This document shows, piece after piece, positions 1-64,000 of a DNA stretch of 64,000 bases. Source of the DNA: Campylobacterales bacterium. Its GTDB lineage: Bacteria; Campylobacterota; Campylobacteria; Campylobacterales; Arcobacteraceae. A model generated the notes under the pieces. That model was not told where the DNA came from, did not search any database, and was given only the letters and a program-made list of their open reading frames with translations. A program made the position numbers and the translations under genes. The DNA is taken from contig JBBRXF010000001.1 of NCBI GenBank assembly GCA_038248665.1, forward strand, positions 91,083 through 155,082, read 5' to 3'. How positions within the stretch are numbered: the first letter of the stretch is position 1; each line of letters starts with the position of its first letter.

Positions 1-39
1 TTGGAATCAAATAAAACAACAAGTTTTATCTTAAAATGA
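1..39 (+). CDS. 3' end of an upstream ORF cut by the window edge (probable antitoxin partner of the next gene)
   Basis: Frame 1 is open from base 1 (...LESNKTTSFILK*). Its TGA (37-39) overlaps the ATG of the next gene (36-38) as ATGA, a coupling typical of type II TA pairs. Only 12 codons are visible, so no family can be assigned. Confidence 0.3.
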   Translation: MESNKTTSFILK

Positions 40-332
40 AACCCTTATCTTTTCACCCTGAAATTGCGATAGATATTAAAGGCTCATATAATTGGTATGA
101 AAAGCAACTTGAAGGATTAGGAAAAGAGTTTTTATATGAATTAGAAAATGGTTTTGAAGCTATTCAAAACTTTCCAAATGCATGGGCTAATTATCAATAT
201 GATTTTAAAAGATATGTCCTAAATAAATTCCCTTTTTCCATAATATACAAAGAAACTAACGAAGAAATATTTATAATTGTAGTTATGCATAACAGTAGAA
301 AACCAAATTATTGGGCTGATAGAATAATTTAA
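36..332 (+). CDS. RelE/ParE-family type II toxin (plasmid-stabilisation-like)
   Basis: 98 aa. The N-terminus (ISF.PEA..DI...Y.WY) and the C-terminal IFIIVVMHNSRKPNYW match the ParE/RelE pattern (I..I..ilH..r.p..w). ATGA overlap with the upstream ORF. Confidence 0.7.
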   Translation: MKPLSFHPEIAIDIKGSYNWYEKQLEGLGKEFLYELENGFEAIQNFPNAWANYQYDFKRYVLNKFPFSIIYKETNEEIFIIVVMHNSRKPNYWADRII

Positions 333-353
333 ATAGAAGATTAGAAAAAGGTG

Positions 354-422
354 CTAGTTTAAATAAAACTCTTTTGCATCTTCAATTTCTAAGAATGCAA
401 GTTGAGATATTTTTAAAGTCAT
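354..422 (-). pseudogene. 5' fragment (22 codons) of a second ParE/RelE-like toxin gene
   Basis: Minus-strand ATG at 422-420 reads MTLKISQLAFLEIEDAKEFYLN then TAG (356-354). This resembles the N-terminus of ParE-like toxins, including the one at 36-332. The ATG overlaps the preceding TAA by 1 nt (TAATG). The remaining ~75 codons are missing. Confidence 0.4.
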
Positions 423-591
423 TAATTGAATACTTCTTCAAAAGATAAAGTTTTTAGATTTCCATTTTTATACTCATCTAATCTTTTTTGAGATTCTTCA
501 ATCCAAATTTTTTCAATATCTTTATCTGGTTCATTTAAACTTAAAATTAAATTCTCAATTATTAAATATTTTTCTTTGATAGGGTATTCAT
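422..591 (-). pseudogene. Addiction-module antitoxin-like ORF (Unstab_antitox-type) with a disrupted 5' end
   Basis: The stop-to-stop frame reads EYPIKEKYLIIENLILSLNEPDKDIEKIWIEESQKRLDEYKNGNLKTLSFEEVFN*, matching the pattern L..Ek..Li..L..SL......e..W..E...Rl.ey..G......eEv. There is no ATG/GTG/TTG in this frame. An ATG at 591-589 (MNTLSKKNI*) sits in another frame directly after the helicase stop, which fits a 1-nt frameshift within the first ~6 codons. Confidence 0.45.
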
Positions 592-2394
592 TTAATTATT
601 AGACCATGATAGACCAAATTCATTATATTTTGGCACTCTATTGAAAACTATTATATTTTCTCTTGTTCTAGTTAGTGCAATATACATAAGATAATCAATA
701 TTTGGATAGTCTTCCCTATCTGGTGTGACTAATATTATATTTTGAAGTTCCCATCCTTTAAAACTATGTATAGTACTCATTTTAAGTCTGCTATCTCCCA
801 TCCAAAAAGAATATTTGTTTTTTTTATCACCTCTTTCTTGTTCAAAAACATCATTTACTTTTATACTTTTATCTTCAAAATATTTCTTTACTTGTAAACC
901 ATCTTTATGGGTTGGAAGTAAAATAACTATATCAGATGGACTAATATTTTGTTTTCTTGTTAACCATTCAAAAGCTTTTAATAATTTTTCTAAAGGTAGA
1001 GTAGAATCTATATTCCTCCATACAAAGTGTGGTTCAAATAATCCACTTTGAATTGGTTCAGGGATTAATCCAACATCAGGTAAAAATTTTTCTGCAAATT
1101 TATTTGCTTGTTTTAATATAATAAAAGGCAATCTATAACTTTGTTTTAATTCTCTCCATCTACCTCTAAATTTTGTTCCTTGCATATTTTCTAACCATGA
1201 TAATTCTCTTGAATATATATTTTGTTTTTCATCTGCAACCAAAAATATTTCATCATTTTCAGTTAAAAACATACACAACATCTCATAATATTTTTTTGAA
1301 TAATCCTGTCCTTCATCAATCAATATTGCATCATAATATCTTTCTTTCTTGTTTCTCTTATTTCTCATTGATTCCATAATTAATTCAGGGATTTTATTAT
1401 CAAGATAATCACTTGATTCAATATTCTCTGAATCTGGAAATGTTATATCATTTTCGTATAAATAGTTTCTACAAAAACCATGAAAATGATTAAATTCAAA
1501 TTGTTCCCAATTAAAATCATATCTAGCTCTAGAAATATTATCTCTAATATGATGCCATAGAGTAATATTATATGTTACAACTAAAATCTTTTTTCCTATA
1601 GAAGCTAAATTAGCTGCTCTTTGTGCTATAACTAAAGTTTTACCACTTCCAGCAGCTCCTCTTAATCTTTGATGTTGTTTTTCAGATGGAATTATATGCC
1701 TTTTTTGTTCATCAGATAACACTATTGGTTGTCCTTGTTCAATCGAATGTAAAGGTGGTTTTAACCAAAATCTTATTTCATTAGCCCAATAATTGTTCAT
1801 TGTATAACTTCTAGTAACATTTATATCAGGACAAATCTCATTAAGATAATTTTCATTTAATTTATCATTCCCAAATATTAAGCAATATTTTTCTTTAAAA
1901 TTTGGAATAAATTCTTGTGCTTTAGCAGTTGATGATTTATGAAAGTAAATTCCAATTTTCAATGAAGCTAATCTTTTCTGATTTTCATCAATTAAAGTTG
2001 CTAATTGAGGTAAATATAGCAAAAGATTTTTTCTATATCTTTCAATTTGGTTTATTGGATTAGGAATTTTTTGCCAATCTCTTTGAGATACTAACACAGA
2101 AGATTGATAATAAATGATATTTTTATTTTGTTTTTTATCAAAAAATTTCTTTTCTTCACTTTTATAAATATCTAAATTCCAGTCTTTTATTTCATAAATA
2201 ACTAACCCAACATTGGGATTTAATAAAACAATATCTGGTCTGTCTCCATTAAAATAAGGTTGCAAATAGATTTCCCATTCTATAGGTAAATGAGTATCAA
2301 AAAATTTTGCTAATGTGTATTCTCCATCAGTTAATTGTGTTTTTAATTTATTAATTTCTTCCCAATTAGGGAATATTCTATTTTTAACTATCAT
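592..2394 (-). CDS. PD-(D/E)xK (NERD-like) nuclease fused to a UvrD/Rep-type SF1 helicase
   Basis: 600 aa. The N-terminal GDRPDIVLL...GLVIYEIKDW gives a PD...ExK nuclease motif. Helicase motifs are Walker A GAAGSGKT, motif II ILIDEGQDY, and C-terminal TIHSFKGWE and YIALTRTRENI (SF1 motifs V/VI). Confidence 0.8.
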   Translation of the reverse strand: MIVKNRIFPNWEEINKLKTQLTDGEYTLAKFFDTHLPIEWEIYLQPYFNGDRPDIVLLNPNVGLVIYEIKDWNLDIYKSEEKKFFDKKQNKNIIYYQSSVLVSQRDWQKIPNPINQIERYRKNLLLYLPQLATLIDENQKRLASLKIGIYFHKSSTAKAQEFIPNFKEKYCLIFGNDKLNENYLNEICPDINVTRSYTMNNYWANEIRFWLKPPLHSIEQGQPIVLSDEQKRHIIPSEKQHQRLRGAAGSGKTLVIAQRAANLASIGKKILVVTYNITLWHHIRDNISRARYDFNWEQFEFNHFHGFCRNYLYENDITFPDSENIESSDYLDNKIPELIMESMRNKRNKKERYYDAILIDEGQDYSKKYYEMLCMFLTENDEIFLVADEKQNIYSRELSWLENMQGTKFRGRWRELKQSYRLPFIILKQANKFAEKFLPDVGLIPEPIQSGLFEPHFVWRNIDSTLPLEKLLKAFEWLTRKQNISPSDIVILLPTHKDGLQVKKYFEDKSIKVNDVFEQERGDKKNKYSFWMGDSRLKMSTIHSFKGWELQNIILVTPDREDYPNIDYLMYIALTRTRENIIVFNRVPKYNEFGLSWSNN

Positions 2395-2579
2395 TATTTG
2401 TTAACTTCTTTTTTTACTTATTTAGTAATCATAATATTTATAATTATACTATTAAAATGACTCTCAAGTGATGCAATTTTTATTTATTTAGTTTTATATC
2501 TATTCTCAAGCCAAAAAAACTATGAAATAAAAGATTCATATTCTAATATTTCCCAAATTCTTTTCCCCAACCCTCACTT

Positions 2580-2596
2580 CGGAACACTATTTGCAT
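2580..2596 (+). promoter_or_regulatory. Sigma-54 (-24/-12)-like promoter upstream of nifV
   Basis: cGGAACactatTTGCAt has GG (2581-2582) and GC (2593-2594) at the canonical spacing of TGGCAC-N5-TTGCA, about 33 nt upstream of the nifV ATG. No TGT-N10-ACA NifA-type UAS was seen in 2395-2580. Confidence 0.4.
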
Positions 2597-2628
2597 AAAT
2601 ATTTATATCGAAATTAAAGGTTAGTATA

Positions 2629-3741
2629 ATGCCAATTATTAATGATACAACTTTAAGAGATGGTGAACAAACGCCATACGTAGCTTTTAACACTAAAGAA
2701 AAACTTCAAATAGCAAGGCTTTTATATGAAGCTGGTGCAGATGAGCTTGAAGTGGGAATTCCTGCAATGGGAAAAAAAGAGCAAGATGATTTAAAAGAGA
2801 TTCTTGCCCTTAATTTACCTATTCCAATAATGAGCTGGAATAGAGCTACGATGAGTGATTTAGAAGCATCATTAAAGTGTGGATTAAAAGCAGTTGACTT
2901 ATCTATACCTGTTTCAGATATTTTGATTGACATTAAATTTGGTGGAGATAAAACAAGATTACTAAAACAACTTGAAGAGGTAATTTTACAAGCCAAAAAA
3001 GAAAATTTATTTGTTTGTATCGGTGGAGAAGATTCAAGTCGCGCGAACAACTCTTTTTTAAAAGAGATTATGACATTGGGGAAAGAACTTGGTGCAAATA
3101 GATTTAGATATTGTGATACGGTTGGCATTTTAACACCTCATAAAACTTATGAAAATATCAAAGATTTAAGTTCTTCAAATCTTTTAGATATAGAAATGCA
3201 CACTCACAATGATTTTGGAATGGCAACGGCAAATGCGATTGCTGGTTATGAAGCTGGTGCTATGAGTGCTAACACTACAGTTATTGGTATTGGTGAGAGA
3301 GCTGGAAATGCTAGTTTTGAACAAGTATTAATGTCTTTGAGACTGTTAGGAAAAGATGTTCATATAAATTCAAAAGTATTAAAAGCTCTTATCAAAACTG
3401 TAAGTAGCGCTTCACACAGAAGAATAGATACAAATTTACCAATTATTGGTAAAAACATATTTTCACATGAGTCTGGTATTCATGTAAATGGTATGATGAA
3501 ATCAAATCAGGCTTATGAGCCTTTTACTCCAGATGAAGTTGGTTTAAAACGAACTTTTCCAATTGGAAAACACTCAGGTAGCTCAACATTGGTTTATCAT
3601 TTGAAAGCTGTTGGAATTAATCCAAATCTAGAAATTGTGCAAAAACTTCTTCCAAAGGTACGAGAAATCGTTACGAATAGAAAAAAAGTTTTAAGTGCAA
3701 ACGAATTAAAAGAGTTATACCTATGTTCATTGGATATCTAA
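2629..3741 (+). CDS. nifV: Homocitrate synthase (NifV-type)
   Basis: 370 aa. The N-terminal IINDTTLRDGEQ...ELEVGIPAMG and the HTHNDFGMATAN motif mark the HMGL-like/homocitrate synthase family. The size fits NifV rather than LeuA. It sits in an operon with nifQ. Confidence 0.75.
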   Translation: MPIINDTTLRDGEQTPYVAFNTKEKLQIARLLYEAGADELEVGIPAMGKKEQDDLKEILALNLPIPIMSWNRATMSDLEASLKCGLKAVDLSIPVSDILIDIKFGGDKTRLLKQLEEVILQAKKENLFVCIGGEDSSRANNSFLKEIMTLGKELGANRFRYCDTVGILTPHKTYENIKDLSSSNLLDIEMHTHNDFGMATANAIAGYEAGAMSANTTVIGIGERAGNASFEQVLMSLRLLGKDVHINSKVLKALIKTVSSASHRRIDTNLPIIGKNIFSHESGIHVNGMMKSNQAYEPFTPDEVGLKRTFPIGKHSGSSTLVYHLKAVGINPNLEIVQKLLPKVREIVTNRKKVLSANELKELYLCSLDI

Positions 3742-4529
3742 AAAACGGTTTTGAAGATTGCTTAGAGGATTTAACAAATAAAAATCCTTTATTTGATTTA
3801 GAACTATTAAAACAAACATACAATGCTTATCCTCAACACTGTTATGCTGCTTATGAAGAGTCAAAAATAGTTGGTATTTTAAGCGCTTACTCTTTTGAAA
3901 AATATTTGTACATAAATGTATTAGAAGTAATTGCTGAATATGAAGATGTTTTAAAAAGGTTGATTTCTTTGTTAATAAGAAATTTCCCAGAAGAAAATAT
4001 TTTAATTTTAATAGATAAAAACAAAAGCCAAGAATTAGAGAGTTTAGGATTCAAAACATATAGTGATTTTTTAAGATTTATGCATTCAGGTGAAGCTGTT
4101 GCTTTTAATTTCTCAAATTCTACTGCAAAACAAGTTAGTGGTGAACATTATGATGAAGTTGCAAGAAGAGTAGATAGAAAAGTATTTAATTTATGTAGAG
4201 AAGATTACATTAAATCAGATTGTATATTTACAAACTCTTTGAAACTTTCAACAGGATATGGATATTTACACTCTTATGTTGTAAATAAAAGATTTATAAA
4301 AATATCTCCTTGGATTATGGATAATGAGGCTTTTTTAGATGCAGAGAAGCTTTTACGAGGGGTTTTATATTATAGGGGTTTAAAAAAGATTTATGGTTAT
4401 GCTCCAAAAAATATAAAAGAGATAGTGGACTTATATCAAAGTTATAAGTTTGAAATCAATGGGGATTTCAAACTTATGTATTTGAGGGATAAACCAAACA
4501 TCATACTAGATAATTTATACGCAATTTAA
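3723..4529 (+). CDS. Hypothetical protein, possibly GNAT-like acetyltransferase fold
   Basis: 268-aa ORF overlapping the nifV 3' end by 19 nt, so probably translationally coupled. I recognise no clear catalytic motif. The acetyltransferase idea is only a weak pattern impression, by analogy to the acetyltransferase gene that follows nifV in other diazotrophs. Confidence 0.4.
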   Translation: MFIGYLKNGFEDCLEDLTNKNPLFDLELLKQTYNAYPQHCYAAYEESKIVGILSAYSFEKYLYINVLEVIAEYEDVLKRLISLLIRNFPEENILILIDKNKSQELESLGFKTYSDFLRFMHSGEAVAFNFSNSTAKQVSGEHYDEVARRVDRKVFNLCREDYIKSDCIFTNSLKLSTGYGYLHSYVVNKRFIKISPWIMDNEAFLDAEKLLRGVLYYRGLKKIYGYAPKNIKEIVDLYQSYKFEINGDFKLMYLRDKPNIILDNLYAI

Positions 4530-4538
4530 GGAGTAATT

Positions 4539-4745
4539 ATGGAATTAACACATGAGCAAAAAGAGTTAAAAAAAGAGTTGGCTAAATATAAAAGAAAAGT
4601 TGTAGAGTTAGCAGGTGAAGTTCATGACATCGTTGAAGATACTATCTGGACAGATTATGTAAGATTACCACAATTAAGCGAAGATATTAAAAATGCAATG
4701 AATATAGTTAATGAGTTTCAAGAACAACATCCATACCTAAAGTAG
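4539..4745 (+). CDS. Small nif-cluster protein, DUF683/CCE_0567-like
   Basis: 68 aa and predicted helical. The EVHDIVED...W segment resembles the conserved (D/E)LHDLAEE motif of nif-associated DUF683 proteins (from memory). GGAG RBS 9 nt upstream. Confidence 0.45.
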   Translation: MELTHEQKELKKELAKYKRKVVELAGEVHDIVEDTIWTDYVRLPQLSEDIKNAMNIVNEFQEQHPYLK

Positions 4746-4751
4746 TTATAA

Positions 4752-5000
4752 ATGGAAAATCTAAAAGAGAAACAAATTTGCGAATGTGGAGAGATGAGTA
4801 TTATTCAAGCCCAAAAAATATTTGAAGATACTGATTTGCCATATAAAAAAGCAAAAAAACTTGTTACTGGCTGTAGTAAAACTTGTTGTAGAAGACCTCT
4901 CATGGCTCTATTTAACATGGTAGAGTTCGGTGAAGTTGACTATGAAGAAATCGCATTTTTAATCGATGCGAAAAACGATAGATTAAAGGATGACGAATGA
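4752..5000 (+). CDS. BFD-like [2Fe-2S]-binding protein
   Basis: 82 aa with CxC (ICEC) near the N-terminus and GCSKTCC about 30 residues later. This is the Cys spacing of Bfd-like [2Fe-2S] domains. Confidence 0.6.
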   Translation: MENLKEKQICECGEMSIIQAQKIFEDTDLPYKKAKKLVTGCSKTCCRRPLMALFNMVEFGEVDYEEIAFLIDAKNDRLKDDE

Positions 5001-5992
5001 GTTACGATATCGAACATTTTGTAAAATGGATAAGAGCTAACGATTTAACACCTATAATGTCAGTTGTGGAAGATGATTTAGAATTATTAACACACCTAGA
5101 TTTATCAAAAAGAAATTTAAAAGATTTACCTGAATCAATTGGAGTTTTAAGAAATTTAAGTGTTTTAAAACTATCAAATAACAAACTTAGAAAATTACCA
5201 AAAGCAATAGGTGAACTAAAAAATCTAAGAAATCTTCAATGTGAAAATAATTTAATAGAAGAGTTACCAACAGAAATAGGAAATCTAGCAAATCTTATGA
5301 TATTAAATCTTAATGTAAATAGATTAAAAGCACTACCAAAAGGTTTTTATGATTTAAAATCGCTAACTAGACTTACCCTTGCTGCAAATAGAATTGAGAG
5401 TTTAGATGAAGATTTTAAAAAGTTATCAAAACTTTTGTATCTTTCATTAGAGACAAATGAGTTAGAAGATATTCCTGATATTTTTGAGAATATGCAACAG
5501 TTATATTATTTAGATTTATCATTTAATCATTTAACTTTTTTACCATCCTCTTTATCAAAAATAAAAGAGTTAGAGACACTTATTTTAGAGGGAAATAGTT
5601 TAAAAGAGTTACCATCTTTAGAATCTCACGATATGCTTTTAAAACTCGATTTAAGTGGGAATGCTTTGAAATCATTAGATTTTGATGTTAGTAAACTAGA
5701 AGATTTAAAAATATTGATTTTGGATAATAATTTATTAACAAAACTGCCAAAAGAGATTTGTGAATTAAAAAAATTAACTACTCTTTCAGTGAGTGGAAAT
5801 AAATTAGAATCTCTACCAGAATTAATTGGTAATTTAACAAATCTTCAAGAGTTGGATGTTGAAGATAATAAGTTAGAATCACTACCAAGTTCTATAAATA
5901 ATTTAGAGAGTCTGAAAAGTCTTTTTATTGATAATAATAAAGGCTTAACAAAACCACAGTCGCTTGAACTTGATTTTTGCGACGTAAAATAG
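4997..5992 (+). CDS. Leucine-rich repeat protein (about 12-13 canonical 23-residue LRRs), cytoplasmic
   Basis: 331 aa. Repeated LxxLxLxxNxLxxLPxxIGxLxxL units run through almost the whole protein. No signal peptide. ATGA start/stop overlap with the Bfd-like gene. Confidence 0.9.
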   Translation: MSYDIEHFVKWIRANDLTPIMSVVEDDLELLTHLDLSKRNLKDLPESIGVLRNLSVLKLSNNKLRKLPKAIGELKNLRNLQCENNLIEELPTEIGNLANLMILNLNVNRLKALPKGFYDLKSLTRLTLAANRIESLDEDFKKLSKLLYLSLETNELEDIPDIFENMQQLYYLDLSFNHLTFLPSSLSKIKELETLILEGNSLKELPSLESHDMLLKLDLSGNALKSLDFDVSKLEDLKILILDNNLLTKLPKEICELKKLTTLSVSGNKLESLPELIGNLTNLQELDVEDNKLESLPSSINNLESLKSLFIDNNKGLTKPQSLELDFCDVK

Positions 5993-6001
5993 GAGTAATC
6001 C

Positions 6002-6328
6002 ATGAGTAGTTTAGTAAATTTAGCAATGGAAAGTGAGATATTAGTACTTCTTCAAAGTCATGCAAATGATGAATATGCAAAAAATGAACTAGCTCCATGG
6101 ATTGCAAAAACTTCATTACAAATGGGACATTTGTATTCAGATTTAGGTTTAGAAAGTAGAGAAGAGATGGGGAAATTTATGAGCAAAAATTTCACCTCTC
6201 TAGCAAAATTAAAACCTCAAGATAAAAGATGGAAAAAGTATTTGTATGATTGTATTGGTAAAACAGCACCTGCTTGTGCTGCTTGTGATGATATTAGCAA
6301 TTGTTTTAATTGCTCTTTAAATCAATAA
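6002..6328 (+). CDS. nifQ: NifQ (Mo donor for FeMo-cofactor synthesis)
   Basis: 108 aa. It has RWKKYLY followed by the C-terminal Cys cluster CAACDDISNCFNC, characteristic of the NifQ family. Confidence 0.7.
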   Translation: MSSLVNLAMESEILVLLQSHANDEYAKNELAPWIAKTSLQMGHLYSDLGLESREEMGKFMSKNFTSLAKLKPQDKRWKKYLYDCIGKTAPACAACDDISNCFNCSLNQ

Positions 6329-6341
6329 AAGGAGGTTAATC

Positions 6342-6452
6342 ATGAATAGTACTAAATTAAAAGAGAGAAATGTTGATAAAAAAGATTTAGCTATCTTAGT
6401 CTCTTTTGAAGTGGCAATTGTTGCGGTATCTCTTTTTTTTACAATGAATTAA
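6342..6452 (+). CDS. Possible 36-aa single-pass membrane peptide
   Basis: A strong AGGAGG lies 6 nt upstream of the ATG. It reads MNSTKLKERNVDKKDLAILVSFEVAIVAVSLFFTMN*, with a charged N-terminus and a hydrophobic C-terminus. It is too short for the ORF track. Confidence 0.35.
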   Translation: MNSTKLKERNVDKKDLAILVSFEVAIVAVSLFFTMN

Positions 6453-6468
6453 TTCAAAAATTCATTGT
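6441..6468. terminator. Bidirectional hairpin between convergent genes
   Basis: ACAATGAATT (6441-6450) pairs with AATTCATTGT (6459-6468) across an 8-nt loop. A T-run precedes it (6433-6440). Confidence 0.5.
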
Positions 6469-7345
6469 AAAGATCCCTATTTTTAGAAAAGATTTTATAA
6501 GTTACATCTTTGTATGTAAACTCCAAATAGTTCGCATGAAGCCATAATCTATTCGATTTTGTCACAACAAATCTATCTTCTTCACTAAGTGTTTTATTTA
6601 GGTAGTTTTCTGCATTTTCATCGTCAATACCATAAATTGGATCACCCAAAATTGTATGACCTTCAGAGTATAAATGAACTCTAATTTGATGTTGTCTCCC
6701 TGTTAATGGCAAAGCTTCTACTAGTGTTAAGTTTTTTTCTTTATTGTATTTAATAGGTTTTATAATCGTAACTGACTCTTTCCCATCATCACATACTTTC
6801 ATTCTAACACCAATAACAAGGCCTTCTCTATCTAAACCTTTATCTATTCTAATCTCTTCTTTTATTTCACCTTGTGCAATTGCAAGATAAGATTTGTGAT
6901 ATTTTTTCTCTTGAAACATCTCTTTTAGGGCTATTTCGCTTTTTTTGTTTTTCCCAACGATAATTAGTCCTGAAGTTTCAGCATCAATTCTATGGATTAA
7001 ATTTGCATCTTCTCCAAAATGGTATCTAATTTCATCAAGTAAAGAGTACGGAGTATTTTTTGAAATTGGATGAACCATTAAGTTTGTTGGTTTATCAAAT
7101 ATTGCAAAATCATTAAACTCAAGTAATGGCTTTAAACCACGTGTCATGCCCTCAAAAACAGCAATGTATATATAATCTGTTGGGATTGTTTCCCCTGTAT
7201 TTATGGTGTTCATATTCTCATCAAAAATTCTTCCCTTTGATGTTAGTCTTTGCCCTATTTTGGGGTCTAATCCTAACTCATGTATGAGAAATATTTGTAT
7301 TTTTTTGCCTTTGATGGCTTTGTGTTTTTTGAGTGTAAACGGCAA
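6449..7345 (-). CDS. RluA-family pseudouridine synthase
   Basis: The HRIDAETSGLIIV catalytic-Asp motif and GRQHQIRVHL are typical of RluA/RluC/RluD enzymes. Confidence 0.85.
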   Translation of the reverse strand: MPFTLKKHKAIKGKKIQIFLIHELGLDPKIGQRLTSKGRIFDENMNTINTGETIPTDYIYIAVFEGMTRGLKPLLEFNDFAIFDKPTNLMVHPISKNTPYSLLDEIRYHFGEDANLIHRIDAETSGLIIVGKNKKSEIALKEMFQEKKYHKSYLAIAQGEIKEEIRIDKGLDREGLVIGVRMKVCDDGKESVTIIKPIKYNKEKNLTLVEALPLTGRQHQIRVHLYSEGHTILGDPIYGIDDENAENYLNKTLSEEDRFVVTKSNRLWLHANYLEFTYKDVTYKIFSKNRDLYNEFLN

Positions 7346-7490
7346 ATTTTTATCCTATACTTTTTAGAAATCTATTCTTTTTTGACAGATTTTTTATTTT
7401 AGATTTTGTCTTTTTAGATACAATATCATACTTAAATAAATAACAATTTTTAATAAAAATTCATAAAATTATGATTACAAGGGACATTAT

Positions 7491-8822
7491 ATGGTAGAAA
7501 GATACGCAAGAGTTGAAATGAGTTCAAAGTGGACACAAGAAGCAAGATATGCAGCTTGGCTAGAAGTAGAAAAGGCAGCTGTAAAAGCTTGGAATAAACT
7601 AGGACTTATTCCAGATGAAGATTGCGAAAAAATAGTAAAAAATGCAACTTTTTCAGTAGAAAGAATTGAAGAAATTGAAGCTGTTACAAAACATGATTTA
7701 ATTGCATTTAATACAAGCGTATCTGAATCTTTAGGTGAAGAATCAAGATGGTTCCACTATGGAATGACATCTTCTGATGCTGTTGATACAGGTGTTGCAA
7801 TTCAAATGAGAGACTCTTTAAAAATAATTATTGAAGATGTAAAAATGCTAATGGAGTCTATTAAAACAAGAGCCTATGAGCATAAAATGACTTTAATGGT
7901 TGGAAGAAGCCACGGTATTCATGGTGAGCCAATAACTTTTGGTTTAACATTAGCTGTTTGGTATGATGAAGTTGCTCGTCATCTTTTAAATCTTGAGCAA
8001 ACAATGGAAGTTATCGCTGTTGGTCAAATCTCAGGAGCTATGGGTAACTTTGCTCACGCACCACTTGAGCTTGAAGAGTATGCAATGGCAGAACTAGGAC
8101 TTAAACCAGAACCTTGTTCAAATCAAGTAATCCATAGAGATAGATATGCAAGACTTGCAACTGCTTTAGCACTACTTGCATCTTCAGTTGAAAAATTTGC
8201 TGTTCAAGTAAGACATTTACAAAGAACAGAAGTTTATGAGTGTGAAGAGTATTTTGCAAAAGGTCAAAAAGGTTCTTCTGCAATGCCACATAAAAGAAAT
8301 CCAATTTTAACAGAAAACATAACTGGACTTGCTAGAATGATTAGATCATATGCAATTCCTGCTATGGAAAATGTTGCTTTATGGCATGAAAGAGATATTT
8401 CTCACTCTTCAACAGAGAGATTTTGGTTACCAGATGCATTTATCACAACAGATTTTATGTTACACAGAATGAATAGTGTAATTGCAAACTTAACAGTTAT
8501 GCCTGAAAATATGATGAAAAATTTAAACCTAACTGGTGGATTAGTATTCTCTCAAAGAGTATTATTAGAACTTCCATTACAAGGTGTAAGTAGAGAAGAT
8601 GCATATAGAATTATCCAAAGAAATGCAATGAAAGTTTGGGAAGAGATTCAACATGGAAAACCTACAACAAATGAAAAAGGTGAGTCTTTATATTTACAAT
8701 ACCTTTTAGCTGATGATGAGTTAAGAAATTCATTAAGTGAAGAGCAAATAAGAGAGTGTTTCAGTTTTGATTATTACACAAAAAATGTAGATGGAATTTT
8801 CAACAGAGTATTCAACAAATAA
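7491..8822 (+). CDS. purB: Adenylosuccinate lyase
   Basis: 443 aa. It has the fumarate-lyase signature GSSAMPHKRNP and a PurB-type N-terminus (ERY...M...W). Confidence 0.95.
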   Translation: MVERYARVEMSSKWTQEARYAAWLEVEKAAVKAWNKLGLIPDEDCEKIVKNATFSVERIEEIEAVTKHDLIAFNTSVSESLGEESRWFHYGMTSSDAVDTGVAIQMRDSLKIIIEDVKMLMESIKTRAYEHKMTLMVGRSHGIHGEPITFGLTLAVWYDEVARHLLNLEQTMEVIAVGQISGAMGNFAHAPLELEEYAMAELGLKPEPCSNQVIHRDRYARLATALALLASSVEKFAVQVRHLQRTEVYECEEYFAKGQKGSSAMPHKRNPILTENITGLARMIRSYAIPAMENVALWHERDISHSSTERFWLPDAFITTDFMLHRMNSVIANLTVMPENMMKNLNLTGGLVFSQRVLLELPLQGVSREDAYRIIQRNAMKVWEEIQHGKPTTNEKGESLYLQYLLADDELRNSLSEEQIRECFSFDYYTKNVDGIFNRVFNK

Positions 8823-8850
8823 TATAAAATATAAATCGCAAGGTAATAAC

Positions 8851-11235
8851 ATGGGAATTATGATAAAAAAAAGAAATGGTCGTAAAGAAGTTTTAGATAT
8901 TACTAAAATCCAAAAAATGACTATTGAATCAACTGTTGATTTAGATGGTGTATCTCAAAGTGAACTAGAACTTGATGCTCAAATTAAATTCATTGATGGA
9001 ATGAGTTCTTCTGATATTCAAGATGCACTTATCAAAACAGCCGTTGAAAAAATCGATATAGATGTTCCAAATTGGACATTTGTTGCGGCAAGATTATTTG
9101 TTTTTGATTTATACCATAGAGTTGGAAAAGCAACTCATGGAATCAAAGGTGAACCTTATTGCCATTTAAAAGATTATTTAAAATATGGAAAAGATGCAGG
9201 AAGATTAATTCCTAATCTTGGTGAAGGTTATGATTTAGATGATTTAAACTCTTATATTGAGCCAAAAAGAGATTTTTTATTCAACTATTTAGGAATTAAA
9301 ACTCTATATGATAGATATTTAATCAAAAACAATAAAGCAGAACCAATAGAGTTACCACAACACATGTTTATGGCAATTGCTATGTTTTTAGCTCAAAATG
9401 AAACAAATAAACAAGAATGTGCAAAACAATTTTATGATGTTGTTTCTAAATTTGAAGTAATGCTTGCAACTCCAACTTTATCAAATGCTAGAACAAATAG
9501 ACATCAATTAAGTTCATGTTATATTGGAAGTTCTCCTGATAATATCGAGGGAATTTTTGATGGTTACAAAGAGATGGCACTATTATCTAAATTTGGTGGA
9601 GGAATCGGTTGGGATTGGAATCAAATCAGAGCTTTAGGTGGTGTTATTGATGACCATAAAAGTGCTGCTGGTGGAACAGTTCCATTTCTTAAAATCACAA
9701 ATGATATTGCACTAGCTGTTGACCAACTAGGAACTAGAAAAGGTGCAATTGCAGTCTATCTTGAGCCTTGGCACATGGATATTGTGGATTTCATTGATTT
9801 AAAGAAAAACTCTGGTGAAGAAAGAAGAAGAGCTCATGATTTATTCCCAGCTCTATGGATTACAGATTTATTTATGGAAAGAGTTTTAGAAGATGCTCAT
9901 TGGACTTTATTTGACCCTTATGAAGTAAAAGATTTATCTGAGCTTTATGGTGATGAGTTCAAAAAAAGATATACAGAATATGAAAATGATGAATCAATTA
10001 CAAAAAACATAATGAAAGCAAAAGATTTATGGAAAAAAGTTTTAACTTCATATTTTGAATCTGGAAGTCCATTCTTATGTTTCAAAGATACAGCAAATAG
10101 AGCAAATCCAAATTCACATGTTGGACATATTAGAAGCTCAAATCTTTGTACAGAGATTTTCCAAAATACAAAACCTAATCACTATAAAATCAAATTAGAG
10201 TTTGTAGATGGAAGCATTGAAACTTATGAAGAAGAAGAGTTAATCATTGTTGATGGTGGAATCACTAAAAAAGCAAATAAAGTTTCAGCACTTGATAGTG
10301 TAAATGGTAAAAAAGTATTTATCGTTGAAAAAGAAAAAATTGATGGTGACACAGCTGTTTGTAACTTAGCATCTGTAAATCTTTCAAGAATTAACACAAA
10401 AGAAGACATCGAAAGAGTTGTTCCTATAGCTGTTAGAATGCTTGATAATGTTATTGATTTAAATTTCTATCCATTAAGAAAAGTAAAAGCAACAAACTTA
10501 AAATCAAGAAGTATAGGTCTGGGTGTTATGGGTGAGGCTGAAATGTTAGCTGAATACAGACTTGTTTGGGGTTCAAATGAACACTTCAAAAAAATCGACC
10601 AAATTATGGAAGCAATTTCATATAATGCAATTAAATCAAGTTCAGATTTAGCGACACAAAAAGGTATTTATCCAACTTTTGAAGGTTCTAAATGGTCTTT
10701 AGGTATTATGCCACATGACCACGCTCCTCAAGCTGTAAATGCTCTTGTTGATAAAGATTTATTTGATGCTTCTTATGATTGGGATGTTTTAAGAGAAAAA
10801 GTAAAAAAAGATGGAATGAGAAATGGTTACTTAATGGCTGTTGCTCCAACTTCATCTATTTCAATTCTTGTTGGAACTACACAAGCTATTGAGCCAGTTT
10901 ATAAAAGAAAATGGTTTGAAGAGAACTTATCAGGATTAATTCCAGTTGTTGTTCCAAAACTATCTCCTGAAACTTGGAATTATTACACACCTGCTTTTGA
11001 AATTGACCAATTACAAGTTATTAAAGCAGCAGCAATTAGACAAAAATGGATAGACCAAGGTCAATCTACAAATATCTTCATGAGCTTAGATAAAGCAAGT
11101 GGAAAATACTTACATGAAATCTATACATTAGCTTGGAAATTAGGACTTAAATCAACATATTATTTAAGAAGCCAATCACCTGAAGCAAAAAATGATGTAG
11201 AAGATAGAAGTATGGAGTGTAGCGGTTGTCAATAG
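8851..11235 (+). CDS. nrdA: Class Ia ribonucleotide reductase alpha subunit
   Basis: It has an ATP-cone N-terminus (KRNGRKEVLDITKI), the active-site NLCTEI and a C-terminal CSGCQ pair. I moved the start to the ATG at 8851, which has an AAGG RBS. The 8791 ORF start overlaps purB. Confidence 0.95.
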   Translation: MGIMIKKRNGRKEVLDITKIQKMTIESTVDLDGVSQSELELDAQIKFIDGMSSSDIQDALIKTAVEKIDIDVPNWTFVAARLFVFDLYHRVGKATHGIKGEPYCHLKDYLKYGKDAGRLIPNLGEGYDLDDLNSYIEPKRDFLFNYLGIKTLYDRYLIKNNKAEPIELPQHMFMAIAMFLAQNETNKQECAKQFYDVVSKFEVMLATPTLSNARTNRHQLSSCYIGSSPDNIEGIFDGYKEMALLSKFGGGIGWDWNQIRALGGVIDDHKSAAGGTVPFLKITNDIALAVDQLGTRKGAIAVYLEPWHMDIVDFIDLKKNSGEERRRAHDLFPALWITDLFMERVLEDAHWTLFDPYEVKDLSELYGDEFKKRYTEYENDESITKNIMKAKDLWKKVLTSYFESGSPFLCFKDTANRANPNSHVGHIRSSNLCTEIFQNTKPNHYKIKLEFVDGSIETYEEEELIIVDGGITKKANKVSALDSVNGKKVFIVEKEKIDGDTAVCNLASVNLSRINTKEDIERVVPIAVRMLDNVIDLNFYPLRKVKATNLKSRSIGLGVMGEAEMLAEYRLVWGSNEHFKKIDQIMEAISYNAIKSSSDLATQKGIYPTFEGSKWSLGIMPHDHAPQAVNALVDKDLFDASYDWDVLREKVKKDGMRNGYLMAVAPTSSISILVGTTQAIEPVYKRKWFEENLSGLIPVVVPKLSPETWNYYTPAFEIDQLQVIKAAAIRQKWIDQGQSTNIFMSLDKASGKYLHEIYTLAWKLGLKSTYYLRSQSPEAKNDVEDRSMECSGCQ

Positions 11236-11310
11236 GATAACCTTACACTTTTTCAATACAAATAACCATTCAAACATAATAAAATTTTAGAAAAAAGCAG
11301 AGGACTTCAA

Positions 11311-12330
11311 ATGGAGCGAAAAACCATATATAACCCAGACTCAAAAGAGAGCCTAAACGATAGAAGAATTTTTGGTGGAAATAGTGATGGAATGATTAAT
11401 TTTACTAAAATGAAATATCAATGGGCATTAAATCTTTGGGATACAATGGAAGCTAATACTTGGTTTCCAAAAGAAGTTCAAATGACAGGTGATGCAAAAG
11501 ATTATAAGTTTTTAACAGAACCTGAAAAAAGAATGTACGATTTAGTTTTATCTCAACTTATTTTTATGGATTCATTACAAACAAATAATCTAATGGATAA
11601 TATAAATCCATATATCACAGCTCCTGAAATAAACGCTTGTCTTTCAAGACAATCTTATGAAGAGGCAAATCATAGTAAATCTTACGCAGTTATGGTTGAG
11701 TCAATTTCTGATAACACAGACCAAATCTATGATATGTGGAAAAATGATGCAAAACTAAGAGAAAAAAACAATTATATAGCAGCTGTTTATAAAAACCTTT
11801 CGGGTGAAATTACAGATGAAAAAATCGTTTTAGCACTTTTTGCAAATCAGATTTTAGAAGGATTATACTTTTATGCAGGATTTGCAGCTATGTATGCCCT
11901 TGGAAAATCAGGAAAAATGCTTGGAAGTTCACAAATGATTAGATTTATCCAAAGAGATGAAGTAACTCACCTTTTACTTTTCCAAAACATGATAAACAGT
12001 GTTAGAAAAGAAAGACCAGAACTATTCACAGCCCAGCTTGAAGAGACTGTAAGAGGAATGTTCAGAAAAGCAGTAGAACTAGAATCAGCTTGGGGTTCAT
12101 ATATCACTCAAGGACAAATCTTAGGTTTTACAGATGCAATTATCAAACAATATATTCAATACCTAGCAGACAAAAGATTAGACGCAGTTGGATATAAACC
12201 AGAATACAATGTAAAACACCCTATTCCATGGGTTGATGGATACGCAAGTTTTAATGACCAAAGAACGAATTTCTTTGAAGGAAATGTAGTGAATTATTCA
12301 AAAGGAAGCATCGACTTCGACGATTTTTAA
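11311..12330 (+). CDS. nrdB: Class Ia ribonucleotide reductase beta subunit
   Basis: The di-iron ligand motifs EEANHSKSY and RDEVTHL and the acidic C-terminal tail DFDDF are present. Confidence 0.95.
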
Positions 12331-12359
12331 AAAAAGAAGATTTTCTAATCTTTCTTTTT
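12331..12359 (+). terminator. Rho-independent terminator after nrdB
   Basis: AAAAAGAAGATT / AATCTTTCTTTTT form an imperfect hairpin (one bulge) with a TTCT loop, starting right after the stop codon. Confidence 0.5.
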
Positions 12360-12487
12360 GCCAATCTCTGCGTTGGCGCTCGTATTTTATGGACTCACTT
12401 ACTCTAGTAAGCTCCTCCCTAAAATCCAATCACCGCCTTGACCTTAACAAAAATAAAAATCATAAAATCTCTTTTTGGAGAACTTAA

Positions 12488-13405
12488 TTGGAAGAAATTT
12501 ATAAAAGTAACTTTTTTGATTTATTTGAATTTACAATTGAAGATACTTTTGCTACAAGAGTAAATTTACAGGTAGATGGTGAGTTTTATCATAAAGGATT
12601 TATTTTTAATCAGAATGATAAATGTGGAGGATGGGATTTATATAAATATATAAATCATATTGCGTTGATAAAGTATAATTCAAAATTAGATTGCTGGGAA
12701 TTAGTTTTTTTCTCTTCTAATGAAAGTTCAAATAAGCTTATATCATATGTTCAACCAGAAATAGAAATATATCGTTTTTCAAAATTGGAATATTTAGAAA
12801 AATCCTTACTTCAAGGAACTTTTTTACTAAGACCTTCAATATACTATTTAAAGAATGAACATTGTAAAGCAAGATTGGATAATGAACATATAAATGAAAG
12901 ATTCATTGGGACTGCAGAAGTCAAAGGTATAACTAAAAATGAGTGTCATAAAGTTTCTAATTTACGTGTAACTCAAATTGATTCCAACTTAAATCAATAT
13001 ATGTTATGTTTTTCTTACTCTTATGATACAAGATTATATAAAGAGTTTGAAGGTAGTGACGCATGTTTAGTTATCACAAATGTAGATGAATTCTATAAAA
13101 GAATAGAAAAGGAACTACAGGGATATCTCTGTATATCTAAAAGAGTTTCTTACAGTACAATTATGGATAACCTTGGATTAATGTTTACTAAAGATATAAA
13201 TTATTTTATACAAAAAGAGTATAGATATGTTTGGACTAATTTTGATAATCCCATATTATGTAATCCTCAAGACCTTTTTAATTCAAATATAAAACATATT
13301 GAAGAACTTATTCCAAATAATATAAAGATAAATATCGGTTCTATCGAAGATATTGCATATATTCTAGATAAAGAAGGTAATAAAATAAATCCTAAACTTT
13401 GTTAA
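12488..13405 (+). CDS. Hypothetical protein, DUF2971-like core with a ~90-aa N-terminal extension
   Basis: 305 aa. TTG start with GGAG 7 nt upstream. Three segments recall the DUF2971 pattern: YRFSKLEYLEKSLLQGTFLLRPSIYYLKNE...DNEH, YMLCFSYSYD...ACLVI and KEYRYVW. This is pattern recognition only. Confidence 0.45.
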   Translation: MEEIYKSNFFDLFEFTIEDTFATRVNLQVDGEFYHKGFIFNQNDKCGGWDLYKYINHIALIKYNSKLDCWELVFFSSNESSNKLISYVQPEIEIYRFSKLEYLEKSLLQGTFLLRPSIYYLKNEHCKARLDNEHINERFIGTAEVKGITKNECHKVSNLRVTQIDSNLNQYMLCFSYSYDTRLYKEFEGSDACLVITNVDEFYKRIEKELQGYLCISKRVSYSTIMDNLGLMFTKDINYFIQKEYRYVWTNFDNPILCNPQDLFNSNIKHIEELIPNNIKINIGSIEDIAYILDKEGNKINPKLC

Positions 13406-13532
13406 TTCGATTGATTACTTTTTTTGTTTTACTTATTCTATTTTTTTTCTGATGTTTCATTTTTCATTGTTATTTCAATAACAAACTTTTTAGTTAAAAT
13501 ACTATTAGAAAATAGTTGGAGAAATATTTAAA

Positions 13533-13922
13533 ATGATAAAAATAAGCCATTTAGACCATTTAGTTTTAACAGTAAAAAATATAGATAAAACAGTAGATTT
13601 CTATACAAATGTTTTGGGTATGGAAAAAGAGATTTTTAAAGGCACAAGGGTTGCTCTAAAATTTGGTAATCAAAAAATCAATCTACACTTATTAGGAAGC
13701 GAATTTGAGCCAAAAGCGTTTAATGTTAAAGATGGTAGTGCTGATTTGTGTTTTATCATAAATACGCCTTTAAATGAAGCAAAAAACTATATAGAGTCTT
13801 TAGATATAAAAATTGAAGAGGGAATCGTAAGTCGAACGGGAGCTATGGGTGAAATAGAATCTATTTATTTACGAGACCCTGATAAAAATCTTATTGAGCT
13901 ATCAAACTATAAAAGCAAGTAA
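13533..13922 (+). CDS. VOC (glyoxalase/bleomycin-resistance/dioxygenase) family protein
   Basis: 129 aa. The LDHLVLTVKNIDKTVDFYTNVLGM start and the C-terminal YLRDPDKNLIEL are typical of the VOC fold. Confidence 0.8.
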   Translation: MIKISHLDHLVLTVKNIDKTVDFYTNVLGMEKEIFKGTRVALKFGNQKINLHLLGSEFEPKAFNVKDGSADLCFIINTPLNEAKNYIESLDIKIEEGIVSRTGAMGEIESIYLRDPDKNLIELSNYKSK

Positions 13923-13935
13923 AACTTGCTTTTAT

Positions 13936-14424
13936 TTAAAACTTCGTTTCATCGTGATAAAACTTATTAACCCCATTAAATCCCTCTAAAAAATATAAAA
14001 AGTGATTAACTTCTTCTATCTCTTTTTCTGTGATTTTGCCTTTCATTGAGGGCATTACTTTAAAGTGTCGGATTACTCCCTCTAAACAGATAGTTTTTGA
14101 TAAATCTGGATTGTATAAATAGTCTTTTAGAAACTCATTTGTTTGGTGCAGATGAAACTCCATATCTTCTTTATTTCCAATTTGTTGTTTTAGTCTAAAT
14201 GAGATTTCATTTCCTGTTGGAGCTTTTAAATTTAGGGTTTTATTGTTTTCTTCGATAAAGTTTTTCATTAAGAGTGGAATTGGCATTGATTTTTGATGAC
14301 ACTCCATACACTTGTTTTCAAAGATTTTTTCACCACTATTATAAATATCTCTATTGAACTCTTCTGGTAATTCATTGGCAAACATAGAGCCTATAAAGGC
14401 AAGGTTTAATGCTATTTTTTTCAT
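13936..14424 (-). CDS. Periplasmic mono-haem c-type cytochrome-like protein
   Basis: It has a signal-peptide-like N-terminus and a single CMECH haem-binding motif. Confidence 0.65.
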   Translation of the reverse strand: MKKIALNLAFIGSMFANELPEEFNRDIYNSGEKIFENKCMECHQKSMPIPLLMKNFIEENNKTLNLKAPTGNEISFRLKQQIGNKEDMEFHLHQTNEFLKDYLYNPDLSKTICLEGVIRHFKVMPSMKGKITEKEIEEVNHFLYFLEGFNGVNKFYHDETKF

Positions 14425-14510
14425 AGTAACTCCTTTTTATAAATTCTAGCACAAAATTAAATATATTAAATTGTTTTGATAAAATTAATAAAATATAAAA
14501 AAGGTAATTT

Positions 14511-14981
14511 ATGGCTTTAGAAATAGAAAGAAAATATCTTGTTGATTTAGAAAAACTTGGTACTTTAGAAAATGGAACTAGAATAAAACAAGCTTATCTT
14601 TCAACAAATAAGGAAGCAGTTGTAAGAGTTAGAGTTAAAAATGACAAAGCATATCTAACAATAAAAGGCTCAAATATTGGAGTTACAAGATTAGAGTTTG
14701 AATATGAAATTCCGTTAGATGAAGCAAATGAGATGTTAGATAAATTATGTCAAAAACCAGTGATTGATAAAACAAGATATTTGATAAATCATGAAAATCA
14801 TATTTGGGAACTTGATGTCTTTTATGGAGAGAATGAGGGTTTAGTTGTAGTTGAAGTTGAACTTTCAAGTGAAGATGAAACTATAATTTTGCCTTCTTGG
14901 GTAAAAGAAGAAGTAACAACAGACGCAAGATATTACAACTCAAATCTTATGAAACACCCATTCAAAGATTGGCAAAAATAA
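14511..14981 (+). CDS. CYTH-domain protein (triphosphatase / CyaB-like)
   Basis: 156 aa. It starts with the EIERKYLV (ExExK) signature of the CYTH domain. Confidence 0.8.
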   Translation: MALEIERKYLVDLEKLGTLENGTRIKQAYLSTNKEAVVRVRVKNDKAYLTIKGSNIGVTRLEFEYEIPLDEANEMLDKLCQKPVIDKTRYLINHENHIWELDVFYGENEGLVVVEVELSSEDETIILPSWVKEEVTTDARYYNSNLMKHPFKDWQK

Positions 14982-15003
14982 AGGGAAATTATATCCCTTT
15001 ATT

Positions 15004-16329
15004 TTAAGCTATTAAAAGTTTTTTTAAATCATCTTTTGCATTTGTTGTAAGTGTTAGATTAAAGTTTTCTGCTAAGAAGTTGAAAATATCTTCATTTACG
15101 AATTGTGGAGGTTTTGGTCCTAAATAGATATTTTGTACACCTAAAGAGAATAAAGCGAGTAAAACAATCACAGCTTTTTGTTCCATCCAAGATAATACAA
15201 TTGATATTGGTAAATCATTGATTGGAGTGTTTAATGCTCCGCTTAAAGCTTTAGCAATTTCAACTGCACCATTTGAGTCATTACATTGACCTAAGTCTAA
15301 ATATCTTGGAATTCCAGTTCCTTCAATTTCTCCAAAATCAATATCATTGAATCTGAATTTACCACAAGATGAAGTGATGATTACACAATCTTTTGGTAAA
15401 GATGAAGTTAATTCTCTATAATATTCTCCACCTTTCCCTGGTGCATCACAACCAGCAACTACGAAGAATTGTTTAATTTTTCCTTCTTCTAATGCTTTTA
15501 AAATTTGTGGAGCTAAAGTAAGAACTGTTTTATAATGATGACCAGTTGTTAATGTTGTATCTTCATTAAAATCAATTCCATTTGCATCAGGGCACTCTAA
15601 AGTTCTTTTGATTAAAGCATCAAAGTTATCATTTTCAATAGGAGTTGAACCCTCAACACCTACAATTTTGTAAGTGAATAATCTATCTAAATACCCACAA
15701 TTTTTCTTTGGAGGAACAATACAATTTGTATTTACTACAAAAGTTCCAGGGAATTTCTCCATTAGTTTTGCTTGGTCAAACCATGCTTTTCCTACATTTC
15801 CTTTTAGGTGTTTATATTTTCTTAGTTCTGGGTAACCATGAGCTGGTAACATTTCAGAGTGAGTGTAAATATTTATACCTTTATCTTGTGTAGCTATTAA
15901 CAGTCTTTCAAACATCTCTAAATCATGTCCAGAAACTAAAATAGCTTTTCCCTCAACTTTATTCTGAGTTACTGTAACAGGAGTTGGAATACCAAATTTA
16001 TTAGTGTGAGTATTTGATAATCTATCCATTACTAAACTTCCAGCTCGTCCAATTTTCATTAGTTGATTGATATGGTCGTTGAAGTTGAAGTTTACATTTG
16101 TAAGAGTGAAATAAAGTGTTTCACTCATAACATCATCAATCTCTTTTGTAAGTTCTGGTTTAAAAGTATTTAAATGCTCTCTATATGCACTAAGACCTTT
16201 TAATCCAAAAATCATAATATCTTGAAGTCTTGAAAGATTTTCATCTTTTCCACAAGTTCCAACAACTGCACCAGTACTTCCACATCCACCTTTTTGACTC
16301 ATTTCACATTGATAACAAAACATACTCAT
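15004..16329 (-). CDS. hcp: Hybrid-cluster protein (hydroxylamine reductase), short form
   Basis: The N-terminal CYQCEMS...GCG...GTCGK Cys cluster and Hcp-like body are present. At 441 aa it is about 100 aa shorter than E. coli-type Hcp. Confidence 0.85.
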   Translation of the reverse strand: MSMFCYQCEMSQKGGCGSTGAVVGTCGKDENLSRLQDIMIFGLKGLSAYREHLNTFKPELTKEIDDVMSETLYFTLTNVNFNFNDHINQLMKIGRAGSLVMDRLSNTHTNKFGIPTPVTVTQNKVEGKAILVSGHDLEMFERLLIATQDKGINIYTHSEMLPAHGYPELRKYKHLKGNVGKAWFDQAKLMEKFPGTFVVNTNCIVPPKKNCGYLDRLFTYKIVGVEGSTPIENDNFDALIKRTLECPDANGIDFNEDTTLTTGHHYKTVLTLAPQILKALEEGKIKQFFVVAGCDAPGKGGEYYRELTSSLPKDCVIITSSCGKFRFNDIDFGEIEGTGIPRYLDLGQCNDSNGAVEIAKALSGALNTPINDLPISIVLSWMEQKAVIVLLALFSLGVQNIYLGPKPPQFVNEDIFNFLAENFNLTLTTNAKDDLKKLLIA

Positions 16330-16386
16330 AATATAAAATCCTTTTAAATTTTTCTGGGATTATATGGTTTTATAAAGAACGTTACA

Positions 16387-16400
16387 TTGATACAAATCAA
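16387..16400. promoter_or_regulatory. Perfect FNR/CRP-family palindrome TTGAT-N4-ATCAA
   Basis: TTGATACAAATCAA lies 58-71 nt upstream of the hcp start codon, in the divergent hcp / 16465 intergenic region. Confidence 0.5.
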
Positions 16401-16464
16401 TACAAGTTTATGTTTTGTAAGTTATAAAATCCTAGAATACGAACTTTAGATTAAAGGATTATTT

Positions 16465-16725
16465 ATGTCAAAAGAGAGAATTAAAGATTTTATAGACAAA
16501 CAATTTGAAAATTTAGATGATTTTTCTTATAAAGTAGAATCTGATGAAAATCATATTTATGCAATTTTTACAGAAGTTTTAAGTGAAAAGGTAAATTTAG
16601 AATTAACTTTTAAACTATTAGATGATGTTTTATATCTGCACTCGATTACTTATGGTTGGAAACCAGTAGAAAAAGGTGTTGCTAATAAATATTTTTGGAT
16701 AGAACTTTTAAAAACAGTATCTTAA
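16465..16725 (+). CDS. Hypothetical 86-aa protein
   Basis: ORF with an AAAGGA RBS. I recognise no motif. Its 3' end overlaps the convergent gene by 4 nt. Confidence 0.45.
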   Translation: MSKERIKDFIDKQFENLDDFSYKVESDENHIYAIFTEVLSEKVNLELTFKLLDDVLYLHSITYGWKPVEKGVANKYFWIELLKTVS

Positions 16726-17939
16726 GCAGATACTGTTTTTGGAGGAAGTTTAGAGATAAACTCTTCAATTGAGTTGGCAACTCTTTTAGAGAATGCAACC
16801 GCTTCTACAACAGTTCGGGCACCTGTTACCACATCCCCTGAAGCAAATACACCACGTCTAGCTGTTATTCCATTTTCATCACTTTGTAGTAGTCCATTTT
16901 CACCTAAAGATAAACCAGTATTATTTCTTACGATTAAATCCCTTGCTGTTTGACTAATTGCAATTAAAATAGAATCAGCTTCTTCAAAATTTTCTCTATT
17001 TATCTCTTGATTTGTAGTCATATATCTAATACCTTTTTCTGTTAGTTCTAAAGGTAATTTGTGAAGATTGAATTTTACACCGTCTATTTTTGCATGATCA
17101 ATTTCCATTTTTTCTGCATGCATATCCTCTTCACCTTTTCTATACATGATAGATACGTCATTTGCACCATTTCTAATAACAGTTCTTGCCACATCCATAG
17201 CTACATTTCCAGCACCAATTACAACAACTTTTTTACCTAAATCATAAGCTTTTGGAGTTTTTAGATAATCAATAGCAAAGTGAACATTTCCTAAACTTTC
17301 ACCTTTAATTCCTAGTTTTTTAGGAGCCCAAACACCAGTTCCTATAAATATAGCATCAAAGCCATCCCTTTGTAAATCATCAAGAGTGATGTTTTTCCCT
17401 ATCATGATATTTTTTCTAATTTTTACACCAATTTTTTTTAGAGTCTCTTCAACTTTATCTAAAATAGTTTTATCAAGTCTGAAATCAGGAATACCATATC
17501 TAAGAACTCCACCGATTTGGTTGTTTCCTTCATACATAGTTATGTTATAACCTTTTAATGCCATCATCATTGCTAAACTAATTCCAGCAGGTCCTGAACC
17601 AATTATTGCTATGTTTCTGCCATTTTGTACAGGTTTTTCAAACTCTCGATAATTCATATAATAAGTTGAGATATAGTTTTCTATTCCACCAACATTTACA
17701 GGAGTTGATTTTTTATTTAATACACAATGCCCCTCACAGTGCTTTTCATGGGGACAAACTAAAGAACAAATAATTGATAAGGGATTGTTATTAAATAGTT
17801 TTTCACCTGCTAATTTTATATCACCATTTAAAAAAAGTCTAATAATTTCTGCAATTGGAGTACCTACTGGACACCCAGTTTGACATTTTGGTTTTTTACA
17901 ATCTAAACAAGTTTGAGCTGAATTTATAATGTGTTGCAT
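16722..17939 (-). CDS. GltD-like NAD(P)H oxidoreductase with an N-terminal Fe-S domain
   Basis: 405 aa. It has N-terminal Cys clusters (CLDCKKPKCQTGCP, CPHEKHCEGHC) and two Rossmann motifs, GSGPAGIS and GAGNVAMD. This is the glutamate synthase small-subunit architecture. Confidence 0.85.
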   Translation of the reverse strand: MQHIINSAQTCLDCKKPKCQTGCPVGTPIAEIIRLFLNGDIKLAGEKLFNNNPLSIICSLVCPHEKHCEGHCVLNKKSTPVNVGGIENYISTYYMNYREFEKPVQNGRNIAIIGSGPAGISLAMMMALKGYNITMYEGNNQIGGVLRYGIPDFRLDKTILDKVEETLKKIGVKIRKNIMIGKNITLDDLQRDGFDAIFIGTGVWAPKKLGIKGESLGNVHFAIDYLKTPKAYDLGKKVVVIGAGNVAMDVARTVIRNGANDVSIMYRKGEEDMHAEKMEIDHAKIDGVKFNLHKLPLELTEKGIRYMTTNQEINRENFEEADSILIAISQTARDLIVRNNTGLSLGENGLLQSDENGITARRGVFASGDVVTGARTVVEAVAFSKRVANSIEEFISKLPPKTVSA

Positions 17940-18086
17940 CTTCCCTCTTTTGTAATTAATGAATAATTATAACAAATTAATTAAATTATTAAATTAATTT
18001 CTTTAAATAAGCAAATATTCTGGTTATTCTATTAAGTAATTATGTATAATGTCGAACTTTAAATAATTGTTCAAAAAAGGATAATA

Positions 18087-19094
18087 ATGTCTCTTGTTAA
18101 GAAGGTGCTGTTTTTAATAATTTTATTTCTTGGGTTTATAATCTATTCTGTATACGATTTTAATTATGATTCACAAACAAATAGTCAAAATCTTGTTTCT
18201 AATATTAATGAAATAAAAGATAATGACACTGGATTAATCGATAAAATTATCAATATGTTCCCTTCTTTAGATGATAAAGAGACAAAACCATTTAGTCTTG
18301 TATTGACAAAAAAAGATGGTATGGTTATTATGGATGGTATATTTGCCAATGAAAAAGATACTAAAAAAGTTTCTGAGATTTTAAATATTAATCGAGATGG
18401 TGAATATACTTATGAAGAAAATGTAATTATTGATGAAGTTTTATTATCAAAAATTGCAACTGTAATTGCATCTTTTAAAGATTTCTTTGAAGATGGTGCA
18501 AAGCTTTCAATAATGAATGAGGAAGTTTTTTTATCTGGTGTATTAAAAGATCCAAATCAATACTCTTTATTAGATTCTATTCTTTCAAGAATTGATGTTA
18601 GCATGGTTAAAGAGATTAGTATTGCAAATCCTACACTTATTAATAATGAAAATGACCAAGAAACAGCTACAAATTCACTTTTTACTGTTGCTCAAACAAA
18701 TAATCAAGCAAAAGTTGCTTTAACTCCTAATGAGATTCAATTACAAATTAACGAAATTTTAACTGAGAAAAAGATTGCTTTTGAAAGAAGAAGTTCAACT
18801 GTTACTGAGGATTCAAAAATTACAATTGTTAAAATAGCAGATATTTTAAAAGAGCATAAAAATATAAAACTTGAAATTGCTGGACATACAGATTCAAGAG
18901 GTGAAAATGCTTTAAATAAAAAGATTTCACAAGATAGAGCAAATAGTGTTAAAGATATTTTAACCTCTTTAGGTATAAATGCAGATAGATTAAAAGCTGT
19001 TGGATATGGTGAAGAGTTTCCAATTGCTAAAGATGATGAAAATGGTTTATCAGAGATAAACAGAAGAGTAGATTTTAATATTCTAGGAGAATAA
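18087..19094 (+). CDS. OmpA/MotB-domain membrane protein
   Basis: It has an N-terminal TM helix and a C-terminal GHTDSRGENALNKKISQDRANSV...RRVDF peptidoglycan-binding OmpA_C motif. Confidence 0.8.
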   Translation: MSLVKKVLFLIILFLGFIIYSVYDFNYDSQTNSQNLVSNINEIKDNDTGLIDKIINMFPSLDDKETKPFSLVLTKKDGMVIMDGIFANEKDTKKVSEILNINRDGEYTYEENVIIDEVLLSKIATVIASFKDFFEDGAKLSIMNEEVFLSGVLKDPNQYSLLDSILSRIDVSMVKEISIANPTLINNENDQETATNSLFTVAQTNNQAKVALTPNEIQLQINEILTEKKIAFERRSSTVTEDSKITIVKIADILKEHKNIKLEIAGHTDSRGENALNKKISQDRANSVKDILTSLGINADRLKAVGYGEEFPIAKDDENGLSEINRRVDFNILGE

Positions 19095-19098
19095 GTTC

Positions 19099-19584
19099 AT
19101 GTTAGAAATAGCTTCATTAATAGTAGTAAATTTAGTAATAGCGGGATTCATTGGTTTCCTGATTGGTTTTATTATAGGGCGAAATAGTTTTCCTAAAATT
19201 AAATCTATAGGAAATGATAGTAAATCGGATGATTTAAGAAGTGAAAGGATGAAACACTCTTTAAATCCTATCTTTAAAAAGAACTCAACTTTAGATTTTA
19301 AACCATTAATTTTATCTACTCCAAAACCAACTGGGAAAGATAATTTAACAAAAATCAAAGGTATTAACACAAAAATTGAAACAGATTTAAATAATCTAGG
19401 GATTTACCATTTTGAACAAATCTCAAAATGGTCTAATAAAAACTCTGAATGGATTGAAGAGTTTTTATTACTTCCTGGAATTGCTAGAAGTTACCAATGG
19501 GTTGAACAAGCAAAAATCTTACACTCTGGTAAAGACACTGCTTATAGTTTACAAGTTGAAAATGGAGAGGTTGAAGTAGATTAA
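19099..19584 (+). CDS. Membrane-anchored protein with a helix-hairpin-helix-like C-terminal domain
   Basis: It has an N-terminal TM helix. The DNLTKIKGINTKIETDLNNLGIYHFEQISKWS motif resembles the HhH module found at the C-termini of some NuoE-like proteins. Confidence 0.55.
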   Translation: MLEIASLIVVNLVIAGFIGFLIGFIIGRNSFPKIKSIGNDSKSDDLRSERMKHSLNPIFKKNSTLDFKPLILSTPKPTGKDNLTKIKGINTKIETDLNNLGIYHFEQISKWSNKNSEWIEEFLLLPGIARSYQWVEQAKILHSGKDTAYSLQVENGEVEVD

Positions 19585-19591
19585 AATTAAT

Positions 19592-20578
19592 CTACTCCTT
19601 TATTTTTACTACATATCTTCCAACAGCTTTTCCTGAAAGCAAATGCTCATAAGCTGTTTTTATTTCATCTAATGTGATTTCATTTATAATAGTATTTAAA
19701 CTATTTATTTTCCATCTACTTGCAAGTTTTTCCCAAGCAGCTTGTTTTTTCTCTAATTTACATTCAACTGAGTCAATTCCAATTAATCTTACACCTCTTA
19801 AAATAAACGGAAATACATTTGTATTTAATTCTGATGATGATGTTAAACCACAACAAGTAACAACACCATCATATTTAACCTCTTTTAGAGCATTTGCAAG
19901 TATTTTTCCACCAACTGTATCAATAACACCTGCATATTTCTCACTTAACATAGGTTTATTTGATTGTTCTTCAAATTCTTCTCTTAAGATTACCTCTTTT
20001 GCACCAATTTTTTTAAGAAAATCAACTCTTTCACTTTTTCCAGAAATGGCAATTATGTTGTATCCTAGTTTGCTTAATATTGCAATTGCAATTGAACCAA
20101 CACCACCAGTTGCTCCAGTTACTAAAATATCTCCACTTTCAGGTTTTATTCCATTTTCTATTAATTCATTTACACTTAAAGCTGCTGTTAATCCAGCTGT
20201 TCCAAAAGTCATAATCTCTTTATCTGAAATTGAATCGGGAATTCGGGCAACCCAAGCAGCTGGAACTTTTACGAATTGAGCATGTCCACCATTTGTATTC
20301 ATTCCCATATCATAACCAGTTACTAAAACTCTTTCTCCTATTTTAAAAATAGGTGATGTTGACTCAAAAACTGTACCTGATACATCAATACCAGTTACAT
20401 GAGGGAATGTTCTAGTAACTCCAGGATTCCCAATAGAGCTAAGAGCATCTTTATAATTTAGTGAAGAGTATGTCACTTTTATAACAACTTCTTTTTCTTC
20501 GCATTTTGGTATGCATATATCTTGTATTCCAGATGTAAACTCTTTATCTGCTATTTTCTCAACTACAAAAGCTTTCAT
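19592..20578 (-). CDS. YhdH/YhfP-type MDR quinone oxidoreductase (acrylyl-CoA reductase-like)
   Basis: 328 aa. It has the medium-chain dehydrogenase fold, the nucleotide motif VTGATGGVGS, and a YhdH-like N-terminus. Confidence 0.85.
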   Translation of the reverse strand: MKAFVVEKIADKEFTSGIQDICIPKCEEKEVVIKVTYSSLNYKDALSSIGNPGVTRTFPHVTGIDVSGTVFESTSPIFKIGERVLVTGYDMGMNTNGGHAQFVKVPAAWVARIPDSISDKEIMTFGTAGLTAALSVNELIENGIKPESGDILVTGATGGVGSIAIAILSKLGYNIIAISGKSERVDFLKKIGAKEVILREEFEEQSNKPMLSEKYAGVIDTVGGKILANALKEVKYDGVVTCCGLTSSSELNTNVFPFILRGVRLIGIDSVECKLEKKQAAWEKLASRWKINSLNTIINEITLDEIKTAYEHLLSGKAVGRYVVKIKE

Positions 20579-20646
20579 CTTTATCCTTAATTATTTACTT
20601 ATGTTAAAACTTTAGCTAAAATATTACAAAAGTGCAAGAACTAACT

Positions 20647-20669
20647 TTTAAGATAGGTACTATCTAAAA
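20647..20669. promoter_or_regulatory. Candidate HxlR-type operator (inverted repeat)
   Basis: AGATAG-GTA-CTATCT is a perfect 6-bp palindrome extended by T/A flanks. It lies 20-40 nt upstream of the hxlR-like ATG, in the divergent promoter region. Confidence 0.35.
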
Positions 20670-20688
20670 GTATACTATAGGAATTATT

Positions 20689-21039
20689 ATGACTAAAGAA
20701 GTTGAAATTAATTATGATGAGAGTATTGATAAATGCGCCGTTGAGACAGCTATTGACGTATTAGCAGGGAAATGGAAGATTCTAATTTTATGGTATTTAA
20801 AAGATGAAAAGAAAAGATTTAATGAACTTCAAAAATTACTTCCCCGTGCAACCCAAAAGATGTTAATACAAAAACTAAGAGAATTAGAAAATGATGGTTT
20901 AGTTTTTAGGAAAGTTTATCCGATAGTTCCACCAAAAGTTGAATATTCTCTTACTGAATATGGAAAAACTCTAAAGCCAATTTTAAAACAACTTTATATT
21001 TGGGGCGATATTCATAAAAAATCTTTTCCTAATAAGTAG
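20689..21039 (+). CDS. HxlR-family transcriptional regulator
   Basis: 116 aa. The CAVETAIDVLAGKWKILILWYL...RFNEL...VPPKVEYSLTEYG sequence is the canonical HxlR winged-helix. Confidence 0.85.
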   Translation: MTKEVEINYDESIDKCAVETAIDVLAGKWKILILWYLKDEKKRFNELQKLLPRATQKMLIQKLRELENDGLVFRKVYPIVPPKVEYSLTEYGKTLKPILKQLYIWGDIHKKSFPNK

Positions 21040-21724
21040 ATTTTTTACTTAAATAGAAATAGATTATTAAACTAATTCCTGCACTTGATAATATTGTAGA
21101 CATAATCACAATTTGGTATCTAACTGCAATTAATGGGTCTACCCCTGAGAGAATTTGTCCTGTCATCATTCCAGGAAGTGAAACTAATCCCACAGCTAAT
21201 AAAGAGTTTATTTGAGGAATTAGAGCTGATTTAAATGCTATTTTTCTTGCATTTTCAAAAGATTCATTTCGTTCTAACTCTTTTTCAAATCTTTCAATTG
21301 CTAAAGATATTACATTCATTGAATTAGCAAGTATCATCCCAGCTATTGGGATTACGTATCTTGGTTCATAAAAAGTATCAAAATCTAATATAAAATTTAT
21401 AATCAAAACAAGATGTAAAATTGATGATAAACCCAACGATAATACAATTTTATAAAAGTGATTAAATGATTTATTATGCGTATTTCTAAGACTTATCCAT
21501 GTTGAAATCAAAAGCATAAAAGATAATATTACAATTCCTAAATATAAATCTTTATTTTCAAAAATATATATAAGTACATAACCTACTAATAAAAGTTGAA
21601 TTATCATTCTTATTGTTGAATAAACTATCTCACTTTTATTGTCTGCCCATTTATAATAGTAATAGGTCACAACTAACAATGGAATTAGTGAATATAATAA
21701 ATTTATTAAAGGTATATTTTGCAT
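21029..21724 (-). CDS. UPF0014/YbbM (FetB-like) ABC-type permease
   Basis: 231-aa polytopic membrane protein with a YbbM/FetB-like layout. No cognate ATPase gene is adjacent. Confidence 0.6.
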   Translation of the reverse strand: MQNIPLINLLYSLIPLLVVTYYYYKWADNKSEIVYSTIRMIIQLLLVGYVLIYIFENKDLYLGIVILSFMLLISTWISLRNTHNKSFNHFYKIVLSLGLSSILHLVLIINFILDFDTFYEPRYVIPIAGMILANSMNVISLAIERFEKELERNESFENARKIAFKSALIPQINSLLAVGLVSLPGMMTGQILSGVDPLIAVRYQIVIMSTILSSAGISLIIYFYLSKKSTY

Positions 21725-21748
21725 GAAAAATTCTATCTAAATAAATAG

Positions 21749-22429
21749 CTAATTTAATTTAAAATCAATAGGCACTTCAAAATCTAAATACTCTTTGTTA
21801 ACAATCTTGTTATCGTAAGGTTCAAAGTGTTTAGTATCATATAAAGCATTTAAAGCTGCCTTATCAAGTCTTTCTTTATCACTTGATACAAGAAGTTTAA
21901 TTTCACTAAAAATGCCGTTTTGAAGTACTCTAAAGCTTACAATTACTTTACCCTCTTCTTTTAATTTTTTTGATATTGTTGGATAAGTTTTATTTTTGTT
22001 TATCTCTTCTCTTAATCTATTTCTATATTGATTCATATATTCTTGATTATTTACTTTTTCTTCTTGAGACACACTGTGAGTTGTTGATGGTTTAGCTTCT
22101 TGAGTAGATATATTTTGAGATTGAATCTCCTCTTTTATCTCAGCTTTTTCTTCTTTTGTAATTTCTAAAGCTTTAGTTATTGTGGGCGTAAATGTTTTTT
22201 TAGGAAGCTCTTTTTTTACAATCTCTTTTTTTTGTTCAATTTTGGGTTCAACTACTTTTTCTTGAGTCACTTCTTTTTTTATTTCAGTCACTTTTGAGAG
22301 TTGAAGTTTTAGACTATTGTTTTGGATTTGTTTAGTAGATTCAATTTTAGTAGTTTTGAAAAAGTTAATTATAGATAGATGTAATAATAGGATTAAAATA
22401 AAACTGATTGTAATTATAAATCTATTCAT
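21749..22429 (-). CDS. TonB-family energy transducer
   Basis: It has an N-terminal TM anchor, a Lys/Glu/Pro-rich spacer, and a C-terminal TonB_C-like YPTISKKLKEEGKVIVSFRV. Confidence 0.7.
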   Translation of the reverse strand: MNRFIITISFILILLLHLSIINFFKTTKIESTKQIQNNSLKLQLSKVTEIKKEVTQEKVVEPKIEQKKEIVKKELPKKTFTPTITKALEITKEEKAEIKEEIQSQNISTQEAKPSTTHSVSQEEKVNNQEYMNQYRNRLREEINKNKTYPTISKKLKEEGKVIVSFRVLQNGIFSEIKLLVSSDKERLDKAALNALYDTKHFEPYDNKIVNKEYLDFEVPIDFKLN

Positions 22430-22439
22430 TAGTTTATAA

Positions 22440-23336
22440 TTAGTTTTTTAATAAATCTTTTAAACTATCTTTCGGATTTTTTCCATCTAATATAAGTTTT
22501 ACTTCATTGGCAATTGGTGTATAAATATTGTGATTATTTGAAAGATTATGCACAGCTTCTGCTGTTTTTATTCCTTCTGCAACTTCACCTAACTCTTTTA
22601 AAATTTCATCAAGATTTCTATTAGAAGCAAGTCCAAGTCCAACTCTATAATTTCTACTCATTGTAGAGTTTGCTGTTAAAAAAAGATCTCCTGCTCCACT
22701 TAAACCTAAAAAAGTTGATTTTTTAGCTCCAAAGTATTTACCAAATCTCTCCATCTCAACTAAACCTCTAGCAATTAATGAAGCTTGGGCATTTTTACCT
22801 AAATGTAATCCCTCACAAATTCCACTTGCAATTGCTAAAACATTTTTATAAGCTCCTGCAACTTCAGCACCTATTACATCAGAGCTATAATAAGTTTTAA
22901 TAAAATTTGGGAAAAAAGGAGAAAACTTTTCAAAAAGTTTTTTTGAATTAGAATTTATTACTAAAGCACATGGTAATCCTTGTTTAACTTCAGTTGCAAA
23001 TGATGGACCTGAAATAAATCCTATGTTTTTATTTGGAACATAATCAGCATAAATTTCATTTAAAAATTGCCCACTTGAAGCTTCAATTCCTTTTGAGGCC
23101 ACAAGAATTTTTTGCCCATTAAAAACAAAATTTTCTTTTAACCAAGACCGAATCTCTTGAGCTGGAATTGCAATAATTAAATATTTACACTCTAATGCAG
23201 TTTTTAAATCAACAAAGTTTTCAATATCTCTAGGAGTTCTAGAACTAATCAAACATTTTTGTTTTTGTGAAAGTGCAAAATGAAGAGCTTGTCCCCATTT
23301 CCCTGCACCAATAACTGCAATAGAGTTATTTTTCAT
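22440..23336 (-). CDS. gpsA: NAD(P)H-dependent glycerol-3-phosphate dehydrogenase
   Basis: It has IAVIGAGKWG Rossmann motif, SGPSFA, and the GpsA-type C-terminus. Confidence 0.9.
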   Translation of the reverse strand: MKNNSIAVIGAGKWGQALHFALSQKQKCLISSRTPRDIENFVDLKTALECKYLIIAIPAQEIRSWLKENFVFNGQKILVASKGIEASSGQFLNEIYADYVPNKNIGFISGPSFATEVKQGLPCALVINSNSKKLFEKFSPFFPNFIKTYYSSDVIGAEVAGAYKNVLAIASGICEGLHLGKNAQASLIARGLVEMERFGKYFGAKKSTFLGLSGAGDLFLTANSTMSRNYRVGLGLASNRNLDEILKELGEVAEGIKTAEAVHNLSNNHNIYTPIANEVKLILDGKNPKDSLKDLLKN

Positions 23337-24763
23337 TAAGATAATCTTTCTTTTAATAGGTCATTTACTTTTGCAGGATTTGCGCTACCTTTTGATTCTT
23401 TCATAGTTTGTCCTACAAAGAAACCAAATAGTTTGTCTTTACCTGATTTATATTCATTTACTTTATCTTGATTTGCTGCAAGAATTGAGTCAATGATTGC
23501 TAATAGTGCACCATCATCAGAGACTTGTTTAAGTCCTAGTCTTTCAATGGCTGCATCAACATCTGTTGACTCTTTTTCTATTAGGAAATCTAGTACTTCT
23601 TTTGCTGCTTTTCCTGAAATTGTATTATCTTCAATTCTTTTTACAATAGTTGCTAAAGTTTTTGCATCAATAATTGAATCTTCAAGAGAAGCACCCTCTT
23701 TTAATCTTGCAAGTAATTCAACAGTTAACCAAGTTGTAGCATTTTTTGCACTAATTCCCTCAGACATCATTTCATCAAAGTATTTAGCCATTTCTAAACT
23801 TGCAGTAATAACTGAAGCGTCATACTCTTTAAGTCCAAAATCTTTTACAAATCTCTCTTTTTTTTCATCTGGAAGTTCTGGAATTACTGAATATTTAGCA
23901 AGCATTTCATCTGTAATAATTACAGGTAAAAGATCTGGGTCTGGAAAATATCTGTAATCAGCAGCATCTTCTTTTCCTCTCATAGATCTTGTTTCACCAC
24001 TATTTGGATCAAAAAGTCTTGTTTCTTGAACAATCTCTTTTGAATGAACTCCATCTTCCCATGCTTCAATGTGTCTATTTACTTCATAAGCAATTGCTTT
24101 TTCAATAAATTTAAATGAGTTCATATTTTTGATTTCACATCTAGTATAAAGATTTGTATCACCTTTTGGTCTAATAGAAACATTTACGTCACATCTGAAA
24201 GACCCTTCTTGCATATTTGCATCACTGATTCCTAAATATCTTACAATTGAGTGTAGTTTTTTTAGGTATAAAAGAGCTTCTTCAGCACTTCTCATATCAG
24301 GTTCAGAAACGATTTCAAGTAGTGGAGTTCCTGCTCTATTTAAATCAACATGAGAAACACTTCCTGCATGGATATTTTTTCCAGCATCATTTTCTAAGTG
24401 AGCTCGTGTTACTCCAATAGTTTTTTGTCTACCATCTGGAAAATCAATTACTAATTCACCAAGTCCAACAACTGGAACTTCAAATTGAGAAATTTGATAA
24501 CCACTTGGTAAATCTGGATAGAAGTAGTTTTTTCTATTAAATACTGATTTTTGATTTATTTGTGCTTTTAGTGCAGTTCCAAGCATAATTGCTTTATGAA
24601 CTGCTTCTTTATTTAAAACAGGTAATGCTCCTGGCAATCCTAAACAAGTTGGACAAACATTTGTATTTGGTTCTTCTCCAAAACTTGTAGCACATGAGCA
24701 AAAAAGTTTACTATTTGTATTTAATTGTGTATGTACTTCTAGTCCTATGATAACTTCAAACAT
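23336..24763 (-). CDS. gatB: Asp/Glu-tRNA amidotransferase subunit B
   Basis: [16 protein letters not shown]...KLFC...[15 protein letters not shown] is the canonical GatB N-terminus. Confidence 0.97.
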
Positions 24764-24772
24764 CTATTTCCT

Positions 24773-25597
24773 TTATTTAAGTATTTTTATATCAGCTATT
24801 AATTTTTGTTTTTCAAAATAATCTTTAAGATATTTTTTTTCTCTTGAGCTCATAATATCATTGAATATTTTTGGTTTAACTGTTTCAAATCCAAGTGTAC
24901 TTGTTCCTTCTTTTCTTACAATAAATAGAGCTATGAATTGTTTATTTGCTGTAAAAATAGGAGTAAAACTATTTGTTTTAGTTTCATTTAACATGAATTG
25001 CATTTGAGGTTGTAAGCTATCTGAACCTAATTTTAATGGAGTTTTAACTACATCATCAGCAATTACCATTGGATTATTTATAGCACCCATTAATGAAGCT
25101 TTGTTTTTAGAAGTATATTGATTTACTTCATAAAATTTTGAAGTTGAATATTTATCTTTATTTTTTTCATAATATAGTTCCATATCTTCTTGACTTGCAA
25201 TTGCCAATTGACCTTTTACTATTTTTTGAATTAGTTTTTGTCTAATTACAGCATCTTTTGCTTCATTTTCAAAAAGTTCATAGTTTCCATATTTTTGTTT
25301 TACAACAGATTTAAAAGTATATAAATCCATACCATTTGCACTAGCTAATTTTTCAATATAATCATTTATATCAAAAATATCAGCACTGATATTATTATCT
25401 CTTACAGCTTGTTCGTATAGAGCTTTATCAATTAATAAGCCAACAGCTTCATTTTTACCAAGTTTGTTCTCAACCATTGTTTTATTAATATCATAAATAG
25501 TGATTGGTTCATCATTTACAGTTAGAGCAAGACCATTTTCCACATCGGCTAATAATATTCCTGAACTCACAAGTAACGCTAAAAAAAGTTTGTACAT
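24773..25597 (-). CDS. SurA-N/PPIC-like periplasmic chaperone
   Basis: It has a signal peptide (MYKLFLALLVSSGILLA) and a SurA-like N-terminal domain. I moved the start to the ATG at 25597, which has an AAGGAA RBS. Confidence 0.65.
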   Translation of the reverse strand: MYKLFLALLVSSGILLADVENGLALTVNDEPITIYDINKTMVENKLGKNEAVGLLIDKALYEQAVRDNNISADIFDINDYIEKLASANGMDLYTFKSVVKQKYGNYELFENEAKDAVIRQKLIQKIVKGQLAIASQEDMELYYEKNKDKYSTSKFYEVNQYTSKNKASLMGAINNPMVIADDVVKTPLKLGSDSLQPQMQFMLNETKTNSFTPIFTANKQFIALFIVRKEGTSTLGFETVKPKIFNDIMSSREKKYLKDYFEKQKLIADIKILK

Positions 25598-25672
25598 AAT
25601 AATTCCTTTTTCATAAAGCAGATATTTTACCAAAAAAATGGTAAATATCTGTTTTGTTGAAAATAAAGATTA

Positions 25673-28507
25673 TTAATTCTTAGCTTTAGTAACTCTATTG
25701 ATTAGATAAAAGATTGAATTATAATCAAGACCTGACTCTTCACTTAATCCAATTTCACAAGTTTTAGATGTAGAAAATGCCATTTTAGCATCTTTTGTTT
25801 GCTCTTTTAAAGCTCTTAAAGCAGATTTATTTAGCTCTGGAAAATTAAATCCTCTATCTCCTGCAAATCCACAACATTTTACATCTGCTGGAACTATTAC
25901 ATTTGTAGAACATAATGACGCTAAAGTTTTAAATTTGTCTTCTAATCCCATTTTTCTTGAACTACAAGTTGTATGAATTGTAATTGGTTCATTTATTGCT
26001 GTAAATTCTAAATCTTTTGTTAAGAATTGTAATGCAAATTCAATTGGCTCAAAAATATCAAGCTTGTGTGAAAAACTCTCCATCATTTTTTTAGTACAAG
26101 GACTTGTATCACATAAAATTGGATATTCACCAAATTCACTAGCATTTAATAAAGCAAGTTCTAGTTGTGAAGATTTTGTGTGTGCTGCTTCATCAAAACC
26201 TTTTGAAGAAAATGGCATACCACAACATAAATTAGGTAAATCTTCAGGGAATAATATTTGGTAACCAGCTTTTAATAATAGCTCAACTGTTGTATCAAAT
26301 AGTTGTTTTTCTTCTTTTGAAACAGCGTTTAATCCCATACTTCTATTTATACATGAAGGGAAATATACTACTTTTTTGTCACTTACTTTTTGCTCGAAAT
26401 TTAGATTTATGTTTGTTCCTATTGGCATTGTAACACTCCATTTAGGAATAGAACTACTTAAATCTCTAAATGTTTTAGTCATTGTTTCCATGCTAGGAGT
26501 TCCTAGAACTTTATGAATGAAGTTTGCACTATGAAGTCCAAATCTAACACCTTTTAGAGTAGTTGAGAAATTATTTGCTACAAAATTTGCAATTGATTTT
26601 CCAGTATTTGAAATTTGTTCAGCTCTTAAATGTTTTGTTAAACTTCCTGTGTCAATTTTTACTGGACATGCAGTTGAACATAAACTACAAGTTGCACAAG
26701 TTTCAATTCCATCATATTGGTATAAATCTTTGTACTCACGTGCTTCTTTATCATTTCCAATTGCTTCAAGTCTTGAAATCTCTCTATTTATTACAATTCT
26801 TTGTCTTGGAGTTAAAGTTAACTCATTTGATGGACATGTAGGTTCACAAAATCCACACTCAATACATTTATCAACAATTTCATTTGTTGCTGGAAGTGTT
26901 TTAAGATTTTTAAGATGAGCTTGGGCATCATCATTTATAATAACACCTGGATTTAAAAGTCCTTTGGGGTCAAATAGATTTTTGATTTTTTTCATCATAA
27001 TATAGGCATCGTATCCCCACTCTACTTCAATAAAGGCTGCCATGTTTCTACCAGTTCCGTGTTCTGCTTTTAAACTTCCTTGATATTTAACGGCAACTGA
27101 ATGAACAACTTCATTCATTAAATCATCATATCTTTTTATCTCTTTTGGATCTGAGAAATCTTGTGTAAATACAAAGTGGAAGTTTCCTTCAAGTGCATGT
27201 CCGAAAATTAAAGCTTCAGAGTAACCATGTTTTTTAAATAGTTCTTGAAGTTCTAGGGTAGCTTCTGCTAAACACTCAATTGGATATGCAACATCTTCAA
27301 TAATTACTGTTGTTCCTGTAACTCTTACAGCTCCTACTGCTGGAAATAAACCTTTTCTGATTTTCCAATAAAGAGTATATTCTGCTACATCTTTTGTAAA
27401 ATAAATATCTCTAACAACAGAAAACTCTTTTAATAACTCTTCAATTTGAGCTGTTTGAATATCTAATTGTTCATCACTTATTGCTCTTGTTTCAATTAAA
27501 AGTGCAGTTACATTTTCATCTAAATCTTTTATAAATGAAGGCATTGCGGGGTCATTTTCAATACTTTTTAACCCTGCTCTATCCATTAATTCAACTGCTT
27601 CAACATTTATTTTATTTGCATCTTTTGCAAGTTTTAATTTTGTAACAGCTGAACATGCCTCATTCATATCTTTAAAATAAATTAGTGAACTAGCTTTATC
27701 TTTTAAATCTTCAACTGTGTAGTAAGTTATTTCTTCAATAAAGGCTAAAGTTCCTTCACTTCCAATGATTAAGTGTTCAAGAATCTCAAACTCATCACTA
27801 AAATCAATTAAAGCATTTAGTGAGTAACCACATGTGTTTTTGATTTTGAACTTTCTCTCAATTTTTGCTCTTAACTCTTCATTATTTTTTGTATCATCTG
27901 AAAAGCTTTTTAACTCTTTCAGGAAATCAGCATGAGTTTTTCTAAAAGAGTCTTTACTCTCTTCACATCCCGTATCTAATTTTGAACCATCACCAAAGAT
28001 TAACTTCATTGATTTTAGAGTTTTATATGAGTTTTGTGAAATTCCACAACACATTCCAGATGCATTATTTGCAGCAATTCCACCAATCATAGCAGCATTA
28101 ATACTAGCTGGATCTGGACCGATTTTTTTAGAATATCTTGCTAATAATCCATTTACTTGAGCACCTGTAAGTGCAGGTTGAAGTGAAATATAACTAACAT
28201 CATCTGCAATTTTAAAGTTACTAAAGTTTCTTGATGTAATTATTAAAATTGAGTCACTAATTGCTTGACCTGAAAGTGAAGTTCCAGCAGCTCTAAAAGT
28301 TATGCTTAGATTCATTGAATTTGATAATTCAATAATATCTTGAACCTCTTTTGCATTATCTGTTTTGATTACTATTTTTGGGATTAATCTATAAAAAGAT
28401 GCATCTGTTCCATAAGCTAAAGTATGAAGCTTATCAGTGAAAATCTTTTTCTTTGAAATCTTATTTATAATTTGATTATAAAAATCTTGGTATTTACCTT
28501 CTAACAT
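25673..28507 (-). CDS. FAD-linked oxidase fused to 4Fe-4S and CCG domains (YdiJ / D-lactate or 2-hydroxyacid dehydrogenase-like)
   Basis: 944 aa. It has an FAD_binding_4-type N-terminus, ferredoxin motifs CIECGFCEPTCP and CATCSLCSTACP, and C-terminal CCG repeats (NLCCGMPF, VKCCGFAG). Confidence 0.85.
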   Translation of the reverse strand: MLEGKYQDFYNQIINKISKKKIFTDKLHTLAYGTDASFYRLIPKIVIKTDNAKEVQDIIELSNSMNLSITFRAAGTSLSGQAISDSILIITSRNFSNFKIADDVSYISLQPALTGAQVNGLLARYSKKIGPDPASINAAMIGGIAANNASGMCCGISQNSYKTLKSMKLIFGDGSKLDTGCEESKDSFRKTHADFLKELKSFSDDTKNNEELRAKIERKFKIKNTCGYSLNALIDFSDEFEILEHLIIGSEGTLAFIEEITYYTVEDLKDKASSLIYFKDMNEACSAVTKLKLAKDANKINVEAVELMDRAGLKSIENDPAMPSFIKDLDENVTALLIETRAISDEQLDIQTAQIEELLKEFSVVRDIYFTKDVAEYTLYWKIRKGLFPAVGAVRVTGTTVIIEDVAYPIECLAEATLELQELFKKHGYSEALIFGHALEGNFHFVFTQDFSDPKEIKRYDDLMNEVVHSVAVKYQGSLKAEHGTGRNMAAFIEVEWGYDAYIMMKKIKNLFDPKGLLNPGVIINDDAQAHLKNLKTLPATNEIVDKCIECGFCEPTCPSNELTLTPRQRIVINREISRLEAIGNDKEAREYKDLYQYDGIETCATCSLCSTACPVKIDTGSLTKHLRAEQISNTGKSIANFVANNFSTTLKGVRFGLHSANFIHKVLGTPSMETMTKTFRDLSSSIPKWSVTMPIGTNINLNFEQKVSDKKVVYFPSCINRSMGLNAVSKEEKQLFDTTVELLLKAGYQILFPEDLPNLCCGMPFSSKGFDEAAHTKSSQLELALLNASEFGEYPILCDTSPCTKKMMESFSHKLDIFEPIEFALQFLTKDLEFTAINEPITIHTTCSSRKMGLEDKFKTLASLCSTNVIVPADVKCCGFAGDRGFNFPELNKSALRALKEQTKDAKMAFSTSKTCEIGLSEESGLDYNSIFYLINRVTKAKN

Positions 28508-28695
28508 TTTTTTCCTTTTTTATTTTTTATTTTGTGAGAAAAAATTAATTGCTATTCGAGTCGTGGTACCGTATAAATTCTTTGTTGAGGGTCATAAATA
28601 AAAGAGTACATTTTATCTTTTATTTTAAATATCATATTGAAGATTAGTTTTAAAAAGTATTTGCTATTTTTCATATTACTTCTCATAAACTTTTA

Positions 28696-28715
28696 CAAAA
28701 GGCAGATGCCTTTTG
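28696..28715. terminator. Hairpin terminator just downstream of the TRAP large permease gene
   Basis: CAAAAGGC-agat-GCCTTTTG is a perfect 8-bp stem, 5 nt beyond the dctM-like stop codon. Confidence 0.55.
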
Positions 28716-28720
28716 CAAAG

Positions 28721-30082
28721 TTATGCTTTTGGATTTATTCCAAAAAATTCTGGGAAAAACACAATTATCATAAGTACAAATATTTGAATAAGAATAAATG
28801 GTACTACACCTTTATAAATATCAATAGTTCTAACACTTGATGGAACTACCCCTTTTAAGTAAAAGAGTGAGAATCCAAAAGGTGGTGTTAAAAATGATGT
28901 TTGTAAATTCATTGCAATTAATATTGCAAACCAAACTGGACTAATATCTAAATTAGTGGCAATTGGAACTAAAATAGGAACAATTATATATGAAATTTCA
29001 ACGAAGTCAATAAAGAATCCTAAAATAAATATTGCTAACATTGTAAATAAAATAAATGCGAATTTCTCATCACCTGGTAAATTCATCATAAAATGCTCAA
29101 CAATTTCATCTCCACCTGTGTATGTGAATACCATTGAAAATGCTGTTGCCCCAATTAAAATACCAAATACCATAGATGTGATTTTTACAGATTCAAAAGC
29201 TGCTTCTTTTACCATATCTATTGAAAATGATCTATATAATACTGCTAATAAAATTGCTCCAATACAACCAACTGCTGATGACTCAGTAGGTGTTGCAATA
29301 CCAGCAAAAATTGAACCTAAAACCATTACAATAAGTGTTAAAGAAGGAATAATTGCAATTAATGCAGCAATTACTTGTTTTGATTTAGACCCTCTTGATT
29401 CATCTTTTGGAATTGCTGGTGCCATATCTTTTTTGAAATACGATACTATTAATATAAATATTATATAAGCAGCAACAAGTGCAAGTCCAGGCCAAACAGC
29501 AGCTGCAAATAAATCACCTACAGGAACTTGAAAAACATCTCCTAAAATAATTAAAACAATTGAAGGAGGAATAATTTGTCCCAAAGTTCCTGAAGCACAA
29601 ATTGTTCCAGTTGCAAGGGGAAGATTATATTTATACTTCATCATAACAGGAAGTGAAATAACACCCATTGCAACTACTGATGCTCCAACAACTCCTGTTG
29701 ATGCAGCAAGTAAAGTTCCAACTAATACCGTAGAAATTGCAACTCCCCCTCTAACTTCTCCAAATAGAAAAGCCATTGATTCGAGTAGTTTTTCAGCAAG
29801 TCCAGTTTTTTGTAAAATAATTCCCATGAAAATAAACATTGGAACAGACATTAATATTGTATTTTGCATAATTGACATAATTCTATAAGGCATGAAATCG
29901 AACATTCCAAGACCTTCATCTAATCCATCAATTAAACCTTCCATTATTCCATTGTCAAAACCAACTTCAATGAAACCTGCTAATATTCCAAAAAATAGAG
30001 ATACTGCTGCAAAAGTAAATGCTACTGGAAAACCAAATGCTAGCATTACTAATGAAGCAAAAAACATAACAATACCAATCAT
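28721..30082 (-). CDS. TRAP transporter large permease (DctM family)
   Basis: 453-aa polytopic protein with typical DctM sequence. It overlaps the small permease gene by 4 nt. Confidence 0.9.
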   Translation of the reverse strand: MIGIVMFFASLVMLAFGFPVAFTFAAVSLFFGILAGFIEVGFDNGIMEGLIDGLDEGLGMFDFMPYRIMSIMQNTILMSVPMFIFMGIILQKTGLAEKLLESMAFLFGEVRGGVAISTVLVGTLLAASTGVVGASVVAMGVISLPVMMKYKYNLPLATGTICASGTLGQIIPPSIVLIILGDVFQVPVGDLFAAAVWPGLALVAAYIIFILIVSYFKKDMAPAIPKDESRGSKSKQVIAALIAIIPSLTLIVMVLGSIFAGIATPTESSAVGCIGAILLAVLYRSFSIDMVKEAAFESVKITSMVFGILIGATAFSMVFTYTGGDEIVEHFMMNLPGDEKFAFILFTMLAIFILGFFIDFVEISYIIVPILVPIATNLDISPVWFAILIAMNLQTSFLTPPFGFSLFYLKGVVPSSVRTIDIYKGVVPFILIQIFVLMIIVFFPEFFGINPKA

Positions 30083-30687
30083 TTGTTTTCTCCTTTTTCA
30101 TCAATATCAACAACATGGTGTTTATGTTGTTCTAATTCACATTTTAAATTTTCTATTTCACCTTTTAGATTGTATCCATCCATTGGTCTAAGACCTTTGT
30201 AAACATTTAGATTTTTTATAAAAAATCCAATTGATGTAATAATTAATAGTAAAAAAGATAATGGAATTAACGATTTTACAATCCATCTATATGGTAATCC
30301 ACCTGGATCGCCACTTTGTTCATTCGAAGTAAAAGACTCAACTACATAAGGTACAGATTCAATTCCTATTAATAATGCAACAGGAAGAATAAATAACACA
30401 ACTCCTGCCATATTTATTCTAGCTTTCTTTTTATCTGTTAATCTATCGTAAATAATGTCAACTCTTACATGACCATCTTCTTTTAAAGTATAAGATATAC
30501 CTAATAAAATAACTACAGAAAATAGGTGCCATTCCATCTCTTGCATAGCGATACTACCTGTATTAAAAAAGTATCTCATAACAACGTCATAAGTTACATT
30601 TAATATCATCAGTACCATAACAAAAGCAGTAAAATACCCTATTATATCTGCAAATTTATCAAAACCTTTTTCTAGTTTTAATAGCAT
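30079..30687 (-). CDS. TRAP transporter small permease (DctQ family) with a C-terminal soluble tail
   Basis: 202 aa. It has four TM segments followed by a charged ~45-aa tail. Confidence 0.8.
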   Translation of the reverse strand: MLLKLEKGFDKFADIIGYFTAFVMVLMILNVTYDVVMRYFFNTGSIAMQEMEWHLFSVVILLGISYTLKEDGHVRVDIIYDRLTDKKKARINMAGVVLFILPVALLIGIESVPYVVESFTSNEQSGDPGGLPYRWIVKSLIPLSFLLLIITSIGFFIKNLNVYKGLRPMDGYNLKGEIENLKCELEQHKHHVVDIDEKGENK

Positions 30688-30769
30688 TATAATCCTTTTG
30701 TGATTTTATAAATAAGTCAAATAAACTTATTTGAGGTAGATTTATTTGAGTTATTTCAGATTTTGCAAT

Positions 30770-30792
30770 CTAACTCCCTAAAAGAGAGTTAG
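30770..30792 (-). promoter_or_regulatory. Intercistronic stem-loop between the TRAP binding-protein and permease genes
   Basis: CTAACTCCC / GAGAGTTAG pair with one mismatch and a 5-nt loop. On the transcribed strand no U-run follows, so it looks like an mRNA-stability or attenuation hairpin rather than a full terminator. Confidence 0.35.
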
Positions 30793-30801
30793 AGGGGTTT
30801 T

Positions 30802-31869
30802 TTATAAATTGTCTTTTAGATATAAGTAGTCAGACATTTTTGTCCACTCTCTTGATTTTTTCTGATAAGCTTCTTGTGATTCTAAAACTTCTTTTACGAT
30901 TGGAGACTCTTTTTTAACCTCTTCTAATAATTCAGCATTAGCTTTTTTCATTGCGTCCATAACAGGTTTTGGGAAAGTTTTAACTTTAATTGTTGGGAAT
31001 TCAGTTAACATATTTGCCCATGCTTCACTACTCATATGGTAGTTTTGAATGTACATATCATAAGCTGATACTCTCATTGCTGTTAATAAAATTTGTTGTA
31101 AATCTTTTGGTAGTTTATTGTACGCTTCTTCATTTACCATAAATTGTAATTCAGTTGCTGGTTCATGCCAACCTGTGTAATAATATGGTGCTATTTTGTG
31201 GAATCCCATGCTCACATCCATACCTGGGCCAACCCACTCTAGTGCATCAATAGTTCCTCTTTCAAGTGATGTATATAATTCACCTGGAGCTATATTTGTA
31301 ACTGATAATCCTAGTTTTGCCATAACTTCACCAGCAAATCCTGGAATTCTCATTTTTAGACCTTTTAAGTCATCAAGTGTATTGATCTCTTTTCTGAACC
31401 AACCACCCATTTGATTACCAGTATTTCCACCTGGGAATGCTAAAATACCATGTTTTTTATATGCTTTTTGCATTAATTCCATTCCACCACCGTAGTAGAA
31501 CCATGCATATTGTTCAGGTGCAGTCATACCAAACGGCATTGTTGTAAATGGTAAAGTATCAATATCTTTACCTTTCCAGTAATATGATGCTGAGTGACCC
31601 ATTTCATATTGGCCACCTTTAACCATATCTAAAATACCAAGTGGTGCCTTATGTTTATTTGCAGCGTCAATTCTGATTTGTAATCTTCCTTCAGACATCT
31701 CTTCTACAAGTTTTGACATATTTGTTGGTGAATCAATAAATGGAGTAAGAGTTGAACCCCAAGTTGTTGCCAACTTCCATTTGACAACTTTATCAGCTGC
31801 ACTTGCTGCTGTTGATAAACCTGCAATTAATGCCGATGTAACTAGTAACTTTGTTGTAAATTTTAACAT
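30802..31869 (-). CDS. TRAP transporter substrate-binding protein (COG4663-like DctP family)
   Basis: 355 aa with a signal peptide. It is a close paralogue of 48048-49112. Confidence 0.9.
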   Translation of the reverse strand: MLKFTTKLLVTSALIAGLSTAASAADKVVKWKLATTWGSTLTPFIDSPTNMSKLVEEMSEGRLQIRIDAANKHKAPLGILDMVKGGQYEMGHSASYYWKGKDIDTLPFTTMPFGMTAPEQYAWFYYGGGMELMQKAYKKHGILAFPGGNTGNQMGGWFRKEINTLDDLKGLKMRIPGFAGEVMAKLGLSVTNIAPGELYTSLERGTIDALEWVGPGMDVSMGFHKIAPYYYTGWHEPATELQFMVNEEAYNKLPKDLQQILLTAMRVSAYDMYIQNYHMSSEAWANMLTEFPTIKVKTFPKPVMDAMKKANAELLEEVKKESPIVKEVLESQEAYQKKSREWTKMSDYLYLKDNL

Positions 31870-31934
31870 TTCATTTCTCCTTAGATTTGTTATTCTTAAA
31901 TTCTAACTATACCAAATGATAATAATATGATATT

Positions 31935-32579
31935 TTAGCTTATTTTAAAAAGATAACCTGTGTCTACAACCGTATGAATATACTCTTTATTTAATATTTT
32001 TCTTACTCTTCTAATTAGACTTCGTATTGATTCTAAAGATACAAAACTGCCTTCCCAAACGTAATTCTCAATACTTTCATAGGTGATAACTTGATTCTTT
32101 TTACTAAGAAATAGATTTATTAAAAGTTTTTCTTTTTTTGTTAATCTTGTTTCTTGATTCTCAATTACAACAGTTGCTGATTTAAAATCAAAATATGAGT
32201 TTTCATCAAAATAGATTTTACTATCTTGAATATTGCAAAGTTTCTCAATTTTTATCTCTAATTCATCTATAAAAAATGGTTTTTTCAAATAATCATTACA
32301 GCCAAAATCGTACGATTGTTTTATTACATCCAATTCCACACTTGCACTTATAATTATTACTGGAACAATTTTGTAATATTCTCTTATTTTTTTTAGAATA
32401 TTAATTCCATCTACATTTGGAACATTTATGTCCAAAATAAAACAAGAAAAGCCCTCCGTTATATTTTCATAAGCATCTGCACCATCAGTAAAAGAGACTA
32501 CATTATAGTTTTTTAATTTTAATCTTTTTGTGATAGTTTCATTTAATTTTTTATTATCTTCTAAAAGTAGAATCTTCAT
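31935..32579 (-). CDS. OmpR/PhoB-type response regulator
   Basis: It has a receiver domain (ILLLEDN...ILDINVP) and a C-terminal winged-helix (LTKKEKLLINLF...YVW). Confidence 0.85.
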   Translation of the reverse strand: MKILLLEDNKKLNETITKRLKLKNYNVVSFTDGADAYENITEGFSCFILDINVPNVDGINILKKIREYYKIVPVIIISASVELDVIKQSYDFGCNDYLKKPFFIDELEIKIEKLCNIQDSKIYFDENSYFDFKSATVVIENQETRLTKKEKLLINLFLSKKNQVITYESIENYVWEGSFVSLESIRSLIRRVRKILNKEYIHTVVDTGYLFKIS

Positions 32580-32580
32580 T

Positions 32581-34776
32581 TTAAACCTTCTTATGAGGAA
32601 GTTTAATTGTAAAAACTACGTGATTTCCGTCATTTCTTACACTAATACTTCCTCTCATTTTTTCTTCAATAATTACTTTTGCCATATAAAGACCAAGGCC
32701 TGTTCCATCTTCTTTTGTTGTGAAATATGGTTCAAAGATTGAGTTTATGATCTTCTCATCAATTGCACCTGCATCATCAATTATTTCTATTGTATTTGAA
32801 TTTGTTGAACGTTTAATATTAATATCAATAGTTCCCTTTTGATTTATAGGTAGATTTTTTTCTACAATTTTATTTTTTGCATTATTTATAATGTTTAATA
32901 AAACTTGTTTGAACTCATTTTCATATCCATAAATCAGTAACTCTTCATTTTCATTTTTATAATTAAAATTCATTTTAATATTTGAATAAAATACTTGTTT
33001 TCCAATTATCTCATTGATTTCATTTAAAGCTTTTGTAATAGAAAAGAGTTGTTTTTTAGTTGAAGGTTTTAAGAAGTTCCTAAAATCACTAAGTGTTTTT
33101 GACATATATTTTATTTGAATCATTGAATCATTTACAAACTCTTTTACCTCATCATCTTTTAACTCTTTTAAAAGGTAAGATGTTTGAATATCTTGAACAA
33201 GGGCAGATAACTCTACTAATGGTTCATTCCATTGGTGAGCAATTGCCGCAATCATATCACCCATTTCAGCTAATTTACTTTGTTGGATTAAAAACTGTTT
33301 TTGTTGAATTCTTTCAGTTATATCATCCATAATACAAACAATTCCACCAACACTTCCATCAATATTTTTATAAACAGCTTTATTTAAAATAATATGTTTC
33401 ATCTCATTTGATTTTGTATAAAAGGTAAATTCAGAAGTACTTGTACTAAATGTATATAATAACTCTTTATCAATTTTTGTATTTGCTGTTGCAATTTTAT
33501 GGGGGAAAAAGTCAAAGGCTGTTTTCCCTATTATCTCATCCCTTGAAGAGTTTACCAATGAAGCAAAACTTGTATTACATCCTAAAAATTTACCCTCAAC
33601 ATTTTTATAATAAATTGGATTAGGAATAGTATCAAGAAGTACTTTGTCAAACTCAATTCTATTTGAAAGTTCAAGTTCAAGTTTTTCTCTTCTTTGAATA
33701 TTTGCTCTTAAAATTAAAACAACTATACTAAGAACAAAGATAATTAAAATAGAAATAATAAAAAACTTTGTATGTTCTCTATATGCAGATGCTGGCTCAT
33801 TTATTATTAAAGGATTTTCAATATATTTACTTACATCTAGATTGAATCTTCGTAGTTCATTATAATCAAACATATAAAGATTTGGTGATTTCTCTAAAAT
33901 TGGTATATCGGTGATTTTTTTACCACTTAAAACTTCTAAAGCCATTTTTGAAACATTTTCACCTTGTGCAACTGCAGAAGTTAACAGACCACCTACTATT
34001 CCACTATTTAAATAAAAATCCCAAAGACCATAAATAGGCACTTGGCTTACTCTTTTTACCTCATCAAAACTTTGTTTATGGGTAAAAAACTTTCCTGTTG
34101 TATCTTTGAATAAAAGTACAAATAGTATTGCACTATTCTCTTTATCTAAATTAGAGACTTTTTCTTGTAGATTTTTAATCTCTAAATTATCAGTATATTC
34201 AATATTGAATTTATTCTTATATTTCTCAATAATTGGTCTTAAATCTCTTTTTACAGCATAACCAGTAGTAGAAGTATCATTAATAATAAGTAGATTTTTT
34301 AGATTTGGATGAAGTTTTGTTATTAACTCAAAGTTTTTCTCAATATCAACCTCTTCTGCTACTCCAGACATATATTTATACATATCATTTTCGTGTAAAA
34401 AGATTTTATCAAAGTTGTTTATTCCACAAAACAATACGGGAACATCTTTAAATAAGAACTCATGGTATTTAATCATAAAATCAAAAGCATTGTTGTCACT
34501 TAAAATAATTAAATCAAACTTTCTTCCCTCAAACTCTTGTTTATAAAGTCTTGAAAGATTGTATAGATATGAAGAATCATCAATTCTTTTTGTATCCATA
34601 TAAATTGTTGTAAGTTCTATCTCTTTGTGATTAGCGAAATTTTTTTCGATAGTTTTAGAAATATCATCTGTCCAAATATATCCTTTATGATATGAATGAA
34701 TTAATAATACATCTTTTGATTGGCTTGCAAATAGATAGTTAAAAAAAAGTATGCTAAATAGTAAAAAATATTTCAT
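32581..34776 (-). CDS. Sensor histidine kinase with a periplasmic solute-binding-like domain, PAS, HisKA and HATPase domains
   Basis: 731 aa. The N-terminal ~330-aa periplasmic domain (VLLIHSYHKGYIWTDD) resembles ABC-substrate-binding folds. It is followed by a TM segment, a PAS-like region, the H-box IAAIAHQWNEP, and the G-box GTGLGLYM. Confidence 0.85.
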   Translation of the reverse strand: MKYFLLFSILFFNYLFASQSKDVLLIHSYHKGYIWTDDISKTIEKNFANHKEIELTTIYMDTKRIDDSSYLYNLSRLYKQEFEGRKFDLIILSDNNAFDFMIKYHEFLFKDVPVLFCGINNFDKIFLHENDMYKYMSGVAEEVDIEKNFELITKLHPNLKNLLIINDTSTTGYAVKRDLRPIIEKYKNKFNIEYTDNLEIKNLQEKVSNLDKENSAILFVLLFKDTTGKFFTHKQSFDEVKRVSQVPIYGLWDFYLNSGIVGGLLTSAVAQGENVSKMALEVLSGKKITDIPILEKSPNLYMFDYNELRRFNLDVSKYIENPLIINEPASAYREHTKFFIISILIIFVLSIVVLILRANIQRREKLELELSNRIEFDKVLLDTIPNPIYYKNVEGKFLGCNTSFASLVNSSRDEIIGKTAFDFFPHKIATANTKIDKELLYTFSTSTSEFTFYTKSNEMKHIILNKAVYKNIDGSVGGIVCIMDDITERIQQKQFLIQQSKLAEMGDMIAAIAHQWNEPLVELSALVQDIQTSYLLKELKDDEVKEFVNDSMIQIKYMSKTLSDFRNFLKPSTKKQLFSITKALNEINEIIGKQVFYSNIKMNFNYKNENEELLIYGYENEFKQVLLNIINNAKNKIVEKNLPINQKGTIDINIKRSTNSNTIEIIDDAGAIDEKIINSIFEPYFTTKEDGTGLGLYMAKVIIEEKMRGSISVRNDGNHVVFTIKLPHKKV

Positions 34777-34801
34777 TATTATCCCCTATTTAGCAATTAT
34801 A

Positions 34802-35389
34802 TCAAGATTTTATGAAAATCACATAACCAGTTTTTGGTCCATGAGCTCCAATAACAAGTGATTGTTCAATGTCCGCTGTTTTAGAAGGACCTGAAATAAA
34901 TACTCCATAACCTGAGTTTTCGAAATTTATTCTTTCATATGCTTCATGCATATTATTTAAAAGTTCATTTTCATCAATTACAATAACAATATTTTGTGCA
35001 ATGAAATATAAAGCTCTATGTCTATTATCTTCATTTTTCATCCAAATTGCACCATTTTCAGCAATTGCGAAATTACCTTTTACAATGGCTAAATCAATAT
35101 CTTTTAAATCATGAACATCTCTAAAACTATTAGCATCAAAATTTCCTAAAGTACAATAATCCACATTACAAGCTATTTGTTGTTCATCTGGATATAAAGC
35201 CTTTATTGTTTCATCTAACTTATCTTTTTCAATTACTAGAGCTTTCCCACCTACACTTTCAATCATAGTAGAAAAAGTTTCAAATTTATTATCAAATTTG
35301 ATACCAAAACTTTCATAACTTGGAAGTTTTACACTTTTAACAACATTGTTATCTTTAATATTTTTTAATATTTTTTCTTTACTAGTCAT
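34802..35389 (-). CDS. lutC: Lactate utilization protein C (LUD domain)
   Basis: 195 aa with a LUD/YkgG-like sequence. It is last in a lutABC-ordered operon with overlapping junctions. Confidence 0.8.
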   Translation of the reverse strand: MTSKEKILKNIKDNNVVKSVKLPSYESFGIKFDNKFETFSTMIESVGGKALVIEKDKLDETIKALYPDEQQIACNVDYCTLGNFDANSFRDVHDLKDIDLAIVKGNFAIAENGAIWMKNEDNRHRALYFIAQNIVIVIDENELLNNMHEAYERINFENSGYGVFISGPSKTADIEQSLVIGAHGPKTGYVIFIKS

Positions 35390-36752
35390 CTAATTCTCCA
35401 TCTCTAAACATCTCTTTAAAACTTTTTGGAGGCATTTTAGGCATATCCCTTTGTTTTCCCCAAACATTTGCTTTATTATATATAATAGAATTTGGTAATT
35501 TTGGCACAATAAATCTAGCCATTTTTCCAGCAAATTCAAATAGTGTTGGTTTACTCATTAACCAAGCGGTTACTTTCATTGCCATTTTTTTCTTTGGATC
35601 AATTAGATTTGCTTCAGATAAATCTTGTCTTAGACTATAAAGTTGTGAATCTAAGTCAATTTTTACTGGACAAACATTAGAGCATGAACCACATAATGTA
35701 CAAGCAAATGGCAAAGAGTTATGTTTCTCTGGCTCTTTTTTTGAACCTAAAATTGAACCAATTGGTCCTGGAATTACATATTCATAAGAGTGACCACCAC
35801 TTCTTCTATAAACAGGGCAAGTATTCATACATGCACCACATCTAATGCAGTTTAGTGCTTTTTTATTTTTTTCAGATGCTAAAAATTGACTTCTATTATT
35901 ATCAACAATAATAATGTGCATTTCTCCACCCTCAATTGGTGAATGAAAATGTGAAGTATAAGAAGTTATTGGTTGACCAGTTGCACTTCTTGCTAATAAT
36001 CTTGTAAATACTGATAAATCCTCAAGTCTTGGAATTATTTTTTCAATACCCATTGAAGCAATATGAAGTTTAGGAACACTAGCTCCCATATCTGCATTTC
36101 CTTCATTTGTACAAACTACAACTCCACCAGTATTTGCAATTGCAAAATTAACACCAGTTAGCCCAGCTTGTGCTGTTAAGAAATCTTCTCTTAAAGCAGC
36201 TCTTGCAGCACGAGTAAGATATGTTGGGTCATAATTTCCTTGTTCCGTTCCTAAATGTTCATGAAAAGTATCTGATACATCAGATTTTTTTAGGTGAATT
36301 GCTGGTAATACGATATGTGATGGAGTCTCATGTCTTAGTTGAACAATTCTTTCTCCTAAGTCTGTATCAATAACTTCAATTCCTAAATTTTCTAAATATG
36401 GATTTAAGTGACACTCTTCCGTAAGCATTGATTTTGATTTTACAAGTTTTGTAACATTATGTTCTTTTAAGATTTTTGCAACAATTTGGTTATGTTCAAG
36501 TGCATCAATTGCAAAGTGAACTTTAATACCTTTTTTTGTTGCATTCTCTTCAAATTGTAAAAGATAAGAATCAAGATTTGCCATTGTATGAGTTTTGATT
36601 TGATTTGCAAACTCTCTTAATTGTTCCCATTCAGGAATTGATTTACTTGCTCTATCTCTTTTTTCTCTTACAAACCAAAGTGCTTGGTCATGCCAATGCA
36701 TTCTCTCATCATTAGCAACAAATTTTGCTGCATTAACACTATGACTACTCAT
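35382..36752 (-). CDS. lutB: Lactate utilization protein B (4Fe-4S, LUD domain)
   Basis: It has the ferredoxin motifs CIRCGACMNTCP and CTLCGSCSNVCP and a LutB/YkgF-type body. Confidence 0.9.
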   Translation of the reverse strand: MSSHSVNAAKFVANDERMHWHDQALWFVREKRDRASKSIPEWEQLREFANQIKTHTMANLDSYLLQFEENATKKGIKVHFAIDALEHNQIVAKILKEHNVTKLVKSKSMLTEECHLNPYLENLGIEVIDTDLGERIVQLRHETPSHIVLPAIHLKKSDVSDTFHEHLGTEQGNYDPTYLTRAARAALREDFLTAQAGLTGVNFAIANTGGVVVCTNEGNADMGASVPKLHIASMGIEKIIPRLEDLSVFTRLLARSATGQPITSYTSHFHSPIEGGEMHIIIVDNNRSQFLASEKNKKALNCIRCGACMNTCPVYRRSGGHSYEYVIPGPIGSILGSKKEPEKHNSLPFACTLCGSCSNVCPVKIDLDSQLYSLRQDLSEANLIDPKKKMAMKVTAWLMSKPTLFEFAGKMARFIVPKLPNSIIYNKANVWGKQRDMPKMPPKSFKEMFRDGELDD

Positions 36753-37498
36753 AATTTAACTCCTGCAAGAATTTCTACAATATGCATAACTTTTATAGGA
36801 TTCTTATCTCTATTTATAATCCCATCCATATGCATTAAACATGACATATCAGCACCTGTTATTACTTGTGCAGATGAATCTAAATGATCTTTAATTCTAT
36901 CTTTTCCCATAGCAACAGAAATAGCTTCTTCTTGTACACTAAAAGTTCCTCCAAAACCACAACACTCATCTTCTCTTCTTAATGTAACTAACTCAATATC
37001 AGATACTTTGTTTAGAAGATTTTTTAGTTTTGAATCATAAGGAATATTAAGTTCACTAGCAGTTGCTAATTTTAAAACTCTGTGTCCATGACATGAATTG
37101 TGAACTCCAACTTTGTGTGGGAATGAAACGTTAAAATTAATATTTTCGATTTTTATAATATCATGTAAAAATTCACAAACTTCATAAATAGAAGCTTTTA
37201 CTTTATTATAATCTTTGTCATTGTCAAAAAACTCTGCATAATGTTCTTTTACCATAGATACACAAGAACCACTAGGTGCAACTATATAATCAAAGTCTTT
37301 GAATGTATTTACAAATTCAATAGCTAATTTTTTTACATCTTTTGAACAACCAGAATTGGCCATAGGTTGTCCACAACAAGTTTGACTAAGCGGATACTCT
37401 ATTTGTAAACCTTGATTTTTTAATACTTTATAGGTTGCTTTACAAATATTTGGATATAGCTCATTCATAAAACAGGGAATAAAAAGACCTATTTTCAT
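36749..37498 (-). CDS. lutA: Lactate utilization protein A ((Fe-S) CCG-domain oxidoreductase)
   Basis: It has two CCG motifs (QTCCGQP, DECCGFGG), matching the LutA/YkgE family. Confidence 0.9.
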   Translation of the reverse strand: MKIGLFIPCFMNELYPNICKATYKVLKNQGLQIEYPLSQTCCGQPMANSGCSKDVKKLAIEFVNTFKDFDYIVAPSGSCVSMVKEHYAEFFDNDKDYNKVKASIYEVCEFLHDIIKIENINFNVSFPHKVGVHNSCHGHRVLKLATASELNIPYDSKLKNLLNKVSDIELVTLRREDECCGFGGTFSVQEEAISVAMGKDRIKDHLDSSAQVITGADMSCLMHMDGIINRDKNPIKVMHIVEILAGVKL

Positions 37499-37558
37499 AT
37501 ATACTCCTACTTTTTAATAACTAATTTTATATTTTGTATATGAGATATGTATGATATT

Positions 37559-38128
37559 TTATTTTTTCAAGAATATGCTAACATCATTATCTAGGTAGTT
37601 TTCTTCGATTCTTATCTCTTTTGTTAAACTACCACAATAATCAAAAATATCTTTTATTTGTACTTTTGTAAGGTCATCATTTTTTAGGAAATTAAAAATA
37701 AATGCTATATTAGAATTTTCAAAACACTTTTCTATAAAAAGGAATACTTCTTCTTTATCTAAAATATTCATAGCTCCACTGCAAATATAATAATCTGCAT
37801 TTGGAATTTCATCTTTTAAAATATTTTTTATAAAAAATTCTGTTCCTAAAAATCTTTTTGAAGCTAGATTTATCATCTCTTCTTCACAATCTATTCCAAT
37901 ATAGGTTTTAGGTTTAAAATTATTGTCATAAAGATAATTATAATACTCTGCAAAACCGCAACCTGCATCTACTATATTTGAATCTTTAATTTCGTCTTTT
38001 ATAAAATTTGTTAAAACTTCAAATCTTTTATATTGAGTATATTTTGAGTTCCATTGAACTCCTTCTGCACTTATTCCATATTTCTTGATTGCAGGTTTGT
38101 AAAATTTATGATTATCTTTTTGTGCCAT
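37559..38128 (-). CDS. Class I SAM-dependent methyltransferase
   Basis: Motif I is IVDAGCGFAEY. The start codon abuts the stop of the upstream deaminase gene. Confidence 0.75.
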   Translation of the reverse strand: MAQKDNHKFYKPAIKKYGISAEGVQWNSKYTQYKRFEVLTNFIKDEIKDSNIVDAGCGFAEYYNYLYDNNFKPKTYIGIDCEEEMINLASKRFLGTEFFIKNILKDEIPNADYYICSGAMNILDKEEVFLFIEKCFENSNIAFIFNFLKNDDLTKVQIKDIFDYCGSLTKEIRIEENYLDNDVSIFLKK

Positions 38129-38572
38129 TTAGTTTTGTTCTGAAATTTGTTCTATTTGAACATTATTATCTTTTATAAATTTTGATATTACTTCAGAGTT
38201 TGTATGTTCATAGGCTTTTTCATAAACAATTCTTTTTATTCCACTTGCAATTAGATTTTTGGAACATTCACTACAAGGTTCAAGGGTTACATAAATTGTT
38301 CCACCTTCAATTGATATTCCTTTTCTTGCTGCCCAAATTATTGCATTCATTTCTGCGTGAATCTCGTATGTTTTTGACCATTCATGGTGATCTTTTGTGT
38401 ATTCACCATTCCAATGTTCAGTACAATTTTTGTAACCAGCTGGTGTTCCATTATATCCTGTAGATAATATTCTTCCATCTTTTACAATTACAGCTCCAAC
38501 TTGTTTTGATACACATTTTGATGCTTTTGAAATCTCTTTTGCAATATTTATAAAACTTCTATCGTTTAACAT
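38129..38572 (-). CDS. dCMP deaminase (ComEB-type)
   Basis: It has the zinc motifs HAEMNAI and PCSECSKNL of the cytidine/deoxycytidylate deaminase fold. 147 aa. Confidence 0.85.
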   Translation of the reverse strand: MLNDRSFINIAKEISKASKCVSKQVGAVIVKDGRILSTGYNGTPAGYKNCTEHWNGEYTKDHHEWSKTYEIHAEMNAIIWAARKGISIEGGTIYVTLEPCSECSKNLIASGIKRIVYEKAYEHTNSEVISKFIKDNNVQIEQISEQN

Positions 38573-38741
38573 TTTTTTCCTAACTTAATTTTTTTGATTA
38601 TATCAAAAAGATATTTTAAATAAATAAGAGAGGAATTCTATCTGAAACTTAAATAAAGCTTATTTAAATATACAAAAATATATTTATCAGAAAAAATGTG
38701 CTATTATGAGAAAAAATTTTATTAAATTAAAAAGGCTGAGT

Positions 38742-39206
38742 ATGGATTTTAAAGATATCAAAGAATTAATAAGAGTATTTGATAAGAGTGAACTTAACAA
38801 ATTAAAGGTTAAAGAAGGTGAATTTGAAATCTCTATGCAAAGAGGTTTTGAAAATGGATTTACTACAGTTACAACTTCTGCTCCAATGGCACAAGCTGCG
38901 GCTATTTCAGCTCCAGCTGTAACATCTGCACCAGTTGCAGTTGAAACAGCAAGTGTTGTTAAATCAGGTGAAGTAATTAATTCTCCAATGGTTGGAACAT
39001 ATTATTCTTCACCATCTCCTGAGTCTCCTTCATTTGTAGAAGTTGGTTCAACTGTTAAAAAAGGACAAACTCTTTGTATTTTAGAAGCAATGAAAATTAT
39101 GAATGAAGTTGAAGCAGAATTTGATTGCAAAATTATTGAAATTTTAGTTAAAGATGGTTCTCCTGTTGAATATGACATGCCAATTTTTGTTGTTGAAAAG
39201 TTATAA
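38742..39206 (+). CDS. accB: Biotin carboxyl carrier protein of acetyl-CoA carboxylase
   Basis: It has the EAMKIMNEV biotinylation motif and an Ala/Pro-rich linker. I chose the ATG at 38742, which has an AAGG RBS. Confidence 0.9.
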   Translation: MDFKDIKELIRVFDKSELNKLKVKEGEFEISMQRGFENGFTTVTTSAPMAQAAAISAPAVTSAPVAVETASVVKSGEVINSPMVGTYYSSPSPESPSFVEVGSTVKKGQTLCILEAMKIMNEVEAEFDCKIIEILVKDGSPVEYDMPIFVVEKL

Positions 39207-39215
39207 GAGTTAATT

Positions 39216-40568
39216 ATGGCAGAAATTAAAAAAATTTTAATAGCTAATAGAGGCGAGATTGTTCAAAGAGCTATTAGAACTATTAGAGAAATGGGTAAGA
39301 AATCAGTTGCTGTTTACAGTGCAGGTGATAAAAATGCATCTTATTTAAAACATGCTGATGAAGCTGTATGTATTGGTGGTGCAAAATCAAAAGACTCATA
39401 TTTAAATATTCCAGCAATTATTACAGCTGCTGAAATGACAGGTTGTGATGCAATTTTCCCTGGATATGGTTTTTTATCAGAAAATCAAGACTTTGTTGAA
39501 ATTTGTAGATTACACAATATTAAATTTATTGGTCCATCTGTTGAAGTAATGGAAAAAATGGCTGATAAATCAAAAGCTAAAGAAGAGATGGTAAGAGCTG
39601 GTGTTCCTGTAGTTCCAGGTTCAAAAGGTTCTGTTCATTCTGTTACTGAAGGTAAAAAACTTGCTCTTGAAATTGGTTATCCAATTATGGCAAAAGCTGC
39701 TGCTGGTGGTGGTGGAAGAGGAATGAGACTTATTCATGATGAATCTGAATTCGACCAACTATTTATGGCAGCATCAAGTGAAGCATTAGCAGCATTTGGT
39801 GATGGAACTATGTATCTTGAAAGATTTATTAATAATCCTAGACATATTGAAGTTCAAGTTGTTGGAGATTCTCATGGTAATGCAATTCACATAGGTGAAA
39901 GAGATTGTTCACTTCAAAGAAGACATCAAAAAGTTATTGAAGAATCACCTGCAATTTTATTAAATGATGAAACAAGAGCAAAACTTCACGAAGTTGCAGT
40001 AAAAGCTACTAAATATTTAAAATATGAAGGTGCTGGTACATTTGAATTTTTAGCAGATGATAAACAAAATATCTATTTTATGGAAATGAATACAAGACTT
40101 CAAGTTGAACATCCAGTTTCTGAAATGGTTTCAGGTATTGATATTGTTGAATTAATGATTAAAGTAGCTGAGGGTGAAAAAGTTCCTTCTCAAGAATCTA
40201 TTAAATTCAGAGGTCATGCAATTGAGTGTAGAATTACAGCAGAGGATCCTAACTCATTTTTACCAAGTCCTGGGAAAGTAACACAATGGATGGTTCCAGG
40301 TGGAAGAAATGTAAGAGTTGATTCTCATGTTTATACAAACTATGTTGTACCTCCATATTATGACTCAATGATTGGTAAACTAATTGTTTGGGGAAGAGAT
40401 AGAAATAAAGCTATCAATATTATGAAAAGAGCTTTAGCAGAGTTTGAAGTTGAAGGAATTAAAACAACTATTCCATTCCACCAAAAAATGATGGAAAATG
40501 AAGATTTTATTTCAAATAATTATGATACTAAATACTTAGAAAACTACAAAAAACTAGACGACTTATAA
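39216..40568 (+). CDS. accC: Biotin carboxylase
   Basis: KILIANRGEI and the ATP-grasp motifs (GGGGRGMR, EMNTRLQVEH) are present. Confidence 0.97.
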   Translation: MAEIKKILIANRGEIVQRAIRTIREMGKKSVAVYSAGDKNASYLKHADEAVCIGGAKSKDSYLNIPAIITAAEMTGCDAIFPGYGFLSENQDFVEICRLHNIKFIGPSVEVMEKMADKSKAKEEMVRAGVPVVPGSKGSVHSVTEGKKLALEIGYPIMAKAAAGGGGRGMRLIHDESEFDQLFMAASSEALAAFGDGTMYLERFINNPRHIEVQVVGDSHGNAIHIGERDCSLQRRHQKVIEESPAILLNDETRAKLHEVAVKATKYLKYEGAGTFEFLADDKQNIYFMEMNTRLQVEHPVSEMVSGIDIVELMIKVAEGEKVPSQESIKFRGHAIECRITAEDPNSFLPSPGKVTQWMVPGGRNVRVDSHVYTNYVVPPYYDSMIGKLIVWGRDRNKAINIMKRALAEFEVEGIKTTIPFHQKMMENEDFISNNYDTKYLENYKKLDDL

Positions 40569-40593
40569 GAAAAAGAGCTTAGCTCTTTTTCTT
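40567..40593 (+). terminator. Rho-independent terminator after accC
   Basis: AAGAAAAAGAGC-tta-GCTCTTTTTCTT is a perfect 12-bp stem. Confidence 0.7.
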
Positions 40594-40806
40594 AAAGCTT
40601 AAATTTATCTAAAACTAGATACAATCCGCTAAATTATACACATTTATATACCCATTTTACTTTGATAGACTAATCAAAGATTCATTTTTATTAAACTGAC
40701 TTACTTGCAAGACTCAAATTGCGTTTTAATTGTACATTTATGGGGAGATTAAATCTAACTTATATAACCGTGTGTATTTTTTATAAATATATACTAAGGT
40801 AAAAAA

Positions 40807-42429
40807 ATGACTTTTAACGAATTCAATTTAAAAGACTTATTGCAAAAAGCAATAGACGAAGCAGGTTTTAAAGAACCAAGTCCTATCCAAGAACAAGCAA
40901 TTCCATTTGTATTAGCAGGAAGAGATATTGTTGGTCAAGCACATACAGGAACTGGTAAAACAGCAGCATTTGGACTTCCAATTTTAAATAATATGAAAGG
41001 GAACTCAGGTGTTGAAGCAGTTGTTATTGTTCCTACAAGAGAACTTGCAATGCAAGTTTCAGATGAATTATACAGATTTGGTAAATTCCTAGGTGTTAAC
41101 ACTGCAACTGTATATGGTGGACAAGCATATGCTAGACAAATTAAATTAATAGAAAATGCAGGAATTATTGTTGCTACTCCAGGAAGATTTTTAGATCTTT
41201 TAAGAGGTAATAAAATCAATATTAAACCTGATTATGTAATTCTTGATGAAGCAGATGAAATGCTTGATATGGGATTCTTAGATGATATTAAAGAGATTTT
41301 TACTTTCTTACCAAAAGAGAGACAAACTCTATTATTCTCTGCAACTATGCCAGTAGCTATTAAAAATCTTGCTAAAACAATTTTAAATAATCCAGAATTT
41401 ATTACTTTAACAAAAAGTGATGTTACAAATTCAAAAATTACTCAAACTTTCTACGTTGTAGATGAGAGAGAAAGAGATGATGCACTTATTAGATTATACG
41501 ATTACAAAAATCCAACTAAATCTATTATCTTTTGTCGCACAAAAAAAGAAGTTGATAGATTATCGACTTTTATGGTTTCTCAAGGATTCATGGCAAAAGG
41601 TCTTCATGGTGATATGGAGCAAAGACAAAGAGAAGAAGCAATTAGAGCATTTAAAACTTCTAAATTAGAAATCTTAATTGCAACAGATGTTGCAGCTCGT
41701 GGACTTGATGTAAATGATGTTTCTCATGTATTTAATTATCATTTACCATTTGATTCTGAGTCTTATGTACATAGAATCGGAAGAACAGGAAGAGCTGGAA
41801 AAGAAGGTATTGCTGTTTCAATAGTAACTCCTCATGAATTTAGAATGTTACAAAAAATTGAAAAAAGTATTGGTACAAAATTAGAAGCTAAAATTGTTCC
41901 AAATATTGATTCAGTAAAAGAGAAAAAAGTTACTGAATTAAAAAATCAAATTAGTTCACAAGAAATTAGTGAGTATGCATTAGCACTTGTAGAAGATTTA
42001 AAAGAAGAGTTTGATATTTCTACAATTGCATTTAAATTAGCATCAATGATTTCAGCATCTACATTAGTTCAAGGTAATAATAATATTGGAAAATCAGAAT
42101 CTGATATTAAAAGACTTATTGAAAATTCAAGTAGATATGAAAATGATGGTTCATCTTCTGGAAGAAATTCAAGAGGTGGAAGAGGTGGGAAATTTGGTGG
42201 TTCTAGAGGTGGAGATAGAGATAGAAACTCTAGACCATCAGGTGATAGAAACTCAAGAGGTGGAGATAGAGATAGAGCTCCAAGAGGCGATAGACCAGCT
42301 GGAGACAGAGCACCAAGACCATCAGGTGACAGACCAAAACCAAGTGGAGATAGAGCACCAAGAGGTGATAGACCTTCAGGAGATAGAGCACCAAGACCAT
42401 CAGGTGACAGAAGTAGAAAAAGAGATTAA
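40807..42429 (+). CDS. DEAD-box ATP-dependent RNA helicase with a long Arg/Gly/Asp/Pro-rich tail
   Basis: It has the Q-motif (FKEPSPIQ), AHTGTGKT, DEAD, SAT and HRIGRTGRAG. About 90 C-terminal residues are GDR/RGG repeats. Confidence 0.95.
   Translation: MTFNEFNLKDLLQKAIDEAGFKEPSPIQEQAIPFVLAGRDIVGQAHTGTGKTAAFGLPILNNMKGNSGVEAVVIVPTRELAMQVSDELYRFGKFLGVNTATVYGGQAYARQIKLIENAGIIVATPGRFLDLLRGNKINIKPDYVILDEADEMLDMGFLDDIKEIFTFLPKERQTLLFSATMPVAIKNLAKTILNNPEFITLTKSDVTNSKITQTFYVVDERERDDALIRLYDYKNPTKSIIFCRTKKEVDRLSTFMVSQGFMAKGLHGDMEQRQREEAIRAFKTSKLEILIATDVAARGLDVNDVSHVFNYHLPFDSESYVHRIGRTGRAGKEGIAVSIVTPHEFRMLQKIEKSIGTKLEAKIVPNIDSVKEKKVTELKNQISSQEISEYALALVEDLKEEFDISTIAFKLASMISASTLVQGNNNIGKSESDIKRLIENSSRYENDGSSSGRNSRGGRGGKFGGSRGGDRDRNSRPSGDRNSRGGDRDRAPRGDRPAGDRAPRPSGDRPKPSGDRAPRGDRPSGDRAPRPSGDRSRKRD
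42160..42426 (+). repeat. Imperfect tandem coding repeats (GDRAPRPSGDR-type) in the helicase tail
   Basis: Units such as gacagagcaccaagaccatcaggtgacaga recur at the DNA level. The protein reads ...GDRNSRGGDRDRAPRGDRPAGDRAPRPSGDRPKPSGDRAPRGDRPSGDRAPRPSGDR... Confidence 0.8.
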
Positions 42430-42639
42430 TTCTCTTTTTCACTCATTTCTCTTTATTCAATTCTTTATTTCATCTTTCTAAAACAAAAATAATTTAAATC
42501 TTTCAGTAATAAAATATAGTTAAACACCTCAAATTAACGATAAAAGCTATATTTAGTTTAAGCTTCTTTAAAGCTATAATAAGCGAAATACCACTATAAT
42601 GCCCGAAATAGATTACAAGTCAGTTACAAAAGGTTTACT

Positions 42640-44223
42640 TTGGATATTAAAACAATCAACAAATTTGAAAAAGCAAGAGATAAAACTCTTCCTGGTTTTG
42701 CAAAGCTTTCATTAGCATTATTATTTATAGTAGTAGTATTTTTATGGTCATATACTTCTAATGGTAATGTTCCTAATAACACATTTCTAATAATTGGTGC
42801 AATATTTGGTGCATATATGGCTATGAATATAGGTGCAAACGATGTTGCAAATAATGTTGGCCCAGCTGTTGGTTCTAAAGCATTAACTCTTACAGGTGCA
42901 ATATTTATTGCAGCAATTTTTGAAGCTTTAGGTTCATTTATTGCAGGTGGTGATGTTGTAAAAACAATTAAAGATGGAATAATTAATCCAGCTTTAATAT
43001 CTAATCCAGAAATATTTATTTGGGCTATGACAGCAGCACTTTTATCTGGTGCTTTATGGTTGAATTTTGCAACTTCTATTGGTGCTCCAGTTTCAACTAC
43101 ACATTCAATTGTTGGAGGTGTAATGGGGGCAGGAATTGCAGCAGCTGGTTTTTCAATTGTTGCATGGGATACTGTCGGTAAAATTGTTGCTTCTTGGATT
43201 ATTTCACCTTTATTAGGTGGAATTGTTGCAGCAGGATTTTTGTTTTTTATCAAGAAACAGATTATTTACAAAGAAGATGTATTAGCAGCTTCAAATAAAT
43301 TTGTTCCTTTATTAATTGCTTTTATGGCTTGGTCTTTTAGTACTTATTTAATTTTAAAAGGTCTTAAAGCCATTGTTAATGTAAACTTTTTTGCTGCTAC
43401 ATTAATTGGTTTGGCTATAGCAATTGGTATTTATTTTGTTGTTAAACCATTGGTTGCAAAAGCATCAGCTAAATTACAAAATAATAGAGCATCTATAAAT
43501 ACATTATTCAATTTGCCACTTATTTTTGCAGCTGCTTTATTATCATTCGCTCATGGTGCAAATGATGTTGCTAATGCAATAGGACCACTTGCAGCAATTA
43601 ATGATGCTATTATGAATTCTGATATTTCATCGAAAGTTTCTATTCCTATATGGGTTATGGCTGTTGGTGCATTTGGTATTGTTGTCGGACTTGTATTATA
43701 TGGACCTAAATTAATTAAAACAGTTGGGTCTGAAATAACTGAACTTGACCAAATGCGAGCTTATTCAGTTGCTATGTCTGCTGCACTTACAGTTATTATT
43801 GCAAGTCAATTAGGTCTTCCAGTTTCTTCTACACATATAGCAATTGGTGGAGTTTTTGGAGTTGGATTTTTAAGGGAATATCTTGATGCAAATGAGCAAA
43901 GATTTTTGCAAGAAACAAGAAAGAAGTTTAAAAAACACAAAAGAGAACTTGATATTATGCAAGAAGAGTTAGATAAACTTGAATTAATTGAAGATAAATC
44001 TAAAGCAAATTATATTCGTATTGTTGAGCTTTATAAAAGAATTGATGAAAGAGAAGAGTTAATTAAACAAGAAAGAAAAGATGTAAAAGATGCAAAAAGT
44101 ACAAAATATGTAAAAAGAGATGCAGTTAAAAAAATTATTGCAGCTTGGATTATTACTGTTCCTGCTGCTGCTATTCTTGCTGCTGCAATTTTCTTTATGA
44201 TAAAAGGTATTATGATTCCATAA
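42640..44223 (+). CDS. PiT-family inorganic phosphate transporter
   Basis: The GANDVAN motif occurs twice (N- and C-halves), and a large charged cytoplasmic loop separates them. TTG start with AAAGG upstream. Confidence 0.9.
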   Translation: MDIKTINKFEKARDKTLPGFAKLSLALLFIVVVFLWSYTSNGNVPNNTFLIIGAIFGAYMAMNIGANDVANNVGPAVGSKALTLTGAIFIAAIFEALGSFIAGGDVVKTIKDGIINPALISNPEIFIWAMTAALLSGALWLNFATSIGAPVSTTHSIVGGVMGAGIAAAGFSIVAWDTVGKIVASWIISPLLGGIVAAGFLFFIKKQIIYKEDVLAASNKFVPLLIAFMAWSFSTYLILKGLKAIVNVNFFAATLIGLAIAIGIYFVVKPLVAKASAKLQNNRASINTLFNLPLIFAAALLSFAHGANDVANAIGPLAAINDAIMNSDISSKVSIPIWVMAVGAFGIVVGLVLYGPKLIKTVGSEITELDQMRAYSVAMSAALTVIIASQLGLPVSSTHIAIGGVFGVGFLREYLDANEQRFLQETRKKFKKHKRELDIMQEELDKLELIEDKSKANYIRIVELYKRIDEREELIKQERKDVKDAKSTKYVKRDAVKKIIAAWIITVPAAAILAAAIFFMIKGIMIP

Positions 44224-44266
44224 GTAGATTTTCTACTTATGAATCTTCTCAAAATTTATCTCATTA

Positions 44267-45217
44267 ATGATAAAATCTCTAAATTTTTATTAGGGATTTA
44301 TTATCGAAGCTATATTCTCTGTTTTACCCATTTATTTTTTTATTTTATTAGGTTTTACTGCAAAAAAGATTTTTACTAATCAATTAGATGAAAGAACATT
44401 AGTTTTAATCTCTTTATATTTTTTCCAACCTATATTAATTTTTTGGGGATTAACTAAAAAACCTATTGATTATGAATTTGTTGTATCTCCAATTTTATAT
44501 TTTATTATTCTATTAATCTCTTTATCTATTCTAATTTTAATTAATAAAAAGATTTTTTCTCAAAGACAAGAACAATCTATGTATTTGGCAACAGCATTAA
44601 TTGGAAATACTGGTAATCTTGGAATTCCTTTAGGAATTGCACTTTTTGGTATAGAATCTGTGCCATATACAAGTATAATAAATATTGCCAATACTTTATT
44701 TATCTACATTTTTTCAGTCTATTTTTTTGCAAGAGATCAATTTTCTATTAAACAAGCAATAATTTCTATTATGAAGATTCCCGGTATTTGGTTTGCAATT
44801 TTTGCTTTATTGATAAATTCACAAGGTGTAGTTATTAACAAATATATTTATAGTGCACTTGAAATGGGTGGATATACTTCTATGGTTATTCAACTATTTA
44901 TATTTGGAATGTATTTATCAAGTGTTAAAATAAAAGTTTTGCCTTGGTATTCAGCTTTACATATAAGTTTTGTTAAACATATTTTATTACCTTTAATTGG
45001 ATTACTAATCGTTATAAATTTCACAAATTTAAACTCTTATGTTGCTTCTATTTTAATTATGGAATTAATGGTTCCTTTAGCTGTTAATAATGTAAATCTT
45101 GCAGCTTTATACCATTGTAAACCTTATGATGTTGCTGCATCAATTTTAATTTCTAGTGTCATTTTTGTTTCTTTATTATATTTTTATATTCAAATCATTG
45201 AATATTTTGTGAAGTAG
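44267..45217 (+). pseudogene. Auxin-efflux-carrier (AEC) family permease interrupted by an in-frame TAG at codon 9
   Basis: The ATG at 44267 reads MIKSLNFY, then TAG (44291-44293). The same frame continues GFIIEAIFSVLPIYFFILLGFTAKKIF..., a typical AEC N-terminus. It runs without any ATG/GTG/TTG to the track's ORF start at 44579. Confidence 0.6.
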
Positions 45218-45222
45218 TTTTT

Positions 45223-47013
45223 ATGTGTGGAATAATAGGAACAAACTTTTTATCAAGTAAATTTGATAAATCCTTAGAACTTTTAAATCATAGAGGTCCT
45301 GATTTCCAGAAATCAGTAAAAATTGATAATAAACAATTTGGGCATACAAGACTTGCTATTATTGATTTGGATGAAGAAGCAAATCAACCTATGATTTTTG
45401 ATGATATTTTACTTGTTTTTAATGGTGAAATTTATAATTACAAAGAATTGATTCACGTGGAACATTTAGATTGTAAAACAAAAAGTGATAGTGAAGTAAT
45501 TATCAGACTCTATCAAAAATATGGATATGACTTTTTAAATAAATTAAATGGAATGTTTTCTTTTTGTATTTATGATATGAAAAAAGTGTTATATTTTTGC
45601 GCACGAGATAGATATGGTAAAAAACCATTTTTTTACTATTTTAAAGATAATAAATTTATTTTCTCATCGAGTGTAAAATCAATTTTAAATCTACTTGATT
45701 ACAAACCAAATCTAAATAAAGTTGCACTTTCTAAATATATGCAATACTTTGTATCTTTTGGTGAAGATTCTTTCTATCAAGATATTTATAAACTTGAAGC
45801 ATCTACATATATGATTTATGAGCCAAATAAGAGCCTTGAGCTTCAAAAGAAGAAATATTATAAGATAAATACCTATAAAGCTATTAAAGACGAAAAACAA
45901 GCTTTAAATGATATTGAAGAGCTTTTATTTAAAAGTATTGAATATAGACTCAACAGTGATGTTGAAGTTGCATCACTTTTGAGTGGTGGAATTGATAGTT
46001 CATTAATATCAGCACTTTATACAAAAATATCAGGGAAAAAGATAAATACTTTTAGTGTAGGTTATGATGAATATAAAAACTATTGTGAATTAGACTATGC
46101 AGAAATTACTGCAACTCATATAAACTCAAATCATAATCCAGTGATTATAAATCAAAAAGAGTATATCAATCATTTTGAACAAACACTTGATATGCTTGAA
46201 GAACCTCATGGTGATAGTGCGGCAATTCCTTTAAATATTTTAACAAAACAGATTCGTAAATCAGGAATTAAAACTGTACTTTCAGGTGAAGGAAGTGATG
46301 AGATATTTTTAGGTTATGATAACTATGCAAAATTTTTAAAATATTATGAATTTGAAAAAAGTTTATCAAATGAACAAAATTTATTTTTAAATGATATTAT
46401 TGGAGCTTTACAAAACAATACAAAAGAGAGTGAATATTTAAGAAGAATTGTTAAAAAACAAAACCTTTACAACTCTTTTGGAGAAATTTATTCAGATATC
46501 CAAAGAAAAAGATTGTTCAAAAAAGTTCCAACATTTAAAAGTGAAACAGCAAAACAAGATCCAGTTGATTGGATGAGTTATATTGACTTAAAGATTTGGC
46601 TAGGAGAAGCTTTATTATCAAAAGTTGATAGAATATCAATGGGAAACTCTTTAGAGGTTAGAACGCCATTTCTTGACGTTAATTTAGTCAATTATATGTT
46701 TAGTATTGAATCACATATAAAAGTTGGCGATACTAATAAATATTTATTAAAAAAAATAGCTTCTAAATATATTCCAGATGTCATAATAAATAGAACAAAA
46801 AAAGGATTTAACTCACCTTTTAATGAGTGGTTAAATAAAGAGTATAAAGATAAAATTATTGATGTTATAGTTGAAGTAAACAATGAAACAAATCTATTTA
46901 ATCATGAATATATTTTACATATTTATGAGTTATCTAAATCAAACAAATTTAAACAACATTTGTACTCACTTTTTGTATTTTCTTTATGGTTCAAAAAAGA
47001 GTATCTTTCTTAA
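45223..47013 (+). CDS. asnB: Asparagine synthase (glutamine-hydrolysing)
   Basis: It has the MCGI N-terminal nucleophile and the SGGIDSS PP-loop. Confidence 0.9.
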   Translation: MCGIIGTNFLSSKFDKSLELLNHRGPDFQKSVKIDNKQFGHTRLAIIDLDEEANQPMIFDDILLVFNGEIYNYKELIHVEHLDCKTKSDSEVIIRLYQKYGYDFLNKLNGMFSFCIYDMKKVLYFCARDRYGKKPFFYYFKDNKFIFSSSVKSILNLLDYKPNLNKVALSKYMQYFVSFGEDSFYQDIYKLEASTYMIYEPNKSLELQKKKYYKINTYKAIKDEKQALNDIEELLFKSIEYRLNSDVEVASLLSGGIDSSLISALYTKISGKKINTFSVGYDEYKNYCELDYAEITATHINSNHNPVIINQKEYINHFEQTLDMLEEPHGDSAAIPLNILTKQIRKSGIKTVLSGEGSDEIFLGYDNYAKFLKYYEFEKSLSNEQNLFLNDIIGALQNNTKESEYLRRIVKKQNLYNSFGEIYSDIQRKRLFKKVPTFKSETAKQDPVDWMSYIDLKIWLGEALLSKVDRISMGNSLEVRTPFLDVNLVNYMFSIESHIKVGDTNKYLLKKIASKYIPDVIINRTKKGFNSPFNEWLNKEYKDKIIDVIVEVNNETNLFNHEYILHIYELSKSNKFKQHLYSLFVFSLWFKKEYLS

Positions 47014-47071
47014 GAAAAAAGATTGTAAAATCATAATAATTACTAAATAATAAATTTTAAAGAGAATAAAT

Positions 47072-47374
47072 ATGACAATATTAATACCTGTAGATTCAAA
47101 AAAAAGACATGAGTGTATTATTTCATCAATTGAAGAAAACAAAGCTTGGGCTTTTGTAACTTTAGATGAAGGTAGAGTTGCAAATGTTGAATTTTTTGAC
47201 AGACGTGAAGATATAACTGTTTGGATTGATTCAGTTGTAGTTATAAATGATTTAGAATATGTTTGGCCTTTTATGGATGAAGGAATTATCGCATTAATTG
47301 CCCCAAGTCAAAAAAGTATAGATGAAATTGTTGAAGCATTTATATTTAAAGATTTACATGATTTTTCTATCTAA
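47072..47374 (+). CDS. Hypothetical 100-aa protein, translationally coupled to the bluB-like gene
   Basis: TAATG stop/start overlap at 47372-47376. There is a faint resemblance to the NifX/NifB-C (Nitro_FeMo-Co) fold pattern, but no firm motif. Confidence 0.45.
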   Translation: MTILIPVDSKKRHECIISSIEENKAWAFVTLDEGRVANVEFFDRREDITVWIDSVVVINDLEYVWPFMDEGIIALIAPSQKSIDEIVEAFIFKDLHDFSI

Positions 47375-47994
47375 TGAAATTTAAAAAAAAAGATTTTGAA
47401 ACACTTACCAATATTATTACCTCAAGGCGAGATGTTAGAGGTAATAACTTTATAAGTAAAAAGATATCAAGAAAAAAACTTGATTTAATTTTGCAATCTG
47501 CTTTACATGCACCTTCAGTTGGTTATTCACAACCTTGGCAATTTATAATTGTTGATAAAGAAAAACAAGAACTCGTATATAACCATTTTACTAAATCTTT
47601 TGATAAGAGTAAAAAATTGTTTATTGATAAACCTCTATATAAGAATCTAAAACTTGAAGGTATCAAAGAATCTGATGTTAATATCGCTGTTTATTACAAA
47701 AAAAATAAAGAGAATATTTTAGGTCAAACCTATATGAAAAGAGCAGGAGAATATTCTGTTGTATGTGCAATACTAAATATGTGGTTAACCGCAAGATCTC
47801 TTAATATTGGTATGGGTTGGGTTTCAATACTAAAACCAAAAAAAATAAATAAAATATTTAATATAAACAAAGATGAGTATAAATTTATTGCATATTTGTG
47901 TTTTGGATATACAAAAGAGTTTTATGATGAACCTGAATTAAAAAAATTAAAATGGAACAACAAAAAAAAGCTAAAAGATTGTATCCTAAATTAA
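47374..47994 (+). CDS. bluB: Nitroreductase-fold protein, BluB-like 5,6-dimethylbenzimidazole synthase
   Basis: The RRDVRGNNF...LHAPSVGYSQPWQFIIV sequence matches the BluB signature region. Confidence 0.7.
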   Translation: MKFKKKDFETLTNIITSRRDVRGNNFISKKISRKKLDLILQSALHAPSVGYSQPWQFIIVDKEKQELVYNHFTKSFDKSKKLFIDKPLYKNLKLEGIKESDVNIAVYYKKNKENILGQTYMKRAGEYSVVCAILNMWLTARSLNIGMGWVSILKPKKINKIFNINKDEYKFIAYLCFGYTKEFYDEPELKKLKWNNKKKLKDCILN

Positions 47995-48047
47995 GCCCTA
48001 TAACATTCTCTTAAATATATAATTCTTCAATTTTTTTAGGAGGAATT

Positions 48048-49112
48048 ATGAAAAAAACAATTACTAAAGTTTGTACATTTGTTTTCTTGTCAATTTTTAT
48101 TTCATCATTAAATGCAAATGATAAAGTGTATAAACTTTCAATGGCTACAACTTGGGGAGAAACTGCAACTCCATTAATTGATGCTGCAAATAATATGGCA
48201 AGATTAGCAAATGAGATGTCTAATGGTAGACTTGAGATAAAAGTAGATTCTGCAAATAAACATAAATCGCCTTTAGGTGTACTTGATATGGTAAAAGGTG
48301 GACAATATGATATGGGTCATACAGCTTCATATTATTGGAAAGGTAAAGATATAAATACTTTACCTTTTACATCAATGCCTTTTGGTTTAACTTCACCTGA
48401 ACAATATGCATGGTTTTATTATGGTGGCGGAATGGAACTTATGAAAAAAGTTTATGATAAACATGGTGTTTTATCATTTCCAGGTGGAAGTACTGGTGTT
48501 CAAATGGGTGGATGGTTTAAAAAAGAGATTAAAACTCTTGATGATTTAAAAGGTATTAAAATGAGAATTCCTGGATTTGCTGGAGAAATTATGGCAAAAC
48601 TTGGAGTTCAAGTTACAAATATTGCCCCAGGTGAATTATTTACTTCTTTAGAAATGGGAAATTTAGACGCATTAGAATGGGTTGGACCATCTATGGACAT
48701 ATCAATGGGATTTCATAAAATTGCACCTTATTATTACACTGGTTGGCATGAACCAGCATCAGAAATGCAATTCATAATTAATAGTAAGAAATTTGATAAA
48801 CTTCCTGCTGATTTGCAAAAAATATTAGTTGTAGCAATAAGAGTAAGTGCTTACGATATGTATATTCAAAATTATGATATGAATGCTAATGCATGGCAAA
48901 AGATGAAAGAAGAGTATCCAAATATTCAAGTTAAAACATTTTCAAAAGATATTATGGATGCTATGAAAAAAGCTAATCAAGATTTAAGAGCTCAAATGTC
49001 AAATGAGAGTCCTTTATTAAAAGAGATTTTAGATTCACAAGATTCTTACATGAAGAAAGTTAGAGAATGGACTAAAATGTCTGATTATTTGTATTTAAAA
49101 GACAACTTATAA
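48048..49112 (+). CDS. TRAP substrate-binding protein, orphan paralogue
   Basis: 354 aa. It aligns over its full length with the 30802-31869 product, with long identical blocks (LGxLDMVKGGQY.MGH.ASYYWKGKDI.TLPFT, REWTKMSDYLYLKDNL). No dctQM genes are adjacent. Confidence 0.9.
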   Translation: MKKTITKVCTFVFLSIFISSLNANDKVYKLSMATTWGETATPLIDAANNMARLANEMSNGRLEIKVDSANKHKSPLGVLDMVKGGQYDMGHTASYYWKGKDINTLPFTSMPFGLTSPEQYAWFYYGGGMELMKKVYDKHGVLSFPGGSTGVQMGGWFKKEIKTLDDLKGIKMRIPGFAGEIMAKLGVQVTNIAPGELFTSLEMGNLDALEWVGPSMDISMGFHKIAPYYYTGWHEPASEMQFIINSKKFDKLPADLQKILVVAIRVSAYDMYIQNYDMNANAWQKMKEEYPNIQVKTFSKDIMDAMKKANQDLRAQMSNESPLLKEILDSQDSYMKKVREWTKMSDYLYLKDNL

Positions 49113-49116
49113 TTCT

Positions 49117-49144
49117 TAAAATAGAGAGATATCTCTCTATTTTA
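49117..49144. terminator. Perfect 28-nt palindrome between convergent genes
   Basis: TAAAATAGAGAGAT|ATCTCTCTATTTTA overlaps the stop codon of the Fe-S subunit gene. Confidence 0.6.
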
Positions 49145-49876
49145 AAATCCGTTTGGATTAAATCCACCAAAATCATCTCCAAAACTATCAAAACTTAAAT
49201 CTTGTGCATAGGGATTTGTATATCCATTTTGAACTGATATATTTTGCAATTGCATAATGTCAGCTTTTGGATCAATATTTTGAGGACAAACTAATGTACA
49301 GGCGCTGCACAATGTACAATCCCATATACCACTTGTTTGTATAGAGTCAAGGATAGGTACTTTATTCTCTACCTTTTTATCATTTAAATATCTTAGTGCT
49401 CTTGTTAACGCAAAAGGGCCTAAAAAGCTTTTATTTACATCATAAACAGGACAAGAGCTGTAACAAGAGTTACATAGAATGCAATTACTTTGTAAATCAA
49501 TCTTCTTTATATCTTGTTGAGTTACTTTATTAGTATTGTTATTTTCAGTTACAGAAAGACCTATTCTTTGGATTAAGAATGTTTCATGTGAAACATCAAC
49601 AACTAAATCCTTTATAACTGTAGAGTTCTTTATTGGTTCTATTAAATCATTATCTTTTAGTATTGTTTTACATGCAAGTCTTTCAACTCCATTAACTCTA
49701 ATTGCACATGAACCACATACACCACTTTTACACCCACATCTAAAGGTTAAACTGTTATCTTGAGTATTTTTTATTTCAATTATTGCTTGAAGAAGGTTTG
49801 ATTTGTTTGTAGAAAATTCAGATATGTAATTTTGTTCAGATAACTCACTATTAAATCGCTTTATATTTATTTTCAT
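49142..49876 (-). CDS. Succinate dehydrogenase/fumarate reductase-type iron-sulfur subunit
   Basis: It has the 2Fe-2S pattern CGCKSGVCGSCAIRVNG...LAC, then CILCNSCYSSCP and CTLCSACTLVCP. The C-terminal tail is an unusual Gly/Phe/Asp-rich sequence. Confidence 0.85.
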   Translation of the reverse strand: MKINIKRFNSELSEQNYISEFSTNKSNLLQAIIEIKNTQDNSLTFRCGCKSGVCGSCAIRVNGVERLACKTILKDNDLIEPIKNSTVIKDLVVDVSHETFLIQRIGLSVTENNNTNKVTQQDIKKIDLQSNCILCNSCYSSCPVYDVNKSFLGPFALTRALRYLNDKKVENKVPILDSIQTSGIWDCTLCSACTLVCPQNIDPKADIMQLQNISVQNGYTNPYAQDLSFDSFGDDFGGFNPNGF

Positions 49877-51468
49877 ATTAGATCCTCAAATTCAATAGAA
49901 TCTTCTGAATTCTTAATTAAACTATTTTTCTCATAGATTATATTTTGTGTTGGATAATCTAATCTAAAATGACTTCCCCTACTTTCTAATCTAATTATTG
50001 CTGATGATGTTACTAGTTTAGAAACTTTTATTATATTTATAAATTCAATAAATTCAACAAGATTTTTATTATAGGTAATTGATTTATCACCTATTCCCAT
50101 ATTTTTAATATTTTTATCTAAATCATCTAATATATTTAACATATCTTGCATTTGGGAATCTGTTCTAAATAATCCAATATTCTTAAACAGTGAGTTACCA
50201 AGTAATTCTTTTTCATTGTAAAAATTGATTTTATTGGGATAGTTATATATCTCTTTAATTAAATCTTTATCTTTATCTAACTGTATTGAATTAGAATTAA
50301 TAATAGAGATGTTTTTTGCATCATTAGAGGCATTAATCCCTGCAATTTTACCAAAAACAACTATTTCTAATAATGAATTACCACCTAATCTATTTGCACC
50401 ATGTATATTTGATTGTGCACACTCTCCACAAGCAAAAAGATTTTTTATATTGGTTTTAGCATCAATATTAGTTTTTATTCCACCCATACTGTAATGAGCA
50501 GCTGGCGTAATTGGCAACAGTTCATCTTCAATTTTAATATTCGAATATTCAAATGCTAAATTTCTCTCTTGAGGCATAAACTCTTTTATTTTGTCTATAC
50601 CTAAATGTCTTAAATCTAAATATACTTTTTCATCTTTTAGTATTCTTTCATATATAGCTCTTGATACTTCATCTCTTGATTTTAATTCATCAATAAATCT
50701 ATTTTTATTTTGATCTAATAAATATCCACCCTCACCTCTAGCGCTCTCACTTATTAATATATTTGAGTTTTCTAAGGTAGTTGGATGAAATTGTACAAAT
50801 TCGAGATTTGATAATTCTACACCAGAATTATAAGCAACAGCAATTCCATCACCCGTATTTGAGTATGAATTTGTAGTATGATTTGAATAAATTCCAGCAT
50901 AACCACCCATTGCTATAATTACAGTTTTAGATAAAAATTCTTTTACTTCACCACTTTGAATATCTAGTGCAGTAATTCCAATACATTGGTTATCTTCAAT
51001 GATAAGATTCAATAGTAAATGTTCATTAACAAACTCTACTTTATCTTTTATACATCTATCATAAAGTGTATGTAAAATTTTTAATCCAGTATAATCACTT
51101 GAATAACAAGTTCTAATTTTTTTTGTTCCACCAAATTTTCTTTGTGAGATTTTATTTTCACTGTTTCTATTAAATGGAACTCCTATTGAATCAAGCCATA
51201 AAATTGTATCTTTGGCATTTTTACACATAAGTTCAATATTTTCTTTTTTTGCTAAGTTGCACGAAGCTTTATATGTGTCATCTACATGAAAATCAATACT
51301 ATCTTCATCTTCATATAAAACTGCATTGATTCCACCTTGTGCTTGAACACTTTGTGAGTGAGTTGGAAATGTTTTTGATACAACTAAAACTTTTGATTTG
51401 TTATTTGAGGCATTTATTGCAGCTGTTAATCCTGATATTCCAGAACCAATTATAAGTACATCATACAT
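49873..51468 (-). CDS. Succinate dehydrogenase/fumarate reductase-type flavoprotein
   Basis: It has the GSGISG dinucleotide fold, AQGGINAV, FHPT, RGEGG, HYSMGG and RLGGNSL substrate/FAD motifs. The position aligned with the covalent-FAD His of E. coli SdhA is Gln. Confidence 0.85.
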   Translation of the reverse strand: MYDVLIIGSGISGLTAAINASNNKSKVLVVSKTFPTHSQSVQAQGGINAVLYEDEDSIDFHVDDTYKASCNLAKKENIELMCKNAKDTILWLDSIGVPFNRNSENKISQRKFGGTKKIRTCYSSDYTGLKILHTLYDRCIKDKVEFVNEHLLLNLIIEDNQCIGITALDIQSGEVKEFLSKTVIIAMGGYAGIYSNHTTNSYSNTGDGIAVAYNSGVELSNLEFVQFHPTTLENSNILISESARGEGGYLLDQNKNRFIDELKSRDEVSRAIYERILKDEKVYLDLRHLGIDKIKEFMPQERNLAFEYSNIKIEDELLPITPAAHYSMGGIKTNIDAKTNIKNLFACGECAQSNIHGANRLGGNSLLEIVVFGKIAGINASNDAKNISIINSNSIQLDKDKDLIKEIYNYPNKINFYNEKELLGNSLFKNIGLFRTDSQMQDMLNILDDLDKNIKNMGIGDKSITYNKNLVEFIEFINIIKVSKLVTSSAIIRLESRGSHFRLDYPTQNIIYEKNSLIKNSEDSIEFEDLI

Positions 51469-51470
51469 AG

Positions 51471-51857
51471 TTAATCCCAGAATTCTTTTAATGGTTCATT
51501 TTTATCCAATGTAAAATCAGAATCAAAAGAAAATTCATTATCTTCCTTTTTTTCAAATACATCTTGTACTTTATCTTCTTTATAAATATCATTGTTATTA
51601 AGTAAAACTTTTTCACTAACTAAATCAGCTTTTACTAGGTTTTTTTCATTCTGCTTTTTTTCTTTTAATGATAAGTATTCATTAATTAGTTCTTCATAAT
51701 AATTGAAATCTAAAAGTATTACTCCTGGTTTTCCATCCCTTAAAACAATGGCCTTTTCTATTTCATTACTATTAAGTTTGTCAAATATATATTTACTTCT
51801 TCTAACTAATTCAGTAGACGAAAACATCTCTTTAGATGTATATTGTAATAATCCCAT
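51471..51857 (-). CDS. Phd/YefM-like N-terminal domain protein with an acidic tail
   Basis: 128 aa. STELVRRSKYIFDKL...EKAIVLRDGKPGVILLDFNYYEELI follows the Phd/YefM antitoxin pattern. There are no TM segments. It lies 2 nt upstream of the flavoprotein gene. Confidence 0.45.
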   Translation of the reverse strand: MGLLQYTSKEMFSSTELVRRSKYIFDKLNSNEIEKAIVLRDGKPGVILLDFNYYEELINEYLSLKEKKQNEKNLVKADLVSEKVLLNNNDIYKEDKVQDVFEKKEDNEFSFDSDFTLDKNEPLKEFWD

Positions 51858-52106
51858 ACTATTCCTTTATGTATTATAATATGTATTATAACACAGATTA
51901 CAATTAATATTTTAGTTTATAATATTGTTAATATTATTATAACTTAATCTATAGATATACGTAATACTAGAAACTATTAAAATATATACAAGCATATTAT
52001 AATTAAATTTATAATTTAACTTTTATTAATAGAATTAATAATATATGAGTTTTTGGGTGTAAATTAGAAATGAATTGTATTTTGAATTATAATTAACTTA
52101 TAAGAT

Positions 52107-52131
52107 ATTCACAAAAAAGATTTTTGTGAAT
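52107..52131 (-). terminator. Rho-independent terminator after phoH2
   Basis: ATTCACAAAAA-aga-TTTTTGTGAAT is a perfect 11-bp stem, 1 nt beyond the stop codon. Confidence 0.7.
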
Positions 52132-52132
52132 A

Positions 52133-53542
52133 TTATTTAGAGAATATTTCTTCAGCCCACTCTGTGATTGGACCTCTTAGAACTTTTTGTAATTTAATTG
52201 CGTATGTATTTACAAGATTATTTTCATTTTTTGTTGATTTTAAAAGAGTTGTTAGAGCATTAGTATATTTATTTACATAAAAATTGTCTATTTGTTTATT
52301 CGATCCCAGAACTACAACTTTACAACTGCTATCAATTCTTGATAAAACCATCTGCATTGTTTTATTAGACATATTTTGTGCTTCATCAATTATTATAAAA
52401 GCATTTGAAAGAGTTCTACCTCTCATCTCCCCTACCCACATAGTTTCAATTCCATAATTACTTATCATTTGCTCAATTCTTGCTGTTACTTCACTATCAT
52501 CTAGTTCAGATACCACAAGGTCTGGATTCTTTTTATTTCTTTTTCTTTTGTGTTCAGTTCTAATTATATAATCTAAACTATCCATTAAAGGATGATTATA
52601 TATTTTAAATTTTTCTTCAAGTCCTGGGAGATAACCAACATCTTCACCTTTATCAAGTGACTCAATTGAATTTCTTATATATATAATCTTTTGAAAGAAC
52701 TTTTGTCTTACTAATTTTAAAGCACCACTAAGGGCAAGAAGAGTTTTACCTGAACCAGCCTTTGCTTCAACAATTAAAACGTTGTATAGATGGTTTAAAA
52801 TAGCATCACTAAAGAAAAGTTGCTCTTTATTTAAAGGAGTTATAACTTGATCTCTAATTTCATCCTCATTTAGAAGTTTTATTCGTTTATTTTGAATATT
52901 AGCAAGGATTACTTGGTCAGAAGATTTAACTTTAAAACAGTAAGAAAAATTATAAGGTTTGTACTCTTTATCAAATTTTATGATTGGTTCATTATCAAAT
53001 AGTGATTCTAAATCCTCAAAGTTGATTGTAATCTCTTTTGAAAATTCAAAATCAAAAGCATCTTTGTTTTTTCCAACAAGTGCATCAGTTTTTATATCAA
53101 GTGAGATGGCTCTTGTTCTGGCCATAATATCAAGTGATAAAAATTCAACTTGTTTTTTATAGTAGTTGTTTGCAAAACTTGCAATTTCCAATATTTTTCT
53201 ATCATTAATGATATTTGGAGAAACATTTTTTATATTAACTTCATACTCTTCTTTTGAAATAATATCAATGATCGTGTTTTTATCATTTTCAATTTTTAAT
53301 CGAATGATTTTATATAAATCTTTTTTTATTGATTCAACTATTATTGCGTTTTCAAGTATTCTTGCAAATTCTCTTGCTTGAAAGTTTATCTCATCAAAAC
53401 CACTCTTTTTGGTATCAATTTCATCTAAAACTGTTTCAGCAAGAATAATTAGATTTTTACCATCTTGAGATAGTTTATAAATATTTGTTGCATCTTCAAG
53501 TAGAATATTTGTATCAAGAATATAGTATTTGTCAAAAGTCAT
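52133..53542 (-). CDS. PhoH2-type protein (N-terminal PIN domain fused to a PhoH-like ATPase)
   Basis: The YILDTNILLED...LDEID PIN acidic residues are present, followed by Walker A EAKAGSGKT and IIIDEAQN. Confidence 0.85.
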   Translation of the reverse strand: MTFDKYYILDTNILLEDATNIYKLSQDGKNLIILAETVLDEIDTKKSGFDEINFQAREFARILENAIIVESIKKDLYKIIRLKIENDKNTIIDIISKEEYEVNIKNVSPNIINDRKILEIASFANNYYKKQVEFLSLDIMARTRAISLDIKTDALVGKNKDAFDFEFSKEITINFEDLESLFDNEPIIKFDKEYKPYNFSYCFKVKSSDQVILANIQNKRIKLLNEDEIRDQVITPLNKEQLFFSDAILNHLYNVLIVEAKAGSGKTLLALSGALKLVRQKFFQKIIYIRNSIESLDKGEDVGYLPGLEEKFKIYNHPLMDSLDYIIRTEHKRKRNKKNPDLVVSELDDSEVTARIEQMISNYGIETMWVGEMRGRTLSNAFIIIDEAQNMSNKTMQMVLSRIDSSCKVVVLGSNKQIDNFYVNKYTNALTTLLKSTKNENNLVNTYAIKLQKVLRGPITEWAEEIFSK

Positions 53543-54063
53543 ATTTTTTTCTCTTTTTTTGGTTTCATTATCACATAAGATATATATACAAATAGTAGCA
53601 CAATAATTAGTGTGAAGAGTATAGAAAATGTTTTAGTAATAACATATCCTACAATTAATATTGCTAACATTGTTGGGAACTCATTATACATTCTAAAAAA
53701 TTTACCACTTTTTTTACAAGAATCAATTTCTAATTCTTTTCTATATTTCTCTAAAGAAAAAGAGTAAACAATTAAAAATAGAAGTGCTGTAAGTTTTGCA
53801 TACATCCATGGGTTAATATTAAAATCAAGTAAAACGGGATTTAAAATTAGCATTGTAATTCCACTTAATATTGTTGCCCACATTGCTGGCATTCCAATAT
53901 ATTTGTAAATTTTATATTCTTGAATCTTTACAATTTCAACATACTCTTTTTTAGTTATATTTTCAACATGATAAACAAAAAGTCTAGGTAGATAAAAAAG
54001 CATTGCCATCCATGACATTAATGCAACAATATGAAAAGTTAAAACCCAAGTGTAATATTCCAT
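53539..54063 (-). CDS. hemJ: HemJ-type protoporphyrinogen IX oxidase (CopD-like membrane protein)
   Basis: 174 aa. The W...FHI.A...WMA.LFYLPRLFVYH sequence is typical of HemJ/TIGR00701. Confidence 0.75.
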   Translation of the reverse strand: MEYYTWVLTFHIVALMSWMAMLFYLPRLFVYHVENITKKEYVEIVKIQEYKIYKYIGMPAMWATILSGITMLILNPVLLDFNINPWMYAKLTALLFLIVYSFSLEKYRKELEIDSCKKSGKFFRMYNEFPTMLAILIVGYVITKTFSILFTLIIVLLFVYISYVIMKPKKEKKI

Positions 54064-54064
54064 T

Positions 54065-55261
54065 TTAATCCTCTTTTTTATTCTTAATTTTGTTTAACCA
54101 CTCATTTAAAGTCTTTTCAAATCCAATATTTGAATGTTCATAAAGATTTAAATCTTCTTTTAAATACTCTTGCTCAACATATCCACCAAAATCATGAGGG
54201 TATAAATAGCCTATATGCTGTGAATCTAAATGCTTTGGTATATCAAGTAGTTTTCCAGCTTTTATCTCTTGTAGAGCTTTATTTACACCTTTATATGCAC
54301 TATTAGATTTTGGACTAGATGCTAAATAGATTGCACATTGAGAAAGTATAATTCTTGATTCTGGATAACCAATTTTATTACAAGCCATCATAGTATTAAC
54401 AGCAAGATTTAAGGCATTTGGGTTTGCATTACCAATATCTTCACTTGCAAAAATCACTAATCTTCTTGTAATAAAATCAACACTCTCTCCACCATTTATT
54501 AATCTACTCATATAATATAAAGCCGCATCAATATTTGAACCTCTTAGAGATTTAATCATTGCACTTGCTAAATCATAGTGAGTATCTGATGATGAAACTC
54601 CATCCCCTATTACATTTTCCCTTAACTCCCTTAATAAATCCATATTAATATTTTTTGATACTTTATATGCAAAATTAAGAAGTGTAAGCATTGCTCTTGC
54701 ATCTCCTGAACTAGAAGTTATCAAGTATTCTAAAGCAAGAGGTTCAATATTTATCTCTATATCTTTTAAAGCAATATGAAGTATTTTATTCATCTCCTCT
54801 TTTGTAAATGCTTTAAATTCATATAAAAATGATCTTGAGCGAATAGCAGATGTTAAAGTAAAGAATGGATTTTCTGTACTAGCACCAATAATAATTGCAT
54901 CATAATTTTCCATAATGGGAAGAAGAACTTCTTGTTGGTTTTTAGAAAGTCTATGAACTTCATCAATAAAAATTAATGGTTTAATCAAACTTCCTTTGTA
55001 TTTATCAAATACTTTTCTTAAATCTTCAACTTTTATACTAGTTGCATTAAAGTAAAAATAGTCAGTGTTGATTTCTCGTGCAATAATTTTTGCTAAAGTA
55101 GTTTTTCCAGTTCCTGGTTTTCCATAAAAAAATAGATGAGGAATATCTTTTTGTTTGATTAGTTTATAAAGTGCTTTATCTTTTGAGATAATGTGGGATT
55201 GACCAACAAAATTATCTAAATTTGTTGGTCTTAGTTTATTAGAGAGGTCTATCATCTTCAT
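54065..55261 (-). CDS. rarA: Replication-associated recombination protein A (AAA+)
   Basis: It has the GKPGTGKTT Walker A, IFIDEVHR, and the MgsA C-terminal region. Confidence 0.9.
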   Translation of the reverse strand: MKMIDLSNKLRPTNLDNFVGQSHIISKDKALYKLIKQKDIPHLFFYGKPGTGKTTLAKIIAREINTDYFYFNATSIKVEDLRKVFDKYKGSLIKPLIFIDEVHRLSKNQQEVLLPIMENYDAIIIGASTENPFFTLTSAIRSRSFLYEFKAFTKEEMNKILHIALKDIEINIEPLALEYLITSSSGDARAMLTLLNFAYKVSKNINMDLLRELRENVIGDGVSSSDTHYDLASAMIKSLRGSNIDAALYYMSRLINGGESVDFITRRLVIFASEDIGNANPNALNLAVNTMMACNKIGYPESRIILSQCAIYLASSPKSNSAYKGVNKALQEIKAGKLLDIPKHLDSQHIGYLYPHDFGGYVEQEYLKEDLNLYEHSNIGFEKTLNEWLNKIKNKKED

Positions 55262-56045
55262 TCATAAAGATTCTTAGATTTTTATATTCTTCTTTTGTAA
55301 GAAATCTAGTTTTTCCAGTTGGTAGATTATTTAAAGAAATTCCACCATATTCTAATCTTTTTAAATCAAGTACATCAAGTCCAAAGTGAGCAAAAAATCT
55401 TCTTAACTCTCTATTTTTACCCTCAGAAATTACAACTTTGATTTTAGAAAATTTTTCACTATTTGTTAGAATATCATAAGCTAAAAATGGAGCAAAACTC
55501 ATAGATTTAATTTTACTAGTTTTAAATGCACCAGATGTTGCATCTTCTATTTCTAAACCATTTTGCATTGCTTGCTCAACAGCTTTTGTAATAACACCAT
55601 TTACTTTTATTTTATATACTCTTTCTAAATCAGAGTGCATTAAGGCATCAACAATTTCTACGCTATCAGATAAAAGAAGTAGTCCTTCACTGGCATAGTC
55701 AAGTCTTCCTACACTTAAAAAGTGTTTGTATTTATGATCAAGTGAATCATAAATAGTTTTTCTTCCTTGAGGATCTTTTTTAGAAACAATTTCACCTTTT
55801 GGTTTATTGTAAACAATTACTGTACTTATTTTATTTTTATCTTCTCTAATAGATTTCTTTCCAATATGTACTTCATCACTATTTGAAACTTTTGTTGCAA
55901 GATTAACAACTACTTTACCATTAACTTTAACTCTACCCTCTTCTATTAGCTTATCAGCTTCTCTTCTTGAGTAATTACTGTTGTGAGATAAAAATTTATT
56001 TAATCTTACTAACTCTTCTTGTGTTTCTTCAATTTTCTTTTTCAT
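55239..56045 (-). CDS. RsuA/RluB-family pseudouridine synthase with an S4 domain
   Basis: It has an S4 N-terminus (RLNKFLS...SRREADKLIEEGRVKVNG) and the catalytic GRLDYASEGLLLL. Confidence 0.85.
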   Translation of the reverse strand: MKKKIEETQEELVRLNKFLSHNSNYSRREADKLIEEGRVKVNGKVVVNLATKVSNSDEVHIGKKSIREDKNKISTVIVYNKPKGEIVSKKDPQGRKTIYDSLDHKYKHFLSVGRLDYASEGLLLLSDSVEIVDALMHSDLERVYKIKVNGVITKAVEQAMQNGLEIEDATSGAFKTSKIKSMSFAPFLAYDILTNSEKFSKIKVVISEGKNRELRRFFAHFGLDVLDLKRLEYGGISLNNLPTGKTRFLTKEEYKNLRIFMNEDDRPL

Positions 56046-57004
56046 TTTATACCAGCTTCAATTAAATCATGAATATGTAATACACCAACTAATTTATCAT
56101 TTTCATCAGTTACAATTAATAGCTGTATTTTATAATCTTCTATCACTTGCAGTGCATCACTTGCTAAAAGCTCTTTGTTTTTTAATGTTTTTGGATTTTT
56201 TGTTGCAATATCTTCAACTTTACAATCCATAGAAAAATTATCATTCATTAAAGCTCGTCTTAAATCCCCATCACTTAAAAGTGCAATTACATTTTTATTC
56301 TCATCTTCAATAATTACACTCCCAAGTCTTCCTTCACTCATTATAAGAATTGCATCTTTTAATTTAGTTTCACGTGAAACTACAGGAAGATTTTCTTTTC
56401 TTAATAAATCATCAACTTTAACAAAAAGTTTTTTACCTAAACTTCCTCCGGGATGAAAAGATGCAAAATCCTCTTTTTTAAAATCTCTTTTTTTCATTAA
56501 ACAAACAGCTAATGCATCACCCATTGCCATTGTTAAAGTTGTAGAAGACATTGGAGCAGCATCAAGTGGGCAGCCTTCTTTTTCTACATTTATATTTATA
56601 AAAATATCTGCATATTTAGCAAGTGTTGATTCAGCATTTCTAGCCATTGCAATTAACGGAATATTAAATCTCTTTAAATGAGGAAGAATTTGAACTAATT
56701 CATCGCTTTCCCCACTATATGATATTCCTAAAACAATGTCATCTTTCCCAACCATTCCTAAATCACCATGCATAGCTTCAGTTGGGTGAAGGAAAAATGA
56801 GCTTGTACCTGTACTTGCTAATGTTGCAGCAATTTTAGTTCCCACAAGTCCTGATTTCCCAACACCTGTAACAATAAGTTTACCTTTTGAATTCATGATT
56901 AAATCAATAGCTTTTTCAATATCAAAAGAGACTTTTTGTGCTGCTTTTTCAAGCTCTTTTGCTTCTGTTAATAAAACATCTTTAACTATTTGTTTAAAAT
57001 CCAT
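56042..57004 (-). CDS. kpsF: KpsF/GutQ arabinose-5-phosphate isomerase (SIS plus tandem CBS)
   Basis: It has the GVGKSG SIS motif and a C-terminal CBS pair. Confidence 0.9.
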   Translation of the reverse strand: MDFKQIVKDVLLTEAKELEKAAQKVSFDIEKAIDLIMNSKGKLIVTGVGKSGLVGTKIAATLASTGTSSFFLHPTEAMHGDLGMVGKDDIVLGISYSGESDELVQILPHLKRFNIPLIAMARNAESTLAKYADIFININVEKEGCPLDAAPMSSTTLTMAMGDALAVCLMKKRDFKKEDFASFHPGGSLGKKLFVKVDDLLRKENLPVVSRETKLKDAILIMSEGRLGSVIIEDENKNVIALLSDGDLRRALMNDNFSMDCKVEDIATKNPKTLKNKELLASDALQVIEDYKIQLLIVTDENDKLVGVLHIHDLIEAGIK

Positions 57005-57012
57005 ATCTTTCC

Positions 57013-58950
57013 TTATTGAACAAAGATTGTAGGTACTATCATCGGATATTTTTTATATTTTCTTGTACAATGTTTTCTTACAACTTTTCTTAATTCATCT
57101 TCTAGAATTCTATTATTTTGTAAAATTCCAGGTTTAATATTTTCTAAGAATGTTGTTAATAAATCTTCTATCTCTTTCGAAAAGAATTTATCTTGTTTAT
57201 CTGATACTAAACCAAATGAAGTAACTCTTGGTTTTTGAGCCAATGTTCTATCATTTTCATTTATTTGTGCAACAATCATAACAACACCTTCGTTTGCCAT
57301 TGTTTGTCTATCTAAAATTATATCATCAGAAATTTTGAAATTTAATTGATTATCAATGTAAACTTTTCCTGTTTTAACAGTTTTTACTTTTTTAAGATAT
57401 TTTGGAGTAACTTCAATTTGCTCACCATCACTCATAATGTAAACATTTCTTTCTAATACACCACAATCAATACCTGTTTGACCATGTTTTAATGCATGAT
57501 TATATTCACCATGAACTGGTAAAAAGAATTTAGGTTTTACAAGTCTTAACATTAATTTTTGCTCTTCTTGTGCTGCATGTCCTGAAACGTGAATATCTGG
57601 ATAATCTTGATATGCTACTTTTGCACCAGCTTTTAATAAATGATTTATAATTTCAGAAACACTTCCTTCATTTCCTGGAATTGCTTTAGCTGAAAGAATA
57701 ATTTGATCTTCAGGTTTAATTTTGATATGTCTATGTTCATGAATTGCCATTCTATAAAGAGCTGACATTGATTCACCTTGAGAACCAGTTGTTACAATTA
57801 AAACTTCTTTATCATTATATTTATTTACTTCATGTGCTTCAATAAATTGATCTTTTGGGAATTTGATATAACCAAGACTCATTGCAAGTTCTAAGTTTTT
57901 CTCCATTGATCTTCCAATAACACAGATTTTTCTGTTATGGAAAAGTGCTTTTTCAATTGCTTGAGCAACTCTATGAATATTAGATGAGAAAGTAGACATA
58001 ATAACTCTACCTTTTGCATTTTGAAATATTCTATCAAAAGTTGGTCCAACAGTTTTTTCAGTTCTTGTAAATCCAGGAGAGTGTGAATTAGTTGAATCTG
58101 ATGTTAAAACTAAAACACCCTCTTCTCCATAATGTGCAATTCTATGTAAATCTGTTGGGAACCCATCAATTGGAGTATGGTCAATTTTAAAGTCACCTGT
58201 ATGAATCATTGTTCCAGCAGCTGTTTTAACAGCAATACATGATGAATCAATAATCGAGTGAGTAACATGCATCCACTCAACTTCAAATTCATTTCCAATT
58301 TTTATAGGTGTTCTTTTTTGAATAGCTCTAAATAAAGATCTATGTTCTCTCATTTTATGTTCATCAAATTTTGAACCAATCATTTCTAAAGGTAATGAAG
58401 TTCCATAAACAGGAAATTGCATCTCTTTAAATAAATATGGCATTGCTCCAATATGATCTTCATGTCCATGAGTAATAATAATAGCAACAATTTTATCTTT
58501 GATTTCTCTAATATAAGTGAAGTCTGGAATTAAAATATCAACTCCGTGCATATTTTCATCAGGGAAACTCATACCAACATCAACAATTATTGCTTCATTT
58601 TCTGTTTCAATAACCATCATATTTCCACCGATTTCACCTAATCCTCCAAGTGGAGTAATTTTAAGTTTTGCAGTAGTATTTAAGTTTAATTTATAGTGAG
58701 GATTTAATCTATCTCTATGTATTTTTTCATTTACTAAATAAGCTTTTTTTAAATCAGTAATCCATCCATCACCTTTTGTATGTTGAATAGCTTGAGGATC
58801 TTTTGCAACTTTTGGTTTAGGTTTTCTTTTTTTGAAAGGTGGTTTTTTTGTTTCAACATTTTCAGTTGTTTCTGTATTTTGTGAGTTGTTTTCATCAATA
58901 ATAATTGGTGAAGCTACAACAACTTGTTCTTCGTTTTTAATTTCTTCCAT
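57013..58950 (-). CDS. rnj: Ribonuclease J
   Basis: It has the metallo-beta-lactamase HGHEDHIG motif, a beta-CASP body, and a ~90-aa Lys/Pro-rich N-terminal extension. Confidence 0.9.
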   Translation of the reverse strand: MEEIKNEEQVVVASPIIIDENNSQNTETTENVETKKPPFKKRKPKPKVAKDPQAIQHTKGDGWITDLKKAYLVNEKIHRDRLNPHYKLNLNTTAKLKITPLGGLGEIGGNMMVIETENEAIIVDVGMSFPDENMHGVDILIPDFTYIREIKDKIVAIIITHGHEDHIGAMPYLFKEMQFPVYGTSLPLEMIGSKFDEHKMREHRSLFRAIQKRTPIKIGNEFEVEWMHVTHSIIDSSCIAVKTAAGTMIHTGDFKIDHTPIDGFPTDLHRIAHYGEEGVLVLTSDSTNSHSPGFTRTEKTVGPTFDRIFQNAKGRVIMSTFSSNIHRVAQAIEKALFHNRKICVIGRSMEKNLELAMSLGYIKFPKDQFIEAHEVNKYNDKEVLIVTTGSQGESMSALYRMAIHEHRHIKIKPEDQIILSAKAIPGNEGSVSEIINHLLKAGAKVAYQDYPDIHVSGHAAQEEQKLMLRLVKPKFFLPVHGEYNHALKHGQTGIDCGVLERNVYIMSDGEQIEVTPKYLKKVKTVKTGKVYIDNQLNFKISDDIILDRQTMANEGVVMIVAQINENDRTLAQKPRVTSFGLVSDKQDKFFSKEIEDLLTTFLENIKPGILQNNRILEDELRKVVRKHCTRKYKKYPMIVPTIFVQ

Positions 58951-59731
58951 TTTTTACCCTTGTATGCATTTGGCTATACAAAGATGAACTTACTTCATGA
59001 GGTCTAACATTATCATCGACATTTAATTCTTCATACATTTTAGATATAGAATTTTTATCCAATACAGATGTAAGATTTTTAGAAAGTTTTTTTCTAGGCT
59101 GCACAAAACAGGCTTTTAAAAACTTATTAAAATCTTTATCTAGGTATTTATCCATATCTTTTTTAATGTAAAGAATTGAAGACATAACTTTTGGAGCTGG
59201 ATCAAAAGATTCAGGAGGAACATCGAAAAGTATCCTTGCCTCAATTGACATTAAATCAGTAATTATTCCTAAAGAAGAAAATTCTTTGTCATTTACCTTT
59301 GCAGTAAATTTCTCAGCAACCTCTTTTTGAACCATTACTATAATATTTTCACAAGCTCTATCTTCAAATGCTCTTAATATAATGTTTGTTGCAATATAGT
59401 ACGGTAAGTTTGCAATTAAGTCATATTTACCGTCATGTAGGGTTTTCTGCTTATCCCAAGCCTCTAAAACATCTGTGTGGATCAGTTTTAGTCTACCCTC
59501 TTCTATTTCTATTGCAAATTTAGACTTTAAAATACCAATTAAATCAGTATCAACTTCATAAGCAGTCATATCTTTGTACTTGACTAAATTTTTGGTCAAA
59601 TCACCTAATCCAGGCCCAATTTCCACGACATAGTTATTGTTGTTGGGCATCGATTGGATGATCTTATCCAAAATTGTCGTATCTTTTAAAAAGTTTTGTC
59701 CGTATTGTTTTTTTGCTTTTACTTTTTCCAT
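58937..59731 (-). CDS. rsmA: 16S rRNA (adenine1518/1519-N6)-dimethyltransferase
   Basis: KKQYGQNFL and EIGPGLGDLT are present. Confidence 0.92.
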   Translation of the reverse strand: MEKVKAKKQYGQNFLKDTTILDKIIQSMPNNNNYVVEIGPGLGDLTKNLVKYKDMTAYEVDTDLIGILKSKFAIEIEEGRLKLIHTDVLEAWDKQKTLHDGKYDLIANLPYYIATNIILRAFEDRACENIIVMVQKEVAEKFTAKVNDKEFSSLGIITDLMSIEARILFDVPPESFDPAPKVMSSILYIKKDMDKYLDKDFNKFLKACFVQPRKKLSKNLTSVLDKNSISKMYEELNVDDNVRPHEVSSSLYSQMHTRVKNGRN

Positions 59732-59804
59732 AATTGCAAGGAGTATATCTGCTTTTAACTTACAATTAGATAAGATAATATTTAGTTATTAAGAAGGATT
59801 ATAT

Positions 59805-60566
59805 TTGAGTAGTTTTGCAAAAAGAATAATACCATGTTTGGATGTTGATAATGGACGAGTTGTAAAAGGTGTAAACTTCGTTGGATTAAGGGATGCTGGT
59901 GATCCTGTTGAAGTAGCAAAAAGATACAACGCAGAAGGAGCTGATGAGCTTACTTTTCTAGATATTACAGCTAGCCATGAAAATAGAGGAACTATAGTTG
60001 ATATTGTAAAAAAAGTTGCACAAGAGGTTTTTATTCCTTTAACAGTTGGTGGAGGAATTCGGAAACTTGAAGATATATATGCTTTACTTAATGTAGGTTG
60101 TGACAAAGTTTCTATTAATTCTTCAGCGGTTACAAATCCAAATTTAATAAATGAAAGCTCAAAAAGATTTGGTTCACAATGTATTGTTGTTGCTATTGAT
60201 GTAAAAAGAGTTGCTGATGGTTCTTATCATGTTTTTGTAAAAGGTGGACGTGAAGATACGGGACTTGACGCACTTTCTTGGGCAAAAGAGGTTTATGATA
60301 GAGGTGCTGGTGAAATACTTTTAACTTCTATGGATACTGATGGTGCTAAAACTGGATTTGAATTAAATATAACAGGACAAATTTCAAAACTTGTAGATAT
60401 TCCAGTAATTGCAAGTGGTGGTGCAGGAACTATGGAGCATATAAAAGAAGCTTTTGAATGTGGAGCAAGTGCAGCACTAGCAGCTTCAATTTTCCATTTT
60501 AAAGAGATAGATATTATGGATTTAAAAAGATATTTAAGAGCAAACAATATTCCAGTGAGAATATAA
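59805..60566 (+). CDS. hisF: Imidazole glycerol phosphate synthase cyclase subunit
   Basis: [18 protein letters not shown] and GGGIR are present. TTG start with AAGGA upstream. Confidence 0.95.
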
Positions 60567-60577
60567 AAAGGTAGATA

Positions 60578-61270
60578 ATGAAAAGAAGTTTTATAATAAT
60601 GACATTGTGTTTATTACCAATTTTGTCATTTTCTTATGAATTAAATTTTAATAAAAGTTTTTCAAAAGTAGTAAATCCTGATTTATTAACAACAAATATA
60701 ACAATTAGCGTTGAAAAAAAAGATGAAAACAAAGTTAATGTTGAAATTGAAAAGTTTAATGATTTAATAAAAAAGACAAATGATGTAACTTTAAAAAATG
60801 GAAGTTTTACATTAAGTCCTAAATATAAATATTATGACAATAAACAAGAGTTTATTGGTTATGTTGGAAATCTAAGATATTCAGCTGAATCAAAAAATGC
60901 AAAAGAGTTAAATAGTTTTATGGATAAATTAATCACACTAAAAGATAGTATTAAATCTGAAGATGTAAAATTAAATATTTCAAATGTTGCTTGGAATATT
61001 AGCGATGATTTACAAAATAAGAGTTTTGATACTTTAAGATTTGAGGCTATATCTTGGATTGATAGTTATGCAAAAACTTTGTCAGGTCAAGTTGCTAAAT
61101 TTTGTGAAGTTTCAAAGATAAATATTTTTGAAACAAACACGGGAAATGTAGTTTATGCAAGAGCTGAAATGGCATATTCAACTATGGCAAAATCAGTTGC
61201 AAATGTGGCACCTATTAGTAGTGAGCAAAATATCACAATAAATCCAAATTTTATATTGGAATGTAAATGA
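60578..61270 (+). CDS. Secreted SIMPL/DUF541-like protein
   Basis: It has a signal peptide. The overall pattern (V.PD...T.I.V, L.P.Y.Y, later A...A) resembles YggE/BP26-type SIMPL proteins. Similarity is judged by eye. Confidence 0.45.
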   Translation: MKRSFIIMTLCLLPILSFSYELNFNKSFSKVVNPDLLTTNITISVEKKDENKVNVEIEKFNDLIKKTNDVTLKNGSFTLSPKYKYYDNKQEFIGYVGNLRYSAESKNAKELNSFMDKLITLKDSIKSEDVKLNISNVAWNISDDLQNKSFDTLRFEAISWIDSYAKTLSGQVAKFCEVSKINIFETNTGNVVYARAEMAYSTMAKSVANVAPISSEQNITINPNFILECK

Positions 61271-61803
61271 TTATTTGTGCTGGAAGAAATGAAACATTTC
61301 CTTTTGCTCATCCAATTGGTGTTGGCTTAATAGAAAGTGCAATAAACCTTACAAGAATGTGTCTATTTGATAAACCTGAATATCTACTTTTTGTTGGAAG
61401 TGCTGGGTCTTATGGTAACCATAAAATTTTTGATATTGTTGAATCAAAAAGAGCTTCAAATATTGAACTTGGATTTTTAACTGGGAGTGCTTATACACCA
61501 CTTGATAATGTTTTAGAATCAGAAAATAAATTTGCAAGAAATGACACAATAGTAAACTCATCAAACTATATATCAACAAATGAAAAATTATGTAAAGAGT
61601 TTAATGAATATGGTGTTGGAATTGAAAATATGGAATTTTTTTCAATTCTAAGTGTTGCAAAAGAGTTTGAAATTCCAGTTGCTGGAATATTCGTAATAAC
61701 AAATTATACAAATGAAAATGCCCATGAAGATTTTATAAAAAATCACAAAGAGGCAATGGATAAATTAACAAAATATTTAATTGAAAAAAATATAATAAAA
61801 TAA
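61267..61803 (+). CDS. PNP_UDP_1-like nucleosidase/phosphorylase family protein
   Basis: 178 aa. The GVG...A, FVGSAGSY and ENMEFF motifs resemble MTA/SAH-nucleosidase or futalosine-hydrolase-like proteins. Confidence 0.45.
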   Translation: MIICAGRNETFPFAHPIGVGLIESAINLTRMCLFDKPEYLLFVGSAGSYGNHKIFDIVESKRASNIELGFLTGSAYTPLDNVLESENKFARNDTIVNSSNYISTNEKLCKEFNEYGVGIENMEFFSILSVAKEFEIPVAGIFVITNYTNENAHEDFIKNHKEAMDKLTKYLIEKNIIK

Positions 61804-61825
61804 ATAAAATACTGGATAAATTATA

Positions 61826-62908
61826 ATGGCAAAAGAAGGACTACCATCTATATATGATTACACATTAGATGAATTAAAAGAAAAATTAAAACCATCATTT
61901 AGAGCAAAACAAGTATATAACTGGCTTTACAAGAAGTATGCAAACTCTTATGATGATATGAAAAATATACCAAATGAATTAAAAGAAGATTTAAAAGCAA
62001 ACTATCCCTTAGATGTTATGGAAATTGTTAAAAAAGAGCAAAGTATTGATGGAAGTATTAAATATCTTTTTAAATTAAGAGATAACCACACAGTTGAAGC
62101 TGTTTTACTTTTAATGAAAGAGAAGAAAAAAGATGAAGATGGAAATATTGTAAGAAGTGAAAAATTTACTGTTTGTATTTCATCTCAAGTTGGTTGTAAA
62201 GTGGGATGTAGTTTTTGTCTAACTGCAAAAGGTGGATTTGTGCGAAATCTTACAGTTGGAGAGTATATTGCTCAAATCGTAAATATTAAAAGAGATAATG
62301 ATATAGCTGAAAATAAAGCTTTAAATATTGTTTATATGGGAATGGGTGAACCCCTTGATAACTTTGATAACTTTGTAAAAGCAGTTTCTATTTTCTCAGA
62401 ACTTGATGGTTTAGCAATTTCAAGAAGAAGACAAACAGTTTCAACTTCAGGAATTGCATCAAAAATTGAAAAATTAGGAAAAATTGATTTAGGAATCCAA
62501 TTAGCTATTTCACTTCATGCGGTTGATGATGAATTAAGAAGTGAATTAATTCCTATGAATAAAGCTTATAACATTGCTTCAATTATTGATGCTGTTAAAA
62601 AGTTTCCAATAGATACTAGAAAAAAAGTTATGTTTGAATATCTAGTAATAAAAAATAAAAATGATTCTGTAGAAGCTGCAAAAAAACTAATCAAACTTCT
62701 AAATGGAATACAAGCAAAAGTGAACCTTATTTTCTTTAATCCATATCCAGGAACAACATATCAGCGACCTGAAGTTGAAGATATGCTAAAATTCAAAGAT
62801 TATTTAAATGAGCGTGGGTTAATTTGTACAATTAGAGAATCAAAAGGTATTGATATTAGTGCTGCTTGTGGGCAGTTAAAGGAGAAAGAAGCAAATGGGA
62901 ATTCTTGA
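61826..62908 (+). CDS. rlmN: 23S rRNA/tRNA adenine-C2 methyltransferase (radical SAM)
   Basis: It has the radical-SAM cluster motif CKVGCSFC, MGMGEPL, and the C-terminal ACGQL. Confidence 0.92.
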   Translation: MAKEGLPSIYDYTLDELKEKLKPSFRAKQVYNWLYKKYANSYDDMKNIPNELKEDLKANYPLDVMEIVKKEQSIDGSIKYLFKLRDNHTVEAVLLLMKEKKKDEDGNIVRSEKFTVCISSQVGCKVGCSFCLTAKGGFVRNLTVGEYIAQIVNIKRDNDIAENKALNIVYMGMGEPLDNFDNFVKAVSIFSELDGLAISRRRQTVSTSGIASKIEKLGKIDLGIQLAISLHAVDDELRSELIPMNKAYNIASIIDAVKKFPIDTRKKVMFEYLVIKNKNDSVEAAKKLIKLLNGIQAKVNLIFFNPYPGTTYQRPEVEDMLKFKDYLNERGLICTIRESKGIDISAACGQLKEKEANGNS

Positions 62909-62996
62909 GATATCACTATTGGTTTTTATAGCAACAGTTGCAATAGTAACAGGCGTAGGATTTTATATACAAAATAAAAAAGAAAAGGAGAAATAA
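62895..62996 (+). CDS. Possible 33-aa single-pass membrane peptide overlapping the rlmN 3' end
   Basis: The ATG at 62895 has GGAG 11 nt upstream. It reads MGILEISLLVFIATVAIVTGVGFYIQNKKEKEK*. It fills the rlmN-gltX gap and ends 4 nt before gltX. Confidence 0.3.
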   Translation: MGILEISLLVFIATVAIVTGVGFYIQNKKEKEK

Positions 62997-63000
62997 TTTA

Positions 63001-64000
63001 ATGGCAATTACAAGATTTGCACCAAGTCCAACTGGTTACCTTCATATTGGAGGTTTACGAACATCTTTATATAGTTATTTGTGGGCAAGAAAAACAGGTG
63101 GTGTATTTAGATTAAGAGTTGAAGATACAGACACAGCTAGAAATAATGAAGATGCAATGGAAGCTATTATTAATGCGTTTGATTGGGTTGGGTTAAATTA
63201 TGATGGAGAAGTATTTTATCAATCAAGAAGAACGGATATTTATAAAATATATATTGATAAATTACTTGAAAGCGGTAAAGCATATAAATGTTACATGAGT
63301 AAAGATGAACTTGATAGCTTAAGAGCGGCACAAGAAGCTGCGAAACAAAGTCCAAGATATGATGGTACATGGAGACCAGAAGTTGGTAAAGTTTTACCAG
63401 CAATTCCTGAAGGAGTTGAACCAGTTATTAGAATTAAAGCACCAACAACAGGGACAATAGAGTTTGATGATGGTGTAAAAGGTTATATGAAATTTGATGC
63501 TAACCAAGTTGATGATTATGTAATTGCAAGATCTAATGGAATGCCAACTTATAACTTTGTTGTTGCTATTGATGATGCATTAATGGAAATGACTGATGTA
63601 ATAAGAGGCGATGACCATTTATCAAATACACCAAAACAAATTGTAATTTATAATGCTTTAGGATTTAAAGTTCCTAAATTCTATCATGTTGCAATGATTA
63701 ATAATCCATCTGGTAAAAAACTATCTAAAAGAGATGGTGCTATGGATGTTATGGATTATAAAAGATTAGGTTATTTACCAGAAGCATTGTTGAACTTTTT
63801 AGTAAGATTAGGTTGGTCACATGGGGATCAAGAAATATTTTCTATGGAAGAGATATTAGAATTATTTGATCCAAATAACTTAAATAAATCAGCATCTTCG
63901 TTTAATGGTGAAAAACTTTTATGGTTAAATTCAGAGTACATAAAAGCAGTTTCAAATGATAGATTAATAGAAGAGTTAAAATTCTTTGATTTAGATTTAA
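63001..64000 (+). CDS. gltX: Glutamate-tRNA ligase, 5' part (runs off the window)
   Basis: My translation reads MAITRFAPSPTGYLHIGGLRTSLYSYLWARK...RLRVEDTD, and KLSKRDG appears later. The frame is open to base 64000. It is absent from the ORF track because no stop codon is in view. Confidence 0.92.
   Translation, partial: MAITRFAPSPTGYLHIGGLRTSLYSYLWARKTGGVFRLRVEDTDTARNNEDAMEAIINAFDWVGLNYDGEVFYQSRRTDIYKIYIDKLLESGKAYKCYMSKDELDSLRAAQEAAKQSPRYDGTWRPEVGKVLPAIPEGVEPVIRIKAPTTGTIEFDDGVKGYMKFDANQVDDYVIARSNGMPTYNFVVAIDDALMEMTDVIRGDDHLSNTPKQIVIYNALGFKVPKFYHVAMINNPSGKKLSKRDGAMDVMDYKRLGYLPEALLNFLVRLGWSHGDQEIFSMEEILELFDPNNLNKSASSFNGEKLLWLNSEYIKAVSNDRLIEELKFFDLDL

What the first reader, a model, noticed from the sequence alone, without database searches (positions are those of the whole stretch)
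592..2394. Nuclease-helicase fusion (PD-(D/E)xK plus UvrD-type SF1) as a candidate single-gene defence module
The 600-aa protein joins an N-terminal restriction-endonuclease-like motif (RPDIVLL...YEIKDW) to a complete SF1 helicase core (GAAGSGKT, DEGQD, TIHSFKGWE, ALTRTR). It sits between toxin-antitoxin genes and an unrelated nif operon. It is among the most AT-rich coding stretches of the window. It is followed in the same orientation by a decayed TA cassette whose ATG abuts its stop codon (TAAATG). NERD/PD-(D/E)xK-helicase fusions are the architecture of the Nhi nuclease-helicase immunity protein and of several uncharacterised defence-island genes (recalled from memory, not searched). At 600 aa this version is compact and may be a distinct clade.
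Basis: partly seen in the sequence, partly recalled or inferred. Interest (0 to 1): 0.7.

Follow-up and report, generated by a model that had tools for sequence, protein, structure and literature searches.

The report
Stand-alone NERD nuclease–UvrD helicase gene
The gene is real and intact; it encodes a nuclease joined to a DNA helicase and belongs to a large, already catalogued but untested family that hops between genomes as a single gene and usually sits among anti-phage genes, and it is not a member of the Nhi family.

Summary
The 600-aa ORF (592..2394, minus strand) and every quoted motif are present. It is an N-terminal NERD-type PD-(D/E)xK nuclease (D54, E68-x-K70, Q116xxxY120), a conserved connector, and a complete UvrD-type SF1 helicase.

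It matches PADLOC model PDLC01087, "C3a187 NERD+UvrD", end to end (E 3.5e-92). That family was named in 2018 as a candidate type III CRISPR accessory and has no reported experimental test.

The family is large: 1,326 representatives at 50% identity with E≤1e-30, mostly ~600 aa. It is scattered over bacteria and archaea, sits on at least 39 plasmids and is essentially absent from phages.

It has no conserved partner gene. DNA similarity to 94% and 90% identical copies stops within 25 nt of the ORF ends.

Neighbours are often defence genes (Hachiman, a BREX-type helicase, retrons, Gabija, type I R-M, type III CRISPR, WYL regulators) or toxin-antitoxin pairs.

It is not Nhi:
- BLASTP against Nhi gives E=13.
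- It does not reach the Nhi HMM.
- The nuclease domains do not align.
- Only helicase domain 1A is remotely related.
- Nhi is itself 606 aa, so "compact distinct clade" fails.

Verdict: an ordinary member of a known candidate family. A stand-alone anti-mobile-element nuclease-helicase is likely but unproven.

The parts
592..2394 (-). Intact gene for the 600-aa NERD-UvrD nuclease-helicase (stop codon 592-594)
   Evidence: ORF. PADLOC PDLC01087 C3a187 at E 3.5e-92 covering residues 14-597. AF2 model pLDDT 89.2, pTM 0.89.
2011..2328 (-). NERD (PD-(D/E)xK) nuclease domain, residues 23-128
   Evidence: Pfam PF08378 at E 8.7e-8, 33.1 bits against a cut-off of 22.1. N-terminal model pLDDT 91.3. Weak Foldseek hits are mostly PD-(D/E)xK nucleases.
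2185..2235 (-). Catalytic core D54 ... E68-I-K70 (RPDIVLL...YEIKDW)
   Evidence: D54, E68, K70 and D71 are invariant among the 30 closer homologues and at least 90% conserved across 35.
2035..2049 (-). Q116-x-x-x-Y120 motif (RecB/Cas4-type nuclease motif by form)
   Evidence: Q116 and Y120 are invariant. Assignment of the motif type rests on general knowledge.
1732..2010 (-). Conserved connector, residues 129-221, ending in WLxPPxHxxEQG; function unknown
   Evidence: Invariant Y150, H152, G175, W210, P213, P214, H216, E219. Its end aligns with FLxSPFNxTE of the Nhi family in hhalign.
595..1731 (-). UvrD-type SF1 helicase core, residues 222-600 (Q-motif L226..Q230 through motif VI)
   Evidence: Pfam UvrD-helicase, AAA_19, UvrD_C. 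Foldseek hits to UvrD, PcrA and Rep with TM 0.42-0.48 and E 1e-12 to 1e-15, and to SLFN11 at 2e-16.
1636..1659 (-). Walker A / motif I, GAAGSGKT (246-253)
   Evidence: G246, G249, S250, G251 and K252 are invariant.
1303..1317 (-). Motif II, DEGQD (360-364)
   Evidence: D360, E361, Q363 and D364 are invariant.
748..774 (-). Motif V, TIHSFKGWE (541-549)
   Evidence: T541, S544, F545, K546, G547, W548 and E549 are invariant.
661..678 (-). Motif VI, ALTRTR (573-578)
   Evidence: R576 is invariant; A573 and T575 are at least 90% conserved.
2395..2628 (.). Divergent intergenic region shared with nifV; presumed promoter region of the gene
   Evidence: Position only. The promoter-like scan found no more sites than shuffled sequence. 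Similarity to homologues ends 5-25 nt upstream of the ATG.
422..595 (-). Neighbour, not part of the module: Unstab_antitox antitoxin pseudogene (coding 425-595, no start codon, stop 422-424)
   Evidence: Pfam PF09720 at E 3e-12, profile positions 3-54 of 54. Sequence read.
354..422 (-). Neighbour: 22-aa stub with the position and look of a RelE/ParE-type toxin start; its ATG overlaps the antitoxin stop (TAATG)
   Evidence: No Pfam hit, as it is too short.
36..332 (+). Neighbour: ParE-like toxin ORF, convergent; any antitoxin partner would lie off the window
   Evidence: Pfam ParE_toxin at E 3.1e-4, 21.7 bits, just below the cut-off of 23.

Best explanation
The gene encodes a typical member of the NERD-UvrD nuclease-helicase family (PADLOC PDLC01087, "C3a187").

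Proposed working (inferred):
- It is a self-sufficient, horizontally mobile, single-gene enzyme directed against invading DNA such as phage or plasmid.
- The UvrD-type SF1 motor binds and hydrolyses ATP. It loads on a DNA end or ssDNA-dsDNA junction and translocates or unwinds.
- It feeds the strand to the N-terminal metal-dependent PD-(D/E)xK (NERD) nuclease, which cuts it. This makes it a one-polypeptide AddA/RecB-like or Nhi-like DNA shredder with the domain order reversed.
- Discrimination of foreign from self DNA most likely rests on DNA structures typical of invaders (free ends, replication intermediates) or on a phage trigger. If discrimination fails, the outcome would be abortive self-damage.

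Shown here: gene integrity, domain identity, conservation of catalytic residues, family membership, lack of a conserved partner, ORF-bounded mobility, and frequent defence and TA neighbours.

Inferred: the substrate, the helicase polarity, nuclease-helicase coupling, and the defence phenotype itself.
For: **Identity**
- Pfam finds NERD, UvrD-helicase, AAA_19 and UvrD_C.
- PADLOC C3a187 matches at E 3.5e-92 end to end. The N-terminal 222 aa alone still hit only that model.
- D54, E68-x-K70, QxxxY and all SF1 motifs are conserved.
- AF2 models are confident. The helicase core superposes on UvrD, PcrA, Rep and SLFN11.

**Autonomy and mobility**
- Of 514 neighbour clusters across 81 non-redundant loci (the window included), 490 are unique to one locus.
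- Similarity to the 94% and 90% nt-identical copies is confined to the ORF plus 1-25 nt, and the three contexts are unrelated.
- At least 397 species-representative genomes, scattered over bacterial and archaeal phyla, carry relatives.
- There are 39 full-length copies on plasmids and none among 50,697 phage records.

**Defence context**
- HamB lies directly upstream of the 70% homologue. The other partners confirmed in the same scan are a BrxHI-like helicase, a retron-type RT, an NsnB/AriA-like ATPase, an HKD+Snf2 protein, a WYL regulator and PDC-M72A.
- 140 immediate neighbours hit 243 PADLOC models at E≤1e-10, against 138 models for 140 distal genes.
- A Deinococcus plasmid copy sits beside csm genes and a CRISPR array.
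- An Acinetobacter plasmid copy lies between hsdS and hsdR and is followed by a GajA-like ATPase and a helicase.
- An archaeal copy sits beside a DUF499/DUF1156/SNF2 system and a HEPN-MNT pair.
- TA pairs lie beside six further copies.

**Literature**
- NERD domains are enriched in defence islands (PMC9226505).
- Nuclease-helicase single proteins can defend, with Nhi as the example (bioRxiv 10.1101/776245).
Against: - No member of this family has a reported phenotype in the papers I could search.
- The window copy itself has only TA remnants and a nifV cluster beside it. No recognised defence system was seen in the roughly 18 kb to its right that I annotated, and the other side runs off the window.
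- The neighbourhood comparison has no true genomic background. The "far" control set is itself defence-rich.
- PADLOC model counts are not counts of proteins or of loci.
- The N-terminal model has no significant structural match (best E 0.06), so the nuclease fold rests on the Pfam hit and the motifs.
- A distant sub-branch has lost the catalytic residues, so nuclease activity is not universal in the wider family.
- No sensor domain is visible.
Confidence: 0.6

Rival explanations
1. It is a member of the Nhi (nuclease-helicase immunity) family and works exactly like SERP2475, degrading phage replication intermediates.
For: - The overall architecture and size are the same: an N-terminal PD-(D/E)xK-type nuclease and an SF1 helicase, 600 aa here against 606 aa for Nhi.
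- hhalign finds remote homology over the connector and helicase domain 1A (probability 95.7%, E 9e-9, 141 columns).
- The PADLOC AbiO model, which also matches Nhi, touches the Walker A region at E 2.9e-7.
Against: - BLASTP against SERP2475 gives E=13.
- The Nhi HMM PDLC02372 scores Nhi at 1.3e-157 but is not among this protein's top 25 hits, so its E-value is above 6.5e-4.
- Nhi's Pfam profile is DUF2075/SLFN-g3 with no NERD and no UvrD hit.
- This protein scores 19.9 bits on PF09848, below the cut-off of 24.
- The nuclease-domain profiles do not align (probability 0.6%).
- The Nhi helicase is described as Dda/Upf1/Dna2-like SF1B, whereas this one has UvrD-type motifs III-VI.
Confidence: 0.03
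2. It is an accessory effector of a type III CRISPR-Cas system (the original C3a187 proposal), supplying processive helicase-nuclease degradation downstream of Cas10 complexes.
For: - The family was defined from three genes flanking type III-A/B modules (PMC6546367).
- A Deinococcus plasmid copy lies next to csm2/3/5 with a CRISPR array just upstream.
- Cas10, Csx1 and CARF-HEPN occur among distal genes of about two loci.
Against: - No CRISPR array was found anywhere in the 64-kb window, and no cas gene lies among the ~18 kb of neighbouring genes annotated.
- Only about 4 of the ~90 loci scanned have a CRISPR-like array within 10 kb.
- There is no CARF, SAVED or other cyclic-oligoadenylate sensor domain.
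- No cas gene is a conserved neighbour.
Confidence: 0.05
3. It is a housekeeping or accessory DNA repair and recombination enzyme (an AddA/RecB-, Dna2- or helicase IV-like nuclease-helicase) with no role in conflict with mobile elements.
For: - The nearest structural relatives of the motor are repair helicases: UvrD, PcrA, Rep, RecB and Dna2.
- Some copies sit among housekeeping genes (L001, L087, L092).
Against: - The distribution is extremely patchy across domains of life.
- There is no synteny.
- Transfer is bounded by the ORF.
- Copies are carried on plasmids.
- Defence and TA neighbours recur.
- No NCBIfam repair equivalog is approached; the best is 42 bits against a cut-off of 965.
Confidence: 0.12
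4. It serves the mobile element that carries it, for example by excluding competing plasmids or ICEs or by processing DNA during transfer, rather than defending the host.
For: - Copies lie in an integrase- and Mu-transposase-bounded element (L002-L005).
- A copy lies in the accessory region of a conjugative Sphingobium plasmid, beside ParB-N, a zincin-like peptidase, strawberry-notch and integrases.
- 134 of 188 plasmid hits are on mobilizable or conjugative plasmids.
Against: - Many copies are chromosomal with no mobile-element genes nearby.
- It is not linked to any one transfer machinery.
- This reading overlaps heavily with defence, since elements commonly carry defence cargo, and these data cannot separate the two.
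Confidence: 0.15

Closest known systems
C3a187 "NERD+UvrD" (cluster 187 of Shah et al. 2018, RNA Biol, PMC6546367; PADLOC PDLC01087; representative Dole_0738)
   Same: End-to-end HMM match at E 3.5e-92. The two domains, their order and the length are the same.
   Different: The original definition was adjacency to type III CRISPR-Cas, based on three genes. The window copy and most relatives have no CRISPR nearby. No function has been shown for the family.
Nhi (SERP2475, S. epidermidis; Bari et al. 2022; bioRxiv 10.1101/776245)
   Same: A single ~600-aa polypeptide with an N-terminal D...ExK nuclease, a connector and an SF1 helicase. It is horizontally spread and often sits near defence genes. 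There is remote homology in the connector and helicase 1A.
   Different: No pairwise similarity. The HMM family differs. Nhi has a DUF2075, SF1B-like helicase against a UvrD-type one here. The nuclease domains do not align. Nhi has a C-terminal glyoxalase-like domain.
Nhi-like (Millman et al. 2022; bioRxiv 10.1101/2022.05.11.491447)
   Same: A nuclease plus SF1 helicase single protein. A review lists Pfam NERD for it (PMC10952713).
   Different: It is defined by DUF2075, which this protein does not reach (19.9 bits against 24).
NERD-helicase partner of UG34 reverse transcriptases (cluster 485, Mestre et al. 2022, PMC9226505; PADLOC PDLC03813 RTasNERD-Hel)
   Same: NERD N-terminus plus a C-terminal helicase. 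There is a weak full-length HMM match at E 9e-10 covering residues 53-586. Retron-type RTs are neighbours in three loci.
   Different: There is no RT next to the window gene. The match is far weaker than the match to C3a187.
GajB of Gabija, and AddA/RecB
   Same: A UvrD-type SF1 motor used together with a nuclease against DNA. PADLOC GajB models match at E down to 1.7e-16 over the helicase part.
   Different: GajB has no nuclease of its own and needs GajA. AddA and RecB carry the nuclease at the C-terminus and work in multi-subunit complexes (general knowledge). Here the nuclease is N-terminal and no partner is conserved.

Membership tests
NERD-UvrD / C3a187 (PADLOC PDLC01087) | Full-length match to the family HMM | tested here: met
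   E 3.5e-92, residues 14-597 against model positions 8-553 of 559. The N-terminal 222 aa alone score E 5e-21 and hit only this model.
NERD-UvrD / C3a187 (PADLOC PDLC01087) | NERD domain followed by a UvrD-type helicase in one polypeptide of ~600 aa | tested here: met
   Pfam NERD 33.1 bits (cut-off 22.1) and UvrD-helicase 63.8 bits (cut-off 23). Family lengths are mostly 590-650 aa.
NERD-UvrD / C3a187 (PADLOC PDLC01087) | Encoded adjacent to a type III CRISPR-Cas module (the original criterion) | tested here: not met
   No CRISPR array in the window. The neighbours are TA remnants and a nifV cluster. This is a context criterion, not a sequence one.
Nhi | Sequence or HMM similarity to SERP2475 (PADLOC PDLC02372) | tested here: not met
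   BLASTP E=13. Nhi scores 1.3e-157 on its own model, and that model is absent from this protein's 25 best hits.
Nhi | DUF2075 / PF09848 helicase of SF1B type (Dda/Upf1/Dna2-like) | tested here: not met
   PF09848 scores 19.9 bits against a cut-off of 24, while UvrD-helicase scores 63.8 bits. Motifs III-VI are UvrD-like. Foldseek hits both UvrD (TM 0.48) and SLFN11 (TM 0.42). Helicase polarity was not measured.
Nhi | N-terminal PD-(D/E)xK nuclease homologous to that of Nhi | tested here: not met
   A D...ExK...QxxxY pattern is present in both, but the N-terminal profiles give hhalign probability 0.6%. Nhi has no Pfam NERD hit.
Nhi | Protects against phage by blocking phage DNA accumulation | not testable with these tools
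   Needs an experiment.
Nhi-like (Millman 2022) | N-terminal nuclease plus DUF2075 | tested here: inconclusive
   A nuclease is present, but DUF2075 is below the cut-off.
PD-(D/E)xK nuclease superfamily | Conserved acidic residues and lysine (D ... D/E-x-K) | tested here: met
   D54, E68 and K70 are invariant in the closer 30 sequences and at least 90% conserved in 35.
PD-(D/E)xK nuclease superfamily | Restriction-endonuclease-like alpha/beta fold | tested here: inconclusive
   The model is confident (pLDDT 91.3), but no PDB match reaches E≤0.001. The best weak hits are PD-(D/E)xK proteins: SfsA 0.06, NucS 0.09, EndoMS, BspD6I, Can2 (TM 0.39), XisH and YaeQ.
SF1 UvrD/Rep-type helicase | Q-motif and motifs I, Ia, II, III, IV, V, VI intact | tested here: met
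   L226..Q230; G246-T253; T274-N-I-T278; D360-E-G-Q-D364; D388..Q391-N-I-Y394; Y420-R421; T541-E549; Y571..R576. Structural matches to UvrD, PcrA and Rep.
Gabija (GajB) | Adjacent GajA (ATPase plus TOPRIM) partner | tested here: not met
   Neighbouring genes are TA remnants, nifV, a GNAT-like gene, a Rop-like gene and an LRR gene.
UG34 RT-associated NERD-helicase (PDLC03813) | Adjacent UG/Abi reverse transcriptase | tested here: not met
   No RT beside the gene. The HMM match is only E 9e-10.

The most novel reading that the evidence does not exclude
The NERD-UvrD family (at least 1,300 clusters at 50% identity, in both bacteria and archaea) is a widespread, experimentally unrecognised stand-alone anti-phage or anti-plasmid system. 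On this reading it is mechanistically parallel to Nhi but evolutionarily distinct from it, apart from remote homology confined to the connector and helicase 1A region. It would spread as an ORF-sized cassette by a recombination route that leaves breakpoints within a few nucleotides of the start and stop codons. Its conserved connector (residues 129-221) would act as the sensor or coupling element.
Probability: 0.4. Interest if true: 0.55.

Novelty: new member of a known kind. Interest (0 to 1): 0.32.

Why it matters
If the family really defends, it would add a common, compact, single-gene nuclease-helicase system to the known immune repertoire. That system occurs in both bacteria and archaea. 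It would also show that the "nuclease + SF1 helicase in one chain" solution exists in at least two separate families, here with a UvrD-type motor and in Nhi with a DUF2075-type motor.

For annotation, it shows that the PADLOC label "C3a187, cas accessory" describes a family that is mostly not linked to CRISPR.

For this window, the result is modest. The gene is an ordinary, well-conserved member of that family, parked next to dead TA genes and a nifV cluster.

Tried and rejected
- **Nhi membership:** rejected by BLASTP, the HMM positive control, Pfam and two profile-profile comparisons.
- **Operon or translational coupling with the downstream TA cassette through TAAATG:** rejected. The ATG opens a 9-codon ORF, the antitoxin frame is different and has no start codon, and the same string follows the stop codon in L001, which has no TA remnant at that position.
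- **A conserved partner gene or two-gene system:** rejected by clustering of 575 neighbours.
- **Obligate type III CRISPR accessory:** rejected for this copy and for most relatives.
- **Phage origin:** rejected. There is no full-length hit in 50,697 phage records.
- **Strong compositional anomaly:** rejected. The gene ranks 13 of 58 for GC.
- **Promoter and terminator scan:** uninformative in this AT-rich DNA, with fewer promoter-like sites than in shuffles.
- **Whole-chain Foldseek:** said nothing about the nuclease domain because the helicase dominates. The separate N-terminal model gave only weak matches.
- **Hachiman HamA beside the 70% homologue:** the 245-aa gene upstream of HamB in L086 hit no PADLOC or Pfam model, so the Hachiman call there rests on HamB alone.
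- **Primary Nhi paper by PubMed id:** not held. The bioRxiv version was used instead.
- **Near-versus-far PADLOC comparison:** gives model counts only, not per-locus counts, and it lacks a genome-wide background.
Full report

Yes in its core. A single 600-codon ORF lies at 592..2394 on the minus strand.

Pfam gives NERD (residues 23-128, 33.1 bits against a cut-off of 22.1), UvrD-helicase (63.8 against 23), AAA_19 (41.5 against 25.1) and UvrD_C (26.7 against 25.6).

In an alignment of 35 homologues at 41-87% identity, the nuclease residues D54, E68, K70, Q116 and Y120 are invariant or nearly so. So are all the SF1 motifs, from the Q-motif L226..Q230 through motif VI. The gene is full length relative to its family and shows no sign of decay.

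**2. Peripheral details are only partly right.**

- The downstream TA cassette is real and dead. A 57-codon reading frame at 425..595 matches Unstab_antitox (E 3e-12, profile positions 3-54 of 54) but has no ATG, GTG or TTG start. Its stop overlaps, as TAATG, the ATG of a 22-codon stub that sits where a RelE/ParE-type toxin gene would begin.
- The stub ends just short of a convergent ParE-like ORF at 36..332, which itself scores just below Pfam's cut-off.
- The ATG in "TAAATG" opens only nine codons, in another frame.
- The string TAAATGrATA also follows the stop codon of the 94%-identical homologue in L001, where no TA remnant is present. It is therefore the tail of the helicase cassette and not a TA start.
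- Gene GC is 0.258, rank 13 of 58 genes and about one standard deviation below the mean. It is not an outlier.
- To the right lie a genuine nifV (TIGR02660, 475 bits against a cut-off of 463), a GNAT-like gene, a Rop-like gene, a small Cys-rich ORF and an LRR protein. After those come rluA-like, purB and nrdA/nrdB. This is a short nifV cluster, not nifHDK.

**3. What family is it?**

The PADLOC library gives one outstanding hit: PDLC01087 "C3a187, NERD+UvrD" at E 3.5e-92, covering residues 14-597. The N-terminal 222 residues alone hit only that model.

C3a187 is cluster 187 of Shah et al. 2018 (PMC6546367). It comprised three genes, with Dole_0738 as representative, found next to type III-A/B CRISPR modules. 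It was proposed, without experiment, to supply helicase-nuclease processivity.

The family is far larger than that:
- The word-indexed search returned 872 hits, the best 120 nearly all ~600 aa with the same Pfam set.
- The exhaustive profile search of 1.84 billion representatives found 1,326 proteins at E≤1e-30 and 7,770 at E≤1e-10. Most are 590-650 aa, and a few carry N- or C-terminal extensions of 200-300 aa.
- A scan of one genome per species found at least 397 carriers. They are spread over Campylobacterota, Bacteroidota, Ignavibacteriota, Cyanobacteria, Chloroflexota, Firmicutes, Myxococcota, Pseudomonadota and several archaeal lineages.
- Full-length copies occur on 39 plasmids from very different hosts. 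None occurs in 50,697 phage records.

So "about 600 aa" is the family norm, not a compact sub-clade.

**4. Structure.**

The full-length AlphaFold2 model is confident (pLDDT 89.2, pTM 0.89). Its PDB matches are SF1 helicases:
- SLFN11 at E 2e-16.
- UvrD, PcrA and Rep at E 1e-12 to 1e-15, with the best TM-scores (0.42-0.48).
- Upf1, Ighmbp2, RecB/RecD and Dna2 after those.

Motifs III (VADEKQNIY), IV (SYRLP), V (TIHSFKGWEL) and VI (YIALTRTR) are of the UvrD/Rep form. Naming them this way rests on general knowledge of SF1 motifs.

The N-terminal 225 residues, modelled alone, are also confident (pLDDT 91.3) but have no PDB neighbour at E≤0.001. The weak top matches are dominated by PD-(D/E)xK proteins: SfsA, NucS/EndoMS, BspD6I, Can2, XisH and YaeQ. 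The nuclease assignment therefore rests on the Pfam NERD hit and the conserved D/ExK/QxxxY residues. The fold search is consistent with it but not decisive.

Between the two domains lies a conserved connector (residues 129-221, with invariant Y150, H152, G175, W210, P213, P214, H216 and E219). It has no assigned function.

**5. Is it autonomous, and is it mobile?**

I called genes around 80 genome loci, the closer homologues L001-L005 and the window itself. One locus yielded no focal gene, and L003-L005 duplicate L002, which leaves 81 non-redundant loci. Clustering the 575 neighbours within ±4 genes gave 514 clusters, of which 490 occur at a single locus. The most recurrent cluster is seen at 5 loci. 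There is no conserved partner and no synteny.

The closest copies show this directly:
- The 94% homologue (L001) sits between ABC-transporter and ferrochelatase genes and an RHH/PemK pair.
- The 87% homologue (L002-L005) sits in an integrase- and Mu-transposase-bounded element. A WYL regulator lies 22 nt upstream, followed by an ankyrin/HisKin-conflict gene, ParE and an iREC gene.
- The 70% homologue (L086) follows a HamB helicase.

At the DNA level, similarity between the window and L001 (94.4%) runs from 5 nt before the ATG to 7 nt after the stop. For L002 (89.8%) it runs from 25 nt before to 1 nt after. The ORF alone is what moves.

**6. Neighbourhood content.**

Recurrent or adjacent neighbours scanned against PADLOC are bona fide defence components:
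- HamB (3.7e-58).
- A BrxHI-like helicase (1.6e-154).
- A retron-type RT (3.7e-109).
- An NsnB/AriA-like ATPase.
- An HKD+Snf2 protein (C3a139/DrmD-like).
- A WYL regulator.
- PDC-M72A.

In a bulk test, 140 immediate neighbours (±2 genes, 69 loci) hit 243 PADLOC models at E≤1e-10. The hits include SspB, DpdF, PDC-S22/S23/S72 and type II methyltransferases. By comparison, 140 distal genes (at least 7 genes away, 65 loci) hit 138 models, including Cas10, Csx1, CARF-HEPN, a type I REase, ZorD and DpdE/F. This shows that many loci are extended defence islands. It is not a controlled enrichment statistic, because it counts models rather than loci, the control set is itself defence-rich, and there is no genome-wide background.

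Annotated examples agree:
- A Deinococcus plasmid copy lies next to csm2/3/5 with a CRISPR array just upstream.
- An Acinetobacter plasmid copy sits between hsdS and hsdR and is followed by a GajA-like ATPase-TOPRIM protein and a helicase.
- A Halobacteriota copy sits beside an SLFN_AlbA_2 protein, a DUF499/DUF1156/SNF2 system and a HEPN-MNT pair.
- TA pairs lie beside the window copy and six others: L001, L002, L072, L091, L093 and L094.

Only about four loci have a CRISPR-like array within 10 kb, so the CRISPR link that gave the family its name is the exception.

The window copy itself is flanked only by TA remnants on one side, where the window ends after 590 nt. On the other side are metabolic and housekeeping genes.

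**7. Relationship to Nhi.**

I retrieved SERP2475 (WP_002489608) from the supplement of the Nhi preprint. Its gene is 1,821 nt, which gives 606 aa.
- BLASTP against the window protein finds nothing (E=13).
- As a positive control, Nhi hits PADLOC model PDLC02372 "Nhi" at 1.3e-157 and "AbiO" at 6.5e-140. The window protein hits AbiO only at 2.9e-7, over the Walker A stretch, and the Nhi model is not among its 25 best hits.
- Pfam sees DUF2075/SLFN-g3_helicase, AAA_30 and Viral_helicase1 in Nhi, with no NERD and no UvrD. The window protein scores 19.9 bits on PF09848, below the cut-off of 24.
- The authors describe the Nhi helicase as Dda/Upf1/Dna2-like SF1B with a C-terminal glyoxalase-like domain.
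- A profile-profile comparison of the two families finds a real but remote relationship (95.7% probability, E 9e-9). It is confined to the connector end and helicase domain 1A, window residues 210-399, where WLxPPxHxxE aligns with Nhi's FLxSPFNxTE.
- Profiles of the nuclease domains alone do not align (probability 0.6%).

The two families therefore share an architecture and perhaps a distant motor ancestor, but this protein is not an Nhi.

Nhi-like (Millman et al. 2022) is defined as a nuclease plus DUF2075. I could not obtain its sequence, so that comparison remains open.

**8. How it most likely works.**

Shown: an intact nuclease active site, an intact ATP-driven SF1 motor, one polypeptide, no obligatory partner, horizontal spread, and a frequent home in defence islands and mobile elements.

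Inferred, by analogy with AddA/RecB, Dna2 and Nhi: the motor loads on DNA ends or ssDNA-dsDNA junctions, unwinds or translocates, and hands the strand to the NERD nuclease. The result would be destruction of invading or replicating foreign DNA, with the possibility of self-damage (abortive infection) if uncontrolled.

How self is spared is unknown, and no sensor domain is visible. WYL regulators upstream of some copies suggest transcriptional control in those cases.

I give the defence reading about 0.6. Rivals are a selfish role for the carrier element (0.15, hard to separate from defence), a repair or recombination role (0.12), a CRISPR type III accessory role (0.05) and true Nhi membership (0.03).

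**9. Novelty and verdict.**

The gene is a new member of a known, catalogued, uncharacterised kind. The Nhi kinship, the "compact distinct clade" idea and the TA coupling do not.

Interest is modest (0.32). A specialist would not be surprised by the gene. However, the family's size, its independence from CRISPR, its ORF-tight mobility and the absence of any experimental test make it a reasonable candidate for a defence screen.

Noticed in passing
window 585-2401 versus L001:9996-11810 and L002:9974-11804: DNA similarity to the 94% and 90% nt-identical copies ends 5-25 nt upstream of the ATG and 1-7 nt after the stop codon, and the three flanking contexts are unrelated. The gene appears to move as an ORF-sized cassette. 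No boundary repeats were searched for.
   Followed up: partly
window 354-595 (-) and 36-332 (+): A small TA graveyard. There is an Unstab_antitox frame without a start codon, then a 22-codon toxin-like stub whose ATG overlaps the antitoxin stop. The stub ends just short of a convergent ParE-like ORF whose own partner would lie off the window.
   Followed up: yes
L001, L002, L072, L091, L093, L094 (±4 kb of the homologue): Toxin-antitoxin pairs (RHH/PemK, ParE, PemK-like, PIN, HigB, Phd/YoeB, HEPN-MNT) recur beside family members in otherwise unrelated contexts.
   Followed up: partly
alignment A1: P0088, P0095, P0100, P0108, P0110: A distant sub-branch (41-44% identity, including Caldilineaceae genomes) has lost the D and/or ExK nuclease residues and the Pfam NERD hit, yet keeps all helicase motifs. 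This may be an inactivated nuclease domain reused for binding.
   Followed up: no
window 1732-2010 (-), residues 129-221: The connector between nuclease and helicase is as conserved as the catalytic motifs (invariant Y150, H152, G175, W210, P213, P214, H216, E219). Its end aligns with a similar motif in the Nhi family (FLxSPFNxTE). It has no known function and no structural match.
   Followed up: partly
PADLOC models PDLC02372 (Nhi) and PDLC02350 (AbiO): S. epidermidis Nhi matches the AbiO model almost as well as the Nhi model (6.5e-140 against 1.3e-157). The two named systems therefore appear to be the same protein family.
   Followed up: no
L092:6058-7914, upstream of P0064: A second UvrD-type gene of 618 aa lies directly upstream of the family member, in the same orientation. 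It could be a tandem paralogue or a two-helicase variant.
   Followed up: no
proteins P0122, P0133, P0152, P0178 (N-terminal) and P0140, P0159, P0199 (C-terminal): Some family members carry extra regions of 200-300 aa at one end. These could be sensor or regulatory domains.
   Followed up: no
L002:1986-21803 (Aliarcobacter MAG) and L004: The 87% homologue sits in an integrase- and Mu-transposase-bounded element packed with conflict-system genes: a DNA methylase, a tubulin-like gene, a WYL-WCX regulator, an ankyrin + HisKin-conflict gene (PDC-M72A), ParE, an iREC + response-regulator gene, and SSB.
   Followed up: partly
window 2629-5992 (+): nifV (above the TIGR02660 cut-off) is followed by a GNAT-like gene that overlaps it by 19 nt, a Rop-like PF05082 gene, an 82-aa Cys-rich ORF and a 331-aa leucine-rich-repeat protein. 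An LRR gene is an unusual companion for a nif gene.
   Followed up: partly
L086:6953-9969: The 70% homologue follows a HamB helicase (E 3.7e-58). That helicase is preceded by a 245-aa gene with no PADLOC or Pfam hit, in the position where Hachiman HamA would be. A DUF1853 gene follows the homologue.
   Followed up: partly
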